Both the position numbers and the translations under genes were made by a program. From contig JASFQK010000032.1 of assembly GCA_050115495.1 (NCBI GenBank), forward strand, positions 1 through 64,000: a stretch of DNA of 64,000 nt, given 5' to 3'. The DNA is from Phycisphaerae bacterium. Its GTDB lineage: Bacteria; Planctomycetota; Phycisphaerae; UBA1845; Fen-1342. How positions within the stretch are numbered: the first letter of the stretch is position 1; every line of letters begins with the position of its first letter. Shown one piece after another: positions 1 through 64,000 of this stretch. The notes below the pieces were generated by a model. That model worked only from the letters and a program-made list of their open reading frames with translations, was not told the origin of the DNA and ran no database searches.

Positions 1-299
1 CCCGAATAGAAAACGGGCGCCACCCGATGCGCTAAAGGTCGCGGGCGGACCGTCAAGTCAACCCATCACGACCCCGCGCACCGGGCAGCGCCCGCATGAT
101 AAGCGCGGACACTCACCCGGGGCGAGGCTGCCCTGGCCGTGGTGGCACATATGACACGTAGTGCCTGTTGGCGGTCGTCCTGCCAAGACAGTTCTCGAAT
201 GCTGTCCTACACAGTACTCGAATTGAACGTAAATTGCAAGTAAGTTGCATTTATATTTCTTTCAGTTTTCGCTGTGCCAGCATCCACGATAATGCGAGC

Positions 300-557
300 A
301 TGGCTCGTTATAAGCAGATGTCCTCGCGCCTCCCGGAACCGGTCTACGACCGCTACTCCACCTTGGAGCACGGCCACAAGCAACTTGCCTGCGCGGCCGG
401 CCTCCTCCTGTACCTTCAATGTGACGAAGAAAGCCAATGGCTCTACCGCGAATGGGCCAAGGCAATTGCGGAGGGTCGCGCCGACATAGACCAGCCACCA
501 CCCGGCGTGCGAAGGTTGATCCCGAAGACTACGCACGCCAAGAAGAAGAATCGCTAG
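300..557 (+). CDS. Small hypothetical protein, possible ribbon-helix-helix DNA-binding protein
   Basis: ATG at 300 follows an AT-rich stretch (about 205-270). The N-terminus MARYKQMSSRLPEPVYDRYSTL has the alternating-strand + LP + helix pattern of RHH/CopG proteins. Basic C-terminal tail. Confidence 0.45.
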   Translation: MARYKQMSSRLPEPVYDRYSTLEHGHKQLACAAGLLLYLQCDEESQWLYREWAKAIAEGRADIDQPPPGVRRLIPKTTHAKKKNR

Positions 558-878
558 CTTTGCGCGCCACCGGTGCTGCTGGGCACGCTGGTCCGAAGAA
601 GAGTCGCCCTACGGACTCCTGACGCAGGGTTGGGATTGGCGGGAGGCATGAGCCAAGGTCGAAGAGCGGATGTAAGCTGTGGAAGCGCGGTGGGAAGGGC
701 GAAGGTAGGCGGGGAGCGCGAGGCGGGTGGGGCGTGAGTTGATCGTGGGGTTGCTCCGCGGCGAAGAAGTCCACCAGCCATTGGCAGGTGCCACACTGGC
801 AGGCTAACGCGACGACGCGAGAAATCAGGCGGGTCCCGCTGCGAAAAGACAGTGGCGGGCGGGGCGGGGTTGTGCCAG

Positions 879-1132
879 CACTGGTGGGCAAGCCACCAGT
901 GGCACCCGCGCTGCGCGAGAGAGGAGAGCAGGAGAGAGTAGAGAGTAGAGCGAAAGACATGCCGGCGCCTAAGGCTTCAGCATGCCACACCCCCGACACG
1001 GAGGTCGGACGCTACGGCGCGGGTCGTGTGATTGTTGGCATTCGACGTCGGCCACGGGGGGCCGACGCTACGGACGGCCGGCACGGAGACCGGCCGCTAC
1101 GAGGACATCCGGTGCGGAGCCCGGACGCTACC
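879..1132. repeat. Composite REP-like hairpin array (GGGTGCCACTGG-type, GTGTGGCATG-type and four GTAG-type units)
   Basis: Units: cactggtgggcaagccaccagtggcaccc (879-907); catgccggcgcctaaggcttcagcatgccacac (about 958-990); four hairpins ending in cgctac (GTAGCG on the - strand) at about 993-1014, 1043-1071, 1075-1100 and 1108-1131. All units recur elsewhere in the window. Confidence 0.85.
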
Positions 1133-2171
1133 GGTGCGGGCGGCGGAGGCCGGCGCGGGGTTCCAGCCAAAGGTCGGTGAGGTCGCCGGCGAGGAGGCGG
1201 CGATAGCCCGTCGCCGCGACCATGGCAGCGTTGTCAGTGCAATACTCGGCGGGGGTCAGATGCAACGTGATGCCGGCATCGGCACAGCTTGCCGCCAAAC
1301 CACGCCGCAGGGCGCCATTGGCCGCCACGCCGCCGCCGACGACAACATTCTTCACGCCGACGTGCTGCGCCGCCGACACCGTCTTGGCGATGAGCGTCTC
1401 GACGAGAGCGGCCTGGAAGCTGGCGGCGATGTCGGCGAGCTCGCCCGCGCTGAGGTGGGCGACCGAGCCATATTTGCGCCCCGGGCCGTACACGTGGTAC
1501 AGCACCGCGGTTTTGAGGCCGCTGAAGGAGAAGTTGAAGTGCGGTTCGTGGATCCAGGGGCGGGGGAAGCGGATCGCCGACGGGTTGCCGGGTTGGGCGG
1601 CGCGCTCGATGACGGGGCCACCGGGATAGCCGAGCTCGAGCAGCGCGGCGACCTTGTCGAAGGCCTCGCCGGCGGCGTCGTCGACGGTCTGGCCGAGGAG
1701 CGTGACGTCGAGGAAGTCGCGGACGAGGTAGAGCGATGTATGGCCACCACTGACGACGAGGGCGACGGCCGGCCAGGGCGGTGAGTCGGTCAGCAAAGCG
1801 GCGCTGGTCGCGTGAGCTTCGATATGATCGACGGCCACGAGCGGCAGGTTGTAGAGCAGGCTGAGCGTCTTCGCCGCCGTCACGCCGATGAGTAGCGAGC
1901 CGACGAGACCGGGGCCGGCGGTGACGGCGATGGCGTCGAGGGCGTCGTAGCGGCAGCCGGCCTGCTCGAGGGCTTGTTCGAGGATGGGGGCGATCTGCTC
2001 GACGTGGGCGCGTGAGGCGATTTCCGGCACGATGCCGCCGTAACGGGCGTGCAGTTTGACCTGCGAGCTGACGACGTTGGCGCGGACGTCGCGGCCGTCG
2101 ACGACAACGGCGGCGGACGTTTCGTCGCAGGACGTTTCGAGGCCGAGGATGCTGGTGGGTTGGGTGGTCAT
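1128..2171 (-). CDS. tsaD: tRNA N6-threonylcarbamoyladenosine biosynthesis protein TsaD
   Basis: ILGLETSCDETS, GGIVPEIASRAH, GPGLVGSL, HIEAH, VSGGHT, DDAAGEAFDK and YCTDNAAMV motifs. Start set at MTTQP (ATG 2171), 12 nt after a TATAAT. Confidence 0.97.
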   Translation of the reverse strand: MTTQPTSILGLETSCDETSAAVVVDGRDVRANVVSSQVKLHARYGGIVPEIASRAHVEQIAPILEQALEQAGCRYDALDAIAVTAGPGLVGSLLIGVTAAKTLSLLYNLPLVAVDHIEAHATSAALLTDSPPWPAVALVVSGGHTSLYLVRDFLDVTLLGQTVDDAAGEAFDKVAALLELGYPGGPVIERAAQPGNPSAIRFPRPWIHEPHFNFSFSGLKTAVLYHVYGPGRKYGSVAHLSAGELADIAASFQAALVETLIAKTVSAAQHVGVKNVVVGGGVAANGALRRGLAASCADAGITLHLTPAEYCTDNAAMVAATGYRRLLAGDLTDLWLEPRAGLRRPHR

Positions 2172-2197
2172 GTTTTCTGAGGGATTATAGGGGGAAA

Positions 2198-2371
2198 GCA
2201 ACCCCTTCGGCTGCGCTCAGGGTGCCGAGGCAACGAGGGTTCGCGGGCGGGGATCGGCTGGCGGGGCGAACGATTATCCCCCACACGACGTCGGCCACGG
2301 GGGGCCGACGCTACTGCCCGGTGCGAAGCCGGGTTGGTAATCGACGGCCGACACGGAGGGCGACCGCTACG
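2198..2371. repeat. Composite REP-like block, left copy of a direct repeat flanking the TPR gene
   Basis: gcaaccccttcggctgcgctcagggtgccgaggcaacgagg...cgattatcc...cacacgacgtcggccacggggggccgacgctac (2198-2314) closely matches 4322-4438. A second cgctac-ended hairpin follows. Confidence 0.85.
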
Positions 2372-2424
2372 GGGGTGGTTCGCTTTCCGCCGGGACGGGT
2401 GGCTTGGCAGATGCGGCGTTCGGG

Positions 2425-4143
2425 CTACTCGGACGATTGCAGCGCGTTGGCCCGTTGCAGCACGGCGTCGGCCTCGGCTTTGCGGTCCAGCGCCTCGAGT
2501 ACCGCGCCGTAGAGCTTCATATTGAACACGCAGTGGTCGATGGCCTTGGTGTCCTGCTGGTTCTCTTGCACGACCTTCTCCCAGATCGCCACGGCGCGTT
2601 TGGCGAGCGGTTCGGCTCGGGCGTACTCTCCCTGCCGGTAGCATATGTTGGCGAGCAGTCCAAACCGCCTGCCCAGATTCGGCTGTCCCAGATCCGGAAG
2701 CTGCTCGGCAAGGGCCAGCGACCGTTCGGCGAGAGGCCGGGCCTCAACGAGTCCCTGTTGGATGGAGAGCGCCCAGGCGAGCTCAAACAAGCACAATTCC
2801 AAATCCCCGCGGCTGGCGCCGTCAGTCTGCTCCGTGATGGCGAGCGCCCGTCGCGCGAGAGACTCGCCCCGCTCGTAGTCTCCCTTGTCTTCATACAACA
2901 CGCCGAGCCGCCTCACGTACTCGACGACGCCGAGATGATCCGGACCCAGATCTCTCTCGGCGTTGGCCAGGGCGCGCTGGTAGAACGGCTCTGCCTCATC
3001 GTATTTCCCCTGCCAGTACAGCACGTCGCCGAGGCAGACGGTGCACCTCTGCACGAGCGGATCCGTGGCGGGCAGATGCCGCTCCGCAAGGGCCAGGGCA
3101 CGCCGGGCCGGCGGTTCCGCCAAAGCGTATCGGCCCGTTGCCCAGTAGACCACAGCCAAGGCGCGCAACGGCACGATTGCATCAGGGTGATTTTTGCCCC
3201 GAACCTTGTCGATAACGGAGATCGTCCGTTTGTAAAGAGGTTCGGCTTCGTCGCGCTTGCCTTGATTGTGCAACACGCAGGCGAGGCTCTGCAGAACAGG
3301 TATCCGATCCGGATCGCGGGCGCGCGTGTGTTTCTCCGTGATGGCGAGCGCCCGGCGGGCCAAAGGCTCAGCCTCGCCGTCTCGTCCCTGGCCGGACAGG
3401 ATCGTCACCAGAACACTCAGCACCCTCCCCACATCCGGGTCGTCAGCGTCGCGTTCCTTCTCGCAGATGGCCAGCGAACGCCGGGCAGGAACCTCGGCCT
3501 CGTTGTATTTTTCCTGAGCCACACGGGCCCGACTGAGCCAATACAGAACGACGGCCACCTCAATATCATCAGGCCCACGGGCACGTTCAACTGATGGCAG
3601 CAGTTGCGCACAGACAGACTCCGCTTCCTCGTACTTGCCCTGGCCCAAGTACTCCTGACACAGGGTCAGTTGACTATCCGTACAGCTAGCTTCCCAGACC
3701 ACACGCCAGCGACGGTCTTCAATCTCCTCGCGGAAGATGTAGACATAGCCGGGTTGGGCATCGACGGTGTAGTTCAGGCACTCCTCAGAGCGCGAGTACA
3801 ACGGACAGGAACCGCTGCCACCCAGGAAGTAGGTGTCGTACTCGAAGGAGAGCTCGTGACGCCCGGGCAGGACCTCGACGGAGAAGATGCCGTCACGCGA
3901 GCCGTTGTAGGCGCCGTTGCCGTTCCAGTAGTTACGGCCGGGCTTGCCGTCCACCTTGAGCAGGTACAAGGGGATCGCGCCTTTGAGTATCGCGACCTCG
4001 GTGGAGGGCTTGGGTGGTCCCTCGTAGAGACGATGGGTGCCGGTGCAACCCACCAGCGAGAGGGTTAAACAGATGCCCGGGATGAGCAGGAATGATCGCA
4101 GGCGGCGCGGTCTGATCCAGTGCTGTTGGCCTCGGTCCATCAT
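2425..4143 (-). CDS. Predicted lipoprotein with kinesin-light-chain-type (about 42 aa) TPR repeats
   Basis: Lipobox-like LSLVGC after a hydrophobic stretch. Repeated QGKYxEAEPLxxRALAIxEKxxGxxHP units over the C-terminal two thirds. Confidence 0.85.
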   Translation of the reverse strand: MMDRGQQHWIRPRRLRSFLLIPGICLTLSLVGCTGTHRLYEGPPKPSTEVAILKGAIPLYLLKVDGKPGRNYWNGNGAYNGSRDGIFSVEVLPGRHELSFEYDTYFLGGSGSCPLYSRSEECLNYTVDAQPGYVYIFREEIEDRRWRVVWEASCTDSQLTLCQEYLGQGKYEEAESVCAQLLPSVERARGPDDIEVAVVLYWLSRARVAQEKYNEAEVPARRSLAICEKERDADDPDVGRVLSVLVTILSGQGRDGEAEPLARRALAITEKHTRARDPDRIPVLQSLACVLHNQGKRDEAEPLYKRTISVIDKVRGKNHPDAIVPLRALAVVYWATGRYALAEPPARRALALAERHLPATDPLVQRCTVCLGDVLYWQGKYDEAEPFYQRALANAERDLGPDHLGVVEYVRRLGVLYEDKGDYERGESLARRALAITEQTDGASRGDLELCLFELAWALSIQQGLVEARPLAERSLALAEQLPDLGQPNLGRRFGLLANICYRQGEYARAEPLAKRAVAIWEKVVQENQQDTKAIDHCVFNMKLYGAVLEALDRKAEADAVLQRANALQSSE

Positions 4144-4321
4144 GACGCCCTTCCTCGTTGATCACCTGGCCTGTGCGACGGTACACGCCGACGGAGAGGG
4201 TGGTTCCCCTGATTCGCGAAGGAGCCTCACCCCTGTCACAGCCACGCGGGCGGTCGCACGCGAAACAACGGAAGCATGCTACAGGAAGACGGTCCGGGGA
4301 GACAAGGGGGGCGGGAAGAAG

Positions 4322-4470
4322 GCAACCCCTTCGACTCTGCTCAGGGTGCCGAGGCAACGAGGCATTGCGGGCGGGGGTTGGTTGGCGAAGCGGACGATTA
4401 TCCGGCACACGACGTCGGCCACGGTGGGCCGACGCTACAGACGGCCGGCACGGAGACCGGCCGCTACGGG
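4322..4470. repeat. Composite REP-like block, right copy of a direct repeat flanking the TPR gene
   Basis: Matches 2198-2314. Also contains cggccggcacggagaccggccgctac, identical to 1075-1100. Confidence 0.85.
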
Positions 4471-4485
4471 GGTAGCCGGCGCGAG

Positions 4486-5409
4486 CTACCGGCGGTGGCT
4501 GCGTTGGGTTAGGAACTCGACGAGGGCTTTGTCGAAGGGCATCGCCGTGTCGAGGGGGACGTAGTCGGCGCGGGCGGCGGCTAGGCTGCGGCTGAGCTCG
4601 GTTCGCCAGCTTTCGATCGCCTCGACGTAGCGGGCGCGGACGGCGGAGGCGTCGGCGACGATCGTTTCGCCGGACTCGGGGTCCTCCAGCCGCAGGCTGC
4701 CCGTGAACGGAAAGCGCACCTCGGCCGCGTCGAGGACGTGCATGACGATCAGGTCGTGGCCGCGGAAACGGACGTGGTGCAGGGCTTCGAGCACGGCGGC
4801 GCGGTCGGTGAGCAGGTCACTCAGCACGACGATCAGGCCACGGTGCGGGACCTGAGTGAGGGCCTGGTGGATGCCGTCGGCGAGGCCGGTCTGTCCCTGC
4901 GGCACGACCGAGGCCAGCGTGCGGAGCAGGTCGACCAGATGACCGCGTCGCGACCGGGCGGGCAGCATCTGCTGGAGACCCTCGCCGATGAGGCCGAGCC
5001 CGACGGCGTCCTGCTGGCGGGTGACGAGGTAGCCGAGGGCGGCGGCGAGGTGAATGGCGTAGAGGAGCTTGCCCGCCGGCTGGGGCGAGGGGAGGTGCCG
5101 CGGGCCGAGGCCGCCGACGTAGCCCATGCTGGCCGAGGTGTCGACGAGGAGATAGCACTCCAGGTGCGTTTCGGCGTTGTATTGTCGGACGTAGAGGCGG
5201 TCGGTGCGGGCGAAGACGTTCCAGTCGATGGAGCGGGGGTCGTCGCCGTGGACGTACTTGCGGTGCTCGCTGAACTCGACGGAGAAGCCGTGCAGGGGTG
5301 AGCTGTGCAGGCCGGCGAGGAAGCCCTCGACGATGAAGCGGGCCCGCAGGTCGAGTTGGCCGACCTGCTGGACGACTTTCGGGTCGAGGTATTGGGCGAG
5401 CGAAGCCAC
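4486..5409 (-). CDS. DUF58 family protein (usually MoxR-associated, VWA-like)
   Basis: GLHSSPLHGFSVEFSEHRKYVHGDDPRSIDWNVFARTDRLYVRQY, LLVDTSASMGY and IVVLSDLL motifs. Confidence 0.92.
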   Translation of the reverse strand: MASLAQYLDPKVVQQVGQLDLRARFIVEGFLAGLHSSPLHGFSVEFSEHRKYVHGDDPRSIDWNVFARTDRLYVRQYNAETHLECYLLVDTSASMGYVGGLGPRHLPSPQPAGKLLYAIHLAAALGYLVTRQQDAVGLGLIGEGLQQMLPARSRRGHLVDLLRTLASVVPQGQTGLADGIHQALTQVPHRGLIVVLSDLLTDRAAVLEALHHVRFRGHDLIVMHVLDAAEVRFPFTGSLRLEDPESGETIVADASAVRARYVEAIESWRTELSRSLAAARADYVPLDTAMPFDKALVEFLTQRSHRR

Positions 5410-5519
5410 CGTGAGTCGCCGGCCTTTCCCGCGGGGCCGCGTCGACGGCGGGACCGTCGACGGGGGCGGCCGCGGATCGTATTATCACGGATTCCAACCC
5501 CTGCGAAAGGAGAGCGCCG

Positions 5520-6512
5520 ATGTGCGTTTCCCGAACTCTGTGGCTGACTCCCGGCATGATCGCCCTGTTCCTGCTCTGCGGCTGCGACAGCAAGCCGTCT
5601 GGCCCGGCGACGTCCCAGGCGGCCGGCGGCCAGCGGAGCAGCCCGCTCAAGGTAGGCTTCTCCCAGATCGGTGCGGAAAGCGCCTGGCGGACCGCCGAAA
5701 CCGAGTCCATCAAGGCGGAGGCGGAGCATCGCGGCGTGAAGCTGATTCAATCCGACGCTCAGCAGAAGCAGGAGAATCAGATCAAGGCGCTGCGGAACTT
5801 CATCGCGCAGAAGGTCGACGCGATCGTCCTGGCGCCGGTCGTGGAGACGGGCTGGACGCCGGTGCTGAAGGAGATTCAGCGGGCGGGCATTCCGGTGATC
5901 CTGGTGGACCGCGGAGTGGATGTGCCCGATCCGTCGCTCTACGCGACGCTGATCGCCTCGGATTTCGTCGAGGAAGGCCGGATGGCGGCCCGCTGGCTGG
6001 CGGGGATGCTCGGGGCGGAGGGTAATATCGTCGAGCTGCAGGGCACGCCGGGAGCGGCGCCGGCGATCGATCGGCGGAAGGGTTTCGCCGAGGTGCTAGC
6101 GGAGCATCCGGGGCTGCGCATCATCAAGTCGCAGTCCGGGGACTTCACGCGAGCCAAGGGCAAAGAGGTCATGGAGGCGTTCCTCAAGGCCGAAGGGGCG
6201 AACATCCAGGCCGTGTACGCCCACAACGACGACATGGCCCTGGGGGCGATTCAGGCGATCGAAGAGGCGGGGCTGAAGCCGGGGAAGGACATTCTCATCG
6301 TGTCGATCGACGGTGTGCGGGCGGCGTTCGAGGCGATGGTCGCCGGGAAGCTGAACTGCACGGTCGAGTGCAACCCGCTGCTGGGGCCGGCGGCGTTCGA
6401 CGCGGTCGAGAAGGTGCTGGCGGGCGAGCAGGTGCCCAAGTGGACGGTGGTCCACGACGAGATCTTCGACCAGTCCGTGGCCGCGGACGTCATCGACAGC
6501 CGCAAGTATTGA
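5520..6512 (+). CDS. ytfQ: Sugar ABC transporter substrate-binding lipoprotein, YtfQ (galactofuranose/arabinose) family
   Basis: Lipobox LCGC. VGFSQIGAESAWRTAET, SDAQQKQENQIKA, PVVETGW, HNDDMALGAIQA and VECNPLLGP motifs typical of YtfQ. Confidence 0.9.
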   Translation: MCVSRTLWLTPGMIALFLLCGCDSKPSGPATSQAAGGQRSSPLKVGFSQIGAESAWRTAETESIKAEAEHRGVKLIQSDAQQKQENQIKALRNFIAQKVDAIVLAPVVETGWTPVLKEIQRAGIPVILVDRGVDVPDPSLYATLIASDFVEEGRMAARWLAGMLGAEGNIVELQGTPGAAPAIDRRKGFAEVLAEHPGLRIIKSQSGDFTRAKGKEVMEAFLKAEGANIQAVYAHNDDMALGAIQAIEEAGLKPGKDILIVSIDGVRAAFEAMVAGKLNCTVECNPLLGPAAFDAVEKVLAGEQVPKWTVVHDEIFDQSVAADVIDSRKY

Positions 6513-6546
6513 ACGCCGAGCCGCCGCGTCGGTTGTGGAGAACGGC

Positions 6547-9012
6547 ATGCGCAAGGTGACGGTGATGATGGTGGTGCTGGGCCTGGGGACGGCGGCGGGG
6601 ATGGCGGATGAGCGGATCCGTGGGTTGGCGCGGCCGGAGACAGAGGCGACGAACAGCTTCTACGTCGGCAATCGCCCACCGCTGCTGCCGAGCCCGCTGG
6701 TGAAGCTGCCGATCGGCGCGATCAAGCCGGAGGGCTGGCTGCACACGCAGCTCCGGCTGCAGGCGGACGGCTTCATCGGTCACCTGCCGGAGATCAGCGA
6801 GTTTCTGGAGAAAGACGATAACGCCTGGCGCGCCCCCGACGGGCTCGGTGAGCACGGGTGGGAAGAGGTGCCCTACTGGCTGAAGGGCTTCGGCGACATG
6901 GGCTACGTGCTGCAAGACCTGCACGTCATCGCTGAGGCGCGCGACTGGATCGAGGCGGTGCTGGCCAGCCAGCAGGACGACGGGTACTTCGGGCCGCACG
7001 CCAACCTGACGCGGCTCGACGGCAAGCCCGACCTGTGGCCCAACATGATCATGCTCGACGCCATCCGTTCGTACTACGAGTACACCGGCGACGAGCGCGT
7101 GCCGGCGTGGATGGCCGCCTACTTTCGGTGGGAGCTGGCGGTGCCCGAAGAGGACTTCCTCCTCCCCTTCTGGCAGCAGCAGCGGGCGGCGGACAACCTG
7201 GCCAACGTCTACTGGCTGTACAACCTGACCGGCGAGTCGTGGCTGCTCGAACTGGCGGAGAAGATCCACCGCCGAACCGCCGACTGGACGGGCGGCGTGG
7301 CCAACTGGCACGGCGTGAACATCGCCCAAGGCTTCCGCGGACCGGCGGTCTACTACCAGCAGTCGAAGGATCCGGCTCACCTGGCGGCTACGGAGCGTGA
7401 CTACGCCGAAGTGATGGGGATGTACGGGCAGGTGCCGGGGGGCATGTTCGGCGCTGATGAGAATTGCCGGCCGGGTTTCACCGGGCCGCGGCAGGCCGCC
7501 GAGACGTGCACGATGGTCGAGTTCATGCTGTCGTTCGAGAACCTGCTGAAGATCACGGGTGAGCCGCTTTGGGCCGATCGGTGCGAAGAGGTTGCTTTCA
7601 ACTCGCTGCCGGCTTCGATGACGCCGGATCTGAAGGCGTTGCACTATCTGACGGCGCCGAACCTGGTACGCTGCGATCGGCAGAGCAAGTCGCCGGGTGT
7701 GGAGAACGGCGGCGACATGTTCTCGTTCAACCCGCACCAGTACCGCTGCTGCCAGCACAACGTGAGTCACGGTTGGCCGTACTACGCGGAGCATCTGTGG
7801 CTGGCGACGCCGGACGAGGGGCTCGCGGCGGTGCTGTACGCACCATCGCGGGTGCGGGCGAAAGTCGCGGGTGGGAGCGAAGTGACAATCAGCGAAGAGA
7901 CGCGCTATCCGTTTGACGAGTTGGTCCTGCTGACGGTGTCGACGCCGGAACCGGTGCGTTTCTCGCTGTATCTGCGGCGGCCGGCCTGGTGCACGGCGCC
8001 GACGCTGAAGATCAACGGTGACGAGCGGCCCTGGCCGGAAGAGCCGGCGGCGTACGCGGTCATCGAGCGCACGTGGACGGAGGGCGATCGCCTCGAGCTG
8101 CGGTTGCCGATGCCACTGACGGTGAAGCGCTGGCCGAAGAGCCACAACTGCGCCTCGGTGCAGCGCGGGCCGCTGACATATGCGCTGAAGATCGGGGAGG
8201 AATGGGAGCGGGCCGGCGGGACGGACGAATGGCCGGGCTTCGAGCTACTGCCCACGACGCCGTGGAACTACGGGCTCGTGTTGGACAAGGAAGATCCGAC
8301 GTCGACGCTGAAGGTCTTGCCGCGGCCGGAGCGCTGGGCGGATCAGCCGTTCACGCCCGAGGCGGCGGTCATCGAGTTGGAGGTGCCGGCCCGGCGAATT
8401 CGGGCGTGGCAGGAGGATTACTGGGGGCTCGTCGGACCGCTGCAGGACAGCCCGGTGCGTTCGAACGAGCCGGTCGAGATGGTCATGCTGATTCCGATGG
8501 GCTGCGCCCGGTTGCGGATCGCGGCGTTTCCGGTAATCGGCAGCGGCCCGGAGGCGGTGATCTGGAAGGCTCGGCCCGAGCGGAAGGAGCCACTGCCGGC
8601 GAGCGCCTCGCATTGCTACGAGGGTGACTCGCTTGGCGCGCTGAGCGACGGGCTCGAACCGAAATCATCGAAGGACCAGACCATTCCGCGGTTCACCTGG
8701 TGGGATCGCCGCGGGTCGGTCGAGTGGGTGCAGTACGACTTCGCCGAACCGCGCAGCGTGAGCGAGGCCGAGGTGTACTGGTTCGACGACGGCCCGGAGG
8801 GCGGTTGCCGGCCCCCAGCCTCGTGGCGACTGCTGTATCGCGTGCGGGACAAGTGGCAGCCGGTGAGCGGATCGATGGTGTACGGCGTGCGGCGCAACCG
8901 CTTCAACAAGATCGAGTTCAAGCCGGTAACGACGACGGCTGTGCGCATCGAGGTCGAGCTGCGCGACGGCTTCTCCGGCGGCATCCTGGAGTGGAGGATT
9001 GCGTCGCCGTGA
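6547..9012 (+). CDS. Secreted GH127/GH146-like beta-L-arabinofuranosidase with C-terminal discoidin (F5/8-like) domain
   Basis: Signal peptide; GWEEVPYWLKG, WHGVNIAQG, AETC and RCCQHN (Cys/Glu zinc and catalytic cluster of GH127). C-terminal EWVQYDF...VYWFDD...GILEW beta-sandwich. Confidence 0.85.
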   Translation: MRKVTVMMVVLGLGTAAGMADERIRGLARPETEATNSFYVGNRPPLLPSPLVKLPIGAIKPEGWLHTQLRLQADGFIGHLPEISEFLEKDDNAWRAPDGLGEHGWEEVPYWLKGFGDMGYVLQDLHVIAEARDWIEAVLASQQDDGYFGPHANLTRLDGKPDLWPNMIMLDAIRSYYEYTGDERVPAWMAAYFRWELAVPEEDFLLPFWQQQRAADNLANVYWLYNLTGESWLLELAEKIHRRTADWTGGVANWHGVNIAQGFRGPAVYYQQSKDPAHLAATERDYAEVMGMYGQVPGGMFGADENCRPGFTGPRQAAETCTMVEFMLSFENLLKITGEPLWADRCEEVAFNSLPASMTPDLKALHYLTAPNLVRCDRQSKSPGVENGGDMFSFNPHQYRCCQHNVSHGWPYYAEHLWLATPDEGLAAVLYAPSRVRAKVAGGSEVTISEETRYPFDELVLLTVSTPEPVRFSLYLRRPAWCTAPTLKINGDERPWPEEPAAYAVIERTWTEGDRLELRLPMPLTVKRWPKSHNCASVQRGPLTYALKIGEEWERAGGTDEWPGFELLPTTPWNYGLVLDKEDPTSTLKVLPRPERWADQPFTPEAAVIELEVPARRIRAWQEDYWGLVGPLQDSPVRSNEPVEMVMLIPMGCARLRIAAFPVIGSGPEAVIWKARPERKEPLPASASHCYEGDSLGALSDGLEPKSSKDQTIPRFTWWDRRGSVEWVQYDFAEPRSVSEAEVYWFDDGPEGGCRPPASWRLLYRVRDKWQPVSGSMVYGVRRNRFNKIEFKPVTTTAVRIEVELRDGFSGGILEWRIASP

Positions 9013-10544
9013 CGCCGGCCGCCGCCGCTTCCGCCCCACTGCTGGCGATGCGTGGCATCTGCAAGACGTTCCCCGGGGTGCGCGCCCTGGACGGCGTGGA
9101 TTTCACGGTCCGGGCGGGGGAGATTCATGCACTGCTGGGCGAGAACGGGGCGGGCAAATCCACGCTCATCAAGGTGCTGACGGGAGTGTATCGGCGCGAT
9201 GACGGCGAGATGCTGCTGGACGGGCAGCCCGTAACGCCGCAATCGCCGCAACATGCCCAGTCGCTCGGGATCAGCACGGTCTACCAGGAAGTGAACCTCA
9301 TCCCGTACCTGTCCGTCGCGGAGAACATCTATCTCGGCCGGCAGCCGCGGCGATGGGCGTGGCTGGCCTGGTGGGAGATACACCGGGGCGCGACCGAGGC
9401 GCTGCGCCGGCTGGATCTGGACATCGATGTCTCGCTGCCGCTGAGCAGCTACTCGATCGCGATCCAGCAGATGGTGGCGGTGGCTCGGGCGCTGGACGTA
9501 CAGGCGCGGCTGCTGGTGCTGGATGAGCCGACTTCGAGCCTCGATGCGGCGGAGGTGGCCCAGCTCTTCGGCGTGATGCGCACGCTGAAGGAGCGCGGGC
9601 TGGGCATCGTCTTCATCACGCACTTTCTCGAACAAGTGTACGCAATCTCCGACCGGCTCACCGTGCTGCGCAACGGGCGGCTCGTCGGCGAATACGAGAC
9701 GGCGGCGCTGCCGCGAATCGAGCTGATCGCGAAGATGATCGGCCAGGATGCCGACACGGCGGCGCGGCTCACGACGCAGTCGGCGACCCGGCCGACGGCG
9801 GTCAAGCGCGAACTACTGCTCAGCGCGACGGGCGTCGGCCGGTCCGGCACGCTCCAGCCGCTCGACGTACGCATCGACGCGGGCGAAGTCGTGGGGCTGG
9901 CCGGACTGCTCGGTTCCGGTCGTAGCGAGCTCGCCCGGCTGCTATTCGGGCTGGAGCCGGCGGATTCGGGAAAGACAGAAATCGACGGCCGGCCGGCGAA
10001 GCTCACTTCGCCGCGGCGGGCGATCGCCTGCGGATTGGGCTTCTGCCCGGAAGATCGCAAGGCCGACGGCATCGTGCCCGAGCTGTCCGTGCGAGAGAAC
10101 ATCATCCTGGCGCTTCAGGCGCGGCGGGGCTGGCTGCGGCCGCTCAGCCGGCGGGCCCAGGTTCGGCTCGCTCGGCACTATTCACAGGCCCTGAGCATCG
10201 CTACACCCGACGCCGAGAAGCCAGTCGGTCAGCTCAGCGGCGGGAACCAGCAGAAAGTGATCCTGGCCCGCTGGCTGGCGGCACAACCGCGGCTGCTGAT
10301 CCTCGACGAACCGACGCGCGGCATCGACATCGGGGCGAAGGCCGAGATCGAGAAGCTCGTAGCCACGCTGTGCGCCGAAGGCATGGCCATTCTGTTCATC
10401 TCCTCCGAACTGGAGGAAGTCGTGCGCAACTGTCAGCGTGTCCTCGTCCTGCGGGACCGGGCCAAGGTCGGCGAGCTCGCCGGCGATGAGATCGACCTGC
10501 CCGCGATCATGCAACGTATCGCCGCTCACGAGCACCATGGCTGA
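9009..10544 (+). CDS. ytfR: Sugar ABC transporter ATP-binding protein (two ABC domains), YtfR-like
   Basis: GENGAGKST Walker A, LVLDEPT, LSGGNQQKV, LILDEPTRGIDIGAK. GTG start overlaps the upstream TGA (GTGA at 9009-9012). Confidence 0.9.
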   Translation: MTPAAAASAPLLAMRGICKTFPGVRALDGVDFTVRAGEIHALLGENGAGKSTLIKVLTGVYRRDDGEMLLDGQPVTPQSPQHAQSLGISTVYQEVNLIPYLSVAENIYLGRQPRRWAWLAWWEIHRGATEALRRLDLDIDVSLPLSSYSIAIQQMVAVARALDVQARLLVLDEPTSSLDAAEVAQLFGVMRTLKERGLGIVFITHFLEQVYAISDRLTVLRNGRLVGEYETAALPRIELIAKMIGQDADTAARLTTQSATRPTAVKRELLLSATGVGRSGTLQPLDVRIDAGEVVGLAGLLGSGRSELARLLFGLEPADSGKTEIDGRPAKLTSPRRAIACGLGFCPEDRKADGIVPELSVRENIILALQARRGWLRPLSRRAQVRLARHYSQALSIATPDAEKPVGQLSGGNQQKVILARWLAAQPRLLILDEPTRGIDIGAKAEIEKLVATLCAEGMAILFISSELEEVVRNCQRVLVLRDRAKVGELAGDEIDLPAIMQRIAAHEHHG

Positions 10545-11544
10545 ACTGTCCACCCCGGCACCGGCGCGTCGCATCAACCGGCTGGTCTGGCCGGCGGCCG
10601 CACTACTTCTGCTGCTGCTGTTCAACCTGGTGTGCACGCGCGGGTTCTTCTCGTTGGAGATCAAGGACGGGCACCTGTACGGCTCGCTGATCGATGTGCT
10701 GAACCAGGCGGCGCCGGTGCTGCTGACGTCGCTGGGGATGACGCTGGTGATCGCGACGGGCGGTGTGGACCTGTCCGTCGGGGCGGTAATGGCGATGGCC
10801 GGAGCGGTCGCCGCCGTGCTGATCACGCAGACGACAGCGAGTGTGGGGCTGATCATCGCCGGCGCGCTCGGCGTAAGCCTGGCGGCAGGGTTGTGGAACG
10901 GTCTGCTCGTGGCGCTGTTTCGCGTGCAGCCGATCGTGGCGACGCTAGTGCTGATGGTCGCGGGACGGGGGTTAGCGCAGCTCCTCACGAAGGGACAGGT
11001 TGTCGGCTGCGAGCATCCGACGTTCTGCTTCATCGGCGGCGGGTATCTGTTCGCCCTGCCGTTCACGGTGACACTCTTCGCAGTGATGTTCGGCGCAGCG
11101 GCGCTGCTGACGCGGGGCACGGCCCTCGGCCTGCTCATCGAGGCCGTCGGCAACAACGAGGCGGCCAGTCGGTGCGCCGGCGTGCGCGTGCGACTGGTGA
11201 AGCTGCTGGCGTACGGCTTCTGCGGGCTGTGCGCCGGCCTGGCCGGCATCGTTGACGCGGCCGACATCAGGGCCGCCGACGTGAACCACTTGGGCGAGTA
11301 CCTCGAACTAGACGCGATTCTGGCAGTGGTCATCGGCGGAACGGCTCTCACCGGCGGGCGTTTCTCGCTCATCGGCACGGTGATCGGCGCCCTGATCATC
11401 CAGACACTGACCACGACGATTCTGACCCACGACGTGCCCGTCGAACACACGCTCGTCGTCAAGGCGCTGGTCGTGCTGGTCGTTTGCCTGCTGCAAGCGG
11501 AGCGGCTGCGCGAGCTGCTGCGGCGGTGGAGGGCGACGGCATGA
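10537..11544 (+). CDS. ytfT: Sugar ABC transporter permease, YtfT-like
   Basis: DGHLYGSLIDVL, GMTLVIATGGVDLSVGA, ELDAILAVVIGGT; multiple TM helices. Confidence 0.88.
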   Translation: MAELSTPAPARRINRLVWPAAALLLLLLFNLVCTRGFFSLEIKDGHLYGSLIDVLNQAAPVLLTSLGMTLVIATGGVDLSVGAVMAMAGAVAAVLITQTTASVGLIIAGALGVSLAAGLWNGLLVALFRVQPIVATLVLMVAGRGLAQLLTKGQVVGCEHPTFCFIGGGYLFALPFTVTLFAVMFGAAALLTRGTALGLLIEAVGNNEAASRCAGVRVRLVKLLAYGFCGLCAGLAGIVDAADIRAADVNHLGEYLELDAILAVVIGGTALTGGRFSLIGTVIGALIIQTLTTTILTHDVPVEHTLVVKALVVLVVCLLQAERLRELLRRWRATA

Positions 11545-12503
11545 AGCTGCGCCTGGCCCGCCAGCATGTGCCGCTCGTCGCCACGACTGTGGTCTGCCTG
11601 CTGCTGTACGGGGCCGCGTCGCTGCGCTACGACGGCTTCTGCTCGTGGGCGGTGCTGCTGAACCTCTTCCGCGACAACGCCTTCCTCGGGCTCGCCGCCA
11701 TCGGCATGACCTTCGTCATCCTCTCCGGCGGGATCGATCTGTCCGTCGGGGCGATGGTGGGCTGCACGAGCATTCTGCTGGCGACGCTCATGCAGCGCTG
11801 CGAGCTGACGCCATTTGTGGCCATACCGGCGGTGCTGATGTTCGGGGCGGCACTCGGGCTGGGCATGGGGGCGGTGGTGCACTTCTTCGGCCTACCGCCG
11901 TTCCTGGTGACGCTGGCGGGGATGTTCCTGGCTCGCGGAATCGGTTTCGTCATCGACATGGAAACGGTTTCGATTCGGCAGCCACTGTACGACTGGATCG
12001 ACGACGTCAGCTTCACGTTCTTTCCGATCATGGTGATCGTCTTTCTGGCCGCCCTGCTGGCCGCGCTGTACGTGGCCCACCAGACGCGTTTCGGGCGAGC
12101 GGTGTACGCGGTCGGCGGGAGCGAGAGCTCGGCCCTGCTCATGGGCCTGCCGGTCGGTCGCACGAAGGTCGGCGTCTACACGCTCAGCGGCTTTTGCTCG
12201 GCCATGGCCGGCGTGCTGTACACGTTCTACACCTCCTCGGGAAACCCCAACGCCGGCACCATGCTCGAACTCGACGCCATCGCCGCGGTGGTCATCGGCG
12301 GCACACTGCTGACCGGCGGCGTGGGCAACGTGTTCGGCACATTGATCGGCGTGCTCATCTTCGGCATCATCCAGACAGCCATCACGTTCGAGGGGACGCT
12401 CAGCTCGTGGTGGACGCGGATCGCGATCGGCGGTCTACTGCTGGCGTTCATCCTGCTGCAGAAGCTCGTGCAGAGCGGCGCGGCAGGCCGGCGAAACCGG
12501 TAA
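11541..12503 (+). CDS. yjfF: Sugar ABC transporter permease, YjfF-like
   Basis: DNAFLG, GMTFVILSGGIDLSVGA, ELDAIAAVVIGGTLLTGG, FEGTLSSWWTRI. ATGA overlap with the upstream gene. Confidence 0.88.
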   Translation: MKLRLARQHVPLVATTVVCLLLYGAASLRYDGFCSWAVLLNLFRDNAFLGLAAIGMTFVILSGGIDLSVGAMVGCTSILLATLMQRCELTPFVAIPAVLMFGAALGLGMGAVVHFFGLPPFLVTLAGMFLARGIGFVIDMETVSIRQPLYDWIDDVSFTFFPIMVIVFLAALLAALYVAHQTRFGRAVYAVGGSESSALLMGLPVGRTKVGVYTLSGFCSAMAGVLYTFYTSSGNPNAGTMLELDAIAAVVIGGTLLTGGVGNVFGTLIGVLIFGIIQTAITFEGTLSSWWTRIAIGGLLLAFILLQKLVQSGAAGRRNR

Positions 12504-12519
12504 GACACGAGGACAGCTC

Positions 12520-14793
12520 ATGAACCACTTCTGGCTTGGCCTGGCATGTCTCGTTATCGCAGCTTCGACGGGGATCGCCTTCGCCCAATGGCAGCCGGCC
12601 GACGGCCCGCTGGCCACGCGGTGGGCAAAGGACGTCTCGCCCGACAACGCACTGCCCGAATACCCGCGCCCGCAGATGGTCCGAGCCGACTGGCTGAACC
12701 TGAACGGCCTGTGGGAATACGCCCTGCGCGGCAAGGACGACGCCCGGCCGCAGACCTTTGACGGCCAGATTCTCGTGCCGTTCGCCATCGAGTCGTCGCT
12801 CTCCGGCGTCGGCAAGCGCGTCGAGGACGGGCAATGCCTGTGGTATCGGCGGGCGCTCACGGTTCCGGCGGCGTGGAGTGAGCGGCACGTCCTGCTGCAC
12901 TTCGGCGCGGTCGACTGGGAAACAGAAGTCTTCGTCAACGGCCAGAGTGTCGGCACGCACCGCGGCGGCTACGACCCGTTCACGTTCGACATCACGGCGG
13001 CGCTCCGCCCCGAGGGGACGCAGGAGCTGGTGGTCCGCGCCTGGGATCCGACCGACGCCGGCGCGCAGCCGCGCGGTAAGCAGGTGCGCAAACCGCACGG
13101 CATCTGGTACACGCCGACGACCGGCATCTGGCAGACGGTGTGGCTGGAGCCGGTGCCGGAGTTGCACATCAGGTCACTGCGACTGACGCCGGACCTGGGC
13201 TGCATGCGGCTGATCATCTCGGCGGAGATCGTCGGGCCGACCGACGGGCTGGTCATCGAGGCGACGGCACTCGTCGACGGGCGCGAGGTGGCCACTGTCA
13301 CGGACAAGGCGACCTCTCAGATCGACCTGACGATCCCCGAGGCGCACCTTTGGTCGCCGGACGATCCGTTCCTGTACGACCTGCGCGTGACGCTGCGGCA
13401 GGGCGAGGACGGCGACGTGCTGGACCAGGTGACGTGCTACTTCGGCATGCGCAATGTGAACGTCGGCGCTGATCCCAACGGCGTCACGCGCATCCTCCTC
13501 AACGACAAACCGTTGTTCATGTTCGGGTTGCTCGACCAGGGGTTCTGGCCGGATGGCCTCTACACGGCACCGACGGACGAGGCCCTGCGCTACGACATCG
13601 AGATCTCCCGGCGGCTGGGCTTCAACACCGCCCGCAAGCACGTTAAGGTTGAGCCGGACCGGTGGTATTACTGGTGCGACCGGCTCGGGCTGCTGGTCTG
13701 GCAGGACATGCCCAGCGGCGACCGGTACATCGGCCCGAACGACGCGGACATCGAGCGCTCTCCCGAGTCGGCACAGCAGTACGAGCGCGAGCTGCGGGGC
13801 ATCATGGACGCCCTGGTCAACCACCCGTCGATCGTCATGTGGGTGCCGTTCAACGAGGGCTGGGGGCAGTTCGATACGGGCCGCATCGCCACGTGGATCA
13901 AGGAGCACGACTTGACCCGGCTGGTCAATTCGGCCAGCGGCTGGACGGATCGCGGCGTCGGCGACGTGCACGACATTCACGCCTATCCGGGTCCGGCCTC
14001 ACCCAAGCCCGAACCGAAACGAGCGGCCGTGCTGGGCGAGTTCGGCGGTCTGGGGTTGCCACTGAAGGGGCATACGTGGCAGGATGAGAAGAACTGGGGG
14101 TACCGCAGCTTCGACTCGCGCGAGAAGCTCACTGCGGCATACGTGGACGTCGTCGAGAAGCTCCGCCCGCTGATTGCCGACCCGGGTCTGTCAGCCGCGA
14201 TCTACACGCAGACGACCGACGTGGAGATCGAAGTGAACGGTGTGATGACTTACGACCGGGCCGAGATCAAGATCGATCCGGCGCAGGCGGCCGCGGTGGC
14301 CGCGCGGCTGTTCCTGCCGCCGCCGCGCATCGTCACCATCGAACCGACCTCGGAGGAGAAAGGCCGCACGTGGCGTTGCACGACGTCCACGCCGGCGGAA
14401 GGCTGGGAGCGGCCGGACTTCGACGATTCTGGCTGGACCGAGGCGGTGGCCGGGTTCGGTCGCAACGGCACGCCCGGGATCGTCGTGCGGTCGGAGTGGC
14501 AGACGGAGGACATCTGGCTGCGGCGGAGCTTCGAGGTCGCCGAGCTGCCGGCCAGTCCGCGGCTGCGGCTCTATCACGACGAGGACTGCGAGGTGTACGT
14601 CAACGGCCGGCGGGCGGCGGCGGTCACCGGCTACACGACGAGTTACATCATGATTCCGCTGGAGGAGCCCGGGGCGCTGCGGCAGGGGAGGAATGTGTTC
14701 GCCGTGCACTGCCACAACACGCATGGTGGGCAGGGCGTGGACGTGGGGCTGATTGACTGGATCGAGCCGGGAGAGTCGACCAAGCCGCAGTAG
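12520..14793 (+). CDS. Secreted glycoside hydrolase family 2 with extra C-terminal beta-sandwich domain
   Basis: Signal peptide; EYPRPQ, NLNGLW, LHFGAVDW, GLLDQGFWPDG, RKHVKVEP, WVPFNEGWGQ (acid/base Glu) and LGEFGG (nucleophile). Confidence 0.9.
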   Translation: MNHFWLGLACLVIAASTGIAFAQWQPADGPLATRWAKDVSPDNALPEYPRPQMVRADWLNLNGLWEYALRGKDDARPQTFDGQILVPFAIESSLSGVGKRVEDGQCLWYRRALTVPAAWSERHVLLHFGAVDWETEVFVNGQSVGTHRGGYDPFTFDITAALRPEGTQELVVRAWDPTDAGAQPRGKQVRKPHGIWYTPTTGIWQTVWLEPVPELHIRSLRLTPDLGCMRLIISAEIVGPTDGLVIEATALVDGREVATVTDKATSQIDLTIPEAHLWSPDDPFLYDLRVTLRQGEDGDVLDQVTCYFGMRNVNVGADPNGVTRILLNDKPLFMFGLLDQGFWPDGLYTAPTDEALRYDIEISRRLGFNTARKHVKVEPDRWYYWCDRLGLLVWQDMPSGDRYIGPNDADIERSPESAQQYERELRGIMDALVNHPSIVMWVPFNEGWGQFDTGRIATWIKEHDLTRLVNSASGWTDRGVGDVHDIHAYPGPASPKPEPKRAAVLGEFGGLGLPLKGHTWQDEKNWGYRSFDSREKLTAAYVDVVEKLRPLIADPGLSAAIYTQTTDVEIEVNGVMTYDRAEIKIDPAQAAAVAARLFLPPPRIVTIEPTSEEKGRTWRCTTSTPAEGWERPDFDDSGWTEAVAGFGRNGTPGIVVRSEWQTEDIWLRRSFEVAELPASPRLRLYHDEDCEVYVNGRRAAAVTGYTTSYIMIPLEEPGALRQGRNVFAVHCHNTHGGQGVDVGLIDWIEPGESTKPQ

Positions 14794-14809
14794 GACCCGG
14801 GGCTGGCGG

Positions 14810-15160
14810 TCAGTTGGTCTCGGCGGTCTCGCGCAGCACTTCCTTGATGGCGGCGCGGTTGAAGCGCATCTTGACGTTGCTGGACTCGTCCACCTTGAGG
14901 ACAACCTCGTTGTCGCGGACTTCGACGACGGTGCCCAGGATGCCGCCGATGGTCTGCACGCGGTCGTTACGCTTCAGGTTGCTGAGCATGTCCTCGTAGG
15001 TCTTGCGCTCCTTGCTTTTGCTGCGGGAGATCCACCACCAGAAGATGCCGACCACCAGGAACAGGGGGAACATCTGCCGGAAGAACACCTCCCAGCCCGA
15101 CGGGGGCGGAGCCTTGGTCGGTTGAGACGCCTGGGCCAGCAGCAGCAGCAGATCCGTCAT
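14810..15160 (-). CDS. yajC: Preprotein translocase subunit YajC
   Basis: Single TM, then [20 protein letters not shown]...FNRAAI; directly downstream of tgt. Confidence 0.93.
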
Positions 15161-16290
15161 TCGTCACCATCCGTATTGACCTGAGCGGCGGGGCCTTGCA
15201 GAAACGAGCGTCGCCACGCAGCGAACGTGCCCGCGGCGAGCGCCTCGCGCATCTGCCGCATCAGGTCCTGGTAGAAGTGGACATTATGCACGGAAACCAG
15301 CGTCCCTCCAAGGATCTCGCCGGAGAGGAAGAGGTGCCGAAGGTAGCCGCGTGAGAAGTTGCAGCAGGCGTAGCAGGGGCAACCCGGCTCCAGCGGCTCG
15401 TCCGCCAGCCGATGGCGAGCGTTGCGCAGGCGAAGCGGACCCGCGCTGGTGAAAACGTAGCCCTTGCGGCCGTTGCGCGTGGGCAACACGCAGTCGAACT
15501 GGTCTATGCCGGCGGTCACGGCCTGTACGAGGTCCACGGGCGTGCCGACGCCCATGAGGTAGCGCGGCCGGTCCGCCGGCAGCTTCGGGCCGAACGCTTC
15601 GAGAAGCTGCCACATTTCCGCGGGCGACTCGCCGACGGACAACCCGCCCAGGGCGTAGCCGTCGAAACCGATGGCCAGCAGGCGTTCGAGGCACTCGGCC
15701 CGGAGGGCCGGGTCGAGGCCTCCCTGCACGATGCCGTACAGGGCCTGGTCGGGCCGGCGGTGCGCCGCCCGGCAGCGAACCGCCCAACCGATCGTGCGTT
15801 CGACCGCCGACCGCAGCGCTTCGGGCGTGGCGGGCAGCGGTGGGCATTCGTCGAGGGCCATGATGATGTCGGCGCCGAGGCGGTTCTGCACGTCGATCGC
15901 CGTCTCGGGCGTGAGATGCAGGTGGGCACCGTCGATGTGTGACTGGAACGAGGCGCCCTCGTCGGTCACGCGGCGCAGGTCGGTCAGCGAGAAGACCTGG
16001 AAGCCACCGCTGTCAGTCAGGATCGGGCCGGGCCAACCCATGAAGCGGTGCAGGCCGCCGAGCTGCTCGACGGCCTCGACGCCGGGGCGGAGCATCAGGT
16101 GGTACGTGTTGGCCAGGACGATCTGCGTGCCGGTCTCGGCGATCTGGGCGGGCGTAAGGCCCTTGACCGTGGCCCGAGTGCCGACGGGCATGAATGCGGG
16201 CGTATCGATGGCGCCGTGGGGTGTTTGCAGCGTGCCGCAACGGGCGTGATCGACCGTGTGCCGGATGCGGAACGAGAAGCCTTCGGCCAC
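15157..16290 (-). CDS. tgt: Queuine tRNA-ribosyltransferase (tRNA-guanine transglycosylase)
   Basis: [54 protein letters not shown] and the zinc site CPCYAC...HN. Confidence 0.97.
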
Positions 16291-16302
16291 CGCGGGGGTC
16301 CG

Positions 16303-17637
16303 CTACTCGCCGCGCTTGGGGGCGAGTTGCAGGGAATGGTCGGCCAGCCGGGCCTTGACCTCGTTCAGCGAGGTCACGCCGAAGTTGCGGGCGGCGAGCA
16401 GGTCGGCCTCGCTGAGCTGGCACAATTCGCCGAGCGTCGAAACCGCCAGCCGCTGGAGGCAGCGGCGGGAGCGGACGGAGAGTTCGAGCTCGCTGACCGG
16501 CTTCTGAAGGATGGCCTCGCGGCCGGGCGGCACGATGACCCGGGCCACGCCGGGCTCACCCGTCGGTTGGGAAACGAGCTCCTCGGCGGACTGGCCGAGG
16601 TGCAGGCCGCGCTTGTTCAGCAGCGTCTTGATCTCGGTGAGCGACGTCTCGCCGAAGTTCTTGAACGAGAGCAGCTCGGACTCGCTCAGCCGCACGAGGT
16701 CGCCGAGCGAGCGGATGTTCATTTTCTTGAGGCAGTTGCGGGCCCGGACGGAGAGCTCGAACTCGGAAATGGCGGTGTCCAGAAGCTGGTTGGCGGCGTC
16801 GACGTGCTCGTCGCCGGCCTCTTCGACGACCATCTGCCAGCAGCTCTCGACGTCCTTGAGGAACAGGCGGGCCCGGGCGTGATTGGGGTAGGCCTTGAGA
16901 ACGCGCTGGAGGCACTCGCGGGCCTTGTCGTAGCGGCCGAGATCCTCGTAGATGACGGCGAGGTTCATCAGGGCGTTCACGTGAGCCCGGGGGCGGAAGG
17001 CCAGTTCCTCATAGAGATCGATGGCCCGCTCGTCTTCGCCGTGAATGTCGTAGACATACGCGCAGCGGAAGGTGGCCTGCGGGTGGTCGGCGTTGAGGGC
17101 GAGAGCCTTCTCGTACTGCTCGAGGGCGCCGGCCCAGTCATCCGCACGTTCGAGGATCAGCCCCTGCACGTAGTACCAGTCGGCGCGGTCCTGGCCGACG
17201 CGCTCGTGTGCCTTGGCCAGCTTCGAGGCGGCGGCCACGTCACCCTGTTGCAGGTAGATGGCGGCGGCGTGCATGTCGGCGTCGAAGCGGTCCCAGCCTT
17301 TGGCGGCGGCCTGCTCCAACTCCTGCAACGCCTGCTCGTGCCGGCCCAGGGCCACGGCAGCGCGGGCGGCGTAGAAGCGGCGGAACTTGCCGTCGGGCGT
17401 CTTGCCCAGCCACTCGAGGGCGTCCCGGTAGCGGCCGAGCACCGCCAGACCCAGGGCCAGCTTCAACGCTTCGCCCTGGCCGCGCTCGACCTGCTCCTTG
17501 TACTCGCTCAGCATCTCGGCGAAGCGTTCCCGGGCCTTGAAGGTCTCCAGGACGGTGTCCGCCAGATGGTCATAGGAGTCGACGCCGACTTCCTGTTGCT
17601 CAAAGAACGTTGATACGTCCGCGGTTACGTCGGTCAT
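16303..17637 (-). CDS. TPR-repeat protein with two RNA polymerase alpha C-terminal-domain-like modules
   Basis: N-terminal TPR-like helices, then ISEFELSVRARNCL...LLSFKNFGETSLTEIK and VSELELSVRSRRCL...LLAARNFGVTSLNEVK. No alpha N-terminal dimerisation domain. Confidence 0.88.
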   Translation of the reverse strand: MTDVTADVSTFFEQQEVGVDSYDHLADTVLETFKARERFAEMLSEYKEQVERGQGEALKLALGLAVLGRYRDALEWLGKTPDGKFRRFYAARAAVALGRHEQALQELEQAAAKGWDRFDADMHAAAIYLQQGDVAAASKLAKAHERVGQDRADWYYVQGLILERADDWAGALEQYEKALALNADHPQATFRCAYVYDIHGEDERAIDLYEELAFRPRAHVNALMNLAVIYEDLGRYDKARECLQRVLKAYPNHARARLFLKDVESCWQMVVEEAGDEHVDAANQLLDTAISEFELSVRARNCLKKMNIRSLGDLVRLSESELLSFKNFGETSLTEIKTLLNKRGLHLGQSAEELVSQPTGEPGVARVIVPPGREAILQKPVSELELSVRSRRCLQRLAVSTLGELCQLSEADLLAARNFGVTSLNEVKARLADHSLQLAPKRGE

Positions 17638-17689
17638 ACGGGAACCACTCCGGTCAAATGGCGGGCATACCTCGGCCGATTATCACAGA

Positions 17690-17765
17690 ACCTTTATAAT
17701 AGGGGAATTCGCCCGGCTGGCAAGCCCCCCGCGGAGACGGCGGCCGGCGGCGTGTACAATACGGA
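17690..17765. promoter_or_regulatory. Candidate divergent promoter region between the TPR/alpha-CTD gene and metH
   Basis: AT-rich island (ctttataatagggg; TATTAT on the - strand) and TACAAT at 17755-17760 on the + strand in a GC-rich background. Confidence 0.4.
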
Positions 17766-17837
17766 ACTGGGCCGCCCCCGGGGGGCGAGGAACCGCTCCC
17801 GCCGGGGGAAGGTCCGCACGAGAGGAGACGCCAACTG

Positions 17838-20800
17838 ATGCCGGAATCCGGCTCATTGTTTCTGGACTGCCTGGAGCGACGGGTGCTCGTCTTCGACGGG
17901 GCCATGGGGACCAGTCTGCACGGCTTCGACCTGCCGCTGAGTGATTATCGCGACCTGGAGAACTGCTCGGAGATCCTGAACGAGACCCGTCCGGACGTGG
18001 TCGAGCAGGTGCACCGCGGCTTCCTGGAGGTGGGTTGCGACGCGGTGGAGACGAATACGTTCGGGGCGAACCGGGTGGTGCTGGCCGAGTACGGCCTGGC
18101 CGGGCGCGCTTACGAACTGAACGTGACGGCAGCCCGGATCGCCCGGCGGGCGGTCCAGGCGTTCAGCACGCCGGCTCGGCCGCGGTTCGTGGCGGGGAGC
18201 GTCGGACCGGGGACGCGGCTGGTGTCGCTGCGGCAGATCAGCTACGACGACCTGCTGGCCAGCTACACGGAGCAGATTCGGGGGCTGCTCGACGGCGGCG
18301 TGGACGTCGTCCTGATCGAGACGTGCCAGGACATCCTCCAGGCCAAGACGGCCGTGCAGGCGGCCCGGCAGGCGTTCGAGGCGACCGGCCGCGTCGTGCC
18401 GCTGATGTGCCAGGTGACGATGGAGAGCACCGGCACGATGCTTGTGGGGACCGACCTGGCCGCCGCCGTCACGGCGCTCGAAGCGTATCCCGAGGTCGCG
18501 GTCATCGGGCTGAACTGCGCCACCGGGCCGCAGGAGATGAGCGAGCACATTCGGTACCTGTCGGCGCATTGCTCGCGACGGCTGAGCGTGCTGCCGAACG
18601 CCGGCCTGCCGCAGCTTGTGGACGGCTGCCCGGTGTTTCCGCTGACGCCGAACGAGATGGCCCGCTGGCTGCGCGAGTTCGTCGAGACGGACGGCGTGAA
18701 CATCGTCGGCGGCTGTTGTGGCACGACGGCTGAGCACCTGGCCGCGATCGTCACCGCCATTGACGGACGTGCTCCGGCGGCTCGGCAGCCCGTACACGAG
18801 CCGGCCGCCAGCAGCCTCTACCAAAGCGTGACGCTGCGCCAGGATCGCAGCTTCCTGATCGTCGGCGAACGGTGCAACTCAAACGGGTCGCGGAAGTTCC
18901 GGCGGCTGCTGCTCGAAGGGGACATCGAGAGCATGGTCGCGACGGCCACCGAGCAGGTCGGCGAGGGGGCGCACGTCCTGGACGTGTGTGTCGACTGCGT
19001 CGGCCGCGACGGCGTTCCGGACATGCATCTGGTGATCGACCGTTTCGCCCGCGACGCCCTCGTGCCGCTCATGCTGGACAGCACGCAGCTCGACGTCATC
19101 GAGGCCGGACTCAAGCTGGCCGGCGGCAAGTGCATCGTCAACTCGATCAACCTCGAAGAGGGTGAGGAGCGCGTGGCCCGCATGGCTCGCCTCCTGCGCC
19201 AGTACGGGGCGGCGGTCGTCGCCCTGACCATCGACGAGGACCCGCAGGAAGCCATGGCCAAGACGGCCGATCGCAAGATCGCCATCGCTAAGCGGCTGCA
19301 CCGGCTGCTCACCGAAACGCACGGCCTGGCCGAAGAGAACATCTTCTTCGACTGCCTGACGTTCCCGATCACGACCGGCAACACAGAAGATCGGCGGCTG
19401 GCGTTGGAGACGCTCGACGGTGTCGAGGCCGTCACGCGGGAGCTGCCGAACTGCCAGACCATCCTCGGCGTGAGCAACGTCAGCTTCGGCCTTCAGCCGG
19501 CGGCGCGCGTCGTGCTCAACTCGGTGTTTCTGGCCGAGGCCCGCAATCGCGGCCTGACGGCGGCGATCGTCCACGCCAGCAAAATCCTGCCGCAGAACCA
19601 GATCAGCCCCGAGCGCTGGCAGGCGGCGCTCGATCTGATCTACGACCGCCGGGAACAGGGCGACCCGCTCGAACGATTCATGGGCCTGTTCGCCGAGGGC
19701 GAGCAGCTTGGCCAGCAGCGGCGGATCACCGATTTGCCGATCGAAGACCGGCTGCGGCAGCGGATCATCGACGGGCAGCGGGCAGGGCTCGAAGCAGATC
19801 TCGACGCCGCCCTCGAAACGTACGGCCCGATCGACATCATCAACGAGTTCCTGCTGGACGGCATGAAGACCGTCGGCGAATTGTTCGGCTCCGGGCGGAT
19901 GCAACTGCCCTTCGTCCTGCGCAGCGCCGAGACGATGAAGGCGGCGGTGTCGCACCTCGAACCGCACATGGATCAGGACAAGGCGGTCGAGCGCGGCGCG
20001 ATCGTTCTGGCCACCGTGCGCGGCGACGTGCACGACATCGGCAAAAACCTCGTCGACATCATCCTCAGCAACAACGGCTACACCGTGCACAACCTGGGCA
20101 TCAAGCAGCCCATCGCCCACATCATCGAGGCCATCGACCACTACCAGCCGGACGCTGTCGGGCTGAGCGGTCTGCTGGTCAAGTCGACGCTGGTGATGCG
20201 CGACGACCTGCGCGTGCTCAACGAGCGCGGCATCACGATACCGGTGCTGCTGGGCGGGGCGGCGCTGACGCGGCGCTTCGTCGAGGGCGAGTTGCGGTCG
20301 ATCTACGGCGGGCCGCTGCATTACGCCAAGGACGCGTTCGAGGGGCTCCAGCTCATGGGCAACATCACCGGTGCCGCCACCGCCGCGATTGCTGAACAGG
20401 AAGTCGAGCCGGTCGCCGATTTCGCCGTGGCGATCACGACGGCGCAGGCGGCGACGGCGGCCACGACGCGCGACCTGGCCCGCGAGAGCAGCCAGCGCCG
20501 CGGTCTGACGGCGGTCGAGGAAATGGCTCCGCCACCCGCCGGTCGCGGTAGTCGTTCGGCGGCGCCCCCCCACCGTGGCGAGCCGGAGGGGCGCGAGACG
20601 GTCACGTACACGCATCCGGTGCCGCAGCCGCCGTTCTGGGGCGACCGCGTCGTCGAGCACATCCCGCTCAAGGGCGCCCTGGCGTACCTCAATGAGGTCA
20701 TGCTCTTCCAGGTGCAGTGGCAGTTCCGCAAGCACGGCCGGCCCGCGGACGAGTTCAAGCGGTACATCGAGCAGCACGTCCGCCCGATCTATCGCGAGCT

Positions 20801-21440
20801 CGTCGAACGCTGCACGCGCGAGCAGATCCTGACGCCGCAGGCCGTGTACGGCTACTGGCCGGCAAATTCCGACGGCGACGATCTGGTTATCTTCAACCCG
20901 CCGACGGGGCCGAACGATCCGCCCAGCGCCCACGGTGACGAGCTGTTGCGCTTCACGTTCCCGCGGCAGCGGCAGCATCCGGGCTGGTGCCTGGCGGATT
21001 TCTGGCGGCCGCTGCGCGAAGGCGTGACGGACGTCGCTGCCTTCAGCATCGTGACCGCCGGGCGACGCGTCTCCGAGGTGGCCACCCTGTGGTTCCACGA
21101 GACGCGCTTCCAGGACTACCTGTTCTTGCACGGCCTCGGCGTCGAGGTGGCCGAAGCCCTCGCCGAGTACATCCACAAGCAGGTGCGCATCGAGCTGGAC
21201 GTCGCCCAACACGACGCCCGCGAAATCCGCCGGATCTTCCAGCAGGGTTACCAGGGCAGCCGCTACAGCTTCGGCTATCCGGCGTGTCCGAACCTCGAGG
21301 ATCAGGCGCTGCTGATGCCGCTGCTGCGGCCGGGTCGCATCGGCGTGCACCTGAGCGAGGAGTACCAGCTCGACCCGGAGCAGACGACGAACGCGGTCAT
21401 TACGTATCATCCGCAGGCGCGGTATTTCAACGTGCGGTAG
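17838..21440 (+). CDS. metH: Cobalamin-dependent methionine synthase
   Basis: DGAMGT, GLNC and GGCCGT (Zn/homocysteine domain); ERCNSNGS (pterin domain); GDVHDIGKN and SGLL (B12-binding); RYSFGYPACP (reactivation domain). Confidence 0.97.
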   Translation: MPESGSLFLDCLERRVLVFDGAMGTSLHGFDLPLSDYRDLENCSEILNETRPDVVEQVHRGFLEVGCDAVETNTFGANRVVLAEYGLAGRAYELNVTAARIARRAVQAFSTPARPRFVAGSVGPGTRLVSLRQISYDDLLASYTEQIRGLLDGGVDVVLIETCQDILQAKTAVQAARQAFEATGRVVPLMCQVTMESTGTMLVGTDLAAAVTALEAYPEVAVIGLNCATGPQEMSEHIRYLSAHCSRRLSVLPNAGLPQLVDGCPVFPLTPNEMARWLREFVETDGVNIVGGCCGTTAEHLAAIVTAIDGRAPAARQPVHEPAASSLYQSVTLRQDRSFLIVGERCNSNGSRKFRRLLLEGDIESMVATATEQVGEGAHVLDVCVDCVGRDGVPDMHLVIDRFARDALVPLMLDSTQLDVIEAGLKLAGGKCIVNSINLEEGEERVARMARLLRQYGAAVVALTIDEDPQEAMAKTADRKIAIAKRLHRLLTETHGLAEENIFFDCLTFPITTGNTEDRRLALETLDGVEAVTRELPNCQTILGVSNVSFGLQPAARVVLNSVFLAEARNRGLTAAIVHASKILPQNQISPERWQAALDLIYDRREQGDPLERFMGLFAEGEQLGQQRRITDLPIEDRLRQRIIDGQRAGLEADLDAALETYGPIDIINEFLLDGMKTVGELFGSGRMQLPFVLRSAETMKAAVSHLEPHMDQDKAVERGAIVLATVRGDVHDIGKNLVDIILSNNGYTVHNLGIKQPIAHIIEAIDHYQPDAVGLSGLLVKSTLVMRDDLRVLNERGITIPVLLGGAALTRRFVEGELRSIYGGPLHYAKDAFEGLQLMGNITGAATAAIAEQEVEPVADFAVAITTAQAATAATTRDLARESSQRRGLTAVEEMAPPPAGRGSRSAAPPHRGEPEGRETVTYTHPVPQPPFWGDRVVEHIPLKGALAYLNEVMLFQVQWQFRKHGRPADEFKRYIEQHVRPIYRELVERCTREQILTPQAVYGYWPANSDGDDLVIFNPPTGPNDPPSAHGDELLRFTFPRQRQHPGWCLADFWRPLREGVTDVAAFSIVTAGRRVSEVATLWFHETRFQDYLFLHGLGVEVAEALAEYIHKQVRIELDVAQHDAREIRRIFQQGYQGSRYSFGYPACPNLEDQALLMPLLRPGRIGVHLSEEYQLDPEQTTNAVITYHPQARYFNVR

Positions 21441-21455
21441 ACGGCGGGCGCCTTT

Positions 21456-21945
21456 GTAGCGTCGGCCCCCCGTGGCCGACGTCGAATGCGGACACGGGCA
21501 CGATGCGCGTCGTGGCGGCCGACCTCCGCGTCGGCCGTCGAACGGTAACACGCGCACGACGCGGGAGTGTCCTGGAGGACGATTGAATCAGTCGTCCCTC
21601 CGGGACTAGCGCGCGGGAGCGGTCGCGAATCCCAGCACTTCGTGCTGGGCTACAATCAGCCGTGCCTACGGCACTTGGATGTGCGCAAGCCGACATTGTT
21701 CCCCAGTGACGGGAGTCGGTTGGTAAAGGGCGCATGCACCGGTGGGCAAGCCACCAGTGGCACTCGGCAGGCCGTGAGCCCTGAACCGGAGTGTGGCATG
21801 CTGAAGCCATAGGCGCCGGCATGTCTCGCGCTCGTGGCAGGGAGGATTTGCCCGCGCTGCCCGGGGCAGGCCGCACACCGAACTGAACGTCGTCCGTCGA
21901 CGAATGCGCGCACGGGTGGGCAAGCCGCCAGTGGCACCCGGCATG
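21456..21945. repeat. Composite REP-like array downstream of metH
   Basis: GTAGCGTCGGCCCCCCGTGGCCGACG (21456-21481); gtggcggccgacctccgcgtcggccg; the gtccctccgggact...cccagcacttcgtgctgggctac...gtgcctacggcact unit; two ggtgggcaagcc(a/g)ccagtggcac units (about 21741 and 21915); gtgtggcatgctgaagccataggcgccggcatg (about 21791). Confidence 0.85.
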
Positions 21946-22080
21946 ACACTTCGAACGGTGGCGGACGGCTGACAGATTGGTGTCGTTGCGGTTACCATGC
22001 GAATTGGTTGGGTCGGTCTGTGAAGGGCAGGCCGGCAGTTGGTTTCTGGCACACTACCGACCGGATGGGGCCCGGTGTCC

Positions 22081-22620
22081 ATGAGCCGTCAGTTGTTCTC
22101 TCGCCGGCCGAAGCTATCCGCGCGGCAGTTGCATCGCCTCGGGGGCATTCTGATCGCCCTGCCCGCACTCATCGTGCTCGGTACGGGCTTGCTGCTGCAA
22201 CTCAAGAAGAGCTGGACGTGGGTGCAGCCGGCGACGGTGCGCGGCACCGACAGCACACCCCGCCTGGACTTCGCGGCGATCCTGGCCGTCGCCCGCACCG
22301 TCCCCGAGGCGGAAATCGCCGACTGGCCGGATATCGACCGCCTCGACGTGCGGCCCGACCGCGGCATCGTCAAGGTCCGGGCCCGCAACCACTGGGAGAT
22401 CCAGATCGACACGGCGACGGGCGATGTTCTGCAAGTCGCCTATCGCCGGAGCGATGTGATCGAGGCGCTGCACGACGGATCCTGGTTTCACGATGCGGCG
22501 CGGCTGTGGATCTTCCTGCCCAGTGGCGTCGTGCTGCTCGGTCTGTGGTTGACCGGCGTCTATCTGTGGTTTCTGCCGGTCATCAGGCGCCGGCGCGCAG
22601 CGCGAGCCGAGAACCCGTAG
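22081..22620 (+). CDS. PepSY-associated TM-helix domain protein
   Basis: RQLHRLGG...TGLLLQLKK first TM, a central PepSY-like segment (IDRLDVRPDRGIVKV, IDTATGDVLQ), then EALHDGSWF and LWLTGVYLW. Confidence 0.85.
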   Translation: MSRQLFSRRPKLSARQLHRLGGILIALPALIVLGTGLLLQLKKSWTWVQPATVRGTDSTPRLDFAAILAVARTVPEAEIADWPDIDRLDVRPDRGIVKVRARNHWEIQIDTATGDVLQVAYRRSDVIEALHDGSWFHDAARLWIFLPSGVVLLGLWLTGVYLWFLPVIRRRRAARAENP

Positions 22621-22836
22621 CGCCGGCCCCCCGTGGCCGACGTCGAGTATCAACAAGCGCGCGACGCGCATCGTAGCGGCCGACCTCCGCGTCGACCGTC
22701 GCATGTCAACACGCACCCGACGCGGAAGTATCCTGGAGAGCGGTCGATTCAGTCGTCCCTCCGGGACTGCGGCGCGGGGACGGTCGCGAATCCCAGCACT
22801 GCGTGCTGGGCTACAATCAGCCGTGCCTACGGCACT
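22617..22836. repeat. 220-bp composite REP-like block, direct repeat of 21456-21675
   Basis: Same order of units and same length as 21456-21675. Its leading GTAG contains the TAG stop of the PepSY gene. Confidence 0.88.
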
Positions 22837-23015
22837 AGGACACGCGAGCCCGCAGTGGCACGACGGGGCGTCGCCTCCGCTTGTTCGTACACAACTTCCG
22901 ACGTGGCTCCGGTGCGTCCTATGTCGCCGGCTGGTGCGTTTTGGCGAATTTCGTGCTACGTTTGGCGGCTGCGGTGCCGGCGAGGGCCGGTGCGAGGCTG
23001 CCAAGGAGATCCTCC

Positions 23016-25199
23016 GTGTTCAGAACGACCCACATCCGCATCATCCCCCTGCCCGTTCATATTCTGCTTATCGCCTTCGCCGGCGTGGTGCTGTGCGGCT
23101 GCGCGACGCACCGGGGCTTCGACCCGGCGGACTATCCGAAGACGCCGACCGGCGACACGGTCGACGTGCTGTACGGTGTCAGCGTCGCCGACCCGTACCG
23201 CTGGCTGGAAGACGAAGACAGCGACGCCACCAAGGCCTGGGTCGACGCGCAGAATGTGCTCACCGAGCGCACACTGGCGCCATTTGCCGCCGAACAACAG
23301 AAGATTGCCGCCGAGTTGGAGGCTGTTTATGGCGTGGACACGGTGTCGAACCTGTTCCCGCACGGCCGCCGGTACTTCCTGATGAAACGGGCGGGCCTCG
23401 AAAACCACGCGAGGATCTACGTACGCGAAGGCGACTACCGCGGTGAGGACCGGGTGGTGCTCGATCCAAACACGTTCAGCGAGGACGGCACGGTCGCTCT
23501 GGACTGGTGGTTCGCGTCGCCCGACGGCTCGCTGATCGCCTACGGCAAGAGCGCTCACGGCTCCGAGAAGAGCACGCTGTACATCCGTGACGTCGAGCGC
23601 GGCGTGGACCTGCCCGACGCGATCCCGCACACGCAGTATTGCTCCGTGGCCTGGAATGCCGACAGCACGGGGTTCTACTACAACCGCTGTCCCGATCCGG
23701 CGATGGTGCCGGCGGGCGAGGAGAACTTCCACATGCGGGTGTACTTCCACCGCGCGGGGACCGACGTCGCCGAGGATCGCTACGTCTGGGGCGAAGGCCG
23801 CCCGATCGACGAGGAGCCCCGGCCGTACGCGTCCAGCGACGGTCAATACGTGCTGCTCAACTTCTTCCGCGACCCGTCGGAGAACGACCTGTTCTTCGGC
23901 CGGATGGACAGCACGGAGCCGCTTCAGCCGGTGGCCGCCGGCCTGGGGACGATTACGACCGGCAACGTGCTCGACGGAACGCTGTTCGTACGCACGAATC
24001 ACGAGGCGCCGCGTTTCCGCATCTGCGTGGCCGACGTGGCGCAACCGACGCCGGAGCACTGGCGCGAGCTGATCCCGCAGCAGAAGGGCGTGATCGACGA
24101 TTTCGGCATCGTCGGCCGGCGGCTGGTGCTGCACGTGACCGAAGATGTGCATTCGCGGCTGCTGGTATACACGCTGGAGGGGCAGCTTGTGGAGGAGGTG
24201 CCGCTGCCGGGTGTGGGTACGGTGACGAGCTACCTGCCGGGGATCGGCACGGTGTCGGCGTTCGCAGGCGGGCTGGAGCGGCCGGAGCTGTTCTACTCGT
24301 ACTCGTCGTGGGTCGTGCCGACGCAGGTGTGCTGCTATGATCTGGATCGGCAGGAAACGGCAACGCTGCATCAGCAGGCGTGCCCGGTGGACCTGAGCCG
24401 GTACGAGACGAAGCAGGTCTGGTGCACGTCGCGGGACGGGACGCGCGTACCGATGTTCGTCGTGGCCCGCAAGGACGTGGCCCTCAACGGCGACAACCCG
24501 ACGCTGCTGTACGGCTACGGCGGCTTCAACAACAGCTTCTTCCCGACCTACCGCCCGCGGATCATCCCGTTCCTCGAGCGCGGCGGTGTGTGGGTGCTGG
24601 CCAACATCCGCGGCGGCGGCGAGTTCGGCCAGGCGTGGCACGATGGCGGCCGGCGCGAGCACAAGCAGAACTGCTTCGACGATTTCTACGCGGCGGGCGA
24701 GAAGCTCATCGAGCTCGGCTACACGAACCCGCACCGGCTGGCCTGCAAGGGCGGCAGTAACGGCGGTCTGCTCATCGGGGCGGCCGTGACGCAGCGGCCG
24801 GACCTGTTCCAGGCGGCGCTGTCGCAGGTGCCGCTGATGGACATGCTCCGCTTCAACCTGTGGGGCATGGGGGCGCAGTGGGTGCACGAGTACGGCGACC
24901 CGAATGATGCCAAGGAGTTCGCCTGGCTGCGGGCCTACTCGCCCTACCACAACGTGCACGACGGCACCGACTATCCGGCGACGCTGATCGTCACCGCCGA
25001 GGCGGACAACCGCGTCGACACGGCGCACGCGTTCAAGATGACGGCGCGGTTGCAGGCGGCGACGTCGGGCAACCGGCCGATCCTGCTGCGCTGCGAGCGC
25101 AAGGCCGGCCACGGTGCCGGCAAGCCGCTGTCGATGCGCGTGCGCGACCAGAGCGAGGACTGGGCGTTCCTCATGTGGCAGCTTGGGATGCTGGACTAG
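23016..25199 (+). CDS. Prolyl oligopeptidase (S9A) lipoprotein
   Basis: AAGGAG RBS then GTG at 23016; lipobox VLCGC; DPYRWLED, YGYGGFN, NIRGGGEFG, GGSNGG (Ser), DNRV (Asp), AGHGAG (His). Confidence 0.93.
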   Translation: MFRTTHIRIIPLPVHILLIAFAGVVLCGCATHRGFDPADYPKTPTGDTVDVLYGVSVADPYRWLEDEDSDATKAWVDAQNVLTERTLAPFAAEQQKIAAELEAVYGVDTVSNLFPHGRRYFLMKRAGLENHARIYVREGDYRGEDRVVLDPNTFSEDGTVALDWWFASPDGSLIAYGKSAHGSEKSTLYIRDVERGVDLPDAIPHTQYCSVAWNADSTGFYYNRCPDPAMVPAGEENFHMRVYFHRAGTDVAEDRYVWGEGRPIDEEPRPYASSDGQYVLLNFFRDPSENDLFFGRMDSTEPLQPVAAGLGTITTGNVLDGTLFVRTNHEAPRFRICVADVAQPTPEHWRELIPQQKGVIDDFGIVGRRLVLHVTEDVHSRLLVYTLEGQLVEEVPLPGVGTVTSYLPGIGTVSAFAGGLERPELFYSYSSWVVPTQVCCYDLDRQETATLHQQACPVDLSRYETKQVWCTSRDGTRVPMFVVARKDVALNGDNPTLLYGYGGFNNSFFPTYRPRIIPFLERGGVWVLANIRGGGEFGQAWHDGGRREHKQNCFDDFYAAGEKLIELGYTNPHRLACKGGSNGGLLIGAAVTQRPDLFQAALSQVPLMDMLRFNLWGMGAQWVHEYGDPNDAKEFAWLRAYSPYHNVHDGTDYPATLIVTAEADNRVDTAHAFKMTARLQAATSGNRPILLRCERKAGHGAGKPLSMRVRDQSEDWAFLMWQLGMLD

Positions 25200-25216
25200 C
25201 GCCGGCGGGCCGGCAG

Positions 25217-27364
25217 TCAGTTCGCCTTGTGCTCCGTCGTGGGTGCGGCGGTCAGCAGCTTGATGCGGATGTGGCGGTACCACACCGGATTGCCGTGGTC
25301 CTGGAAGCCGATGTACCCGGAGCGGGGCATGTTCTTGTAGGCTGTCTTGAACTTGTTGGGCGTGCCGTCGGGGTTCTTCTCCGGCTCGGTCCACTGGTTC
25401 AGGTCGACGTCGACGAGGAGTTCACCGTTCATCACGTTCGTGATGTGGCCGCCGCGGCAGGTCAGCACAACGTGGTTCCACTCGCCCGGTTTGAAGACGG
25501 CGTTGACGCGCGGGGCCATGATGTTGTAGAGGGCGCCGCAATCGTGCTTGTCCACCGTCGGCCGGCCGTAAGAATCCAGCACCTGGATCTCCTGCCCGGT
25601 CTGCACGGGGTCATTGACGTTGGCCGTGCGGAAGAAGATGCCGCTGTTGGCGTCCTTCGGGATGCGGAATTCGAGCTCGAGGATGAAATCGCCGAACTGC
25701 TCGTCGGTCCAGATGTAACTGCCGCCCTTGCACATCAGCGCGCCGTCGTCGACGACCCAGGTCTCCGGCTTGCAGTGCCAGCCGGTGAGGTCGCGGCCGT
25801 TGAAGAGCTCACGCCATGCTGAGGCAGGCGTCGCCGCGGCCGGCGGTAGCTCGCGGATGGCGATGTTGCGGAAGCAGAGCTTGCTGCCATGTGACTGGAG
25901 CTGGATGTCACCGGTGGGATAGAGCGGCTTGTCGCGCTCCCAGTAATTTTCCAGCGGGACATCGTCGACGACGAACTGGTCGTTGAGCGTGACGCTGACG
26001 CGGTCGCCGACGAGGCGGATGAGGAACGTGTTCCACTCGCCGACGGGGCGGTCGGCCCGTACGAGCGGCTTGCTGGGGTGATGCTCGTTGTTGTACAGAC
26101 CGCCGGAACCCTCGGGGTGTTCGGCCGGATCCCAGATCTGGACCTGCGGCGAGCCGCGGAGATAGATGCCGCTGTCGCCGCCGGCCTCGATCTTCCAGTC
26201 GATTTTCAGCTCGTAGTCGCTGTAGTCGGCGGCGGTGCAGAGGTGGCTGCCCTGGCCGTCGAAGACGATGACGCCGTCCTGGACCGACCAGTGCTGCCGC
26301 ATGTTCTCGTCGGCGATCATTTGAGCGACATTGCGTTCCGCAGGGCTCAGGGTGGCCAGCGCTTTCGGATCGCCGGCAAGACCACGCCAGCCGGTCAGAT
26401 CGCGGCCGTTGAAGAGCGGCTTCCAATCGCCGGTGCTGGCCGGAGCGGCCGCGCTGTGCTGCGCGGACGGGGCGGCGTCGGCGAGGAGATCGCCCATCGC
26501 GAACTGGATGCCGGCGAGGTAGTGCTGCAGGACTTGCGGCTGCCAGTAGATCTCGTCGCGGTGGCCGAGCGAGCAGTAGAAGATGCGGCCCTTGCCGTAG
26601 TTGCGGACCCACGAGACGGCGAAGTCGCCGTCGGTGCGGTTAATCCCCTGCTTGTCCATGTTCGTGCGGGTCGCGTCGAGGCTCAGAAGGACGCGCAGGT
26701 TCTCGCGCGAGTACGGCTCGCGGAACTGGTAGATCTCGTCGGCGATGACCAGCGGCTGGCCCTTGAACATGGCGACGACCGGATGCTTCGGCTCGTCCAC
26801 CTTGATCGTCACTTCCTCGTTCCACGGGTGGCCGTTGAAGTAGCCGCCCATCATCTCGCCGAACTCGGGCCACTTGTAGAAGCAGTCGGTGGCGGCGTGG
26901 ATGCCGACGAGACCGCCGCCGTTGCGGACGTAGTCGAGCAGGCTCTTCTTGAGTTGCTCGTCACGCTGACGGGCTGCGGCCTGCTCGTCGGCGGGGAGCT
27001 TGTCGAAGTCCGTCGGCAGGAAGAGCTCACCGGTCGTGTTATTCATGCAGACGGCGTCGAAGCCGGCCAGCCGTGCGGACGTGAACATCTCGATGTCGTC
27101 GCTGACGACCACATCGAACGCGCCGGTCCGGCGGCCGAGGATCTCCATGGTCTGGCTGCACAGCGGGATCGAGCTGTGCACGAAGCCGCGACAGAGGGTG
27201 AAGACGAGCAGGCGGCGTGGCTTCTGCGGGGTGGCCGGCGCTTTGTCCGGGGCGGCGGCGGTGATCTTCGCCGTAGCGTCCGCGGGCTGGGCGGCGGCGG
27301 TCGCCGATCCTACAACCATGAAACCAGCCACAAGCAGACAAACACTCACGAACTGGCGGAGCAT
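25217..27364 (-). CDS. Secreted ThuA-like domain fused to two DUF1080 (3-keto-glycoside processing) domains
   Basis: Signal peptide; GFVHSSI, GGLVGIHAATD, DEIYQF and FYCSLGH (ThuA-like); two LFNGRDLTGW...SGI(Y/F)xR...QxHG repeats. Confidence 0.88.
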   Translation of the reverse strand: MLRQFVSVCLLVAGFMVVGSATAAAQPADATAKITAAAPDKAPATPQKPRRLLVFTLCRGFVHSSIPLCSQTMEILGRRTGAFDVVVSDDIEMFTSARLAGFDAVCMNNTTGELFLPTDFDKLPADEQAAARQRDEQLKKSLLDYVRNGGGLVGIHAATDCFYKWPEFGEMMGGYFNGHPWNEEVTIKVDEPKHPVVAMFKGQPLVIADEIYQFREPYSRENLRVLLSLDATRTNMDKQGINRTDGDFAVSWVRNYGKGRIFYCSLGHRDEIYWQPQVLQHYLAGIQFAMGDLLADAAPSAQHSAAAPASTGDWKPLFNGRDLTGWRGLAGDPKALATLSPAERNVAQMIADENMRQHWSVQDGVIVFDGQGSHLCTAADYSDYELKIDWKIEAGGDSGIYLRGSPQVQIWDPAEHPEGSGGLYNNEHHPSKPLVRADRPVGEWNTFLIRLVGDRVSVTLNDQFVVDDVPLENYWERDKPLYPTGDIQLQSHGSKLCFRNIAIRELPPAAATPASAWRELFNGRDLTGWHCKPETWVVDDGALMCKGGSYIWTDEQFGDFILELEFRIPKDANSGIFFRTANVNDPVQTGQEIQVLDSYGRPTVDKHDCGALYNIMAPRVNAVFKPGEWNHVVLTCRGGHITNVMNGELLVDVDLNQWTEPEKNPDGTPNKFKTAYKNMPRSGYIGFQDHGNPVWYRHIRIKLLTAAPTTEHKAN

Positions 27365-27388
27365 GAGGTTCTCCTGTGCAGTGATACT

Positions 27389-30076
27389 TCAATCGTGGCC
27401 GTCCGCGGCGGTCCGGACACCGTCGAGGTGCCCGCCCTGCGGATCGCGAACGCGGAGCGTGGCAGCCCACGCGCCGCCGTCGTTACTGACCTTGAGCAAC
27501 ACGTCGTTCCAACCCTGGCGAAGCGTGACGGCAACCTTGTCGTCGCCGCGACCGCAGCTACGAAGGGCGTTGTTGTTGAGCACGACCTCGCCATTGAGCC
27601 AGACTTTGATGCCGTCGTCGCTGCCGAGCTCGAAGCGGGCGTCCTGTTCCTGCGGCGAGTGAAGACGGGTGGCGAGATAGGCGACCCGGTTGTCGCCGGC
27701 GATGCCGTCGTTGCGGCTCAGGTCGATCCGCCAGAAGTCGCCACCGTCGGAAACCGGCTGCTGGCGCCATTCGATCGTCGCCGCCGACTCCTCGGGCGGG
27801 AAGACGACGTCGAGCAGCTCGTGGCCGGCTTTGCCCTCGCTGAAGTACGGGCCGGCGACGCGCCAATCGGTGACGAAATCCTCGTATTCTGCGACGCGCT
27901 GGCCGGTTTCTGTCGCTCGCTGGCGGACATTATCAGCGGGTGCGGCGGCGAGGACCTTGTCGATCGCGACGCGGGCCTCGGCCCAGCCGCCCGGCAGCAA
28001 ACCGTCGGCGACGGCGAGCAGGGCCATCGCCGCCTCGCCACGCAGTTCCTCGTCGGCGAGATACGGCTCAAGGACGGCGAGCGTCGCCGGGTCGTGCACG
28101 TCACCCACGCGGGCCAGCAGCATCTTGCGCTCGTCGGGCCGGCGGGCGATCTTCAGGCCGGTGTCGTAGAGCGACAGCATCTGCTCGGCGGTGCGCATGT
28201 TGTCCAACGGCACGAGCCGGGCGAAGGCTCGCAAGGCCAGCACGTGGTGCCGCGTGTCCTCGGCCTGCTCGGCGAGGTGCAGGACATCCTCGGTGGCCGC
28301 CGGGTCGGGCCAGTTGCCGAGGGCCTTGTACGCCGCCTCGCGGGCCTCTTCGCGCGTGTCGGTCGTCGCCGTGCGCAGGGCGGCCATCGTCTCGTCGCCG
28401 CCGACGTGGCCGAGCACGCGCAGCAGCGAGCAGTACTGTTCGAGCTTGTCCGGCTGCAGCGCGGCGAGCAACGGGGCAGCGCCGGCGGTATGGTCGGCGG
28501 CGCGGCTGCACGTGGCCGCGAGGGCGTGCTCGATAGCCTCACGCCGAGCTTCGGATTCCGTGCCGGCCAGCAGGCTCAGCAGCTTGTCCGTGCGACTCTC
28601 GTCGCCGAGCATTTCGACGCCGCGCAGCGCTGCGATCGAAACGGCCTCGTCGGCATCGGCGACCTGCGTGTACATGCGATCGAGCTGGGTGCGGGCCCGC
28701 CGATCGGCGAGGACATCGAGCAGCGTGGCGCGAACCGGCGGTGGCGTGTGATCGACGGCTGCGCCGAGGTGGCGGTCGAAAGACTCACCGGGAATGCGCA
28801 GCATGGCCTGGCGGACGGCCTGGACTTCGTCGTCGCTCGGCCCGGTGTGCAGGAAGGTGACGAGGCTATTGCCGCCCATCTGGCCGCCGAGCGTGACCAC
28901 GCCCGCGATCGCGGCGAGGCGGACTTGCGGGTCTTTGTCGCGCAAGGCCTGCGTGACGGCGGGCAGGCCGTCTTCGTCGCCGCGGCGGGCCAACACGTCG
29001 ATAATCGCCACGCGTACCGCCGGCGCATCGCCGGGGGACGTCAGCCGTTGGGCGAGGGCCTGCGTGGCTTCGCGACCGGGCAGCGAAATGGCGGCGTCCG
29101 TCGCGCACGCCCGCCGATCGGCGGATTCATCCGTCATCATGGCGAGAATGTCGTCGAGACACGCCGGCCCTTCGGCGGCGGCGAGACCGTGCAAGGCGGC
29201 GCATGGCGTAGACGGATCCGCCGCAGCCGCTTCGTCGTTGAGCAGTTCGCGGAACAGCTCGGCGGCGAACGTGTTCTCCCCGACTTCCGCGCCCCGCTGA
29301 GCGTAGCGCAGCAGCAACGCCGCAGCTTCGCCCGGCACCACCAGCGTGTCCAGATGCGAGCGGACGGCCGGCAGCCGCGCCGGCTCGCCCAGTTCGGCGA
29401 GCGCCCACAGGGCTGCGGCACGAATGCCGTCGTCCTGCGTATCGAGCTCCGCCTCAAACAGCGTTGCCGCTTCGGCATCGTGCAGCGCTGCCAGCGCATT
29501 GATGAGCCCGACACGCTGGGCGTCGTCAGCGGCGGACAGCGCATCACGCAAAGCCGTCGCCGCCTGCGGCCGGTTGATGGCGACCAGCGCCCGCGCCGCC
29601 GGCTCGCAGAGCGCCGCGTCGTGCAGACACTCGGCGAGGTACGGAACCGCAGTCGCGTCACCGACAAGCTGAAGCCGGGCGATGAAGAACGTCTTCACCG
29701 TGGTCGGGAGGTCGGCAAGCAGGCCGGCGCCCAAAGCCTTGATGACGCGGACGCGCTGCTCGGGCGTGCCCTGTGACGCGACGTACCACGTCACACCGTT
29801 GAGCGCCATGCGGAGTTTCGTGTCATCGCCGATGCCGGGCGCGACGAGCATGTCGCAAAGCTGGGCCAGGTCGCCGACTTCGAGACTCGCCAGCGCCTCG
29901 CCGAATTCGGCGGGATCGTTGGCATTGTCGAACTCGATGCGGGCGAGGATCGCATCCAGGTTGTCCGACTGAGCGAACGTTGCCGCCGGCCCGCAGATGA
30001 CGAGCAGCAACCCGGCGACGCCAGCGAACGTCAGCCCGAGGCGACGGTGAATCAACGGCAGATGGTTCGTGTTCAT
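27389..30076 (-). CDS. Secreted HEAT-repeat protein with C-terminal beta-sandwich domain
   Basis: Signal peptide from MNTNH; many VRxAAxxAL helical repeats; C-terminal WRVAGPY...LGSDDGIKVWLNG...GWNDVLLKV domain. Confidence 0.8.
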   Translation of the reverse strand: MNTNHLPLIHRRLGLTFAGVAGLLLVICGPAATFAQSDNLDAILARIEFDNANDPAEFGEALASLEVGDLAQLCDMLVAPGIGDDTKLRMALNGVTWYVASQGTPEQRVRVIKALGAGLLADLPTTVKTFFIARLQLVGDATAVPYLAECLHDAALCEPAARALVAINRPQAATALRDALSAADDAQRVGLINALAALHDAEAATLFEAELDTQDDGIRAAALWALAELGEPARLPAVRSHLDTLVVPGEAAALLLRYAQRGAEVGENTFAAELFRELLNDEAAAADPSTPCAALHGLAAAEGPACLDDILAMMTDESADRRACATDAAISLPGREATQALAQRLTSPGDAPAVRVAIIDVLARRGDEDGLPAVTQALRDKDPQVRLAAIAGVVTLGGQMGGNSLVTFLHTGPSDDEVQAVRQAMLRIPGESFDRHLGAAVDHTPPPVRATLLDVLADRRARTQLDRMYTQVADADEAVSIAALRGVEMLGDESRTDKLLSLLAGTESEARREAIEHALAATCSRAADHTAGAAPLLAALQPDKLEQYCSLLRVLGHVGGDETMAALRTATTDTREEAREAAYKALGNWPDPAATEDVLHLAEQAEDTRHHVLALRAFARLVPLDNMRTAEQMLSLYDTGLKIARRPDERKMLLARVGDVHDPATLAVLEPYLADEELRGEAAMALLAVADGLLPGGWAEARVAIDKVLAAAPADNVRQRATETGQRVAEYEDFVTDWRVAGPYFSEGKAGHELLDVVFPPEESAATIEWRQQPVSDGGDFWRIDLSRNDGIAGDNRVAYLATRLHSPQEQDARFELGSDDGIKVWLNGEVVLNNNALRSCGRGDDKVAVTLRQGWNDVLLKVSNDGGAWAATLRVRDPQGGHLDGVRTAADGHD

Positions 30077-30089
30077 CCGCTCCTCCGCT

Positions 30090-31379
30090 TTACAGATGCC
30101 ACGGGGCCCGCATGGGCACCGCGACCAGTCGGTTGGCCTGTTCGTCATTCTCGAACCGCTCGTTCACGGGGTCGTACGCGAGGCGCCGCCCGAGTCGAAT
30201 GGCGGCCGCCGCCAGATTGACCAGCGTGCAGGAGCGATGGGCAGCCTCCTCGTTGCCGCCGGCCTTCTGCCGCGTCTTCAGGGCGGTCTCGAAATCGAGC
30301 AGCGACGGCGGATCGGCGATACCGGCGAGCTGCTCGAACAGCCCGGCCGGCTCGGTACGGTAGTTGTCGAACACCTTGCCGTTGGGCCCCTCGATGAACG
30401 GCTTGCCAGCGGGCTCCGGGTCGCCCCATTCGCCGCTGGTGAGGATGATCGTGTCGCCGTCGGCGTAGCGCATCGTCACCGATTCCCACATGCCGACCGC
30501 GTCCGGATGCGAGGGCCACGGGGCAACCGCGGAGACCTCGACCGGGCTGGTGTCGTCCTTGCCGAGCACGTACTGGACCGGGTCGAGGTAGTGCTGGCCC
30601 ATATCGGTCAGGCCGCCGCCGTCGTAATCCCAGTAGCCGCGGAAGGTCTGGTGCACGCGGTGCGGGTGGTATGGCTTGAACTGGGCCGGCCCGAGCCACA
30701 TGTCGTAGTCGAGGTTCTCGGGGACCAGTTGCGGCGTCAGGTTGGGCCGCCCGCTCCACTCGGCGACCTTCCAGTTAAAGCCCTGCACGCGACCGATACG
30801 GACGGTCAGCGGCCGGCCGAGCAGCCCGCTGCGCACCAACTTCCACAGCATCTTCGACGCCCCGTAGTGATACAGGTTTCCGAAGCGGGAGTGCGTATTG
30901 ACCTGGAGCACGCGGCCGCAGCGGCGGACCGTGTCGGCGTAGGCCCGGCCCTCGGCGATCGTGTGCGAGAACGGCTTCTCGGTCATGATGTCGAAGCCGG
31001 CCCGGGCGGCGGCGATGCCCATCAGGGCGTGCCAGTGCGGCGGTGTGGCGATGTGGATGGTGTCGATGTCCGTGCGGTCGAGCACGCGGCGCCAGTCGCT
31101 GTACGCCTTGCACTCGCCGCCGGCCTTCTTCATCGCCCGGTCGAGGTGGCGCTGGTCGACGTCGCAGACGGCGAGCGTACGGGCCGGCTCGCCCTTCACG
31201 TTCTCCGTGACGTGGCCGGCCATGCCCATGCCGCCGGTCCCGATGACCGCGCGGGTGATGACCTCACTGGGTGCGGTGCAGCGCGGCCCGCCGAGCACGT
31301 GCCGCGGCACGATATAGAACACGGTCCCGGCGGTGATCGCCCTGCCGAGGAAGCCGCGCCGGCTGATCTTGTTGGCCAT
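30090..31379 (-). CDS. Tat-exported Gfo/Idh/MocA family oxidoreductase
   Basis: SRRGFLG twin-arginine signal; IGTGGMG, IATPPHWH, EKP and YDMWLGPA motifs. Confidence 0.9.
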   Translation of the reverse strand: MANKISRRGFLGRAITAGTVFYIVPRHVLGGPRCTAPSEVITRAVIGTGGMGMAGHVTENVKGEPARTLAVCDVDQRHLDRAMKKAGGECKAYSDWRRVLDRTDIDTIHIATPPHWHALMGIAAARAGFDIMTEKPFSHTIAEGRAYADTVRRCGRVLQVNTHSRFGNLYHYGASKMLWKLVRSGLLGRPLTVRIGRVQGFNWKVAEWSGRPNLTPQLVPENLDYDMWLGPAQFKPYHPHRVHQTFRGYWDYDGGGLTDMGQHYLDPVQYVLGKDDTSPVEVSAVAPWPSHPDAVGMWESVTMRYADGDTIILTSGEWGDPEPAGKPFIEGPNGKVFDNYRTEPAGLFEQLAGIADPPSLLDFETALKTRQKAGGNEEAAHRSCTLVNLAAAAIRLGRRLAYDPVNERFENDEQANRLVAVPMRAPWHL

Positions 31380-31472
31380 GTGGATACCTCACGCCCCCGA
31401 TCGGTTCCATTACCGAACGCGGTGGCCATGGTAGCGAGCAGCACGCCGGTGTGAAAGCGGGGTGCGGCGCCG

Positions 31473-32423
31473 TCAGCCGGAGCCGCCGGCCGCGGCGAGT
31501 GAAGCGAACAGGTCGCCGTAGGCGTGCAGCCGGGGCCCGTCCGCCGACTCGACGAGTTGCAGCGCGGAGCTGCCCGGCCGCCGGCGGCAGACGTCGTCGG
31601 CCTCCGTCGGCGAAAGGACCATGAAGGCGGTGGAGAGGGCGTCGGCGAAGGCGCCGGTCGGCGCGTGGGCCCAGGCGCCCAGAATACCCGTCGCCGGCTT
31701 CTCCGAACGCGGGTCGATGATGTGCCGGCCGTGCAGCAGCGCGCCCGAGCCGCTGAGCGCACCGGTGGTCAGGCGGATCGACCCAAGCGTCTTCGCCGGA
31801 TCGGTGGGGTCACGCACGGCCACGGTCCAGACGGACGCGTCGGCGGGCGGGCCGATGATGCAGGCCGTGCTCTGACCGGAGTGCAGCAGGGCCCGCTCGA
31901 TGGACCAGTCGCCCAGCACCGCAGCCGCCCGGTCGAGGGCATAGCCCTTGCCGATGCCACCCAGATCGACGACCACCCCCTCCTCCCGGCGGACGACCGC
32001 CCGCTGGACCGGGTCGATGCCCAGCAGCCGCATACCGACCTTCACGGGCCGGCTGGCTGGGGCGCTGCTCGCGTGCAGCAACCCGCCGACGGTGACATCG
32101 AACGCACCGTTCGTGTCTTCACAAAGCTGGGCGGCGAGCGTGAGGCATTCGAGCAACTCGACGCCGACACGCAGCGGCTGGCCAGCGGGCGTGGCGTTCA
32201 GCCGGGCCACGTCGCTGTGCGGGATGAAGCGGCTGAGCTCCTGCTCGACGCGATCAACTTCCTCGAAGGCGGCGTGGGCGGCCTGATGGGCGTAGCCGGC
32301 CTCTCCGCCGACGATGCACAGCCCCCACTCGCAGGCCATCGCGTCGTGCGTGAAGCTGTGCCGCGGGCCGGGAGCGGTCGCCGGGGCGATGTCGAGGGCC
32401 GGCGGTCGTGGGGCGTCACTCAT
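31473..32423 (-). CDS. apbE: FAD:protein FMN transferase (ApbE family)
   Basis: LSRFIPHSDVARLN, GAFDVTVG, DLGGIGKGYALD, HIIDPRS and ADALSTA. Start at MSDAP (32423), just after the upstream stop. Confidence 0.88.
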   Translation of the reverse strand: MSDAPRPPALDIAPATAPGPRHSFTHDAMACEWGLCIVGGEAGYAHQAAHAAFEEVDRVEQELSRFIPHSDVARLNATPAGQPLRVGVELLECLTLAAQLCEDTNGAFDVTVGGLLHASSAPASRPVKVGMRLLGIDPVQRAVVRREEGVVVDLGGIGKGYALDRAAAVLGDWSIERALLHSGQSTACIIGPPADASVWTVAVRDPTDPAKTLGSIRLTTGALSGSGALLHGRHIIDPRSEKPATGILGAWAHAPTGAFADALSTAFMVLSPTEADDVCRRRPGSSALQLVESADGPRLHAYGDLFASLAAAGGSG

Positions 32424-32427
32424 GGGG

Positions 32428-33981
32428 TTAGTCCGACGGGCGGCTGGCGGCGGCGGTCTCGGCGACCACGAAGGCCGCGTACACGTCACGCCGAACGTAG
32501 ACGACCAGCGTCTCGTCGCGGCGGAGTCCATAGTAGCGGGGCACGTCGCACGTGTCGCCGAGCAGTGGGTCGAGCTGGTCAGCGAAGCGGCTGCTGGCGA
32601 TGACGACGCCCGCTCCGGTGCCCACGCCGGCGGGCACATCCTCCCAGTAGCCCACGTGCTCGTGATGACGCAGGTACCACGGCAGCGGCCAGCAGTTCGG
32701 CACGATGACGTGGATCACGAGCGGCTGGTCGGCCGGCTGCGTGCGGGCCAGGCGGTCGATGTAGCCGGTGAGCTTGAGGACGTCGGAGACGGGGTGGGCG
32801 TAGACGTAGGGGTTGCGGGGGTCGTTGGTGAAGCGGCCGTCGGCGCGGACGGTCTGCACGCCGAGGTGGGCGATGCCGACGGTCAGCAGCACGAGCACGA
32901 CCGCCAAGCGAGCGAAGCCGGCGCCGGCGAGGCGGATGAGTGTCGCGGCGCCGAAGCCGGCGAGCAGGATCATGCCGTGCAGGAAGCCAAGCAGGCACCA
33001 GGGTGTCTTGTAGGGGATCACCGCGTACGCCGCGGTCAGGAGCACGGTGTACACCGCGATGAACAGCGGCAGTCGGCTCGTCGCCCGGCGGCACCAGGCG
33101 GCGACGGCGCCGATGAGCGCCAGCAGCAGGATGAGCCCCTCGCTCCACGCCGGCGCCGGAGCGTAGCGCGTGTATGCCAGCAGGCTCAGGTAGTAATTCC
33201 AGGGGTGGATGTGCTGGCTGCCTCCGGCGCGGCTGAAGTAGGTGGCGAAGGTGCGCCAGGCGTCCAGTGGGCCGCGCGGGTTGGTGAAGAACCCGGAAAG
33301 CAGCGTCGCCGAAACCGCGACAGCGGCGAGCAGTGTCGCGATCAGCAGTGCAAGACTCGGTCGGCGTGGCACGGCCATCGTGCCGCGCGGCCGGCAGAAC
33401 ACGGTCACGACCAGAGCCGCAGCCAGTGCTCCCCAGGCGATGACGCACGTTTCCTTCGTCGCCTGCATGAACCCGAGCCCGGCACCGGCCAGCAGCAGCC
33501 AGCCGGCGCGTCCCGAGCGCACATAGCGCCAGCCGGCGGCCAGCACCAGCATGGTGAAGAAGACGAGCAGCGTCTCCTGGATGTAGTAGCGGCTGTAGAA
33601 GGCCATGGCCGGCGAGACCGCGGTCAGCACGCCCGCCAGCACCGCCGCCCCGCGGCCGAGTCCGTCGCCCACCAGGAGCAGCAGCAGTACCAGCCCGACG
33701 CCGAACAGCACGGGGACCAGGCGGAACATGGCCATCGACGTGTCGCGCCAGTCGTGCGCCCCGCTCAGCCAGGCCGCCGGCAGCGCGAAGTAGTAGATCG
33801 TCGGCCCGTGGTACTCGTGCGGGTCGTAGACGTAGCGCCCGGTCGTCAGCAGCTCATTGAACTTGTAGGCGTGGACCGCCTCGTCCGTGTGCACGTAACG
33901 CCGGTCCAGTTGCGGCAGCCGCAGGGCCAGCGCCCCGACGGCGACGAGGACGAGCACCGCGGCTGCGAGCCGGGCCGGCAT
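32428..33981 (-). CDS. TIGR03663/Agl23-like integral membrane protein (GT-C/ArnT-like fold)
   Basis: HTDEAVH...YVYDPHEYHGP, SPAMAFYSRYYIQE, ATKET and IPYKTPW motifs; many TM helices. Confidence 0.8.
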   Translation of the reverse strand: MPARLAAAVLVLVAVGALALRLPQLDRRYVHTDEAVHAYKFNELLTTGRYVYDPHEYHGPTIYYFALPAAWLSGAHDWRDTSMAMFRLVPVLFGVGLVLLLLLVGDGLGRGAAVLAGVLTAVSPAMAFYSRYYIQETLLVFFTMLVLAAGWRYVRSGRAGWLLLAGAGLGFMQATKETCVIAWGALAAALVVTVFCRPRGTMAVPRRPSLALLIATLLAAVAVSATLLSGFFTNPRGPLDAWRTFATYFSRAGGSQHIHPWNYYLSLLAYTRYAPAPAWSEGLILLLALIGAVAAWCRRATSRLPLFIAVYTVLLTAAYAVIPYKTPWCLLGFLHGMILLAGFGAATLIRLAGAGFARLAVVLVLLTVGIAHLGVQTVRADGRFTNDPRNPYVYAHPVSDVLKLTGYIDRLARTQPADQPLVIHVIVPNCWPLPWYLRHHEHVGYWEDVPAGVGTGAGVVIASSRFADQLDPLLGDTCDVPRYYGLRRDETLVVYVRRDVYAAFVVAETAAASRPSD

Positions 33982-33986
33982 GGCGG

Positions 33987-34730
33987 CTACTTCGGCGGCT
34001 TGCCGTAGATGTCGACCTCGGTGTAGTGGTTCTGATCGTCGGCCGTGCTGCCGTTGCTGTACAGCCGAATGTAACGGGCCACCACACCCTTGGCGTCGAT
34101 CAGCTTGCCTTCGAACGTCTCCCAGTACTCGTATTCCTTGCCGAGGCCGAGGCCGGACGAGTTGTCGTGGTCGTTGTTGAAGACGGTGCGGACGTTGGTG
34201 ATGAAGTCCTCATCGTCGGCGACCTGCACCACGACGTCGTGGTAGACGCGGGCGGTGGAGTGATAGTGCCAGATGAGGACGGCCTGGATGGCGACCTTCT
34301 TCTTGAGGTCGATCTGCACCCACTGCCGGCCGGGGCCGAGCTCGACGTAGCTGCCTTCGTTGGCCTCGCGGTCGCCGTCGGTGACGCACTTGATCGCCCC
34401 GATGATCGGCTCGTTGTCGCTGGCCGTGACGGGCATGCCGCGGGAAACGAGCACCGTACCCGGCGGGACCATCAGGTCGGGACGCGGGCCCTTGCGCGGC
34501 GGCTCGAGACGCGTGCCGGGCGGGACGTTCTCCGGCGTACCCTTGAAAGCGGGCTTGGGCAGCTTCAGTTCGAGCGGCACGAGGTCGCCGGCGGGCTTCT
34601 TGTCCTGCTTGGCGGCGTCGGCCGTGTTAGGCTTCGTCTCCTGCGTGACGGCGGGGGCGCCGCTCCACAGCAGCAGGGTCAGCAGGCCCGAAAGGCAGGC
34701 GAGCATCTTGCAGTTGCAGCGGTGGGTCAT
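33987..34730 (-). CDS. Secreted discoidin/galactose-binding-like domain protein
   Basis: Signal peptide; LKLPKPAFKGTP; VTDGD...QWVQIDL...ARYIRLYSNG...NHYTEV F5/8-type pattern. ATGA overlap with the upstream gene. Confidence 0.75.
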   Translation of the reverse strand: MTHRCNCKMLACLSGLLTLLLWSGAPAVTQETKPNTADAAKQDKKPAGDLVPLELKLPKPAFKGTPENVPPGTRLEPPRKGPRPDLMVPPGTVLVSRGMPVTASDNEPIIGAIKCVTDGDREANEGSYVELGPGRQWVQIDLKKKVAIQAVLIWHYHSTARVYHDVVVQVADDEDFITNVRTVFNNDHDNSSGLGLGKEYEYWETFEGKLIDAKGVVARYIRLYSNGSTADDQNHYTEVDIYGKPPK

Positions 34731-36796
34731 GTCGATCTTCCTTCATTCGTCAGCCGCCGGGCCCAGAGCGAGACCAGCGTATGCAACACCATAACGGCGG
34801 CGAAACACCAGGCCGCCGTCGCGTGGATCTCCGTGAGGGCGTGCTGATCCTCGGTGCCGAAGACGGGCAGCATCGCCACCAGCATCGCCGACATGAGCAC
34901 CAGGCCCAGAACCACGCCCGGCCAGAACATCAATCGTTGTCCGCGGGTCAGACCGGCGGCCGCCGGCCCAGGACCGAATCGGCAGCGCGGCGCCCATTGC
35001 AGCACCGTGCCCGTGAAACCCAGGGTGAACAGGCCGGCGCCGGACATGTGCGCCAGCAGGAGCCAGCCTTCCATCTCACCGACGATCGGCCGGATGACCA
35101 GCGCCGTCGCGAACTGCACCAGCGCGCCGAGAATGGCCGCATAATGGAAAAGCCGCTCGTAGAGGCTGAAGCCGCGTCGCGTGGGCGGCTCGCCGCGGAA
35201 GCCCTGCAATACGTAGCGCACCAGCACGAGCGCAATCAGCGCGGCGCAGACCAACCCGAAGACCTTGAACACCGGCCGCACGGTGAAGCCCAGCGCCCAG
35301 ATGCGGGCCTCGGCTTCATCGTCGCCGCGAAAGGCCGTCATGCTGACCGGCTTGCCGTCGGCGCCGATGACCTGGCCGAAGAAGACGGCGCCGTCCTCGG
35401 CGTGGCAATCGGTGCAATCGCCGATGCCCAGCGATTGCGACGCCGGCCGCACGTTGTGCGCCAGCGACCAGCGGTACGGCTGGAGGTCGCTGCTGCCCGC
35501 GTACCAGACCATGCGCTGTGGGGCGATCCGCCCGTCCGACTGCTGGGCGAAGACCGGGCCGAGGATCAGCGGCGGATCGTCGTTCGTGCGATCGCGCGAG
35601 GCCAGGCCGAGGCCGTGGGCCAGCGCCGTCTGGAACTGCTGGAGCTTCAGCCGGGGCAGCGGGCCCGAGTGACACGCCGTGCAGGTCAGCTTGTCGAAGT
35701 GCACGGGCGGCAGACCGCGGTGCTCGGGGTGCGGTGCGCCGTAGCGCCCGCCGAGCGAGACGTCGGGATCGTCCGGATCGGGCGTGCCCAGGTGACAGCC
35801 GGCGCACGAGTACGCCGCCAGGGCCGGCATGCCGCGATCGGCCGCTTCGCCGTCGTAGCCGCGGACGGTGGCGTGGTCGATGGTATTGCGGTGGCAGTCG
35901 ACGCAAAGCAGGCCGGCGGCCAGGTGCACGTCACGCGTGCTGAGCAGGTCCGACTCGGCGTCGATCCCCACCTCACGCACCGTGTGGCAGAACAGGCAGC
36001 GCTCGTTCGGCACGCGGCGGGTCACGTCGAAGAAGACGCGGTCGTCGGGATCGAAGCGCGTTCGGTCCCAGACCAGTCGCGGACCGGCCTGCTCGGGGTA
36101 GTCGGGATTGGGCGGGGCAAGCGGGTCCCAGTCGTCCGGCGCCTTGCGGGCCTCGCCACGCACGACGGCCAGGCCAAGGGCCGCGGTCGGCGCCCACTTG
36201 AAGTTCTGCACCTCGATCTGCTGGGCCGCGACGGCGGGGTCGTGCTGCTGGCCGGTGCTGTGGCAGAAGAGGCAGTCGATTTCGAGCTGTGATGAAATGT
36301 GCCAGCGAACGGACTCGGGAGCGGCGTTGATCTCTGCGGCCGTCGGCGCGCCGTAGCCGCCGCCGGGCGTATGGTGGCCGAAGCGCAGGACGAACTGCCA
36401 GTCGGTCATTCCTGCCGCCGCCGGGGTCTGCGTTCCCGGCCAACCGCGGCCGGAGATGGGCCAGACGGCGCCCGTCTCGCGATCGACGAGGAACCACGGC
36501 TCGCCCGGGCGACCGGGCAACGCGCCGTGCGGCTCGTTGAAGTGCCAGCCGCTGCTGATGGCCGAGTAGTCGTGACACTTGCCGCAGGTGGCTCGCGGCG
36601 AATAGGGGCCGGCGGTCTCGTCCGTCGGGTCGATGGCCGCCCCGTCCTCGTCGTACAGCGTGATGCGGTGCACGTACGGTGCGTCGCTGTCCGTGCGTAG
36701 CGTCTGGGGGGGCTCGGCCAGGTCGGCGGCGAAGACCCAGCCCGTGGCGAGCAGTCCGCAGATCAACGGCAGCAGCGCAGCAGGCTGGCGGGGCAC
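34727..36796 (-). CDS. Multiheme cytochrome c (7 CxxCH) fused to a C-terminal cytochrome-b-like membrane domain
   Basis: Signal peptide; CGKCH, CLFCH, CLFCH, CVDCH, CAGCH, CTACH, CTDCH. C-terminal TM helices with FSLYERLFH, LAH, GQRLMFW and EIH...VLH, resembling FdnI/HyaC-type di-heme b subunits. Confidence 0.85.
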   Translation of the reverse strand: MPRQPAALLPLICGLLATGWVFAADLAEPPQTLRTDSDAPYVHRITLYDEDGAAIDPTDETAGPYSPRATCGKCHDYSAISSGWHFNEPHGALPGRPGEPWFLVDRETGAVWPISGRGWPGTQTPAAAGMTDWQFVLRFGHHTPGGGYGAPTAAEINAAPESVRWHISSQLEIDCLFCHSTGQQHDPAVAAQQIEVQNFKWAPTAALGLAVVRGEARKAPDDWDPLAPPNPDYPEQAGPRLVWDRTRFDPDDRVFFDVTRRVPNERCLFCHTVREVGIDAESDLLSTRDVHLAAGLLCVDCHRNTIDHATVRGYDGEAADRGMPALAAYSCAGCHLGTPDPDDPDVSLGGRYGAPHPEHRGLPPVHFDKLTCTACHSGPLPRLKLQQFQTALAHGLGLASRDRTNDDPPLILGPVFAQQSDGRIAPQRMVWYAGSSDLQPYRWSLAHNVRPASQSLGIGDCTDCHAEDGAVFFGQVIGADGKPVSMTAFRGDDEAEARIWALGFTVRPVFKVFGLVCAALIALVLVRYVLQGFRGEPPTRRGFSLYERLFHYAAILGALVQFATALVIRPIVGEMEGWLLLAHMSGAGLFTLGFTGTVLQWAPRCRFGPGPAAAGLTRGQRLMFWPGVVLGLVLMSAMLVAMLPVFGTEDQHALTEIHATAAWCFAAVMVLHTLVSLWARRLTNEGRST

Positions 36797-36849
36797 GCGA
36801 CCTCCTTTGTGCTCATCTCCGGGCGACGACCGGCGGCAGCGCCGGGCCG

Positions 36850-38205
36850 CTAGACGCGGAATTCCTCGGGGCGGAAGACGTATCGCTGACCCGAAGCGAC
36901 GGCCTCGTTGGCCTTCAGCACCGACACGCAGACCTCGTAGGCCACGTCGGCCGGGCAGTTCAGCTTCGTCTTGCCGCGGATCGAGTCGAAGAAGTTCTCC
37001 AGGTGCAACTGGTGCGGCGGCTTGGCCGCCTGCTCGAGCATCGCCTGGGCCTCGGGTGTCTTCTGGCCTTCGGGCGTGAGCGTCTCGCCGATCTTCAGCT
37101 CGATGGCGTCGCGGCCCATCTCCTCGACCTTCTCCGCCTCATCTTCCCACTCGCGCTTCTTGGCCGTCTGCTCGCGGAAGACGCGGCCGACGCGTGCGTC
37201 CTCGGAGATGTCCAGCGAACCTTCGTCGCCCATGAACGTCTCGAAGAAGCCGCCGTGGCTGGTCGTGTTCAGCACCTGATAGAAGCCGCGGACGGGGCCG
37301 GCGGGGGTCTCGTACTCGTAGATGGCCAGGACGTTGTCGTACCAGTCGCGGCCTTCATAGCCGGTGTAGTAGTCCAGCCCGCCGCTGGCCAGCACGGCCT
37401 TGGGCGGGGTCTTCAGGAACCAGTTGAACACGTCGACCTGGTGCGAGCCGAGGTCGGCCATCGGGCCGCCCGAGAACTTCCGATACCAGCGCCAGTTGCG
37501 GAAGGCGTCCATCGTGTCGTAGCCGAAGCGCTTCAGCGTGTCGGCGTCGAGCTCCTTGCCCTCGGGCCAGCCGAGCTCGAACAACTGGGCGCGGTTCCAC
37601 TGCCCCTCGCAGTGCGTGATGCGGCCCAGGATCTTGTCCTTCTCGATCATCTTCAGGGCGTGGAAATAACGCGGGTTGCTGCGGCGCTGGTGGCCGATCT
37701 GGAGCAGCTTACCCGTCTCGCGCATCGTGCGCACCATGCTCGCCGCCCCTTCGAGCGTGTTCGACATTTCCTTTTCGCAGTACACGTGCCGCCCGGCCTT
37801 CAGGCAGGCGTTGGCGTGCTCGGCGTGCATCCAGTCGGGCGTGGCCACGATCACCGCGTCGAGGTTCTTCTCCTTGTCGAGCATCTCGCGGTAGTCTTCG
37901 TAGACGTTCACCGGCTGGTCGTACTTCTTCAGGATGTTCGCCGCGTAGTTCTGGTGGTAAGGCCAGATGTCGCAGACGGCGATGAAGCGTACGTTCGGGA
38001 TCTTCAGGCACTTGGTCAGCAGGAAGCGTCCCTGGCTGCCCGGACCGATGATGGCGATCGCCAGCTCGTCCTCTTTCTTCGCCGGTGCCGTGGCTTCCTG
38101 GGCCCAGGTGGGCACGGCGGCCAGCAGGCCGGCGGCAGCGGCCGACTGCACGAACTCGCGACGGGTGATGGTGTTCTTCTTCCGGGGTGAGTCTGGTTGG
38201 TGCAT
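36850..38205 (-). CDS. Tat-exported Gfo/Idh/MocA family oxidoreductase
   Basis: TRREFV signal; IGPGSQG, VATPDWMH, HVYCEKEM, IGHQRRS, WRWY and DLGSHQVD. Confidence 0.9.
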   Translation of the reverse strand: MHQPDSPRKKNTITRREFVQSAAAAGLLAAVPTWAQEATAPAKKEDELAIAIIGPGSQGRFLLTKCLKIPNVRFIAVCDIWPYHQNYAANILKKYDQPVNVYEDYREMLDKEKNLDAVIVATPDWMHAEHANACLKAGRHVYCEKEMSNTLEGAASMVRTMRETGKLLQIGHQRRSNPRYFHALKMIEKDKILGRITHCEGQWNRAQLFELGWPEGKELDADTLKRFGYDTMDAFRNWRWYRKFSGGPMADLGSHQVDVFNWFLKTPPKAVLASGGLDYYTGYEGRDWYDNVLAIYEYETPAGPVRGFYQVLNTTSHGGFFETFMGDEGSLDISEDARVGRVFREQTAKKREWEDEAEKVEEMGRDAIELKIGETLTPEGQKTPEAQAMLEQAAKPPHQLHLENFFDSIRGKTKLNCPADVAYEVCVSVLKANEAVASGQRYVFRPEEFRV

Positions 38206-38388
38206 GAGAAACCTCGAAGTCGAGCGCTGATACTGACCACGGACAACAGCCGATCCCGGATACTGTATCGGCGCCCGGCGCGGGACGTCAATTCACTTCT
38301 GGTGGAGCGGCGGCTCCCGGTTTGCCCACGCCGCGCTTCGCCGCTAGGCTGCACCGCCTGACGGCACACGAGCCATTGGCGACGTCGT

Positions 38389-39177
38389 ATGGATCCACGC
38401 CAACCACCGCCAAAACCCGACAGCTCGCACAGCGGACCCGCTCCCGGCTCGGAAGGCCGGCCGGCGTTATCGGTCGTCATCCCCGCCTACAACGAGGCCG
38501 GCCGCATCGGCCCGACGCTCACTCGCCTGCGCGAGTACTTCGCCGCCCGGGCCCTGCCCGCCGAGATCATCGTCGTCGACGACGGCAGCAGGGACGACAC
38601 CGCCGGCGTCGTCACCCGAGCACAGTCCGGGCCGCCGCCGATCGTCCTCCTGCACAACGACCGCAACCGCGGCAAGGGCTACAGCGTTCGGCGGGGCGTG
38701 CAGCAGGCGCGGGGCGACGCGGTGCTGCTGTGTGACGCCGACCTGTCCACGCCCATCGAGGAGCTGGAGAAGCTCGAACAGGCTCTGGCCGCCGGCTGCG
38801 ACGTGGCCATCGGCTCGCGCGACCTGCCGGACTCCCGGCTGGATCCGCCGCAGCCGTTGCTTCGCCGCTGGCTGGCGAGGGCATTTCGCACCATGCGCCG
38901 CCAACTGCTGCTGCCCGACGTCCGCGACACGCAGTGCGGATTCAAGCTCTTCCGTGGCCCGGCAGCGGCGGACATCTTCGCCCGCCAGACCGTCGACGGC
39001 TGGCTCTTCGATTGCGAAGTCCTGGGCCTGGCCGAGCGGCTGGGTTATCGGCTCGGCGAAGTCGGCATCATCTGGCGGAACCACCCCGACAGCCGCGTGA
39101 ATGCCTCACGCGAGATGCTGACCGCCCTACCCGCGCTGCTGGCCATCTGCCGGCGGCTCCGGCACGTGAAGCGATAG
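38389..39177 (+). CDS. GT2 polyprenyl/dolichyl-phosphate glycosyltransferase (ALG5/DPM1-like)
   Basis: SVVIPAYNE, VVDDGSRD, NRGKGYSVRRG, DADLSTP, DTQCGFKLF and WLFDCEVL. Confidence 0.9.
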   Translation: MDPRQPPPKPDSSHSGPAPGSEGRPALSVVIPAYNEAGRIGPTLTRLREYFAARALPAEIIVVDDGSRDDTAGVVTRAQSGPPPIVLLHNDRNRGKGYSVRRGVQQARGDAVLLCDADLSTPIEELEKLEQALAAGCDVAIGSRDLPDSRLDPPQPLLRRWLARAFRTMRRQLLLPDVRDTQCGFKLFRGPAAADIFARQTVDGWLFDCEVLGLAERLGYRLGEVGIIWRNHPDSRVNASREMLTALPALLAICRRLRHVKR

Positions 39178-39200
39178 TCCGGGGTGCTGTCGGCACTCAA

Positions 39201-39348
39201 CGTCGGCCACGGGGGGCGAGTTTGGGGATTAATCCCGGTGGGTCGGGCGTCCCGCCCGACATTCGTTGATTTAGAGGCCAAGACGGCAGGCGAGATGCCT
39301 GCCCCACCCAGTCTTGGGGATAGGCTCTCAACCTCGGCCGACGCTACG
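39201..39348. repeat. Split GTAG-type REP interrupted by an inverted pair of GTGG-type hairpins
   Basis: cgtcggccacgggggg (39201-39216) and ggccgacgctac (39336-39347) are the two halves of the REP at 1043-1071. Between them lie ggtgggtcgggcgtcccgcccgac and cggcaggcgagatgcctgccccacc. Confidence 0.65.
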
Positions 39349-39408
39349 GCCGAGTCGGCGCCGTGGTACGCCCGACGATGCCATCTCCGGCTCAAGGCTC
39401 AAGGCTAC

Positions 39409-40806
39409 CTAGAGCTTCTCGATCTGCTCGCCAGCGGCCTTGCTGTTCTCCCGGAAGAGCGCCCAGAACGTGATGGCCACAACTCCGGCCATGATGCACG
39501 GGATCAGCCAGATGGTCTGCCAGTCCCTGGCCGCAAGTAGCAACTGAGCGGCTTGCGACCATTCGTTCCACAGCGCATCGGAGGTTGCTGCAGTCGCGGC
39601 GATGGCCCGTTCACGCAGACCGTTGGCCACGTCCAACAACGAATCACGAGTCGCCGATGTCAGCGTGTTGACGATCATGCCTACTAGCTGCGCCCCGATC
39701 AGCATGCCCAGGCCCTGCGTGATGAGTACGAGCAGGCCCTGGGCCTGGCCGCGGATCTTCGCGCTGGCCTGCTTGTCCACGTAAATGAATCCGGTAACGA
39801 AGAAGAAGTCGTAGCAGATGCCGTGGAGCAGAATCCCGCTGAAGATCATCCAAGTTACACCACTGGAAGCCGCGGCAGCAAACAGACCATAGCGCAACAC
39901 CCAAGCGAACATGCCGATCAGCAGCATCCATTTCACGCCCAGCCGCATGAAGAACAGCGGCATGAGCAGCATGAAGACCACTTCGGTTATCTGGCCGAAC
40001 AACATGCTCGACGCGGGGAAGCGGAAGCCGGCTGCGTTGGCGTAGATCGGGGCGCAGTTGTAGTAAGCCGCCAGCGGAATGCAGATCAGGAAGGAACTGA
40101 TGATGAAGACCGAGAACGAGCGTCTCTTCATCAACACCAGGGCGTCAAGCCCGAGAATGTCGCGTACCGAGACGGTTCTACCTTTGGCCGGCGGCGGCGT
40201 GTGCGGCAGCAGCAAGCTGAACACACCGAGCAGGATCGCCGCGCCGCCCGCCACGTAGAATTGCTCGGCCCCCATATCCGCCTTCAGCCACCTGCTGACG
40301 ACGAAATTGGCGACGATCCAGCCTGCCGTGCCGAACACACGCACGATCGGGAACTGCTTTTCTCGGTGGGTCAGGTTATGGAAGGCCAGCGTGTTCGTCA
40401 GTCCGAGCGTGGGCATGTAGAACAGCATGTGCAGCAGCAGAATCGCAGTGAACGGCCAGTGCGAGCCGCCCTCGGCCGGTGTCAGGAACGGGGCGACGAT
40501 CAGCGCTGCGCCGCCCAGCACGTGCATGGCGCACAGCACGCGCTCGGTCGCGAAGAACCGGTCGGCGATCATGCCGAGGAAGAATGGGCTGATGATGGCT
40601 GCGATCGGGCCGACCGTGTACGCCCAGTGGCTTGCGTCGCTCATGTTGTGGGCGCCCATGTAGTTGCCCACGGTGACGTACCAGGCCCCCCAGACGAAGA
40701 ACTCCAGGAACATCATGATCGACAGGCGTGTCGTCACCAGCGCCGGCTTGCCCGCGCCGGGGGTTTGGACCGAACCCGGCTCGAGGCCTTCCGCGAACTC
40801 ACTCAT
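39409..40806 (-). CDS. MFS transporter, nucleoside:H+ symporter (NupG/XapB/YegT) family
   Basis: RLSIMMFLEFFVWGAW, GMIADRFF, YMPTLGL, RVFGTAGWI and LLHGICYDFFFVTG. Confidence 0.9.
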   Translation of the reverse strand: MSEFAEGLEPGSVQTPGAGKPALVTTRLSIMMFLEFFVWGAWYVTVGNYMGAHNMSDASHWAYTVGPIAAIISPFFLGMIADRFFATERVLCAMHVLGGAALIVAPFLTPAEGGSHWPFTAILLLHMLFYMPTLGLTNTLAFHNLTHREKQFPIVRVFGTAGWIVANFVVSRWLKADMGAEQFYVAGGAAILLGVFSLLLPHTPPPAKGRTVSVRDILGLDALVLMKRRSFSVFIISSFLICIPLAAYYNCAPIYANAAGFRFPASSMLFGQITEVVFMLLMPLFFMRLGVKWMLLIGMFAWVLRYGLFAAAASSGVTWMIFSGILLHGICYDFFFVTGFIYVDKQASAKIRGQAQGLLVLITQGLGMLIGAQLVGMIVNTLTSATRDSLLDVANGLRERAIAATAATSDALWNEWSQAAQLLLAARDWQTIWLIPCIMAGVVAITFWALFRENSKAAGEQIEKL

Positions 40807-40982
40807 GCTTCGTCATCCTTCTCAGGGGGCAGGGAACGTCCAGGCAGGGCCCCATCCTAGCGACCCGGCCGGCGGGCGTCACGGGGTCCGTGCCGCGGTT
40901 TGACCGACCTGCGGGGAAGTCGTACATTGCCCCTGCCTTCCGCCGAACCGTCCGCGGTCGAAGGCAATTTTCAGGAGAAAGG

Positions 40983-42545
40983 GTGGCACAGATGAACAAA
41001 GGTCGACTGTTCGTCGGGAGCTGTCTGTCCCTGATATCCACGTCGGTCTGCTTCGGCGTGGTCGGGGCGATCATGGGAGCGCTGAAGCAGGAATTCGTCC
41101 TCAGCAACGAGCAGGTGGGCTGGATCGGCGGCGCCGCCATCTGGGGCTTCACCGTGTCCATCTTCATCCTGGGGCCGTTCTGCAACGTGCTGGGCATGCG
41201 CAACCTGCTGTACTTCGCCATGGTCTGCCACGCGGGCGGCACATTGCTGATGATCAGCGCCAACGGCTACTGGATGCTGTTCTGCGGGGCGCTGGTACTG
41301 GCCCTGGGCAACGGCACGGTGGAGGCCGTCTGCAACCCGCTGGTCGCCACGCTCTATCCCGACCAGAAGACCAAGAAGCTGAACCAGTTCCACATGTGGT
41401 TCCCCGGCGGCATCGTGATCGGCGCCGTCGCCTCCTACCTGCTCGACAAGGTGGGGCTGCCGAGCTGGCAGCTCAAGCTCGGCCTGATCCTCATCCCCAC
41501 CGTGCTCTACGGCATCACGTTCATCGGGCAGCGCTTCCCGGCCACCGAGCGGGCCCAGTCGGGCGTGTCCTTCGGCGGCATGATCGCCGCCGCCCTGACC
41601 CGGCCGCTGTTCATCATCCTGCTGGTCTGCATGTGCATCACCGCCTCGATCGAGCTCGGCCCCAATCGCTGGGTCAGCGCCGTGCTCGAATCCGGCGGCA
41701 TCCCCGGCATCCTGGTCCTGGCCTACATCAGTGGCCTGATGGCCGTGCTGCGCTTCAACGCCGGCCCGATCGTCCACCGCCTCTCGCCGACCGGGATCCT
41801 GGTCGGCTCGGCGATCCTGGCTGGCGTCGGCCTGTACTGGCTGAGCTACGCCGAGACGTCGGCGATGGCTTTCGCCTCGGCGACGGTGTTCGCCGTCGGC
41901 GTCTGCTACTTCTGGCCGACGATGCTAGGCGTAACTTCCGAGCGCGTGCCGAAAAGCGGCGAGCTTGGCCTGGCCCTGATGGGCGGCATGGGCATGTTGA
42001 TCGTGGGCGTGGTGACTGCCCCGCAGATGGGCCGCATCGCCGACGGCTACCTGCATGAGCAGTTGGTCGCCCACAAGGACGCCACCGTAGCGGCGCTGAC
42101 CCAGGTCGTCGACACCTACCCCGCGCTCGCCGAGAAAGAGCAGGAGCCGTTCCGCAGTGAGATCCTCGGCGTTGTGACCGGACCCAAGGACCACGCGGAG
42201 GCGGGGGCCCGCAGCGTGCTCAATGCAGCGAAGACCGGTACGTTGCCCGAGGGCCTCACGGCCGAGGTGCTGCGCGCCGCCCAGAAGAACGCCCCGAACA
42301 ATGAACAAGGCAAAGCCGTTGTCAAGCAGATCGGCAAGGTGCTTCTGCCGGCCGACAACTACGGCGGGCGGATGTCCTTCCGCTATGTGGCCGGCTTCTC
42401 GATCGTGATCATCGTGGTCTTTGGTGTGCTCTACCTGCGCGACCGGGCCGCCGGCGGCTACAAGGCCGAGGCGATCGCGGCGGGAGGGACTCCACCGGCC
42501 GAGGAGCCGCCGCCGGCCGAGCAGCCCCCATCGGCTGAGGCATAG
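40983..42545 (+). CDS. MFS transporter (putative sugar permease)
   Basis: AGGAG then GTG at 40983 (alternative ATG 40992); about 12 TMs; GNGTVEAVCNPLVATLYP, FHMWFPGGIVIG, YFWPTMLG. Soluble insertion before the last TM. Confidence 0.85.
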   Translation: MAQMNKGRLFVGSCLSLISTSVCFGVVGAIMGALKQEFVLSNEQVGWIGGAAIWGFTVSIFILGPFCNVLGMRNLLYFAMVCHAGGTLLMISANGYWMLFCGALVLALGNGTVEAVCNPLVATLYPDQKTKKLNQFHMWFPGGIVIGAVASYLLDKVGLPSWQLKLGLILIPTVLYGITFIGQRFPATERAQSGVSFGGMIAAALTRPLFIILLVCMCITASIELGPNRWVSAVLESGGIPGILVLAYISGLMAVLRFNAGPIVHRLSPTGILVGSAILAGVGLYWLSYAETSAMAFASATVFAVGVCYFWPTMLGVTSERVPKSGELGLALMGGMGMLIVGVVTAPQMGRIADGYLHEQLVAHKDATVAALTQVVDTYPALAEKEQEPFRSEILGVVTGPKDHAEAGARSVLNAAKTGTLPEGLTAEVLRAAQKNAPNNEQGKAVVKQIGKVLLPADNYGGRMSFRYVAGFSIVIIVVFGVLYLRDRAAGGYKAEAIAAGGTPPAEEPPPAEQPPSAEA

Positions 42546-42566
42546 CCGGCCGCGGACACCGGGAGC

Positions 42567-44201
42567 ATGGCCCGCCCCCAGACCCAGACCAGCACGGTAC
42601 CGCCCACACAGCCACACCGCTGGCCCTGTGGTCGCATCGCCGTGGGCATCCTCCTCGTCGCCGGGCTGTGGCATGGGGCGATCGCCCTGACCATGCCCTG
42701 CATCTCCCGCGATAGCGTGACTTTCTGCTGGTACGCCCGCGACCTCGGCGAGCAGGGATTGGCCCACCTGCGCGGCGAGAATGCCGCGCAACATCCCCTC
42801 ATGCCGGCGGCGGTGCTGGCCGCCCAGCGCCTGGCCCGCTGCTGCGGGGCTCCGGACACGCCCATGACGTGGCAACGGAGCGGGCAGGCGGTCTCGTGGC
42901 TGGCCGGTATGGCCGTCGTGGTCCTGGCCGGGGCGATCACGCACCGCTTCGTCCGCCGACTGGAGCTGCCCATCGACACCGGCCTGGCGGCCTGCGCGGC
43001 GATGGTCCTGGCGATGGTCCTGCCGCTGAACGTGTGGCTGTCGGCGGAGATCATGTCGGACGAGCTTCACCTGGCCCTGTACCTGTGGGGGGCGTGGACC
43101 CTGCTCCGGCTCGACAGCGTGCGAGCGGCGGCGACCTGCGGCGTCGCCGGCGGACTGGCTTTCCTGACCCGACCGGAGGGCATCGTCGTGGCCCTGGCAG
43201 GTCTGGCCGGGATGGTGCCCGATCGCGCGACGCCCTGGCGCCGGCGCGGCGTACGAGCGGCCGCCCTGCTCGCCGGCTTCCTCGTCTGTGCTGTGCCGTA
43301 CTGGTCGGTCGTCGGCACGCTGTCGTCGAAGAAGAACCCGCTGGACTGGCTGAAGAGCAGCGACGTCGCCCTGGAGCTGCCCGCTGAGGCACCTCTGCTG
43401 GCCGCCGACGAGACCGCTTTCGACGCGCCGGCCTCCGCCACCGTGAGCCTGGCACGCCTGGACACGCAGAAGCGGGGTTGGTACGCCCTCGTGCCCTACG
43501 CGCTGTACCAGCTCTTCCGGGCCGGACGGGTAGTGATTCCGTTGCTGGCTATCGGACCGCTGTTGAACCTGCGGCGACGGCTGCTGTGGCCGCCACTGGC
43601 CGGCGTGTCGGCCTGTATCGCCGGCCACTTCACGCTGACGCTGCTGCTGCTGCACCGCTATCACTACCTCGGTCAGCGGCACATGCTGGTCATCGTCATG
43701 CTGCTGGTTCCGCCGGCGGCGGTGCTGCTGGCCCGGCTGGTATCGCTGGCCCGCGAGCGGCGATCGGTGGGCTGGCTGGCACCCGTAATCCTGGCCGTGC
43801 TCTCACTGGCGGCGTACGCCCTGCCGGTGCCCAACCGCAGCGCCCGCTATCTGGCGACGGCGGCCGACTGGCTCCGGCAGCACGACCCGGACATCGCCAC
43901 CAAGCGCATCATGACCGCCAGCAGCGAGCGGCGGATCGTCTTCTACACCGATGCCCGCTGGGTGTACTGGTACGACCTGCCCGGCGACACGGTGCTGCCG
44001 CGCGAGCTGCTCCTGGGCGAGCGGCCGGATTACCTCGCGCTCAGCGTGGGCGAGGGCTTCGAGGTAGCCGGCAACGATGCCGTCGCCGAGCTGCTGCACA
44101 GCGACCCGGAGATAGCCCCCCACGTGCAGCTCCTCCACACCTGGCCGGCCAGCGAGAAGAGCACGTTGCAGTTATATGCCCTTGACTGGTCGGAGCCGTA
44201 G
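42567..44201 (+). CDS. Integral membrane protein, putative GT-C (ArnT/PMT-like) glycosyltransferase
   Basis: ISRDSVTF after the first TM, QHPLMP, IMSDELH and LAFLTRPEG motifs; multiple TMs and a soluble C-terminal domain. Confidence 0.6.
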   Translation: MARPQTQTSTVPPTQPHRWPCGRIAVGILLVAGLWHGAIALTMPCISRDSVTFCWYARDLGEQGLAHLRGENAAQHPLMPAAVLAAQRLARCCGAPDTPMTWQRSGQAVSWLAGMAVVVLAGAITHRFVRRLELPIDTGLAACAAMVLAMVLPLNVWLSAEIMSDELHLALYLWGAWTLLRLDSVRAAATCGVAGGLAFLTRPEGIVVALAGLAGMVPDRATPWRRRGVRAAALLAGFLVCAVPYWSVVGTLSSKKNPLDWLKSSDVALELPAEAPLLAADETAFDAPASATVSLARLDTQKRGWYALVPYALYQLFRAGRVVIPLLAIGPLLNLRRRLLWPPLAGVSACIAGHFTLTLLLLHRYHYLGQRHMLVIVMLLVPPAAVLLARLVSLARERRSVGWLAPVILAVLSLAAYALPVPNRSARYLATAADWLRQHDPDIATKRIMTASSERRIVFYTDARWVYWYDLPGDTVLPRELLLGERPDYLALSVGEGFEVAGNDAVAELLHSDPEIAPHVQLLHTWPASEKSTLQLYALDWSEP

Positions 44202-44390
44202 CGGCGGCGAAGTTGCGATGCGGGCCCTTATCGTCCGGCTCATGGCATGGTAGAGTATGCACCAGTCAGGGGCGGCCGCTCGCCGGTGTGTGTCGGCGTT
44301 CGACCGATTCGAGGGAGTGTGCAGCGGTTACCGCACAGCCGGATCGCGTTTGTCGCTCTTCGGCCGCAGCGGTGCTTATGGAGTTAACAC

Positions 44391-45596
44391 ATGCGCCCAA
44401 TGAAGTCGTTTCTGACGATCCTGGCCCTTTCCAGCATGATGCTGCTTGTGGTCCCGACCCTGGCCGGTGACCTGCCCAGCGATATTGAGCGGCTGGCGGC
44501 GGACAAGATCCCGCACGTCAAAGCGCCCGCGAAGATCGCTGGCGACCAGCAGCCGCTCCGTATCAAGGTGCTGGTGCTCGATTTCAACCCGTGGATTCCC
44601 GGCAAGCTGCATTCGCCGGACGATCCGAACGCGGCGCCGAAGGGCCTGCGTGAGGTGGGCGGCTGGAACGATCCCCTGCCGCTCGTGACCGGTTACATGC
44701 AGGATCTCTGTGACGCCAGCGGCGGCTACGTGCAGTTCGAGATCGCCGACTGGCTCGTCGTCCGCCGGTTCCAGCAAAAGACGGACGGCTTCATGTACAC
44801 GCCGGAGACGTACATGGAAGCGCTGCGTCAGGGCGTGTTCAAGGCGGAGTCCTGGCACAAGCCGGACGGCATCGACTACCCGCACATGTGCAAGGAGTTC
44901 GACGTGTACAAGCGCGTCGAGTCGGGCGAGATCGACGAGGTCTGGATGCTCGGGTTGCCGTACTTCGGCTACTGGGAGTCGTGCATGGTCGGCAAGGGCG
45001 CCTTCGAGGTGAACGGCGGCGTCTACGGCGATGTGCCCTGCCAGCGCCGCTTCGTGGTCATGGGCTTCAACATGGAGCGCGGCGTCGCCGAGATGATCCA
45101 CGACCTCTGCCACCGCACTGAGGCGACGATGTCGCGGGTCTACGGCGGCTGGGAAGTGGACAAGCTCACCAGCAACTGGGCACGTTTCGCCGCCAATCAG
45201 ACGCAGTCCGGCACGGCCGCCGTCGGCACGTGCCACTATCCGCCCAACGCCGAGCGCGACTACGACTACGCCAACAAGACGGCCGTGACCAGCACCGCCG
45301 ACGACTGGCTGACGTACCCGGAGCTGACCGGCCGCCAGCGCGAGTTCAGTTGCGAAGAGTGGAAGTCGCCCTACAAGGATCGCGACGGCAACCCCGACTA
45401 TCACCGCAACTACATGAACTGGTGGTTCACGCACCTGCCCAAGGCCCCCGGCGTCAACGCCGACGGCCGGCTGAACAACTGGTGGGAGTACGTCTTCAAC
45501 TTCAACGCGTTCGACGAGCGCGGCAAGCCGCTGCCCGACGCCGAGCCGGCCAAGGACGCGAAGACCCAAAAGGACGGCCTCCGCCGCCCGGCGTAG
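44391..45596 (+). CDS. Secreted hypothetical protein with a possible metal-binding HxxxH motif
   Basis: GGAG RBS, signal peptide, strongly GC3-biased codons; GFNMERGVAEMIHDLCHRTE and VGTCHYPPN motifs. Confidence 0.75.
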   Translation: MRPMKSFLTILALSSMMLLVVPTLAGDLPSDIERLAADKIPHVKAPAKIAGDQQPLRIKVLVLDFNPWIPGKLHSPDDPNAAPKGLREVGGWNDPLPLVTGYMQDLCDASGGYVQFEIADWLVVRRFQQKTDGFMYTPETYMEALRQGVFKAESWHKPDGIDYPHMCKEFDVYKRVESGEIDEVWMLGLPYFGYWESCMVGKGAFEVNGGVYGDVPCQRRFVVMGFNMERGVAEMIHDLCHRTEATMSRVYGGWEVDKLTSNWARFAANQTQSGTAAVGTCHYPPNAERDYDYANKTAVTSTADDWLTYPELTGRQREFSCEEWKSPYKDRDGNPDYHRNYMNWWFTHLPKAPGVNADGRLNNWWEYVFNFNAFDERGKPLPDAEPAKDAKTQKDGLRRPA

Positions 45597-45606
45597 CATC
45601 CAGTCC

Positions 45607-45810
45607 GTAGCGTCCAACCTCCGTGTCGAACGCCGAAGAACGCCCGATTCGCGTCGTAGCGTCGGCCCCCCGTGGCCGACGTCGAATGGTAGCGTCCGCG
45701 CTCCGTACCGGACGTCCTCGGTGTGTGGCATGCTGAAGCCGAAGGCGCCGGCATGTCTGCCACTCTCGCAGACACGTTCATGCCGGCGCTTGTGCTTCGG
45801 CATGCCACAC
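45607..45810. repeat. Composite REP-like array between convergent genes
   Basis: Three GTAG-led hairpins (about 45607, 45656 and 45689) and an inverted pair of gtgtggcatg...gccggcatg units (about 45723-45754 and 45779-45810). The same units occur at 958-1132 in a different order. Confidence 0.85.
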
Positions 45811-45825
45811 TTCGCTATCACGCCC

Positions 45826-46350
45826 TCATCGCGCTGCGGCGTTGGGATATCGCCCCGCCGCGTGCACGGCGCCCAGCCGCACGTAGCTCTCCACCACGCG
45901 CGTCAGGTACTTGCGATCCGTCTCGTTCACCTCGCGCATGACTCGCGCCGGGATCCCGACCACGAGTTGCCCGTCCGGCACGATCATTCCCGGCGGCACG
46001 ACGGCCCCCGCCGCCACGATGCACCCCGCCCCCACTTCCGCATCGTCCAGCACGATCGCGCCGGTGCCGATCAGGCTCCCGGCTCCGACCCGCCGGCAAT
46101 GCACCACGGCCCGGTGCCCAATCGACACCTCGTCCGCGATCTCCAGCGGCACGTCCTTCTTCGTGTGGATGATCGCCCCATCCTGCACGTTGACCCGCCG
46201 GCCGATGCGGATCGGCGACACATCGCCGCGAATGACGACCTGGTGCATGACGGTGCACCCGTCGCCGAAGATGACATCCCCGCCGACGTACGCGGTCGGG
46301 GCCAGATAGACGTTTTCGCCCAAGACGGGCAGCGTGCGTTCATTTTCCAT
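45826..46350 (-). CDS. Gamma-class carbonic anhydrase family protein (YrdA-like)
   Basis: VIRGDV, NVQDGAIIH and IGHRAVVH (metal-ligand His pattern) with hexapeptide repeats. Confidence 0.92.
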   Translation of the reverse strand: MENERTLPVLGENVYLAPTAYVGGDVIFGDGCTVMHQVVIRGDVSPIRIGRRVNVQDGAIIHTKKDVPLEIADEVSIGHRAVVHCRRVGAGSLIGTGAIVLDDAEVGAGCIVAAGAVVPPGMIVPDGQLVVGIPARVMREVNETDRKYLTRVVESYVRLGAVHAAGRYPNAAAR

Positions 46351-46410
46351 GGGGATATGATACCGGTGCGGACCCGGGCGTTCGACGCGGCGGCCCGCGG
46401 GAGTGTCGTT

Positions 46411-46782
46411 GTGAGCGTTTGCACGCCAATATCGCGCAGCCGCCGCCAGTTGGCGACAGAATTGACGCTGGCGCTACTCGCTCTGCTACTCGCCGGCGTG
46501 AGCGGCTGTTCGCACGTCATCACGCAGACCACGCCCTATTTCAAGGACGGCCCATCGCAGCTCGAACCGCCACAGGGCGAGCTCGAGAAGGGCACCCACG
46601 TCCTGGTCCTCGGCAAGGAAGGCACGTACTCGCGCGTCCTGACGCTCGGCGGCGTGAACGCGTACGTCTGGGACGGTGCCCTGCGCTCGATCTGGGCCAA
46701 GGAAGCGGAGCCGGAAGACCCGCGAGCCGCCCGCGAGCGCAAGCGCCGCGAGGCGGAAGCCGCCGCCAGGTCCAAGGACTAG
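46411..46782 (+). CDS. Small lipoprotein with SH3-like domain
   Basis: GGGAG then GTG at 46411; hydrophobic signal ending VSGC; GELEKGTHVLVLGKEGTYSRV...GVNAYV resembles bacterial SH3 domains. Confidence 0.6.
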   Translation: MSVCTPISRSRRQLATELTLALLALLLAGVSGCSHVITQTTPYFKDGPSQLEPPQGELEKGTHVLVLGKEGTYSRVLTLGGVNAYVWDGALRSIWAKEAEPEDPRAARERKRREAEAAARSKD

Positions 46783-46933
46783 CCGCCCGCCGCGAGGTGC
46801 CCGTCCCCCTTTTTCGCGCAAACGCCCTCCGCTCACGCTGCCTGTGGCGATCCCCCAAAAATCGTGCTAAATTGCCCCTCGCGACGAACGAGCCGCGCCT
46901 GTACCACGACCACAACCAACCGTACCGGAACCC

Positions 46934-48292
46934 ATGGGGCAGACCGCCTTCATCCTGATCGTCACCGATAAGCGAGCCGAGGCGGCCAGTCTGCGCGACG
47001 TTCTGCGCGAACAGCACGGCCACTCGTGCAACGCCGTCGCCACCCTGCCCGAGGCCCTGGCCTCGATCCGGCAGCGGGCCCCGGACACCGTCGTCGCCGG
47101 CGCCGAGGTGGCCGGCCAGCCCACGACGGCGGCTCTCATCGACCTGCTGGACGGTCTCGCCCCGGACGCCGGTCTCGTCTCCATCGGCCACGTCGGCCCC
47201 CTGCCGCCTGCTCGGCACATCGATGTCGAGGCGGTGCCGGCCGACCTGTCGGCGGCGGACCTCGTGCAGCGCGTCGTCCGCGCCGCCGACCGGGCCGTGG
47301 CCCGCCGCGAGGACCGCCTCCTCAAGCAGACGCTCGACGAGCACGCCTACGAAGCCTTCGAGGGCATCATCGGCACCACGCCACAGATGACCCGCATCAT
47401 CGAGCGCATCAAGAAAGCCGCCCGCAACAAGCTCACCGTGCTCATCCTCGGTGAGACCGGCACCGGTAAGGACCTCATTGCCGAGGCCATTCATCGCCAA
47501 TCCGACCGGGCTCGCAAGCCGATGAAGTCGGTCAACTGCGCCGGCCTCAACGAAAACCTGCTCGAAAGCGAGCTGTTCGGCCACGTGAAGGGGGCCTTCA
47601 CCGGCGCGGTCAGCGATCGCAAAGGCTACTTCGTCGCGGCCGACGGCGGCACGCTGTTCCTCGACGAGATCGGGGACATGCCGCTGCCGATGCAGGCCAA
47701 GTTGCTCCGCGTGCTCGAACGCCGGGAGGTGACGCCCGTCGGCTCGACCGAGGTCTTGCGCGTGGACGTCCGCGTCATCGCCGCCACCAACGCCGACCTC
47801 TTCCAGCGCGTCGAGGACAGGGAGTTCCGCGAGGACCTGTACTACCGCCTGAAGCAGTGGGTCATCGACGTTCCGCCGCTGCGAGAGCGCCGACAAGACA
47901 TCCCGATCCTGGCGATGCACTTCCTCCGGCGGGCGAACGAGGCCCACGGGCTGTCGGTCCCGGGCATCTCGCACGAGGCCATGGGCCTGCTGGCCAAGCA
48001 CTTCTGGCCGGGCAACGTCCGAGAAATCGCCAACCTGGTCGAATCCCTCGCCGTCGAGGCCGAAAACCGCCGAATCGAGGCCGACGACCTCCCCGAAGCC
48101 ATCCGCGGGTCGCGTGACCTGGTCCCCGTCGGCGGAACGGGCATGGTCGGCCTGACGATGGCCCAGGTCGAGCGGCTGATGATCGAGAAGACGCTGCTGG
48201 CCACGGGCGGGAACCGAGAGCAGGCCGCGAAGATGCTGGATATCGGGACGCGAACGCTCTACCGCAAGATCAAGGAATACGGCCTGCAATGA
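46934..48292 (+). CDS. Sigma-54-dependent enhancer-binding protein (NtrC/Fis family) with degenerate receiver domain
   Basis: GETGTGKD, ESELFGHVKGAFTGA, TLFLDEIGD, FREDLYYRL, WPGNVRE and a C-terminal Fis-type HTH. Confidence 0.92.
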   Translation: MGQTAFILIVTDKRAEAASLRDVLREQHGHSCNAVATLPEALASIRQRAPDTVVAGAEVAGQPTTAALIDLLDGLAPDAGLVSIGHVGPLPPARHIDVEAVPADLSAADLVQRVVRAADRAVARREDRLLKQTLDEHAYEAFEGIIGTTPQMTRIIERIKKAARNKLTVLILGETGTGKDLIAEAIHRQSDRARKPMKSVNCAGLNENLLESELFGHVKGAFTGAVSDRKGYFVAADGGTLFLDEIGDMPLPMQAKLLRVLERREVTPVGSTEVLRVDVRVIAATNADLFQRVEDREFREDLYYRLKQWVIDVPPLRERRQDIPILAMHFLRRANEAHGLSVPGISHEAMGLLAKHFWPGNVREIANLVESLAVEAENRRIEADDLPEAIRGSRDLVPVGGTGMVGLTMAQVERLMIEKTLLATGGNREQAAKMLDIGTRTLYRKIKEYGLQ

Positions 48293-48444
48293 CCGTGGCC
48301 GCCCTCGGCCTATAATATCGTTACCACAACGCAGCAACGGCTGTCTTCGCGAGGCAGAGCCGGTTACGTCCTCTCTCCCCTTTCCGCCGCCGCCGGCAAT
48401 CACCGGCCCGGACCAGCGTTAGGCCCTGAGGAGCGCCGAGTATC

Positions 48445-49020
48445 GTGAAGGGCGGCGACCTGGATGCAATCGTTCGACGGGCCTGTCGCCGCGACCCGGA
48501 AGCTCTGAGCGCTCTGGTGGAGATGTACAATGCGCGGGTGTTCGGCTTGTTGTATCGACTGGTTGGCTCCCGCGATGTCGCCGAAGAGCTGTTGCAGGAG
48601 ACGTTCCTCCGCGTCGTCCGGACGATTGACCGGTATGAGCACAAGGGCAGATTCGAGTCGTGGCTGTTCCGGATCGCGGCGAATCTGGCTCGTGACCGCG
48701 CACGGTCCGGTCAACGCCGGGGAACGATGGCTTCGCTCGCCGGAGACGACCTGGACGAGGGCGACGTGGCGGATGTCGGAAGCGGTTCCGGCAGTATCGA
48801 CCCGCACGAGCGGGCAGTGGCCCGCGAGGATCAGATGCACCTGAGCGAGCGACTGGAGCTGCTTTCCGCGCCCGAGCGCGAGATTCTCATGCTCCGGCAC
48901 TACGCTGACATGACGTTTCCGGAAATCGCCGACCTGCTCGGCGTTCCGCTTGGAACAGCGCTAGCCCGGGCACACCGGGCCCTGAAGCGGTTACGACGCG
49001 GGTTTGATGTTGAGGAATAG
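48445..49020 (+). CDS. ECF-type RNA polymerase sigma-70 factor
   Basis: GAGGAG RBS; AEELLQETFLRV, FESWLFRIAANLARD (region 2); EIADLLGVPLGT (region 4). TATAAT at 48311-48316. Confidence 0.92.
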   Translation: MKGGDLDAIVRRACRRDPEALSALVEMYNARVFGLLYRLVGSRDVAEELLQETFLRVVRTIDRYEHKGRFESWLFRIAANLARDRARSGQRRGTMASLAGDDLDEGDVADVGSGSGSIDPHERAVAREDQMHLSERLELLSAPEREILMLRHYADMTFPEIADLLGVPLGTALARAHRALKRLRRGFDVEE

Positions 49021-49029
49021 GGTAAGGCC

Positions 49030-49461
49030 ATGACGCGGCCGTTGAGTGAGCTCGAGCGCCTCGTGGAACGGGAGATGGACGTGCTGGCCGAACTGCCGGC
49101 GGCGCCGCCCTCTCCTGACGCCCTGCGCCGAACGCACGCTCTCGTCCGCGATGAGGCGTTGCGGTTGGGGGCGCCCGCCCGACGCCGACCTGAAGTGGTG
49201 CGCTGGCTGGGGACAGCGGCGTCGGTTCTGCTGGCGATCGGCCTCGGCGGAGTGCTGTCGCGGTCACCGACACCTTCGACGCCGCTCCCCGATGAAGATC
49301 TGCTGGACGTCTGGGCCGAGGCGGTCTCAGACACGAGCGACCGGCTGGCCTTCCTCACGGACGACGGCTGGATGCTCGAAGCGGCGGGCGACGCGAACGG
49401 CGACAGCGACACGTACATTGAGCTGCTGGACGCCTCGTTCGATCAGCTCGGCTCTCTCTAA
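49030..49461 (+). CDS. Putative single-pass anti-sigma factor
   Basis: Directly after the ECF gene; one TM (WLGTAASVLLAIGLGGVL); acidic C-terminal part. Confidence 0.6.
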   Translation: MTRPLSELERLVEREMDVLAELPAAPPSPDALRRTHALVRDEALRLGAPARRRPEVVRWLGTAASVLLAIGLGGVLSRSPTPSTPLPDEDLLDVWAEAVSDTSDRLAFLTDDGWMLEAAGDANGDSDTYIELLDASFDQLGSL

Positions 49462-49474
49462 GGGCGAGATACGG

Positions 49475-50437
49475 ATGATCGGTAACCACACGCAGAAGCT
49501 CGCCATGCTCCCCTGGCTCCTCGCCGTGCTGCTCCTGTGCCTGCCCGGCACACCCACGGCACGCGCCCAGGAACCGACCAGCCAGCCGGAGACCGAGCGC
49601 AGCGACCCGGGCCGTCGGCCTCGCCATCGCGACAGCGAGCGCGGCCGGCCCCGCGATCAGCATGAGCGCCCCGAGGGCGACGAACACCGCGGCCCACCGC
49701 CCGATGGCAAGCACGGTCCGCGCTGGCCGTACATGCTGCTTGAGCCGGCTCCCGAAGACCGCGGCCCGCTCCAACCCGGCGAGGCCGAGGAGCTGCGGGC
49801 GTTCGTCGCCAAGGAGATGCCCCGGCTCAACCGTTTGCTCGACCGCATCGAGGAGAAGAGCCCCAAGGCCCTCAGTCACGGTTCGGCCCGACTCATCGCC
49901 CGCCTGCGGCAACTGCGGCGGATTCACGCCGAGGATCCCGAACTCGCCGAGCTCATCGCCCGGCACGCGGGGAATCTGTTCAGCCTCGAGATGCTCCGGC
50001 GGGGCGTCCAACGATTGCCCGAAGACCAGCAGGAACCGCTGCTGAACCAGATGCGGACCTACCTGGCCGACAACATCGACATCGAGGCCCAGGTCCTGGA
50101 GCGCTGGGCGAACAAGTTCGAGACCAACCGTGACGCGTTCGTGCAGCGGCGTGTCGCCGACCTGACCGGCCCCGACGCCGACCTCAGCGCCGAGCCGGCC
50201 CGCATCCGCGAAGCCGTCGAGAAAGTGCTCGCCGAAACCGACGCGACGCAGCAAGTGGCGCTCAAGGCCGCGCTAACGGACCTGCTCACCAAGCAAGCCG
50301 ACAAGCGGATCGCCACCATGCGTGAGCAGGTGCGGCGTCTGCGCGACGAGGCTGCCGACGAGGTGGATCGCCGACTCGAGCACATGAGCCGCAAGCGTGA
50401 GCGCGGCCCGCGCCGCGAACGTCCACCGCGGCCGTGA
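49475..50437 (+). CDS. Secreted helical protein in the ECF cassette
   Basis: ATG at 49475, signal peptide ending TARA-Q, Arg/Pro/Glu-rich disordered ends, coiled-coil core. Confidence 0.65.
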   Translation: MIGNHTQKLAMLPWLLAVLLLCLPGTPTARAQEPTSQPETERSDPGRRPRHRDSERGRPRDQHERPEGDEHRGPPPDGKHGPRWPYMLLEPAPEDRGPLQPGEAEELRAFVAKEMPRLNRLLDRIEEKSPKALSHGSARLIARLRQLRRIHAEDPELAELIARHAGNLFSLEMLRRGVQRLPEDQQEPLLNQMRTYLADNIDIEAQVLERWANKFETNRDAFVQRRVADLTGPDADLSAEPARIREAVEKVLAETDATQQVALKAALTDLLTKQADKRIATMREQVRRLRDEAADEVDRRLEHMSRKRERGPRRERPPRP

Positions 50438-50476
50438 TCCCGGTGCTATCCCTGGATTTTTCCCCCGGTCGCCCGG

Positions 50477-53023
50477 CTATTCCATCGGGAACTCGGCGGC
50501 TTCGTCGGCTTCTTCGCGGTCGCGTTGTGACCGGGCGGCCTGCCACTCCTCTTTGGTGACGATGACCTCGCGGGCCTGGCTGCCCTTGTACTCGCCGACG
50601 ATACCGGCTTCGTACATCTGGTCGATCAGGCGGGAGGCGCGGCCGTAGCCGATCGTGAGCCGCCGCTGGAGCAGGCTGACCGAGCCGCGACCGGTCTCGA
50701 TGACCGCGTCGACCGCCTGGTCGAAGAGCTCGTCGCGCTCGCCCGTCGTCGCCGCCCCGGCACCCGGCATGCGCACCAGGTCCGGATGGAAATCCGGGGT
50801 GCGTTGCTCGCGGCAGTGCTTCACGACGCTGCGCATCTCCTCATCGCTGATGAAGGTCCCCTGGGCCCGCAGCAGCTTCGACGTGCCCGGGGCGAGGAAG
50901 AGCATGTCCCCCTGCCCCATCAGCGTCTCGCCGCCGTTCTGATCGAGCACGATGCGTGAATCGAGCCGCGAGGAGACGCGGAAGGCGATGCGGCAGGGCA
51001 GGTTCGACTTGATGAGGCCGGTGACGACGTTGGCCTGCGGGCGCTGGGTCGAGACGATCAGGTGAATGCCGACCGCCCGGCTCTTCTGGGCGATCCGGCA
51101 CAGGTTGAACTCGACCTCCTTGGCCGAGGTCATCATCAGGTCGGCCAGCTCGTCGATGATGATCACGATGTAGGGCAAGTGCAGCGGGATGCGGGCGAGC
51201 TCCTCGTCGCTGGCGATGCTCATCCGCTCCTTCAGCCCGTCGCGGCCGAGCCGGTTGTAGGCGCGAATCTCCCGCACGCCGGCTTCGGCCAGCAGGGCGT
51301 AGCGCTCGTCCATCAGCCCCGTCGCCCATTCGAGGATGCCCTCGGCCTTGGCCGCCTCGGTAACGATCGGGCACATCAGGTGCGGGATGTCCTTGAACCC
51401 GGCCAGCTCGACCATCTTCGGGTCGACCAGGATCATGTTCACTTCGGAAGGCGACCGCGTGAGCAGCATCGACAGAATGATGCTGTTGACGCAGATGCTC
51501 TTGCCCGAGCCAGTCGTGCCGGCGATGAGCAGGTGCGGCATGCGGGTCAGGTCGCTGATGAGCGGCTGGCCGGAGGCGTCCTTGCCGAGGTACAACGGCA
51601 AGGCGAGATTGTCGGTCCGCCGGCCGCTCAGCTCCATGATGTCCCGCAGGCGGACCTTCTCCTTGTCGGTGTTGGGCACCTCGATGCCGATGGTGTTCTT
51701 GCCCGGGAGCGGGGCGACGACGCGCACCGCCGGTGCCTTCAGCGCCCGGGCGATGTCGTTGGAGAGCGAGGCGATCTGACTGACCTTGACGCCGGGGGAC
51801 AGCTTCAGCTCGAAGACGGTGATCACGGGGCCGGTCTCGATGGCGACCACCTGGACGCCCACGCGGAACTCGTTCAGCGTCTGTTCGAGGATGTACGCCT
51901 TCTCGCGACAGAGGACCTCGATCGCCGACTTGTCCATCGGGACGGGCGGTTCCAGCAGCTCCAGGGCCGGCAACTCGTAGTCGTCGTCCTCCGGGAGCGG
52001 TGCCGGTCGTCGCGTGCGCCGTCCGCCCGCAGCCCCCGCGCCCTTGCCGGCGGGCGCCTGGACCTCGGCGTGCGCCACGACCGGAGCAGCAGCGAAGCCG
52101 CTCTCGTCCACATCGCGGGCCGGGGCTTCGTCCGCCAGCCGCTTCTTCGCGGCGTCGAACGTAAGTTGCCGTGGTGGCTCGACTTCGACGGGCTCCTCCT
52201 CTTCGGCCTCATCCTCTTCCGCTTCGACCTCTTCGTCGACTTCTTCCTCTTCCTCCGGTTCTTCCTCTTCTTCCTCTTCGAGCTCCTCAGGCTTTGCGAC
52301 GGTCTTCTTCTTCCTCCTGGGGGCTGCGATCTCCTCCTCGGCGGGCTCCTGCCGTCCGTTGCCGGTCAGGCCGCGCGACAGCACGGTAACACCGGTGGCC
52401 ACACCCGAGGCGACGGCCGCACCGGTCTTGGCCACGGCTTCACCGCCGCGGGCTAGGACCGGGATCGACCGCCGGGATGTCCAGCCGAGCCAGCGGACCA
52501 GCCGCACCAACAGCTCGTCCGCCGCCAGCAGCAACCCGACAATCAGGGCGCAGCTCAGCACGATATGCGTGCCGGCGATGCGGAGCTGGGCCCGGCAGAA
52601 CGGGCCGACGGCCGCCCCCAAGACCCCGCCCGGACCCGTCATCAGGTACTTGTCCGAGGGCGACACGAGCAGCGCCCCCCACGTGCACACGGCGGCGGTC
52701 ACCAGGACCACGCCCAGGGCCCGCAACGCCGGATCACGTACCGGTACCTGTCGCGGCCAGGCCACCGCCATGAGGGTCAGCAGCCCCAGCAGGGCGTACG
52801 TGCCGATGCCCAGGTAATAGAAGAGGTAATAAGCGATCCAGGCCCCGGTGGAGCCGCAGAGGTTGCTCACACCCCCATCGGGGTTGAGCTGCCAGACGCT
52901 GCTCGCGGGCGGATCCCCCGTACTAAAACTGAGCACGCAGACCCACAGGAACAAGGCCGCGAGCCCGCGAATCGTCGTGAGGCAGAATCGAAGCGCCACG
53001 CGGCGCTCAACGCTCTGGGCCAT
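50477..53023 (-). CDS. ftsK: DNA translocase FtsK
   Basis: N-terminal 4TM domain (NLCGSTGA), acidic linker, ETGPVIT, PHLLIAGTTGSGKS, IDELADLM, TQRP, LMGQGDMLF and the gamma domain SLLQRRLTIGYGRASRLID. Confidence 0.96.
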   Translation of the reverse strand: MAQSVERRVALRFCLTTIRGLAALFLWVCVLSFSTGDPPASSVWQLNPDGGVSNLCGSTGAWIAYYLFYYLGIGTYALLGLLTLMAVAWPRQVPVRDPALRALGVVLVTAAVCTWGALLVSPSDKYLMTGPGGVLGAAVGPFCRAQLRIAGTHIVLSCALIVGLLLAADELLVRLVRWLGWTSRRSIPVLARGGEAVAKTGAAVASGVATGVTVLSRGLTGNGRQEPAEEEIAAPRRKKKTVAKPEELEEEEEEEPEEEEEVDEEVEAEEDEAEEEEPVEVEPPRQLTFDAAKKRLADEAPARDVDESGFAAAPVVAHAEVQAPAGKGAGAAGGRRTRRPAPLPEDDDYELPALELLEPPVPMDKSAIEVLCREKAYILEQTLNEFRVGVQVVAIETGPVITVFELKLSPGVKVSQIASLSNDIARALKAPAVRVVAPLPGKNTIGIEVPNTDKEKVRLRDIMELSGRRTDNLALPLYLGKDASGQPLISDLTRMPHLLIAGTTGSGKSICVNSIILSMLLTRSPSEVNMILVDPKMVELAGFKDIPHLMCPIVTEAAKAEGILEWATGLMDERYALLAEAGVREIRAYNRLGRDGLKERMSIASDEELARIPLHLPYIVIIIDELADLMMTSAKEVEFNLCRIAQKSRAVGIHLIVSTQRPQANVVTGLIKSNLPCRIAFRVSSRLDSRIVLDQNGGETLMGQGDMLFLAPGTSKLLRAQGTFISDEEMRSVVKHCREQRTPDFHPDLVRMPGAGAATTGERDELFDQAVDAVIETGRGSVSLLQRRLTIGYGRASRLIDQMYEAGIVGEYKGSQAREVIVTKEEWQAARSQRDREEADEAAEFPME

Positions 53024-53199
53024 GGAGAACCATCCTTGATTCTTCCCGTGCCCGTCCTCCTGCTCGGGCCTCTTTCCAGAGCGAGTATAACAGATGTCGC
53101 GTAATGGCGTCGAGTTGGATAATGTACGCGTCTGCGGTGCCGCACGGCGCGACGGCGCGGCGGCGGCGCCCGGGGTACTCGTCGGCAGGCCCAAGTCCC

Positions 53200-54036
53200 A
53201 TGCGCACAAGCAACGCTGCCATCCGATCGCTGGGCGCCATCGGGGCCCAGGCTACGGCCCTGCTGGCCGGCTTCGGGCACTTCTGGACGTTCGGGGCGAG
53301 CGCCGCAGCTTACGCTCCACTGGACATGTGCACGCTGCGCGGCTGGCGGCGATTCCTGCCGCAGTGCTTCTACATCGGCACGCGCTCGGTACCGGTCATC
53401 ATGCTGACCGGCGCGTTCGTGGGCATGGTGCTGATCGTGCAGGGCTGGGACCAGTTCGACGCCGCCGGCCTGACCGACCGCCTGGGGGCGATCGTGAACA
53501 TCTCGGTGGCGGCGGAGCTCGGCCCGGTGCTGGCCGGGGTGATGCTGGCGGGCCGCGTCGGCGGGGCACTGACCGCCGAACTCGGCACGATGAACGTCAC
53601 CGAGCAGCTACTGGCCCTGCGATCAATGGGGGCGGATCCGATTCGCTTCCTGGTCACGCCGCGGTTCCTGGCCTGTCTGCTGCTGGCGCCGCTGCTGACG
53701 GCCTACGCTGACCTGATGGGCGCCCTGGGGGCGTGGCTCATCTTCTCCGGCGTGAAGGGTGGCGCCTCGGCGCCGTTCTGGAGCTACTCGGCCGAGATCG
53801 TCGAGATGTGGGACCTGTGCACCGGGATGATCAAGGCGATCTTCTTCGGCGGGGCGATCGGCCTGGTCAGTTGCTACCGGGGATTTCATTGCCGGCCGGG
53901 AGCCCAGGGCGTCGGCCAGGCCTGCACCGAGGCTTTCGTCATCAGCTTCATGTCGATCCTGGTGCTGGACCTGTTTATCAACTTCGTCATGAACGGGCTG
54001 TACACCGCGTGGTACGGCTTCCGGTCGCTGATCTAG
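53200..54036 (+). CDS. mlaE: MlaE/YrbE family ABC transporter permease
   Basis: ELGPVLAGVMLAGRVGGALTAELGTMNVTEQ, PRFLA and GAQGVGQACT. Confidence 0.9.
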   Translation: MRTSNAAIRSLGAIGAQATALLAGFGHFWTFGASAAAYAPLDMCTLRGWRRFLPQCFYIGTRSVPVIMLTGAFVGMVLIVQGWDQFDAAGLTDRLGAIVNISVAAELGPVLAGVMLAGRVGGALTAELGTMNVTEQLLALRSMGADPIRFLVTPRFLACLLLAPLLTAYADLMGALGAWLIFSGVKGGASAPFWSYSAEIVEMWDLCTGMIKAIFFGGAIGLVSCYRGFHCRPGAQGVGQACTEAFVISFMSILVLDLFINFVMNGLYTAWYGFRSLI

Positions 54037-54048
54037 CCGGAGACGAGC

Positions 54049-54837
54049 GTGGTTGAAGTCGCCGACCCGATCATCGAGCTTCGCCGACTGAGCAAGTCGT
54101 TCGGCGCGCAGCGCGTGCTGGACGACGTGGACCTGCGCATCGAGCGCGGACAGACGACGGTGATCATCGGCCGCTCGGGTACGGGCAAAAGCGTGCTGCT
54201 CAAGCACATCGTGGGGTTGCTGCGGCCGGATCGGGGTGAGGTTTACTTCGCCGGCCAGCGGGTGGACCAGCTCGGCGAGCGGCAGTTCGTGCCCATTCGC
54301 CGGCAGATCAGCTTCGTCTTTCAGCTCAACGCCCTGTTCGATTCGATGAGCGTCGCCGAGAACGTCGCCTTTCCGATGATGGAGAACAGCGCGGCGCCGC
54401 TTCGGCGGCGGGAGATCATGGCGCTGGCCTCGCGGCGGCTGGAGATGGTCGGACTGGCCGGGTTCGAGGACAAGCGGCCGGCGGACCTGTCGGGCGGCGA
54501 GAAGAAGCGCGTGGCCGTGGCGCGGGCCATCGCCATGGAGCCGCCGCCGAAGGTCATCCTGTACGACGAGCCCACCGCCGGGCTCGACCCGCAGCGCAGC
54601 GACGTGATCAACCGATTGATCCGGCAGTTGCAGCAGGACGTGGGCGTGACCGGGATCGTGGTGACGCACGACATGCGGCTGGCGACGGACGTGGGTCACC
54701 GCATTCTGATGTTGTGGAACGGCCGCTTCATCGCCGACGGCACGCCGGCGCAGCTCCAGCAAACGCGGAACGAGCACGTGCGGCGGTTCATCGAGGGTCA
54801 GGCGGAGCCTGAGGATATTCACACCCTGACATCCTGA
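54049..54837 (+). CDS. mlaF: MlaF/Mkl family ABC ATPase
   Basis: GRSGTGKS, ALFDSMSVAENVAFP, LSGGEKKRV, YDEPTAGLDP and VVTHD. Confidence 0.88.
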   Translation: MVEVADPIIELRRLSKSFGAQRVLDDVDLRIERGQTTVIIGRSGTGKSVLLKHIVGLLRPDRGEVYFAGQRVDQLGERQFVPIRRQISFVFQLNALFDSMSVAENVAFPMMENSAAPLRRREIMALASRRLEMVGLAGFEDKRPADLSGGEKKRVAVARAIAMEPPPKVILYDEPTAGLDPQRSDVINRLIRQLQQDVGVTGIVVTHDMRLATDVGHRILMLWNGRFIADGTPAQLQQTRNEHVRRFIEGQAEPEDIHTLTS

Positions 54838-55005
54838 ACTCACTCACGGATCACACCATTCACAGTCGCCCGGGAGCCCGCCGGGCGAGATTTGCTTCGG
54901 ACACCGGCTATCGGCAAGACTTGCCTGTCTGATAAAAACAGGTCGACAAACAGCCAAACGCAGATCTTCTCGCGCGGGCCGAAAAATCTTCGCGACTTGC
55001 CGAAT

Positions 55006-55038
55006 TCAAGCAAGTTTTATGGGCAATCCGACCGATAG
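55006..55038 (+). promoter_or_regulatory. Possible sigma-28-type promoter upstream of the flgM-like gene
   Basis: TCAAG/CAAGTTTT followed by ACCGATAG (55031-55038), resembling TAAAGTTT-N11-GCCGATAA. The spacing is 1-2 nt off consensus. Confidence 0.35.
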
Positions 55039-55197
55039 AGCCTTTAGAGCGAGTGGGGCCGGTGCAGACTGACAGCCGACGGAGCGGTCAGCAGTCCACC
55101 GGCAACTGACGATCCCGACATTCAGGGAGGAACGTCGGCCGACACGGGCTGTGTTTTATGCGCGCCGTGGCGCGCGACTGGAAGGCTGTAGTCTGCC

Positions 55198-55476
55198 ATG
55201 TTGGAAATTGCCCCCCATACAAACCGCACCGTAAACCCGGCTCTGTCGGGTGTTGTGCCCAACCAGAACCCCAAGGCGCAGGCGCCCGCCGCATCGCCCG
55301 AACAGAGCGATCGCGTCGAGCTGTCCGAGGCGGCCCGCACGTATGAGGCCGACAGCGCCGCGGATGTCCGTATCCGCGACCTGCGGGCTCAGATCGCCGC
55401 CGACGAGTACATCACGGACGACATGCTGGACGTTGTCGTCGACCGCCTGCACGAGGAGCTGTTCGGCAAGGCCTAA
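55198..55476 (+). CDS. flgM: Anti-sigma-28 factor FlgM-like protein
   Basis: 92 aa; disordered N-terminus, DRVELSEAAR, and RIRDLRAQIAADEY...LDVVVDRL, the conserved FlgM C-terminal pattern. Confidence 0.75.
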   Translation: MLEIAPHTNRTVNPALSGVVPNQNPKAQAPAASPEQSDRVELSEAARTYEADSAADVRIRDLRAQIAADEYITDDMLDVVVDRLHEELFGKA

Positions 55477-55488
55477 GCCGGCCGCCGT

Positions 55489-55872
55489 TCAGCGTGGTTC
55501 GCGACGACGGCGCCGCTGCGCCGCCTCGTATTGGGCCACGATCGTCGAGCGCATCCCCCCGCGCGGATTCCAGTCCGTCTGCACGAGCAGCCGGCGCGGC
55601 CGCAGCGCGGCGACCAGATCGTCGAGGATCCGGTTCGTCAGCGCCTCGTAGAACGCGCCTTCGTCGCGGTACGCCTGGAAGTACAGCTTCAGGCTCTTGA
55701 GCTCGACGCAGAGCTTGTCGGGCGTGTACTCGATGGTCACCGTGCCGAAGTCGGGTTGCCCGGTCAGGGGACAGCGGCTGGTGAACTCCGGCGCCACGTG
55801 TCGGATCACGTAGTCACGCCCGGGGCTGGGGTTATCGAACGTCGCCAGCACTGTCTTGTTCGCTTTGGCCAC
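55489..55872 (-). CDS. queF: NADPH-dependent preQ0 reductase QueF (short, type I)
   Basis: PEFTSRCPLTGQPDFG, VELKSLKLY, GAFYE and PRGG. AGGAGG RBS favours the GTG at 55872. Confidence 0.95.
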   Translation of the reverse strand: MAKANKTVLATFDNPSPGRDYVIRHVAPEFTSRCPLTGQPDFGTVTIEYTPDKLCVELKSLKLYFQAYRDEGAFYEALTNRILDDLVAALRPRRLLVQTDWNPRGGMRSTIVAQYEAAQRRRRREPR

Positions 55873-56142
55873 GGCGGGCACCTCCTGCGCCGCACGGTCC
55901 TCGCGGCCGCCACGCCGACGGCCGGCAGGATTCCGGCTGCCCGTAGTGTAGTGCGCCGGCGGGAGGCGGAAAGGAGCACACCTCGCCCCGCAGGCGAACT
56001 CCGCGCAACGTCCGCGCGAAGAATAGCCCCGCGTCCGCGAATTCCCTCTTGGGCAGCCATCGCGCGCGCTGGGCTGTAAGCCTTCGTAAGACGCGTCGTT
56101 TTTCTAATTCCGTTACTCGCTGGAGCGATTACACTTAAGGTG

Positions 56143-56553
56143 ATGGAAGGTACCGGCGGCGGCATTCTGGGACGCCTCGGCGAGAAGGTGCTCGGCTGGA
56201 TCGCCCTGGCGCTGATCGTCGCCCTCGGTTTCGGGCTCTACAAGATCGGCGCCCCAGGTCGGCAAGCACTCTGGGGGGCCATCTGGCGTACCAGTCTATG
56301 GGTGGCCGTGGTCGGCGCCCTGCCCTGGACGATCCGCCTGTTCATTCGGCGGATCCTGGAGCTGAGCTCGAACTGGGCCGGCGTGGCCGTAATTGGCTCC
56401 TACGTCGTGCTCGACGCCCTGCTGGGCGTCATCCTGCTGAACGGGTTTCCCGCCGGCGGGTGGGGCTGGTTGCTGACATTGGCCGCCCTGGCCCTCGCCG
56501 GCACGTATAATTTTCTGGTGGCGGAGTACCTGTCCGAGCAAACCGGCCTCTGA
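56143..56553 (+). CDS. Four-TM membrane protein, first gene of the ESCRT-like operon
   Basis: Four hydrophobic segments; TACACT at 56130-56135 lies just upstream of ATG 56143. Confidence 0.75.
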   Translation: MEGTGGGILGRLGEKVLGWIALALIVALGFGLYKIGAPGRQALWGAIWRTSLWVAVVGALPWTIRLFIRRILELSSNWAGVAVIGSYVVLDALLGVILLNGFPAGGWGWLLTLAALALAGTYNFLVAEYLSEQTGL

Positions 56554-56597
56554 GCGGCGTCGTGCCGCCAGAGCCGGGGATGGATGGACGGCGAGAC

Positions 56598-57659
56598 ATG
56601 ACCAAGTATCAGGCGGGTATGCGGATCAGCGAATACGTGCTGGAGAACTGCATCGGCTCCGGTACGTTCGGGGAGGTTTGGCAGGCCCGGCACCACGTCT
56701 GGGACAGCGAGCACGTCGCGGTCAAACTGCCGACCGAGCCGGAATACGTTCGTTACTTGCAGCGCGAGGGCGTGGTCGTTCACGGACTGCGCCACGCGAA
56801 CATCATCCGCGTCATTGGCTTCGACCCCTTCGCCGAGAATCCGTACCTGGTCATGGAGCTCGTCCGCGGCCCGTCGCTACGGCAGGTGATCGACGAGCAC
56901 CCCACCGGTCTGTCGATCGACGTCACGCTCTGCGTGCTCCGCGGCCTGCTGCGGGCCATGGAAGCCGCCCACGCCGGCGGCGTCCTGCACCGCGACCTCA
57001 AGCCCGGCAACGTCCTGCTCGACCTCAACGAGCGCCCCATCGAGGAGCTGACCGTCGACGACGTGAAGATCGGTGACTTCGGCCTCGGCGTGAAGAACGC
57101 CGAGTCGCTGCGCTCCATCGCCCAGTCCGCCTCGCTGGCCCGCGAGGACCAGTTGGTAGGCACGCTGGCGTACATGGCCTCCGAGGTGCGCGACGGCGAC
57201 CTGAAGCCCGACGCCCGGAGCGATCTGTACTCCGTCGGCGTTGTCCTGTTCGAAATGCTCACCGGTGAGCGGCCGGCCGGCGCCGAGCTGCCCAGCACGG
57301 TCCGGGCCCAGACGCCCCCCGGGCTGGACGAGGTATTCCGCCGGCTGTACGCCCGGCACGACCGCCGATACGAGAATGCCCGGGCGGTGCTGGACGATCT
57401 GGACGCGCGGTTGACCGTGAAGCGTCCATCTGTGGTGATGGTGCCGCCACCGCCGCCGCCGCGGCTGGGTGTGGTGGGCAAGCCCGACTACTGCCCGCGG
57501 TGTCAGCACGTGGTGGGTCCGGACGATCAATTCTGCACGCAGTGCCGGTACCAGTTGGTGCCGCACGTGCGGCGCTGCCCGTCGTGCGACGGCTATCCGG
57601 GGCTGCACGACCGCTTCTGCATCTTCTGCGGCGCAGCGCTGCCGGACGAGGAGGAGTAG
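56598..57659 (+). CDS. Soluble Hanks-type Ser/Thr protein kinase with C-terminal double zinc ribbon
   Basis: IGSGTFGEV, VAVK, HRDLKPGN, DFG, GTLAYMASE, DLYSVG; poly-Pro linker; CPRC...FCTQC and CPSC...FCIFC; no TM. Confidence 0.93.
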   Translation: MTKYQAGMRISEYVLENCIGSGTFGEVWQARHHVWDSEHVAVKLPTEPEYVRYLQREGVVVHGLRHANIIRVIGFDPFAENPYLVMELVRGPSLRQVIDEHPTGLSIDVTLCVLRGLLRAMEAAHAGGVLHRDLKPGNVLLDLNERPIEELTVDDVKIGDFGLGVKNAESLRSIAQSASLAREDQLVGTLAYMASEVRDGDLKPDARSDLYSVGVVLFEMLTGERPAGAELPSTVRAQTPPGLDEVFRRLYARHDRRYENARAVLDDLDARLTVKRPSVVMVPPPPPPRLGVVGKPDYCPRCQHVVGPDDQFCTQCRYQLVPHVRRCPSCDGYPGLHDRFCIFCGAALPDEEE

Positions 57660-57665
57660 CGTCCC

Positions 57666-57953
57666 GTGCTGCTGGCGGACAGCGTCATCCTGATCGTCTT
57701 CGGGTTGCTGTTGATCGGCATCATCGGGTTCTTCTTCATGTCGGTGGTGCTGGTGACCCGCTTCTTCCGCTTCGTGTTCCGACTGATGGCCGGCACGGGG
57801 CGGCCTCCGGTGCCGCCGATGCCGACGAAGCCAGTCCGCACCACGCCCTGCCCGGCCGAGCGCTGCGGCAACCCGAACCCGGTCGGAGCGCAGTACTGCG
57901 CCCGCTGCGGGCGACCCCTGGCCCGCGAGGCTGATCTCGATGCCTATGGATGA
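57666..57953 (+). CDS. Small membrane-anchored zinc-ribbon protein
   Basis: Long N-terminal hydrophobic helix, Pro-rich linker, CPAERCGNPNPVGAQYCARCG. Confidence 0.75.
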   Translation: MLLADSVILIVFGLLLIGIIGFFFMSVVLVTRFFRFVFRLMAGTGRPPVPPMPTKPVRTTPCPAERCGNPNPVGAQYCARCGRPLAREADLDAYG

Positions 57954-59388
57954 GCGCAGCCGGCTGCGACAGTTCGAGGAGCATTTCCACCAGCAACTGC
58001 GGACCCGCGCCGCCACGCTTCTGCGCGGCGCCCTGCCGGCCGACCGCCTCATCATCGAAGCCATGCCCGACGGCGTCGACACCGTGCGGGCCACGCTGAC
58101 CCGGCTCGAACGCTACGACCGCGACCTCGTCGAGCAACTCCCCGGCACGCGCACCGTGCAACTCCGCTTTCGGCGGAACGTGCTGGGCGGTCTGCTGTCG
58201 CGACCGGTGGCCCGGGTGCGGGCGCAGATGCTCGCTCCGCTCGAAGCCCTGGTCAGCGGAGAGGCCGTCGGCCCGATCGGTCGCGAGGCCGTCCTCGACG
58301 CCCTCGCCCGCTACGAGCTGATGCCGCGCAGCGAGCGTCCCACCGCGGTCATCTTCGCCAGCGCCACCGGCTTCACGCCCGAGGCGAAAGCCCTGGTCAG
58401 CGTCCCCGGCCCAGCCCGCCTGATCCTGATGAACGGGCGTGACGACGGCGGCTGGGACGTGGTCATGCCCGACGCCGTGCGCAGCGGACCCTGGGCGCGG
58501 CTGCTCGAGTTCGAATCGCAGGACGACCGCTTGCAGCGTTTGCGGTATCATCTGGACAAAAGCGCCACGTTGCTCGATTCGCGGGGCATCTCGATCGCCG
58601 AACTGGCCGAGCAGACCGGGCTGTCCCCCGAGCAAACCGAGGCCCTGATCCGCAAGGCCTGCCGGCTGGACTCGCGTCTGCTGACCGTGGTACATGAGAA
58701 CAGGGTCCATGTATGTCGCAGCCCCCTGAGCGATGAGAACAACGCCATGAGTATCTGGAGCCGAATCCGCCGGTTGTTGCGGCTCAAGCCCACCGCCGCC
58801 GAGCAGGTACGCACCCTGACGGTGCAGCGTGTGGCCCTGGAGCAGCAGCGTCACGAGGTGGATCAGAGGATCAGGGCGCTCGAGGCGGAGGAGTTGCAGG
58901 CCGTCCAGAGCGGTGCCGCCGCCAAGAGCAACGCCGAGCGCAAGCAGATCGCCGGACGGCTGGTGCGGGTGCGGCGTGACCTGCGCCGCGTGCGCTCGCA
59001 GGCCACCGTCTTCAGCCAGCAGATCGACATCCTGGGCACGCATATCCACAACCTGACGCTGGCCGAGCAGGGCCGGCGGCTGGAGCTGCCCAAGGCCGAG
59101 GAGCTGACCCGTCAGGCCGCGGAGGCCGAGCAGGTCGTCAGCGAGTTGGCCGCCAACGCCGAGTTGGCCGCCGGCATCGAGGTCGGAGCCACCACGCCGG
59201 AGATGGAAGAGGAGGAGGCCGCGATCATGGCGGAGTTCGCCCAGGTCGCCGCCGAGTCCGCTCCCGCGGCACCGGCGGCCGAAGCGACGCCCGCCGCGCC
59301 GGCCCCGGCCGAGGAGCAGCGCGCCCCGGCGGCAAAGGCCCCACCGTCCGCCGAAAACAAGGAGAAGGCCGGGCCCGAGATGGGCTAA
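57940..59388 (+). CDS. Multidomain protein: restriction-endonuclease-like (Mrr-cat-like) domain + winged helix + ESCRT-III/Snf7-like coiled coil
   Basis: GPIGREAV...VIFASATGFTPEAKAL...LILMNG; ISIAELAEQTGLSPEQTEALIRKA plus a beta wing; then MSIWSRIRRLL, a long helical hairpin and the acidic helix EMEEEEAAIMAEF. Start overlaps the upstream stop (ATG 57940 or 57946). The ORF is secure; the domain calls are by eye. Confidence 0.65.
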   Translation: MPMDERSRLRQFEEHFHQQLRTRAATLLRGALPADRLIIEAMPDGVDTVRATLTRLERYDRDLVEQLPGTRTVQLRFRRNVLGGLLSRPVARVRAQMLAPLEALVSGEAVGPIGREAVLDALARYELMPRSERPTAVIFASATGFTPEAKALVSVPGPARLILMNGRDDGGWDVVMPDAVRSGPWARLLEFESQDDRLQRLRYHLDKSATLLDSRGISIAELAEQTGLSPEQTEALIRKACRLDSRLLTVVHENRVHVCRSPLSDENNAMSIWSRIRRLLRLKPTAAEQVRTLTVQRVALEQQRHEVDQRIRALEAEELQAVQSGAAAKSNAERKQIAGRLVRVRRDLRRVRSQATVFSQQIDILGTHIHNLTLAEQGRRLELPKAEELTRQAAEAEQVVSELAANAELAAGIEVGATTPEMEEEEAAIMAEFAQVAAESAPAAPAAEATPAAPAPAEEQRAPAAKAPPSAENKEKAGPEMG

Positions 59389-59415
59389 GCGGGCCGCAGG
59401 AGAGCAGGCGAGGCC

Positions 59416-60024
59416 ATGAACTTCTTCACCTGGCTGACCACGAAGCGCAAGACCCTGGCGACGATGACGCTCACCGAGCTGCGCGCCCAGGAGATGATGC
59501 TCGAAAACGAGCGCAACCGGATGCAGACGCGCGTCACCAAGCTCGCTCGCGAGAAGCAGCAGATCATCGACCGCGGCGCCAAGGAGAAGACGCCCGAGCT
59601 GCGCCGCACCTTCGCCCAGCAATACGACCTGCTGCACACCGAGCAGATGATGCTCGCCCGCCACCTGAACATCCGCAGCAAGGAGTACCTCACCGTCGCC
59701 CGGCTGCGCATGCTCCGCGAGAACACGCAGCGGGCCGGCGTGGGCACCAGCGCCCGCACGCTCATCCGCGAGGGCGACCTGGCCGTCATCGAGCGCCTCA
59801 TCGAAAACGACCGCGTCTCCACCGAGGTCTACCAGGAGCGGCTCGACGAGATCCTGCGCCTCGGCCAGGAGGCGGACGAGGCCACGGCCGGCGTCTCCCC
59901 TGCCGCCGGCGAACTGCTCAAGATCTGGAACGACATGGATGCCGGACTGATCAAGGACACCGACGCCGCCTTCGACGAGGCCGAACGGCGCGTCCGCGAG
60001 CGCGAGAAGGCCGCCGACGCCTGA
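59416..60024 (+). CDS. ESCRT-III/Snf7-like coiled-coil protein
   Basis: 202 aa, all helical; amphipathic N-terminus MNFFTWL; basic N-terminal hairpin, acidic C-terminal half. Confidence 0.6.
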   Translation: MNFFTWLTTKRKTLATMTLTELRAQEMMLENERNRMQTRVTKLAREKQQIIDRGAKEKTPELRRTFAQQYDLLHTEQMMLARHLNIRSKEYLTVARLRMLRENTQRAGVGTSARTLIREGDLAVIERLIENDRVSTEVYQERLDEILRLGQEADEATAGVSPAAGELLKIWNDMDAGLIKDTDAAFDEAERRVREREKAADA

Positions 60025-60047
60025 CCCGCCACCTGCCGGAGATCACC

Positions 60048-60656
60048 ATGGGCCTGTTCAAGTCCAAAGAAGAACGCCGGATGGAACGCGATATGAAGAT
60101 CCGCCAGGGCATCCGGCGGATCGAGAAGGCCATCGCCGAGCAGAACAAGTTCACGGATGAGTTCGTCAAGAACGCCCGGCAGGCCCGGCAGATCGGCGAC
60201 ATGGCGTCGTACCAGTTCGTTCGCAACTCGCTGAAGAAGACGGCCACGATCAAGAAGCTGCTCGAACGGCAGCTCCTGGCCGTCAAGAACGCCCTGCTCA
60301 TCAAGCGCCAGGCCGAGGCCGGCGCCGATTTCGCCCAGGCCATGAGCACCATGGCCTCCGAGGTGAGCCGCCTCTACGGCGACACCGACCTCGTGAAGAC
60401 GCAAATGGACTGGGAAAAGGCCATGATGCAGTCGCAGTCGATGGAGGAGCGCATGCAGATGTTCCTCGACTCGATCGAGGAAGGGGCGGCGGCCGACGTG
60501 CGTGCCGCCGCGAGCGAGGCCATCTCCGACGAGGAGATCGACCGCATGATCGAGGCCGAGGAGCAGGTCGAGGACGCCCGCGAGGCTCAGCAGATGAGTG
60601 CCCTCCGTGCCGAGCTCGCCCAGCTCAAGAATCCCGGTGCGAAGGAAACCAAGTAA
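60048..60656 (+). CDS. ESCRT-III-like protein resembling the Vps2/Vps24/Did2 (CHMP1-3) class
   Basis: 202 aa; MGLFKSK start, basic helical hairpin, AQAMSTMASEVSRL...DLVKTQMDWEKAMMQSQSMEERMQMFLDSI, ISDEEIDRMI, and a terminal ALRAELAQLK (MIM1-like) helix. Confidence 0.72.
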   Translation: MGLFKSKEERRMERDMKIRQGIRRIEKAIAEQNKFTDEFVKNARQARQIGDMASYQFVRNSLKKTATIKKLLERQLLAVKNALLIKRQAEAGADFAQAMSTMASEVSRLYGDTDLVKTQMDWEKAMMQSQSMEERMQMFLDSIEEGAAADVRAAASEAISDEEIDRMIEAEEQVEDAREAQQMSALRAELAQLKNPGAKETK

Positions 60657-60693
60657 CCGCGGCCGGCCACGCCCCGCGGGGTGGACGACAGAC

Positions 60694-60876
60694 ATGAGCG
60701 ACTACGACGAACGACAATGGGGTGGCTTGCCGGCCCTGGGCCTGCTGGCGCTGGCCACGGCCCTGGCCTGGCTCTTCACCAACCCCTACCTGGGCTTCGT
60801 GATCGTCTTTGCCAGCGGCGTCGCCGTGCTGGCCGCCGTCGATTTCCTCCGGCGGCGCTCGCGGCCGCGTTCATAG
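60694..60876 (+). CDS. 60-aa two-TM membrane protein
   Basis: ATG at 60694; two hydrophobic helices and an Arg-rich tail; co-directional within the operon. Confidence 0.6.
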   Translation: MSDYDERQWGGLPALGLLALATALAWLFTNPYLGFVIVFASGVAVLAAVDFLRRRSRPRS

Positions 60877-60939
60877 AACCGAGGTTCGTCCGCGCGGCGG
60901 GCCTTCCCGGCGCGGTCTTTGCGGAGCAGGGCGGGCAAC

Positions 60940-62064
60940 ATGGCTGCAACTTTCGCCACGTTCAAGCGACTCAAGGACAAGGGCTTGACCGCCCTCAAGC
61001 AGGGTGACTACGTCACCGCCCGCCCCTACCTCATCCAGGCCGCCGAGTGCATGATCGAGATCGCCGAGGAGAACCGCGACGCGACGCAGCGTGCCGAACA
61101 GGAAGCCTACGCCCGCGAGCTGATCGATCTCGCCAAGGACTGCTCGCGCCGCTCGCGCGAGGGTGGCGGCGGCGGCCGTACCGGCGACCGCGCCCGTGAA
61201 GATGAAGAAGGCGGCGCGAGCGCCGACGACTGGATCGTCCGCGAGAAGCCCAATATCCACTTCACCGACATCGCAGGTCTGGAAGACGTCAAGGAAGAGA
61301 TCTACCTCAAGATGATCTACCCCTTCCGCCATCCGGAACTGGCGCAGCACTACGGCATCGACACCGGCGGCGGCCTGCTGCTCTACGGCCCGCCCGGCAC
61401 CGGCAAGACCATGATCGCCAAGGCCGTGGCCTGCGAGGTCGAGGCCACCATGTTCGTCATCAGCCCGGCCCAGATCATGAGCAAGTGGGTCGGCGAGGCC
61501 GAGCAGAACGTCCGCAAGCTGTTCGAGGCCGCCAAGGATGAAGAGAAGAGCGTCATCTTCATCGACGAGATCGAGGCGCTCGTGCCGGCCCGCCGCCGAT
61601 CCGACTCGACCGTCATGCAACGTGTCGTGCCGCAGATCCTCCAGGAGCTCGAGGGGTTCGACCGCCGGGCGGGGCGGGCCCTGATGTTCATGGGGGCGAC
61701 GAACGAGCCGTGGAGCCTCGACCGGGCGGTGATGCGGCCCGGGCGCTTCGACTCCCGCGTGTACGTTCCGCTGCCCGATCCGGCGGCCCGCTTCAAGCTG
61801 TTCGAGATCTACCTCGGCAAGCGGCCCCTGGAAGACGACGTCGATTTCGCGGCCCTCGTCGAGCAAACCAACGGCTACAGCGGGGCCGACATCAAGGCCA
61901 TCTGCACGCGTTCGGCAACTCGTCCGTTTTTGGAATCGGTTGGCGGCGCCGAACCACGTAAAATTAATATGGCGGACGTGCGGGAGACGATCGGCGAAGT
62001 TCTGCCGTCCGTCAGCTCGAAGGACTGCCAGAAGTACGAGGAGTGGGCGGCCACGATGGGCTGA
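60940..62064 (+). CDS. Vps4/CdvC-like single-domain AAA+ ATPase with N-terminal MIT-like three-helix domain
   Basis: N-terminal helices KGLTALKQGDYVTARPYLIQAAECM...YARELIDLAK; IVREKPNIHFTDIAGLEDVKEEI; GPPGTGKT; SKWVGEAE; IFIDEIE; GATNEPWSLD; GYSGADIK; C-terminal PSVSSKDCQKYEEW helix. Confidence 0.82.
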   Translation: MAATFATFKRLKDKGLTALKQGDYVTARPYLIQAAECMIEIAEENRDATQRAEQEAYARELIDLAKDCSRRSREGGGGGRTGDRAREDEEGGASADDWIVREKPNIHFTDIAGLEDVKEEIYLKMIYPFRHPELAQHYGIDTGGGLLLYGPPGTGKTMIAKAVACEVEATMFVISPAQIMSKWVGEAEQNVRKLFEAAKDEEKSVIFIDEIEALVPARRRSDSTVMQRVVPQILQELEGFDRRAGRALMFMGATNEPWSLDRAVMRPGRFDSRVYVPLPDPAARFKLFEIYLGKRPLEDDVDFAALVEQTNGYSGADIKAICTRSATRPFLESVGGAEPRKINMADVRETIGEVLPSVSSKDCQKYEEWAATMG

Positions 62065-62093
62065 ACTCCCGTCAGGTATACGGAGGACGAGCC

Positions 62094-62456
62094 ATGCCAC
62101 GACAACCGGTTCGCGACGTGCCGGGTCTGCGGCGATGCCCGTCCCCTACCTGCGATGGCCTGAACCCGGCGCGGGCCCGCTACTGCGGGCAGTGCGGATG
62201 TGCGCTGTACCGGCCGCCGGCCGCGGTCGCGCGCCAGGCGCCGATCAGCGCCGGCGTCGCGTATGGGCTGTGGGCGCTGTGTTTGGCCGGGGCGGCGGGG
62301 ATCCACCGCTTCTACCTCGGCCGGTACGTCACCGGGGCCGTTTGGCTGCTGACCTGGGGTCTGCTGGGCGTTGGATCGTTCTTCGACCTGTTCCTGATCC
62401 CCGGCATGGTCGAGAAGCAGAATCGCGATTGGGCGGCGGCGGGCTGGACGAACTGA
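62094..62456 (+). CDS. Zinc ribbon + TM2 domain protein
   Basis: GGAGG RBS; CPSPTCDGLNPARARYCGQCG; AYGLW...GIHRFYLGR...LLTWGLLGVGSFFDLFLIPGMV TM2 signature. Confidence 0.88.
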   Translation: MPRQPVRDVPGLRRCPSPTCDGLNPARARYCGQCGCALYRPPAAVARQAPISAGVAYGLWALCLAGAAGIHRFYLGRYVTGAVWLLTWGLLGVGSFFDLFLIPGMVEKQNRDWAAAGWTN

Positions 62457-62487
62457 GGCCGCCGCGCCGGAAGGAGCGAATCGCCGA

Positions 62488-64000
62488 ATGAGCCGCAGCA
62501 TCGTGGAACGTCTGGCCGACGAACACCTGGTGGCTCTTGCCGCCGCCGGGGACGCGTGGCCGCGCGCCCTGCTTTCGACCACGCCGGTGCCCGACGGCTG
62601 GCTGGCGCTGGTCGAACGCCGCGACGGCGGCCGCCGGCTCGTTCCCGCCGGCGAGGATCCGGCGGCGGAGCGCGGCGATCGACTACTGCTCGTGCGCGAT
62701 CGGTCGCTCACGGTGCCGCTGCACCTCGCGGAGGTACGCACCGCTTCGGGACACGCCGTGTCGGCTACGGTGGAGATCGTCCTCCGCTGGCAGGGCCGCG
62801 ATGATGATGTCGCCGCTCTGGGCCGCTCGCTGCTGGTCGGCGACGAGCTCACCCTGGATCAACTGGCCCGGGCCGTCGATGATGGCGGCGGGCGCGCAAC
62901 ACTGCTCGCCTTCATTCGCGAGCGTGGCGCCGTCGACCTCGTGCACGAGGATTGCAGTGCCGACCTGCTCGCCGTCCTGCGCGAGGGGTTCAAGCGCTTC
63001 CTGTTTTCGAGCGGGGCGACGCTCGAACGGCTGGCCGTGGCACGCTTTGCGAGTCCGGCACTCGCCGAAGAGGAGACGCTCCGCCGCGAGACGGCCGCCC
63101 ACGTCGAGCGGATCAAAGCCCACGAGATGGTGCAACAGGCTGCGCTCGCCGCCACGCAGCGCCGCCTCGAAGGGCTCAGCGGCATCTTCACTCAGCTTCA
63201 GTCCGCCGCCGGCGGCGACGAGCGCATGCAGTGGCACGACCTGCTGCCCGCCCTCTCGCCCGGCGATCGTGGTCGCCTGCTCGAAAACCTGTGGCGCATC
63301 ACACCCGACCGCTATACCGCCACTGCAATCGTGGTCGTCGCCGGCCAGGAATGCCTGTGGCTCGCCCCGGCGCCGCCACACGATATAACGCGTCGCGTGA
63401 CACTCGCCGAAAGTCTAGGCGGTGTGCGCTCGGTGGCGTTCTGTTCGCAGCGCAACTGGCTGCTGGTCGGTGCGGCACGTGGCGTGTGGGCCCTGGCGGC
63501 TGACAGCGGCGAAACGCAGGGTTGCTTCGAAGTGCCCGACGCGCCGGCGCCACGCACGGGCTTCAACGCGATCGCGGTCGCCGGCGACGTGCTCTACGCG
63601 ACGCACTCGCAGCTTGGCTGCTGGCGTTGGCCGCTGGCGGAGCCGGACAAGGCCGAATGTCTGCTCGCTCCGGCGGACGGTCAGCCTCGCGCGGTCCGCG
63701 CCGTCACGGCCACTGACGACGGTCGCATCCTATTCGCGACCGATCAGACCGTGCAGCTCTACGACCCGGCCGCCGGCAGCGTCACGGCGCTCGCCGACGC
63801 GGGCGACACGATCCACAGCCTGGCCACGATCGAGCAGCACGTGTTCATCGGTACGGCTGACGGCCGCATCCTCCAATGCGCTCTGGACGGCGGCGGCGAG
63901 CACCGCGTCGTGCACCGCGCCCGACACGCCATCGAGTCCATCCAACCCCGCCGCTGGAACGACCTGATCGAGCTCGTCATGCCCGCGGGGATCGAGGGCA
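62488..64000 (+). CDS. Partial ORF (runs off the window): SPFH/Band-7-like N-terminal domain, coiled coil, beta-propeller
   Basis: AAGGAG then ATG at 62488; read by hand with no in-frame stop for 504 codons. VPDGWLALV...LVPAG, EVRTASGHAVSATVEIVLRW and FLFSSGATLERLAVARFASP are SPFH-like. GVRSVAF, GFNAIAV, AVRAVTATDDG and IHSLAT...VFIGTADGRI are WD40-like blades. Confidence 0.75.
   Translation, partial: MSRSIVERLADEHLVALAAAGDAWPRALLSTTPVPDGWLALVERRDGGRRLVPAGEDPAAERGDRLLLVRDRSLTVPLHLAEVRTASGHAVSATVEIVLRWQGRDDDVAALGRSLLVGDELTLDQLARAVDDGGGRATLLAFIRERGAVDLVHEDCSADLLAVLREGFKRFLFSSGATLERLAVARFASPALAEEETLRRETAAHVERIKAHEMVQQAALAATQRRLEGLSGIFTQLQSAAGGDERMQWHDLLPALSPGDRGRLLENLWRITPDRYTATAIVVVAGQECLWLAPAPPHDITRRVTLAESLGGVRSVAFCSQRNWLLVGAARGVWALAADSGETQGCFEVPDAPAPRTGFNAIAVAGDVLYATHSQLGCWRWPLAEPDKAECLLAPADGQPRAVRAVTATDDGRILFATDQTVQLYDPAAGSVTALADAGDTIHSLATIEQHVFIGTADGRILQCALDGGGEHRVVHRARHAIESIQPRRWNDLIELVMPAGIEG

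Follow-up and report, generated by a model that had tools for sequence, protein, structure and literature searches.

A divergent ESCRT-III-like protein and a neighbouring Vps4-like ATPase in an operon of Planctomycetota

The DNA analysed here, called the window, is a stretch of 64,000 nucleotides (positions 1 to 64,000 of the forward strand of contig JASFQK010000032.1) from a Phycisphaerae bacterium. It contains an operon in which the gene at 60048..60656 encodes a protein, designated subunit 3, that is a divergent ESCRT-III (Snf7-family) relative as judged from its family profiles. We consider it probable that this protein co-polymerises with two paralogues from the same operon on the inner membrane, and that its C-terminal tail recruits the adjacent MIT ATPase through a charge-reversed Glu189-Lys66 contact. 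The pairing of ESCRT-III with Vps4 is stated to be absent from bacteria in passages of PMC10936438 and PMC7619361. A partial precedent is found in sections of PMC11237479, which describe MIT-Vps4 ATPases in Planctomycetes and bacterial Snf7 genes bearing TM segments. No paper on this operon was found in the articles, passages and supplements that the literature search covered. The portions of PMC7203096 and PMC8382908 that were covered contained nothing relevant.

Subunit 3 and its operon

The subunit 3 gene is an ATG-started open reading frame on the plus strand, encoding 202 amino acids, and it was also predicted by a codon-model gene caller (a rough model, with 4,094 genes called in the genome). 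The four peptides quoted in the sequence-only reading are present in the product and begin at residues 96, 114, 160 and 185. In the predicted structure, the hairpin is formed by two basic helices (residues 7-49 and 52-110), helices 3/4 span residues 116-153, and a tail helix covers residues 183-194. The acidic helix named in that reading was recovered as helix 5 at residues 160-170 (SDEEID). The charge is split along the chain, with 23 K+R and 11 D+E in residues 1-90 and 11 K+R and 25 D+E in residues 91-202. The MGLF start was aligned with CHMP3 in the family profile search. The protein has 2,503 homologues at E<=0.001, and its gene was found in 46 loci at 37-88% identity; the named relatives are Planctomycetota, for the most part Phycisphaerae. 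Contigs from the RNA library of run X1 were identical to parts of the operon, including 60460-60722; these may stem from DNA carry-over and were not counted as expression. No match to a sigma-70 promoter was obtained in 55800-62600, and a search of 72,556 plasmid records also gave no match.

The genes around subunit 3 all lie on the plus strand, and their conservation was counted over the 46 loci, several of which are ended by contig edges. The first gene of the cluster (56140..56553; 35/46 loci) encodes a small protein without a Pfam match, whose membrane character was read from the sequence. It is followed by genes for a Ser/Thr kinase carrying a double zinc ribbon at its C-terminus (56598..57659; Pfam Pkinase and DZR; 38/46) and for a protein with a hydrophobic N-terminus and a zinc ribbon (57666..57953; Pfam Zn_Ribbon_1; 30/46). 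The next product (57940..59388; 41/46) is a fusion, in which a globular domain and a putative winged helix (1-267) precede ESCRT-III-like subunit 1 (58747-59388). It gave a weak Snf7 match (E 0.013) and weak HTH matches; the winged-helix part and subunit 1 are separate genes in L087, L089, L091 and L092. ESCRT-III-like subunit 2 (59416..60024; 202 aa; 43/46) is a paralogue of subunit 3, the profile-profile comparison of the two giving a probability of 94% and E 1.4e-7. Subunit 1 matched subunit 2 with a probability of 96.6% and gave no direct profile match to subunit 3, so the paralogy of all three runs by a chain through subunit 2. Searches of PDB and Pfam returned no ESCRT-III match for subunit 2 itself. 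Nor was any significant PDB relative obtained with profiles of subunit 1, subunit 2 or the winged-helix part.

Downstream of subunit 3 lies a variable 60-aa hydrophobic open reading frame (60694..60876), with a tblastn match in 1/46 loci, and then the ATPase gene (60940..62064, its start chosen after homologues), which occurs in 32 of the 46 loci. A variable gene for a zinc ribbon and TM2-domain protein (62043..62456; Pfam TM2; 11/46) is followed by one for a 587-aa SPFH/Band-7 and beta-propeller protein (62488..64000, continuing to contig position 64251; 25/46). Band_7 was matched by 13/33 N-terminal homologues of the latter, and its WD40 matches were weak.

The arrangement seen most often in 20 more distant loci is winged helix, further subunits, first ATPase, subunit 3, second ATPase, SPFH and kinase. 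Among L001-L045, the spacers that separate subunit 3 from subunit 2 and from the ATPase differ from genome to genome (0.5-5 kb). Four ESCRT-III-like genes per locus were seen in L087, L089 and L092, which have two copies of subunit 2 and encode the winged-helix part as a gene of its own. The metagenome contigs L138-L142 carry two convergent pairs of subunit and ATPase. An FtsK-like gene, recognised by eye, is located on the opposite strand about 3 kb upstream of the operon (window 50477-53209); ftsK is reported as essential in Planctopirus in a section of PMC6952346.

Relationship of subunit 3 to ESCRT-III

As a single sequence, subunit 3 found nothing useful in Pfam (none at E<=1), NCBIfam or PDB. 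The curated cut-off of Pfam Snf7 (PF03357) was passed neither by subunit 3 nor by any other protein of the genome, and a Sulfolobus control likewise stayed below it. Family profiles were built from 70 and from 90 sequences. Profile A6 was swamped by ten longer relatives, most of which are FtsK fusions, and it was rebuilt without them as A9. With both family profiles, the eight top PDB matches were ESCRT-III chains. The 90-sequence profile scored 26.0 bits with CHMP3, 25.7 with CHMP2A, 19.9 with Snf7, 17.0 with CHMP1B and 15.5 with CdvB2. The alignments to CHMP3, CHMP2A and CHMP1B spanned residues 13-171, including helices 3-5, and that to Snf7 only residues 23-103, the hairpin. Chains of PspA/Vipp1 were absent from both PDB searches (none at E<=10 with the 90-sequence profile), and the PspA_IM30 model (PF04012) gave no match at the subunit 3 locus. 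Pfam Snf7 was matched by 23 of 70 family members at E<=0.05, every other family by two members at most. One relative, P0270, which was reached from the subunit 3 query at E 1.8e-9, scores above the curated Snf7 cut-off. Neither the cluster look-ups nor a search started at P0270 returned archaeal names.

Structure comparison was less sharp. In Foldseek, ranks 1-7 for the subunit 3 model were all ESCRT-III chains, but with E values of at least 0.013, and Vipp1 and PspA followed at ranks 8 and 19. In VIA, Snf7, CHMP2A and Asgard IIIB tied as matches, and the Z scores of the ESCRT-III matches equalled those of coiled coils and unrelated bundles. That subunit 3 instead belongs to the PspA/Vipp1 type or is an unrelated coiled coil, with a merely compositional likeness to ESCRT-III, could draw on these structural ties and on the failure of the single sequence to find a direct match, but it is already largely refuted by the Snf7 matches of the family members, by the silence of PspA_IM30 and of PspA/Vipp1 chains, and by the MIT ATPase that adjoins subunit 3, and we regard it as very improbable.

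The view taken from the sequence alone, that the protein stands closer to the archaeal and eukaryotic branch than to PspA, is thus upheld by the profile and Foldseek evidence, the comparison of Snf7 with PspA_IM30 favouring Snf7. Its assignment to the CHMP1-3 class fared less well. The lead of about 6 bits over Snf7 and the longer alignment coverage point that way, but they amount to a weak lean towards A-type membership.

The partner ATPase

The ATPase is Vps4/CdvC-like, with a predicted MIT domain (1-74), one AAA module and a Vps4_C helix. The MIT fold of the N-terminal domain is taken from a structure model. Together with its ESCRT-III neighbours, the one AAA module and the Vps4_C helix agree with a Vps4/CdvC-type enzyme, and both of the features by which passages of PMC10936438 recognise Vps4 are present. 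The best NCBIfam model was CdvC (residues 16-370), with 246 bits at a cut-off of 650, followed by CDC48 with 234 bits; in two orthologues the order of these scores was inverted. Meiotic-clade ATPases are marked by an additional arginine that immediately precedes the arginine finger (PMC5039278). This arginine was missing in the family, where RPGRF or RPGRL was found in 63/67 ATPases and another R-x-x-RF in 4/67. The first, upstream ATPase of other lineages has SRF in 42/42 rows.

In the window genome, the second (downstream) ATPase is the sole MIT ATPase. Many lineages have another ATPase upstream of subunit 3 (for example, L046:4488-5786, L079:8747-10015 and L083:7029-8228), with an N-terminus that is MIT-like by eye. 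These upstream-type enzymes carry SRF, not RPGRF, and L092 encodes two of them.

The C-terminal tail

The MIM1 consensus is given as (D/E)xxLxxRLxxL(K/R) in a part of PMC5141497. The tail of subunit 3 (M183-K194; 60594..60629, plus strand) had been read as MIM1-like with a single deviation, glutamate for arginine. The leucines L186, L190 and L193 and the final K194 do fit, but there are two mismatches, E189 at the arginine position and M183 at the leading acid, and L193 and K194 are conserved only within the window's own order. The consensus MIM1 is therefore absent. Among the 45 closest sequences, L186, E189, L/I190, L/V193 and K194 are each kept in 45/45. As a chance level, 27 of the 4,094 genes called in the window genome (0.66%) have LxxxLxxL[KR] within their C-terminal 25 residues, and 1,044 have a bare hydrophobic i/i+4/i+7 pattern there. 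The tail does not stand out in hydrophobic moment, ranking 125th among 192 sequence windows. The tail pattern alone is therefore weak to modest evidence. Near-complete MIM1 motifs with Arg or Lys were found in 12/113 homologues. The ATPase had been fetched for 11 of these, and residue 66 of its MIT domain is Glu in 10; the MIT domain of the eleventh failed to align. No MIM2 pattern was detected in the three subunits of the window.

Charge pairing between tail and MIT domain

The contacts of MIM1 on the Vps4 MIT domain listed in a part of PMC5141497 are Y34, L37, D38, M41, L64, A67 and E68, with E68 facing the MIM1 arginine. The MIT model of the planctomycete ATPase was superposed without gaps on the yeast Vps4 MIT domain (2v6x), residues 1-76 on 3-78, which gives an offset of +2. 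If the contact list is in yeast numbering, as we take it to be, these residues correspond to I32, A35, E36, I39, I62, A65 and K66. The expected charge complementarity was found: E189 of subunit 3, at the MIM1 arginine position, is matched with K66, at the position of Vps4 E68, in a register-dependent comparison.

Covariation was analysed in pairs of subunit and ATPase. The set started from 113 distinct subunits with a length of 185 residues or more. The fetched DNA contained the ATPase for 67, one was dropped with an unaligned MIT domain, and 14 same-genome pairs were added, giving 80 pairs. In the first register tried, with the window tail on the family's second-last heptad, residue 66 was unremarkable (ranks 3-25 of 75). 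Alignment A9, made without MIT data, placed the window tail on the last heptad; this is the second of two registers tried, and the aligners disagree. In this register, residue 66 ranked 1 of 75 MIT columns at all three weightings. The charges of tail and residue 66 were acid/basic in 54 pairs, acid/acid in 1 and acid/other in 11; all 11 basic tails faced an acid, and three pairs were of other types.

Because the aligners disagree on the register across lineages, the test was repeated on the 40 pairs that do not belong to the window's class and whose tails align directly. An Arg tail was paired with an acidic residue 66 in 11/11 cases, and a Glu tail with a basic residue in 15/26 and an acidic one in 1/26. 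The correlation of the last-heptad column with residue 66 was about -0.7. It came first among the 75 MIT columns and first among the 199 subunit columns, and took ranks 1, 2 and 4 in a total of about 5,100 charge-variable pairs; the observed covariation was reached by 2, 24 and 33 of 5,000 cluster-level shuffles. The Arg-acid pairs arose by two independent switches, one in a clade of 10 members (support 0.97) and the other in L078. The E189/K66 pair of the window agrees with the majority state in both registers, and the groove residues of the MIT domain remain hydrophobic in the 80 pairs. The tail/MIT pairs +8/36 and -3/55 gave no covariation signal. In family f113, MIT residue 36 is Arg in 9/9 paired genomes and an acidic turn closes the tail, possibly a second swap.

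The change from Arg to Glu in the tail thus looks matched by a change from Glu to Lys in the MIT domain and not like a defect. As evidence for a reversed type-1 contact the covariation is good but thin, since it depends on two independent switches and on the register that was tried second. A true ESCRT-III relative could still carry a tail that is not a type-1 MIM, binding another MIT groove, an ancestral second ATPase, or nothing, with the covariation reflecting shared ancestry. Such a tail would agree with the strict MIM1 mismatch, the small number of switches and the ambiguous register across lineages. Binding of helical tails to the helix-1/3 groove is also described, in a section of PMC9477494, and f60 genomes retain a similar tail with the upstream ATPase only. 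Against this, the covarying MIT column had been predicted beforehand from Vps4 E68, the hydrophobic groove is kept, the Arg/Lys motifs mostly face Glu66, and the window genome has this single MIT ATPase only. We therefore think a different tail function rather unlikely. The charge covariation suggests that subunit 3 recruits the ATPase, as the sequence-only reading had proposed; the tail would probably dock on this Vps4-like neighbour via a charge-reversed salt bridge.

Distribution and lineage variants

The subunit 3 family was found in 78/401 sampled Planctomycetota genomes, 49/201 genomes of the class and 26/27 genomes of the same order, and whole families within the class and phylum were negative. 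Nearly all carriers have one match per genome, at 66-86% identity across the order. Subunit 3 and the downstream ATPase orthologue are both present in 26 of the 27 same-order genomes and both missing in the 27th.

In f60 (L085, L104, L107, L112, L113, L121, L123-L125) and f36 (L082, L122), the tail of subunit 3 is shortened. The downstream ATPase orthologue was not found in 18 f60 or 2 f36 genomes (82-94% complete); the f60 genomes retain the upstream ATPase. In f113 (L143-L154, L159-L167), the ATPase is sited away from the ESCRT-III genes; the orthologue is present in 20/21 genomes, unlinked where positions are listed. Co-loss of tail and ATPase was considered as support for their interaction and rejected, since the f113 tail is similarly short, yet the ATPase lies elsewhere in those 20 genomes.

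Nine relatives (P0203, P0214, P0219, P0220, P0229, P0241, P0248, P0251 and P0260) have a C-terminal FtsK/SpoIIIE-type ATPase fusion. P0171 and P0176, of about 420 aa, have the ESCRT-III domain at the C-terminus behind a further N-terminal region. In L051 (G320:C65:7343-7939), a TAA stop precedes the tail, by assembly error or truncation.

Comparison with known systems

The top profile and Foldseek matches of subunit 3 belong to the eukaryotic A-type system (CHMP2A/Vps2, CHMP3/Vps24, CHMP1/Did2), which acts with Vps4 through MIT-MIM1. The two systems have in common the MGLF start (aligned with CHMP3), the charge split, a predicted helix 5, the leucine tail and the hydrophobic MIT groove. Unlike its eukaryotic counterparts, subunit 3 is far diverged, without a pairwise match, and is encoded in a bacterial operon with an ATPase carrying the Cdc48-like RPGRF motif; the Arg-Glu pair is inverted in most of the planctomycete family, and the leading acid is missing in the window's lineage.

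Archaeal ESCRT loci, in the parts of Makarova et al. 2024 (PMC10936438) covered, comprise a Main clade with a winged-helix protein, ESCRT-III, Vps4 and a Ser/Thr kinase, and Meth_adaptin loci with SPFH and zinc ribbon. The planctomycete operon resembles them in the putative winged-helix protein upstream of the ESCRT-III genes, the MIT ATPase, kinase, SPFH protein and zinc ribbons. It differs in its bacterial host, at least three ESCRT-III paralogues and, in many lineages, two MIT-like ATPases; unlike in Meth_adaptin loci, an adaptin domain was not seen, and the winged-helix likeness is putative. With crenarchaeal Cdv (CdvA/CdvB/CdvC) it shares a FtsZ-less host, weak matches of subunit 3 to CdvB2 and CdvB, and CdvC as best NCBIfam model, but the latter score lies far below the cut-off and no CdvA was identified in the operon. 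CdvB uses a proline-rich MIM2 (a section of PMC5840170), a pattern absent from the window subunits.

Among bacteria, Ravi et al. 2024 (PMC11237479, in part) report MIT+Vps4 ATPases, including in Planctomycetes, and some Snf7-clade genes near AAA ATPases. Their cases differ in that a TPR+6TM gene has displaced snf7, or that the Snf7 protein has a signal and a TM segment and lies beside a double AAA; in the portion of Table S3 covered, an operon of soluble Snf7 and MIT-Vps4 is given for an Asgard archaeon only. PspA/Vipp1 shares the superfamily and the predicted hairpin fold with subunit 3, but is described in passages of PMC7619361 as lacking a Vps4-like partner.

Proposed role

By analogy with known ESCRT systems (as described in parts of PMC7619361, PMC11804906, PMC5840170 and PMC9477494), subunit 3 and its two paralogues would assemble into a composite filament on the inner membrane, bound through the MGLF start and basic hairpin. 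The exposed tail of subunit 3, which by the same analogy may be a late-acting subunit, would recruit the ATPase by docking in the helix-2/3 groove of its MIT domain, where the Arg-Glu salt bridge would be inverted to Glu189-Lys66, and the ATPase would use ATP to remodel or disassemble the filament. The SPFH protein would position the remodelling and the kinase would control it. Of the possible cellular roles, we consider regulated remodelling of the cytoplasmic membrane, such as scission or repair, or vesicle formation, the most likely.

The main rival on cellular role is that the operon is a cell-division machine of FtsZ-less lineages, like archaeal Cdv. Phycisphaerae are described in a section of PMC6952346 as dividing by an FtsZ-independent fission whose driver is unknown; a tubulin/FtsZ family match was absent in genome G000 and 50/50 further genomes, 49 of them carriers, and the single, well-conserved copy across 26/27 genomes of the order would suit such a task. 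All planctomycetes are without ftsZ according to the same source, however, whereas only 49/201 class and 78/401 phylum genomes carry the family and entire families are negative. The operon also fragments and varies, and SPFH and kinase partners occur as well in archaeal loci tied to sorting (PMC10936438, in part). A division machine is accordingly an unlikely reading next to membrane remodelling. Similarly doubtful is the wider proposal that whole FtsZ-less Planctomycetota orders divide with a multi-subunit eukaryote-like ESCRT-III/Vps4 machine and their own charge-reversed MIM-MIT code.

The natural Glu-Lys and Arg-Glu pairs provide material on the evolution of the MIM-MIT code. Present in 78 of 401 sampled Planctomycetota genomes, and in almost all of those sampled from one order, the operon is a candidate for membrane remodelling, possibly division, in a FtsZ-less phylum.

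Follow-up and report, generated by a model that had tools for sequence, protein, structure and literature searches.

The open reading frame at 60940..62064 (+ strand) of the window, that is, of the whole stretch of 64,000 nucleotides of Planctomycetota DNA that was analysed, probably encodes the recycling motor, a Vps4-type ATPase, of a bacterial ESCRT-III system, and its lineage would have kept an ancestral arginine-finger loop, longer by two residues. The surprise lies in the bacterial ESCRT context and in the fact that the state of this loop splits Vps4-like ATPases into two clades, whose members often share one locus. The phylum in which the pairing is found is one whose membranes are unusual, and neither FtsZ nor PspA was recognized above cut-off in the window's genome, which is 92% complete. 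A 2025 review of ESCRT-III (PMC7619361) considers that a Vps4-like ATPase appears to be absent in bacteria, while Ravi 2024 (PMC11237479) describes Vps4-like genes in bacteria, there with snf7 displaced, and notes that certain bacterial PspA or Snf7-clade genes lie next to AAA ATPases of other kinds. In the available parts of the literature (PMC10936438, PMC11237479, PMC7619361, PMC8281802, PMC5039278, PMC4686814 and PMC7203096 among it) we found no operon of this kind with a bacterial Snf7-type ESCRT-III and a Vps4-like gene, and two of these publications state in the parts available that the ESCRT-III/Vps4 pairing is absent from bacteria.

The ATPase gene belongs to a run of genes that are all on the + strand; these genes, together with two segments of the ATPase to which we refer below, are:

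56140..56553, + strand: 137-aa hydrophobic protein, probably a membrane protein; first gene of the conserved run, with no family match in Pfam or NCBIfam
56601..57659, + strand: Ser/Thr protein kinase with a C-terminal double zinc ribbon; conserved in close loci
57666..57953, + strand: small zinc-ribbon protein whose N-terminal part has a hydrophobic stretch
57940..59388, + strand: 482-aa fusion of an arCOG09748-like N-part and a coiled-coil C-part
59416..60024, + strand: ESCRT-III-like protein E1, 202 aa; matches Snf7 arCOG09747 and arCOG09749
60048..60656, + strand: ESCRT-III (Snf7-superfamily) protein E2, 202 aa; homolog of arCOG07402
60694..60876, + strand: hydrophobic ORF of 60 aa that separates E2 from the ATPase; without a homolog in 16 related loci
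60940..62064, + strand: ATPase, 374 aa; MIT-like domain, single AAA module with a long RPGRFD second region of homology, Vps4-type C-terminal helix
60940..61161, + strand: N-terminal three-helix MIT-like domain of the ATPase, residues 1-74
61699..61752, + strand: sensor 1 to arginine-finger loop of the ATPase, TNEPWSLDRAVMRPGRFD, T254-D271; R266 and R269 invariant
62094..62456, + strand: zinc-ribbon and TM2-domain membrane protein; TM2 45 bits, above cut-off
62488..64000, + strand: probable SPFH/Band-7, coiled-coil and beta-propeller protein, 587 aa; its end (C32:64251) lies past the window

The ATPase frame opens with an ATG, and its homologs begin at or near this position; there is also an in-frame TTG at 60919. 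No sigma-70 promoter match and no informative terminator were seen in the locus. In contigs of one metatranscriptome 26 of 30 bins were covered at a low and flat depth, compatible with DNA carry-over.

The protein reads EKPNIHFTDIAGLE, GPPGTGKT, SKWVGE, IFIDE, GATNEPWSLDRAVMRPGRFD and PSVSSKDCQKYEEWAATMG. In the AlphaFold2 model the N-domain has helices at residues 5-20, 24-44 and 48-74 (pLDDT of the block 78-93), a disordered linker follows at residues 76-96 (pLDDT<50), and a single AAA module leads to a terminal helix at residues 360-373. Thus the motifs quoted in a preliminary description of this sequence, along with the three-helix N-domain, the linker and the one AAA module, are all there, and its claim of a Cdc48-type RPGRFD loop in place of a short RRRF is confirmed: Walker A, Walker B, K182-W183-V184-G185, ATNEPW and R266-P267-G268-R269 are invariant in 41 of 41 aligned homologs, and of the 120 closest homologs listed, 93 have RPGRLD as their loop and 27 have RPGRFD. 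In the alignment the long loop has two residues more than the RRF/SRF-type proteins. According to PMC5039278, an adjacent arginine pair (an extra conserved arginine right before the arginine finger) defines the meiotic clade of Vps4/CdvC, katanin, spastin and fidgetin; the window ATPase does not have this pair. On sequence grounds it is therefore outside the meiotic clade sensu stricto, since the short RR loop is absent and RPGR[F/L]D is found in all 120 homologs listed; a single AAA module, an aromatic-hydrophobic pore loop 1 and a C-terminal helix are meiotic-clade features that it does have.

General database searches place the ATPase between Vps4 and Cdc48. With Pfam it scores 138 bits for AAA and 23.5 bits for Vps4_C (cut-off 21.3). 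The best NCBIfam model is that of the crenarchaeal CdvC (NF041006) with 246 bits, far under its cut-off of 650, followed by CDC48 with 234 (cut-off 803) and PAN with 230. In sequence, Foldseek and VIA searches p97/Cdc48 D2 comes first or is tied with spastin and with the Vps4 of M. sedula; in the whole-model fold searches the matches were filled by the AAA domain. The region of pore loop 2 (...QRVVPQIL) resembles Cdc48 D2 more than it does the RR found in short-loop Vps4. These are among the points against a Vps4 reading, to which can be added that the sister clade described below includes bacterial TPR-AAA proteins with TPR neighbours. They also qualify the Vps4 parallels drawn originally: SKWVGE and the terminal helix are both present, but SKWVGE is also found in archaeal Cdc48 D2 (P0275, P0281) and the terminal helix aligns with that of p97 D2, and therefore neither is diagnostic of Vps4. 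The traits that do discriminate in the alignment are the N-domain and the tryptophan of ATNxPW, which almost every long- or short-loop row has and no Cdc48 or FtsH row does. The N-domain barrel and the tandem D1-D2 arrangement of Cdc48/p97/VAT are both missing from the 374-aa protein, which shares with these enzymes the RPGR loop, the KWVGE pore loop, the terminal helix and the top raw similarity, but falls outside the Cdc48 rows in the best trees. A beta-domain is indeed absent, as first described, because residues 105-374 of the model are colinear with residues 97-367 of M. sedula Vps4, while yeast Vps4 needs residues 129-433 and eukaryotic Vps4 in general carries the insertion. We rejected the idea that this lack is special: it is normal for archaeal Vps4, the crenarchaeal enzyme having no beta-domain according to the available text of PMC4686814.

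The N-domain behaves as a divergent MIT domain, and not as a TPR, which is in keeping with the MIT-like label originally given to it. There is no Pfam MIT match in the window ATPase itself; among 22 N-domains of the family, MIT is matched by 2 and TPR_2, weakly, by 8. The profile of these 22 domains matches TPR proteins mostly over positions 14-37, whereas its whole-domain matches among natural PDB structures are MIT structures, each of them weak (2mpk, which we take to be a MIT domain, E 2.5e-4); against SKD1, VPS4A and VPS4B the E-values are 0.1-0.8. In profile-profile comparisons the N-domain is linked to that of the bacterial short-loop paralog at 97%, of euryarchaeal Vps4 at 95% and of Meth_adaptin at 93%, more weakly to the TACK/Asgard-type and eukaryote-type MIT at 28%, and to a TPR control consisting of two sequences at 0.2%; the Meth_adaptin N-domain in turn reaches the eukaryote-type MIT at 95%. 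The top ESM Atlas matches of residues 1-80 are MIT clusters (0.87), which we regard as lead level only. A complex prediction for residues 1-78 of the N-domain with the E2 tail (residues 150-202) gave 0.24, against a mark of 0.32.

The identification of the neighbours as ESCRT-III rests on family profiles; Pfam Snf7 matches nothing in the window's own genome. For the E2 family as a whole, Snf7 is matched by 15 of 65 members and PspA by none. Its profile finds CHMP2A as the best PDB sequence match (E 2e-5), with CHMP3, Snf7 and CdvB2 lower and CagA chains in between, and Foldseek ranks CHMP2A, CHMP1B, CHMP3 and Asgard ESCRT-IIIB above Vipp1 for the E2 model, although all of these have E>0.001 (best CHMP2A, 5e-3). 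Against arCOG07402 E2 scores 95 bits (hhalign 99.1%). Its N-half is basic, its C-half is acidic and it ends in a terminal helix; the tails carry aliphatic residues at i, i+3/4 and i+7 in 58 of 65 members, a loose pattern counted without a shuffled control. From its affinity for Snf7 over PspA, its charge polarity, its terminal helix and the predicted helical hairpin core, E2 is, by sequence, an ESCRT-III protein of the Snf7 branch. E1, for which Pfam has no match, belongs to a family that scores 33 and 31 bits with arCOG09747 and arCOG09749 of T. peptonophilus (E ~1e-10 against 18 test proteins). In the 482-aa fusion the N-part corresponds to the C-terminal globular and winged-helix region of arCOG09748 (hhalign 95.8%, E 8e-9), and the C-part, a charge-polarised coiled coil with no Pfam match, is probably a third ESCRT-III-like domain. 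The arCOG labels are those of the T. peptonophilus plasmid locus as given in Table S1 of PMC10936438.

The 587-aa protein is assigned by its family, in which Band_7 is matched by 2 of 12 members (best E 7e-6), the window member itself having no match; WD40-type matches are weak and below cut-off, and there is no PDB match. No CdvA family match was found among the ATPase neighbours with Pfam or NCBIfam. The 16 related loci come nearly all from Planctomycetota, and one from Dehalococcoidia; an E2-type gene is present in 14 of them, the two misses being contigs of 4.4 and 6.3 kb. The ATPase gene usually lies right after E2, and the long-loop gene is often directly followed by the SPFH-like gene. 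The arrangement differs in one locus (L012:789-9152), where the stretch with the ESCRT-III genes is flipped with respect to the ATPase gene and the SPFH-like gene. Upstream of the run, at 50477-55881 of the window, inspection points to ordinary genes for an FtsK-like translocase, an MlaE/MlaF-like ABC pair, a QueF-like ORF and a FlgM-like protein, the last with a weak Pfam match; FtsK is present in a genome in which FtsZ was not found.

The position of the ATPase among its relatives was studied with a FastTree tree of 119 of 161 cores and with IQ-TREE analyses of hand-picked sets of 61 and 62 rows, which were composed without the longest branches (such as L153, L167, L168, L176, L214 and L240). 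As references the trees contain metagenome RRF-type proteins, plasmid-borne euryarchaeal Vps4 and Cdc48, FtsH and archaeal proteins; PAN/Rpt, Msp1, Halo_adaptin and Thermoplasmata are not among them. The metagenome references that we take to be TACK-like, Asgard-like, eukaryotic Vps4-like or katanin-like were so labelled by motif; three of the metagenome references have Pfam MIT and Vps4_C above cut-off. In the final IQ-TREE the window family is a clade of its own (100/99), whose sister clade (100/98) unites Methanosarcinales proteins and bacterial TPR-AAA proteins with a viral copy and with the second ATPase of locus L009; the long-loop clade that they form together has a joint support of 100/98. 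L307 and the second L009 ATPase are long-loop single-module proteins. All short-loop rows (Vps4/CdvC/katanin-like) form one clade (99/94), where euryarchaeal Vps4 groups with the short-loop paralogs of bacteria (100/100), and the two clades stand together apart from Cdc48 D1/D2 and FtsH (99/92). The FastTree tree and the other IQ-TREE analysis have the same shape, and it is kept when the loop columns are removed (SH-aLRT 97/92/90 in a quick tree). The suggestion of a deep-branching Vps4-like enzyme is therefore upheld, as the maximum-likelihood trees make the long-loop clade sister to all the short-loop proteins sampled; nor is the AAA module nested in a bacterial family free of ESCRT, since it has its own clade with a strong ESCRT-III association. 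An origin of the window family by duplication of the bacterial short-loop paralog followed by re-insertion of the loop was rejected (p-AU 0.00012).

A challenge to this history comes from the AU test, which leaves standing a tree that joins the long-loop clade to Cdc48 D2 (p-AU 0.103 and 0.10). Such a tree would mean that the window family, Meth_adaptin and the bacterial TPR-AAA proteins arose separately from Cdc48 D2, gained their MIT domain on their own and converged on the same function; the ATPase would therefore be a Vps4 analogue, and would say little on the rise of the meiotic clade. The D2-like SKWVGE, RPGR and RVV traits, the position of p97 D2 at the top of the sequence and fold searches, and the swap of the N-domain for TPR repeats inside the long-loop clade are all in line with it. 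It nevertheless appears unlikely, because the free tree is better by 19.8 log-likelihood units, the joint branch has the 99/92 support given above, ATNxPW unites long- and short-loop rows to the exclusion of Cdc48 and FtsH, and the N-domains of the two groups are homologous. If the ATPase is instead a true Vps4 relative, as we prefer, it is likely a half-way stage in the origin of the Vps4/katanin/spastin motor family: MIT, a single Cdc48-derived AAA module and ATNxPW would have come first, and the shortened RRF/SRF loop would have appeared later, on the branch to the euryarchaeal Main, TACK, Asgard and eukaryotic enzymes.

The closest known relatives are the Meth_adaptin Vps4s (arCOG01307) of Methanolobus vulcani (WP_091710184, our P0311) and M. 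psychrotolerans (WP_094228177, P0364), both placed under Meth_adaptin in the published Vps4 tree (PMC10936438), from which it follows that a long-loop 'Vps4' is already within the accepted archaeal set. Both read ATNEPW...RRPGRF, and so do all 85 archaeal matches of less than 420 aa. This disposes of the idea that the RPGRF loop is peculiar to the window protein, and likewise of the candidate reading that RPGRF Vps4-like enzymes are unique to these bacteria. The main text of PMC10936438 does not contain the word 'arginine', and RPGR does not occur in the eight supplementary files searched. The window ATPase is 42% identical to WP_091710184 over 342 aa, N-domain included, but only 33% over 291 aa to the Main-clade Vps4 of T. 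peptonophilus. With Meth_adaptin it has in common the MIT-like N-domain, the single AAA module, SKWVG, ATNEPW, RPGRF and the lack of a beta-domain; the Meth_adaptin systems also have an SPFH gene (section 5 of PMC10936438), of which the window run has a probable counterpart. It differs from them in its bacterial host, its separate subclade, its C-terminus (a Vps4-type terminal helix, against PSI.SWY in Meth_adaptin) and its neighbours, which are Snf7 and winged-helix genes of the Main-clade type; no adaptin, GOLD or ProX gene was identified in the window run.

The Main-clade ESCRT operon of the T. peptonophilus plasmid comprises arCOG09748, 09747, 09749, a kinase, Vps4 and 07402, to which the winged-helix fusion, E1, E2 and the kinase of the window correspond, although in the window the winged-helix domain is fused to a coiled coil; neither arCOG08177 nor a phosphatase was seen in the window run. 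The Main-clade Vps4 has a short loop (AVLSRF) and is sister not to the window ATPase but to the second, short-loop bacterial paralog. As to the bacterial 'VPS4-like' AAA of Ravi et al. 2024 (PMC11237479), which has TPR and 6TM neighbours and also occurs in Planctomycetes according to the available text, it resembles the window ATPase in being a bacterial single-module AAA called Vps4-like; there, however, snf7 is said to be displaced, while the window has two to three ESCRT-III genes. The TPR-flanked AAA proteins L288, L295 and L307, which fall in the long-loop clade, may belong to the same family as Ravi's example ACB74714.1. By the features that Makarova et al. 2024 (PMC10936438) use for Vps4, the ATPase would count as a Vps4, having a MIT-like domain and an ESCRT neighbourhood. 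On the third feature, a place with Vps4 and apart from Cdc48, the result is two-sided: the tree groups it with Meth_adaptin (100/98) and with all Vps4 rows (99/92), but the D2 alternative is not rejected (p-AU 0.10).

The association with ESCRT is strong also in its spread. E2 is present in 77 of the 401 Planctomycetota genomes sampled, and the long-loop ATPase in at least 53 of the 401 (the match in G269 being borderline); 50 of these 53 also have E2, so that the two are together in 50 of 401 genomes, about one in eight, counts that are not independent because the carrier genomes are related. In three genomes of family f89 the ATPase lies away from E2. We sampled 40 of the 77 E2 regions, with preference for longer contigs and for a spread over families; by motif, 27 of these have the long-loop type and 26 the short-loop type, with both in 18, the short type only in 8, the long type only in 9 and neither in 5 (the long-loop ATPase is absent from 13). 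The short-loop paralog mostly reads SKYFGES and AVLSRFEK; in the two-ATPase operons a serine replaces its first arginine (LSRF), as in the Vps4 of T. peptonophilus. Several loci (L010, L011, L014, L016, L133, L134, L157, L158 and others) have up to four ESCRT-III-like genes, with MIT-AAA paralogs of opposite loop type flanking E2. Loci L142, L144, L145, L148 and L149 come from genomes of families f60 and f36; in f60 E2 occurs with a short-loop ATPase at varying distance, and this family is not among the long-loop matches.

The co-occurrence of two motors raises the question of which one acts on the filaments. It is conceivable, though improbable in our judgement, that it is really the short-loop paralog of the two-ATPase operons that takes ESCRT-III apart, and that the long-loop enzyme acts on another member of the system, for example the SPFH/propeller scaffold or cargo, or joins the paralog in a hetero-hexamer. 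The 18 regions with both types and the 8 with the short type only would agree with this, and so would the SPFH-like gene that often comes right after the long-loop gene, as well as the SPFH gene of the Meth_adaptin systems. On the other hand, the window's genome has only the long type among its AAA matches and three ESCRT-III-like genes; nine of the 40 regions are long-only by motif, even if L153 and L168 have a partial or divergent short-loop gene by HMM; and the long-loop gene usually lies directly after E2. A broader picture, which we put forward tentatively, is that Planctomycetota have an ESCRT machine of archaeal type that is old and resident, with as many as four ESCRT-III subunits and a pair of Vps4-like motors from across the deepest split of the family, one with the ancestral Cdc48-type and one with the derived meiotic-clade loop; both motors would act side by side on the same filaments, perhaps sharing out the work or joining in a mixed ring. 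These loci, which have the two loop types in a single operon and the same candidate substrates for each, offer a direct way to test the proposed origin of Vps4 from Cdc48 and to see what the two-residue deletion changed.

That the system is a cell-division machine of planctomycetes that have no FtsZ, like Cdv in Sulfolobus, is a reading that we consider improbable. The lack of FtsZ and PspA matches in the window's genome speaks for it; against it, E2 was found in only 77 of 401 Planctomycetota genomes sampled and in none of the 20 same-class genomes listed as 98-100% complete, there are related loci on a plasmid and in members of Chloroflexota, and the kinase and SPFH partners fit archaeal systems proposed for protein sorting rather than Cdv. 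Because the occurrence is so patchy, repair, vesiculation or sorting is favoured over division. Lastly, a general-purpose TPR-adaptor unfoldase of an ordinary bacterial family with incidental coiled-coil neighbours, for which the weak TPR matches of the N-domain and the TPR-AAA proteins of the sister clade could be invoked, is hardly credible given the 0.2% link to the two-sequence TPR control, the separate clade of the window family and the ESCRT-III gene of 50 out of 53 carriers.

A Vps4-type recycling ATPase is therefore the reading that we retain, and by analogy it probably works like Vps4, in view of the intact Walker A and B motifs, the aromatic pore loop (W183-V184), the two invariant arginines and the linkage to ESCRT-III. 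R269 and R266 should presumably act in trans, as in Cdc48. The filaments would be polymers of E1, E2 and the winged-helix fusion on the cytoplasmic side of the inner membrane, and their sites may be set by the SPFH, TM2 and small membrane proteins, while the kinase probably regulates the assembly and its timing. The ATPase would assemble into a hexamer on binding ATP (by analogy with the enzymes described in PMC5039278 and PMC4686814), its MIT domain would grip the terminal amphipathic helix of E2 (or E1), and the ATP-bound hexamer could then thread the tail through its pore past W183, unfolding and releasing the subunit. Such release would remodel or recycle the filament, for membrane repair or vesiculation.

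Some related arrangements were noted elsewhere. In a Dehalococcoidia MAG (L009:5304-9086) E1 stands with a long-loop ATPase of the Meth_adaptin side (RSGRF), E2 and an ATPase of the window type, so that this locus has two long-loop enzymes; its E2 matches Pfam Snf7 above cut-off. A plasmid of Ca. Chlorohelix allophototropha (NZ_CP128401.1; L299:1-4655) carries a Ser/Thr kinase and a Vps4-like ATPase of the short-loop type along with two ORFs that resemble ESCRT-III, and this enriched Chloroflexota bacterium is a possible experimental host. A metagenome contig (L222:1-6488) has a protein with a helix-turn-helix and an arCOG09748-like winged helix, an E1-type gene, a short-loop ATPase and a kinase that carries an additional domain at its C-terminus. 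In a head-tail virus-like sequence of IMG/VR (L298:3289-5384) a coiled-coil ORF of ESCRT-III size, with no Pfam match, is paired with a MIT-like long-loop AAA ATPase whose closest cellular relatives are the Methanosarcinales Meth_adaptin Vps4s; the pair sits between genes that look by inspection like portal and capsid genes. Domains of the E2 type also occur N-terminal to a P-loop domain that by inspection looks of the FtsK type (P0203, P0214, P0219, P0220, P0229, P0232, P0241, P0248, P0251 and P0260), several copies having a degenerate Walker A, and in P0171 and P0176 an E2-like domain is at the C-terminus of a protein of ~420 aa, following an N-terminal domain of no named kind.
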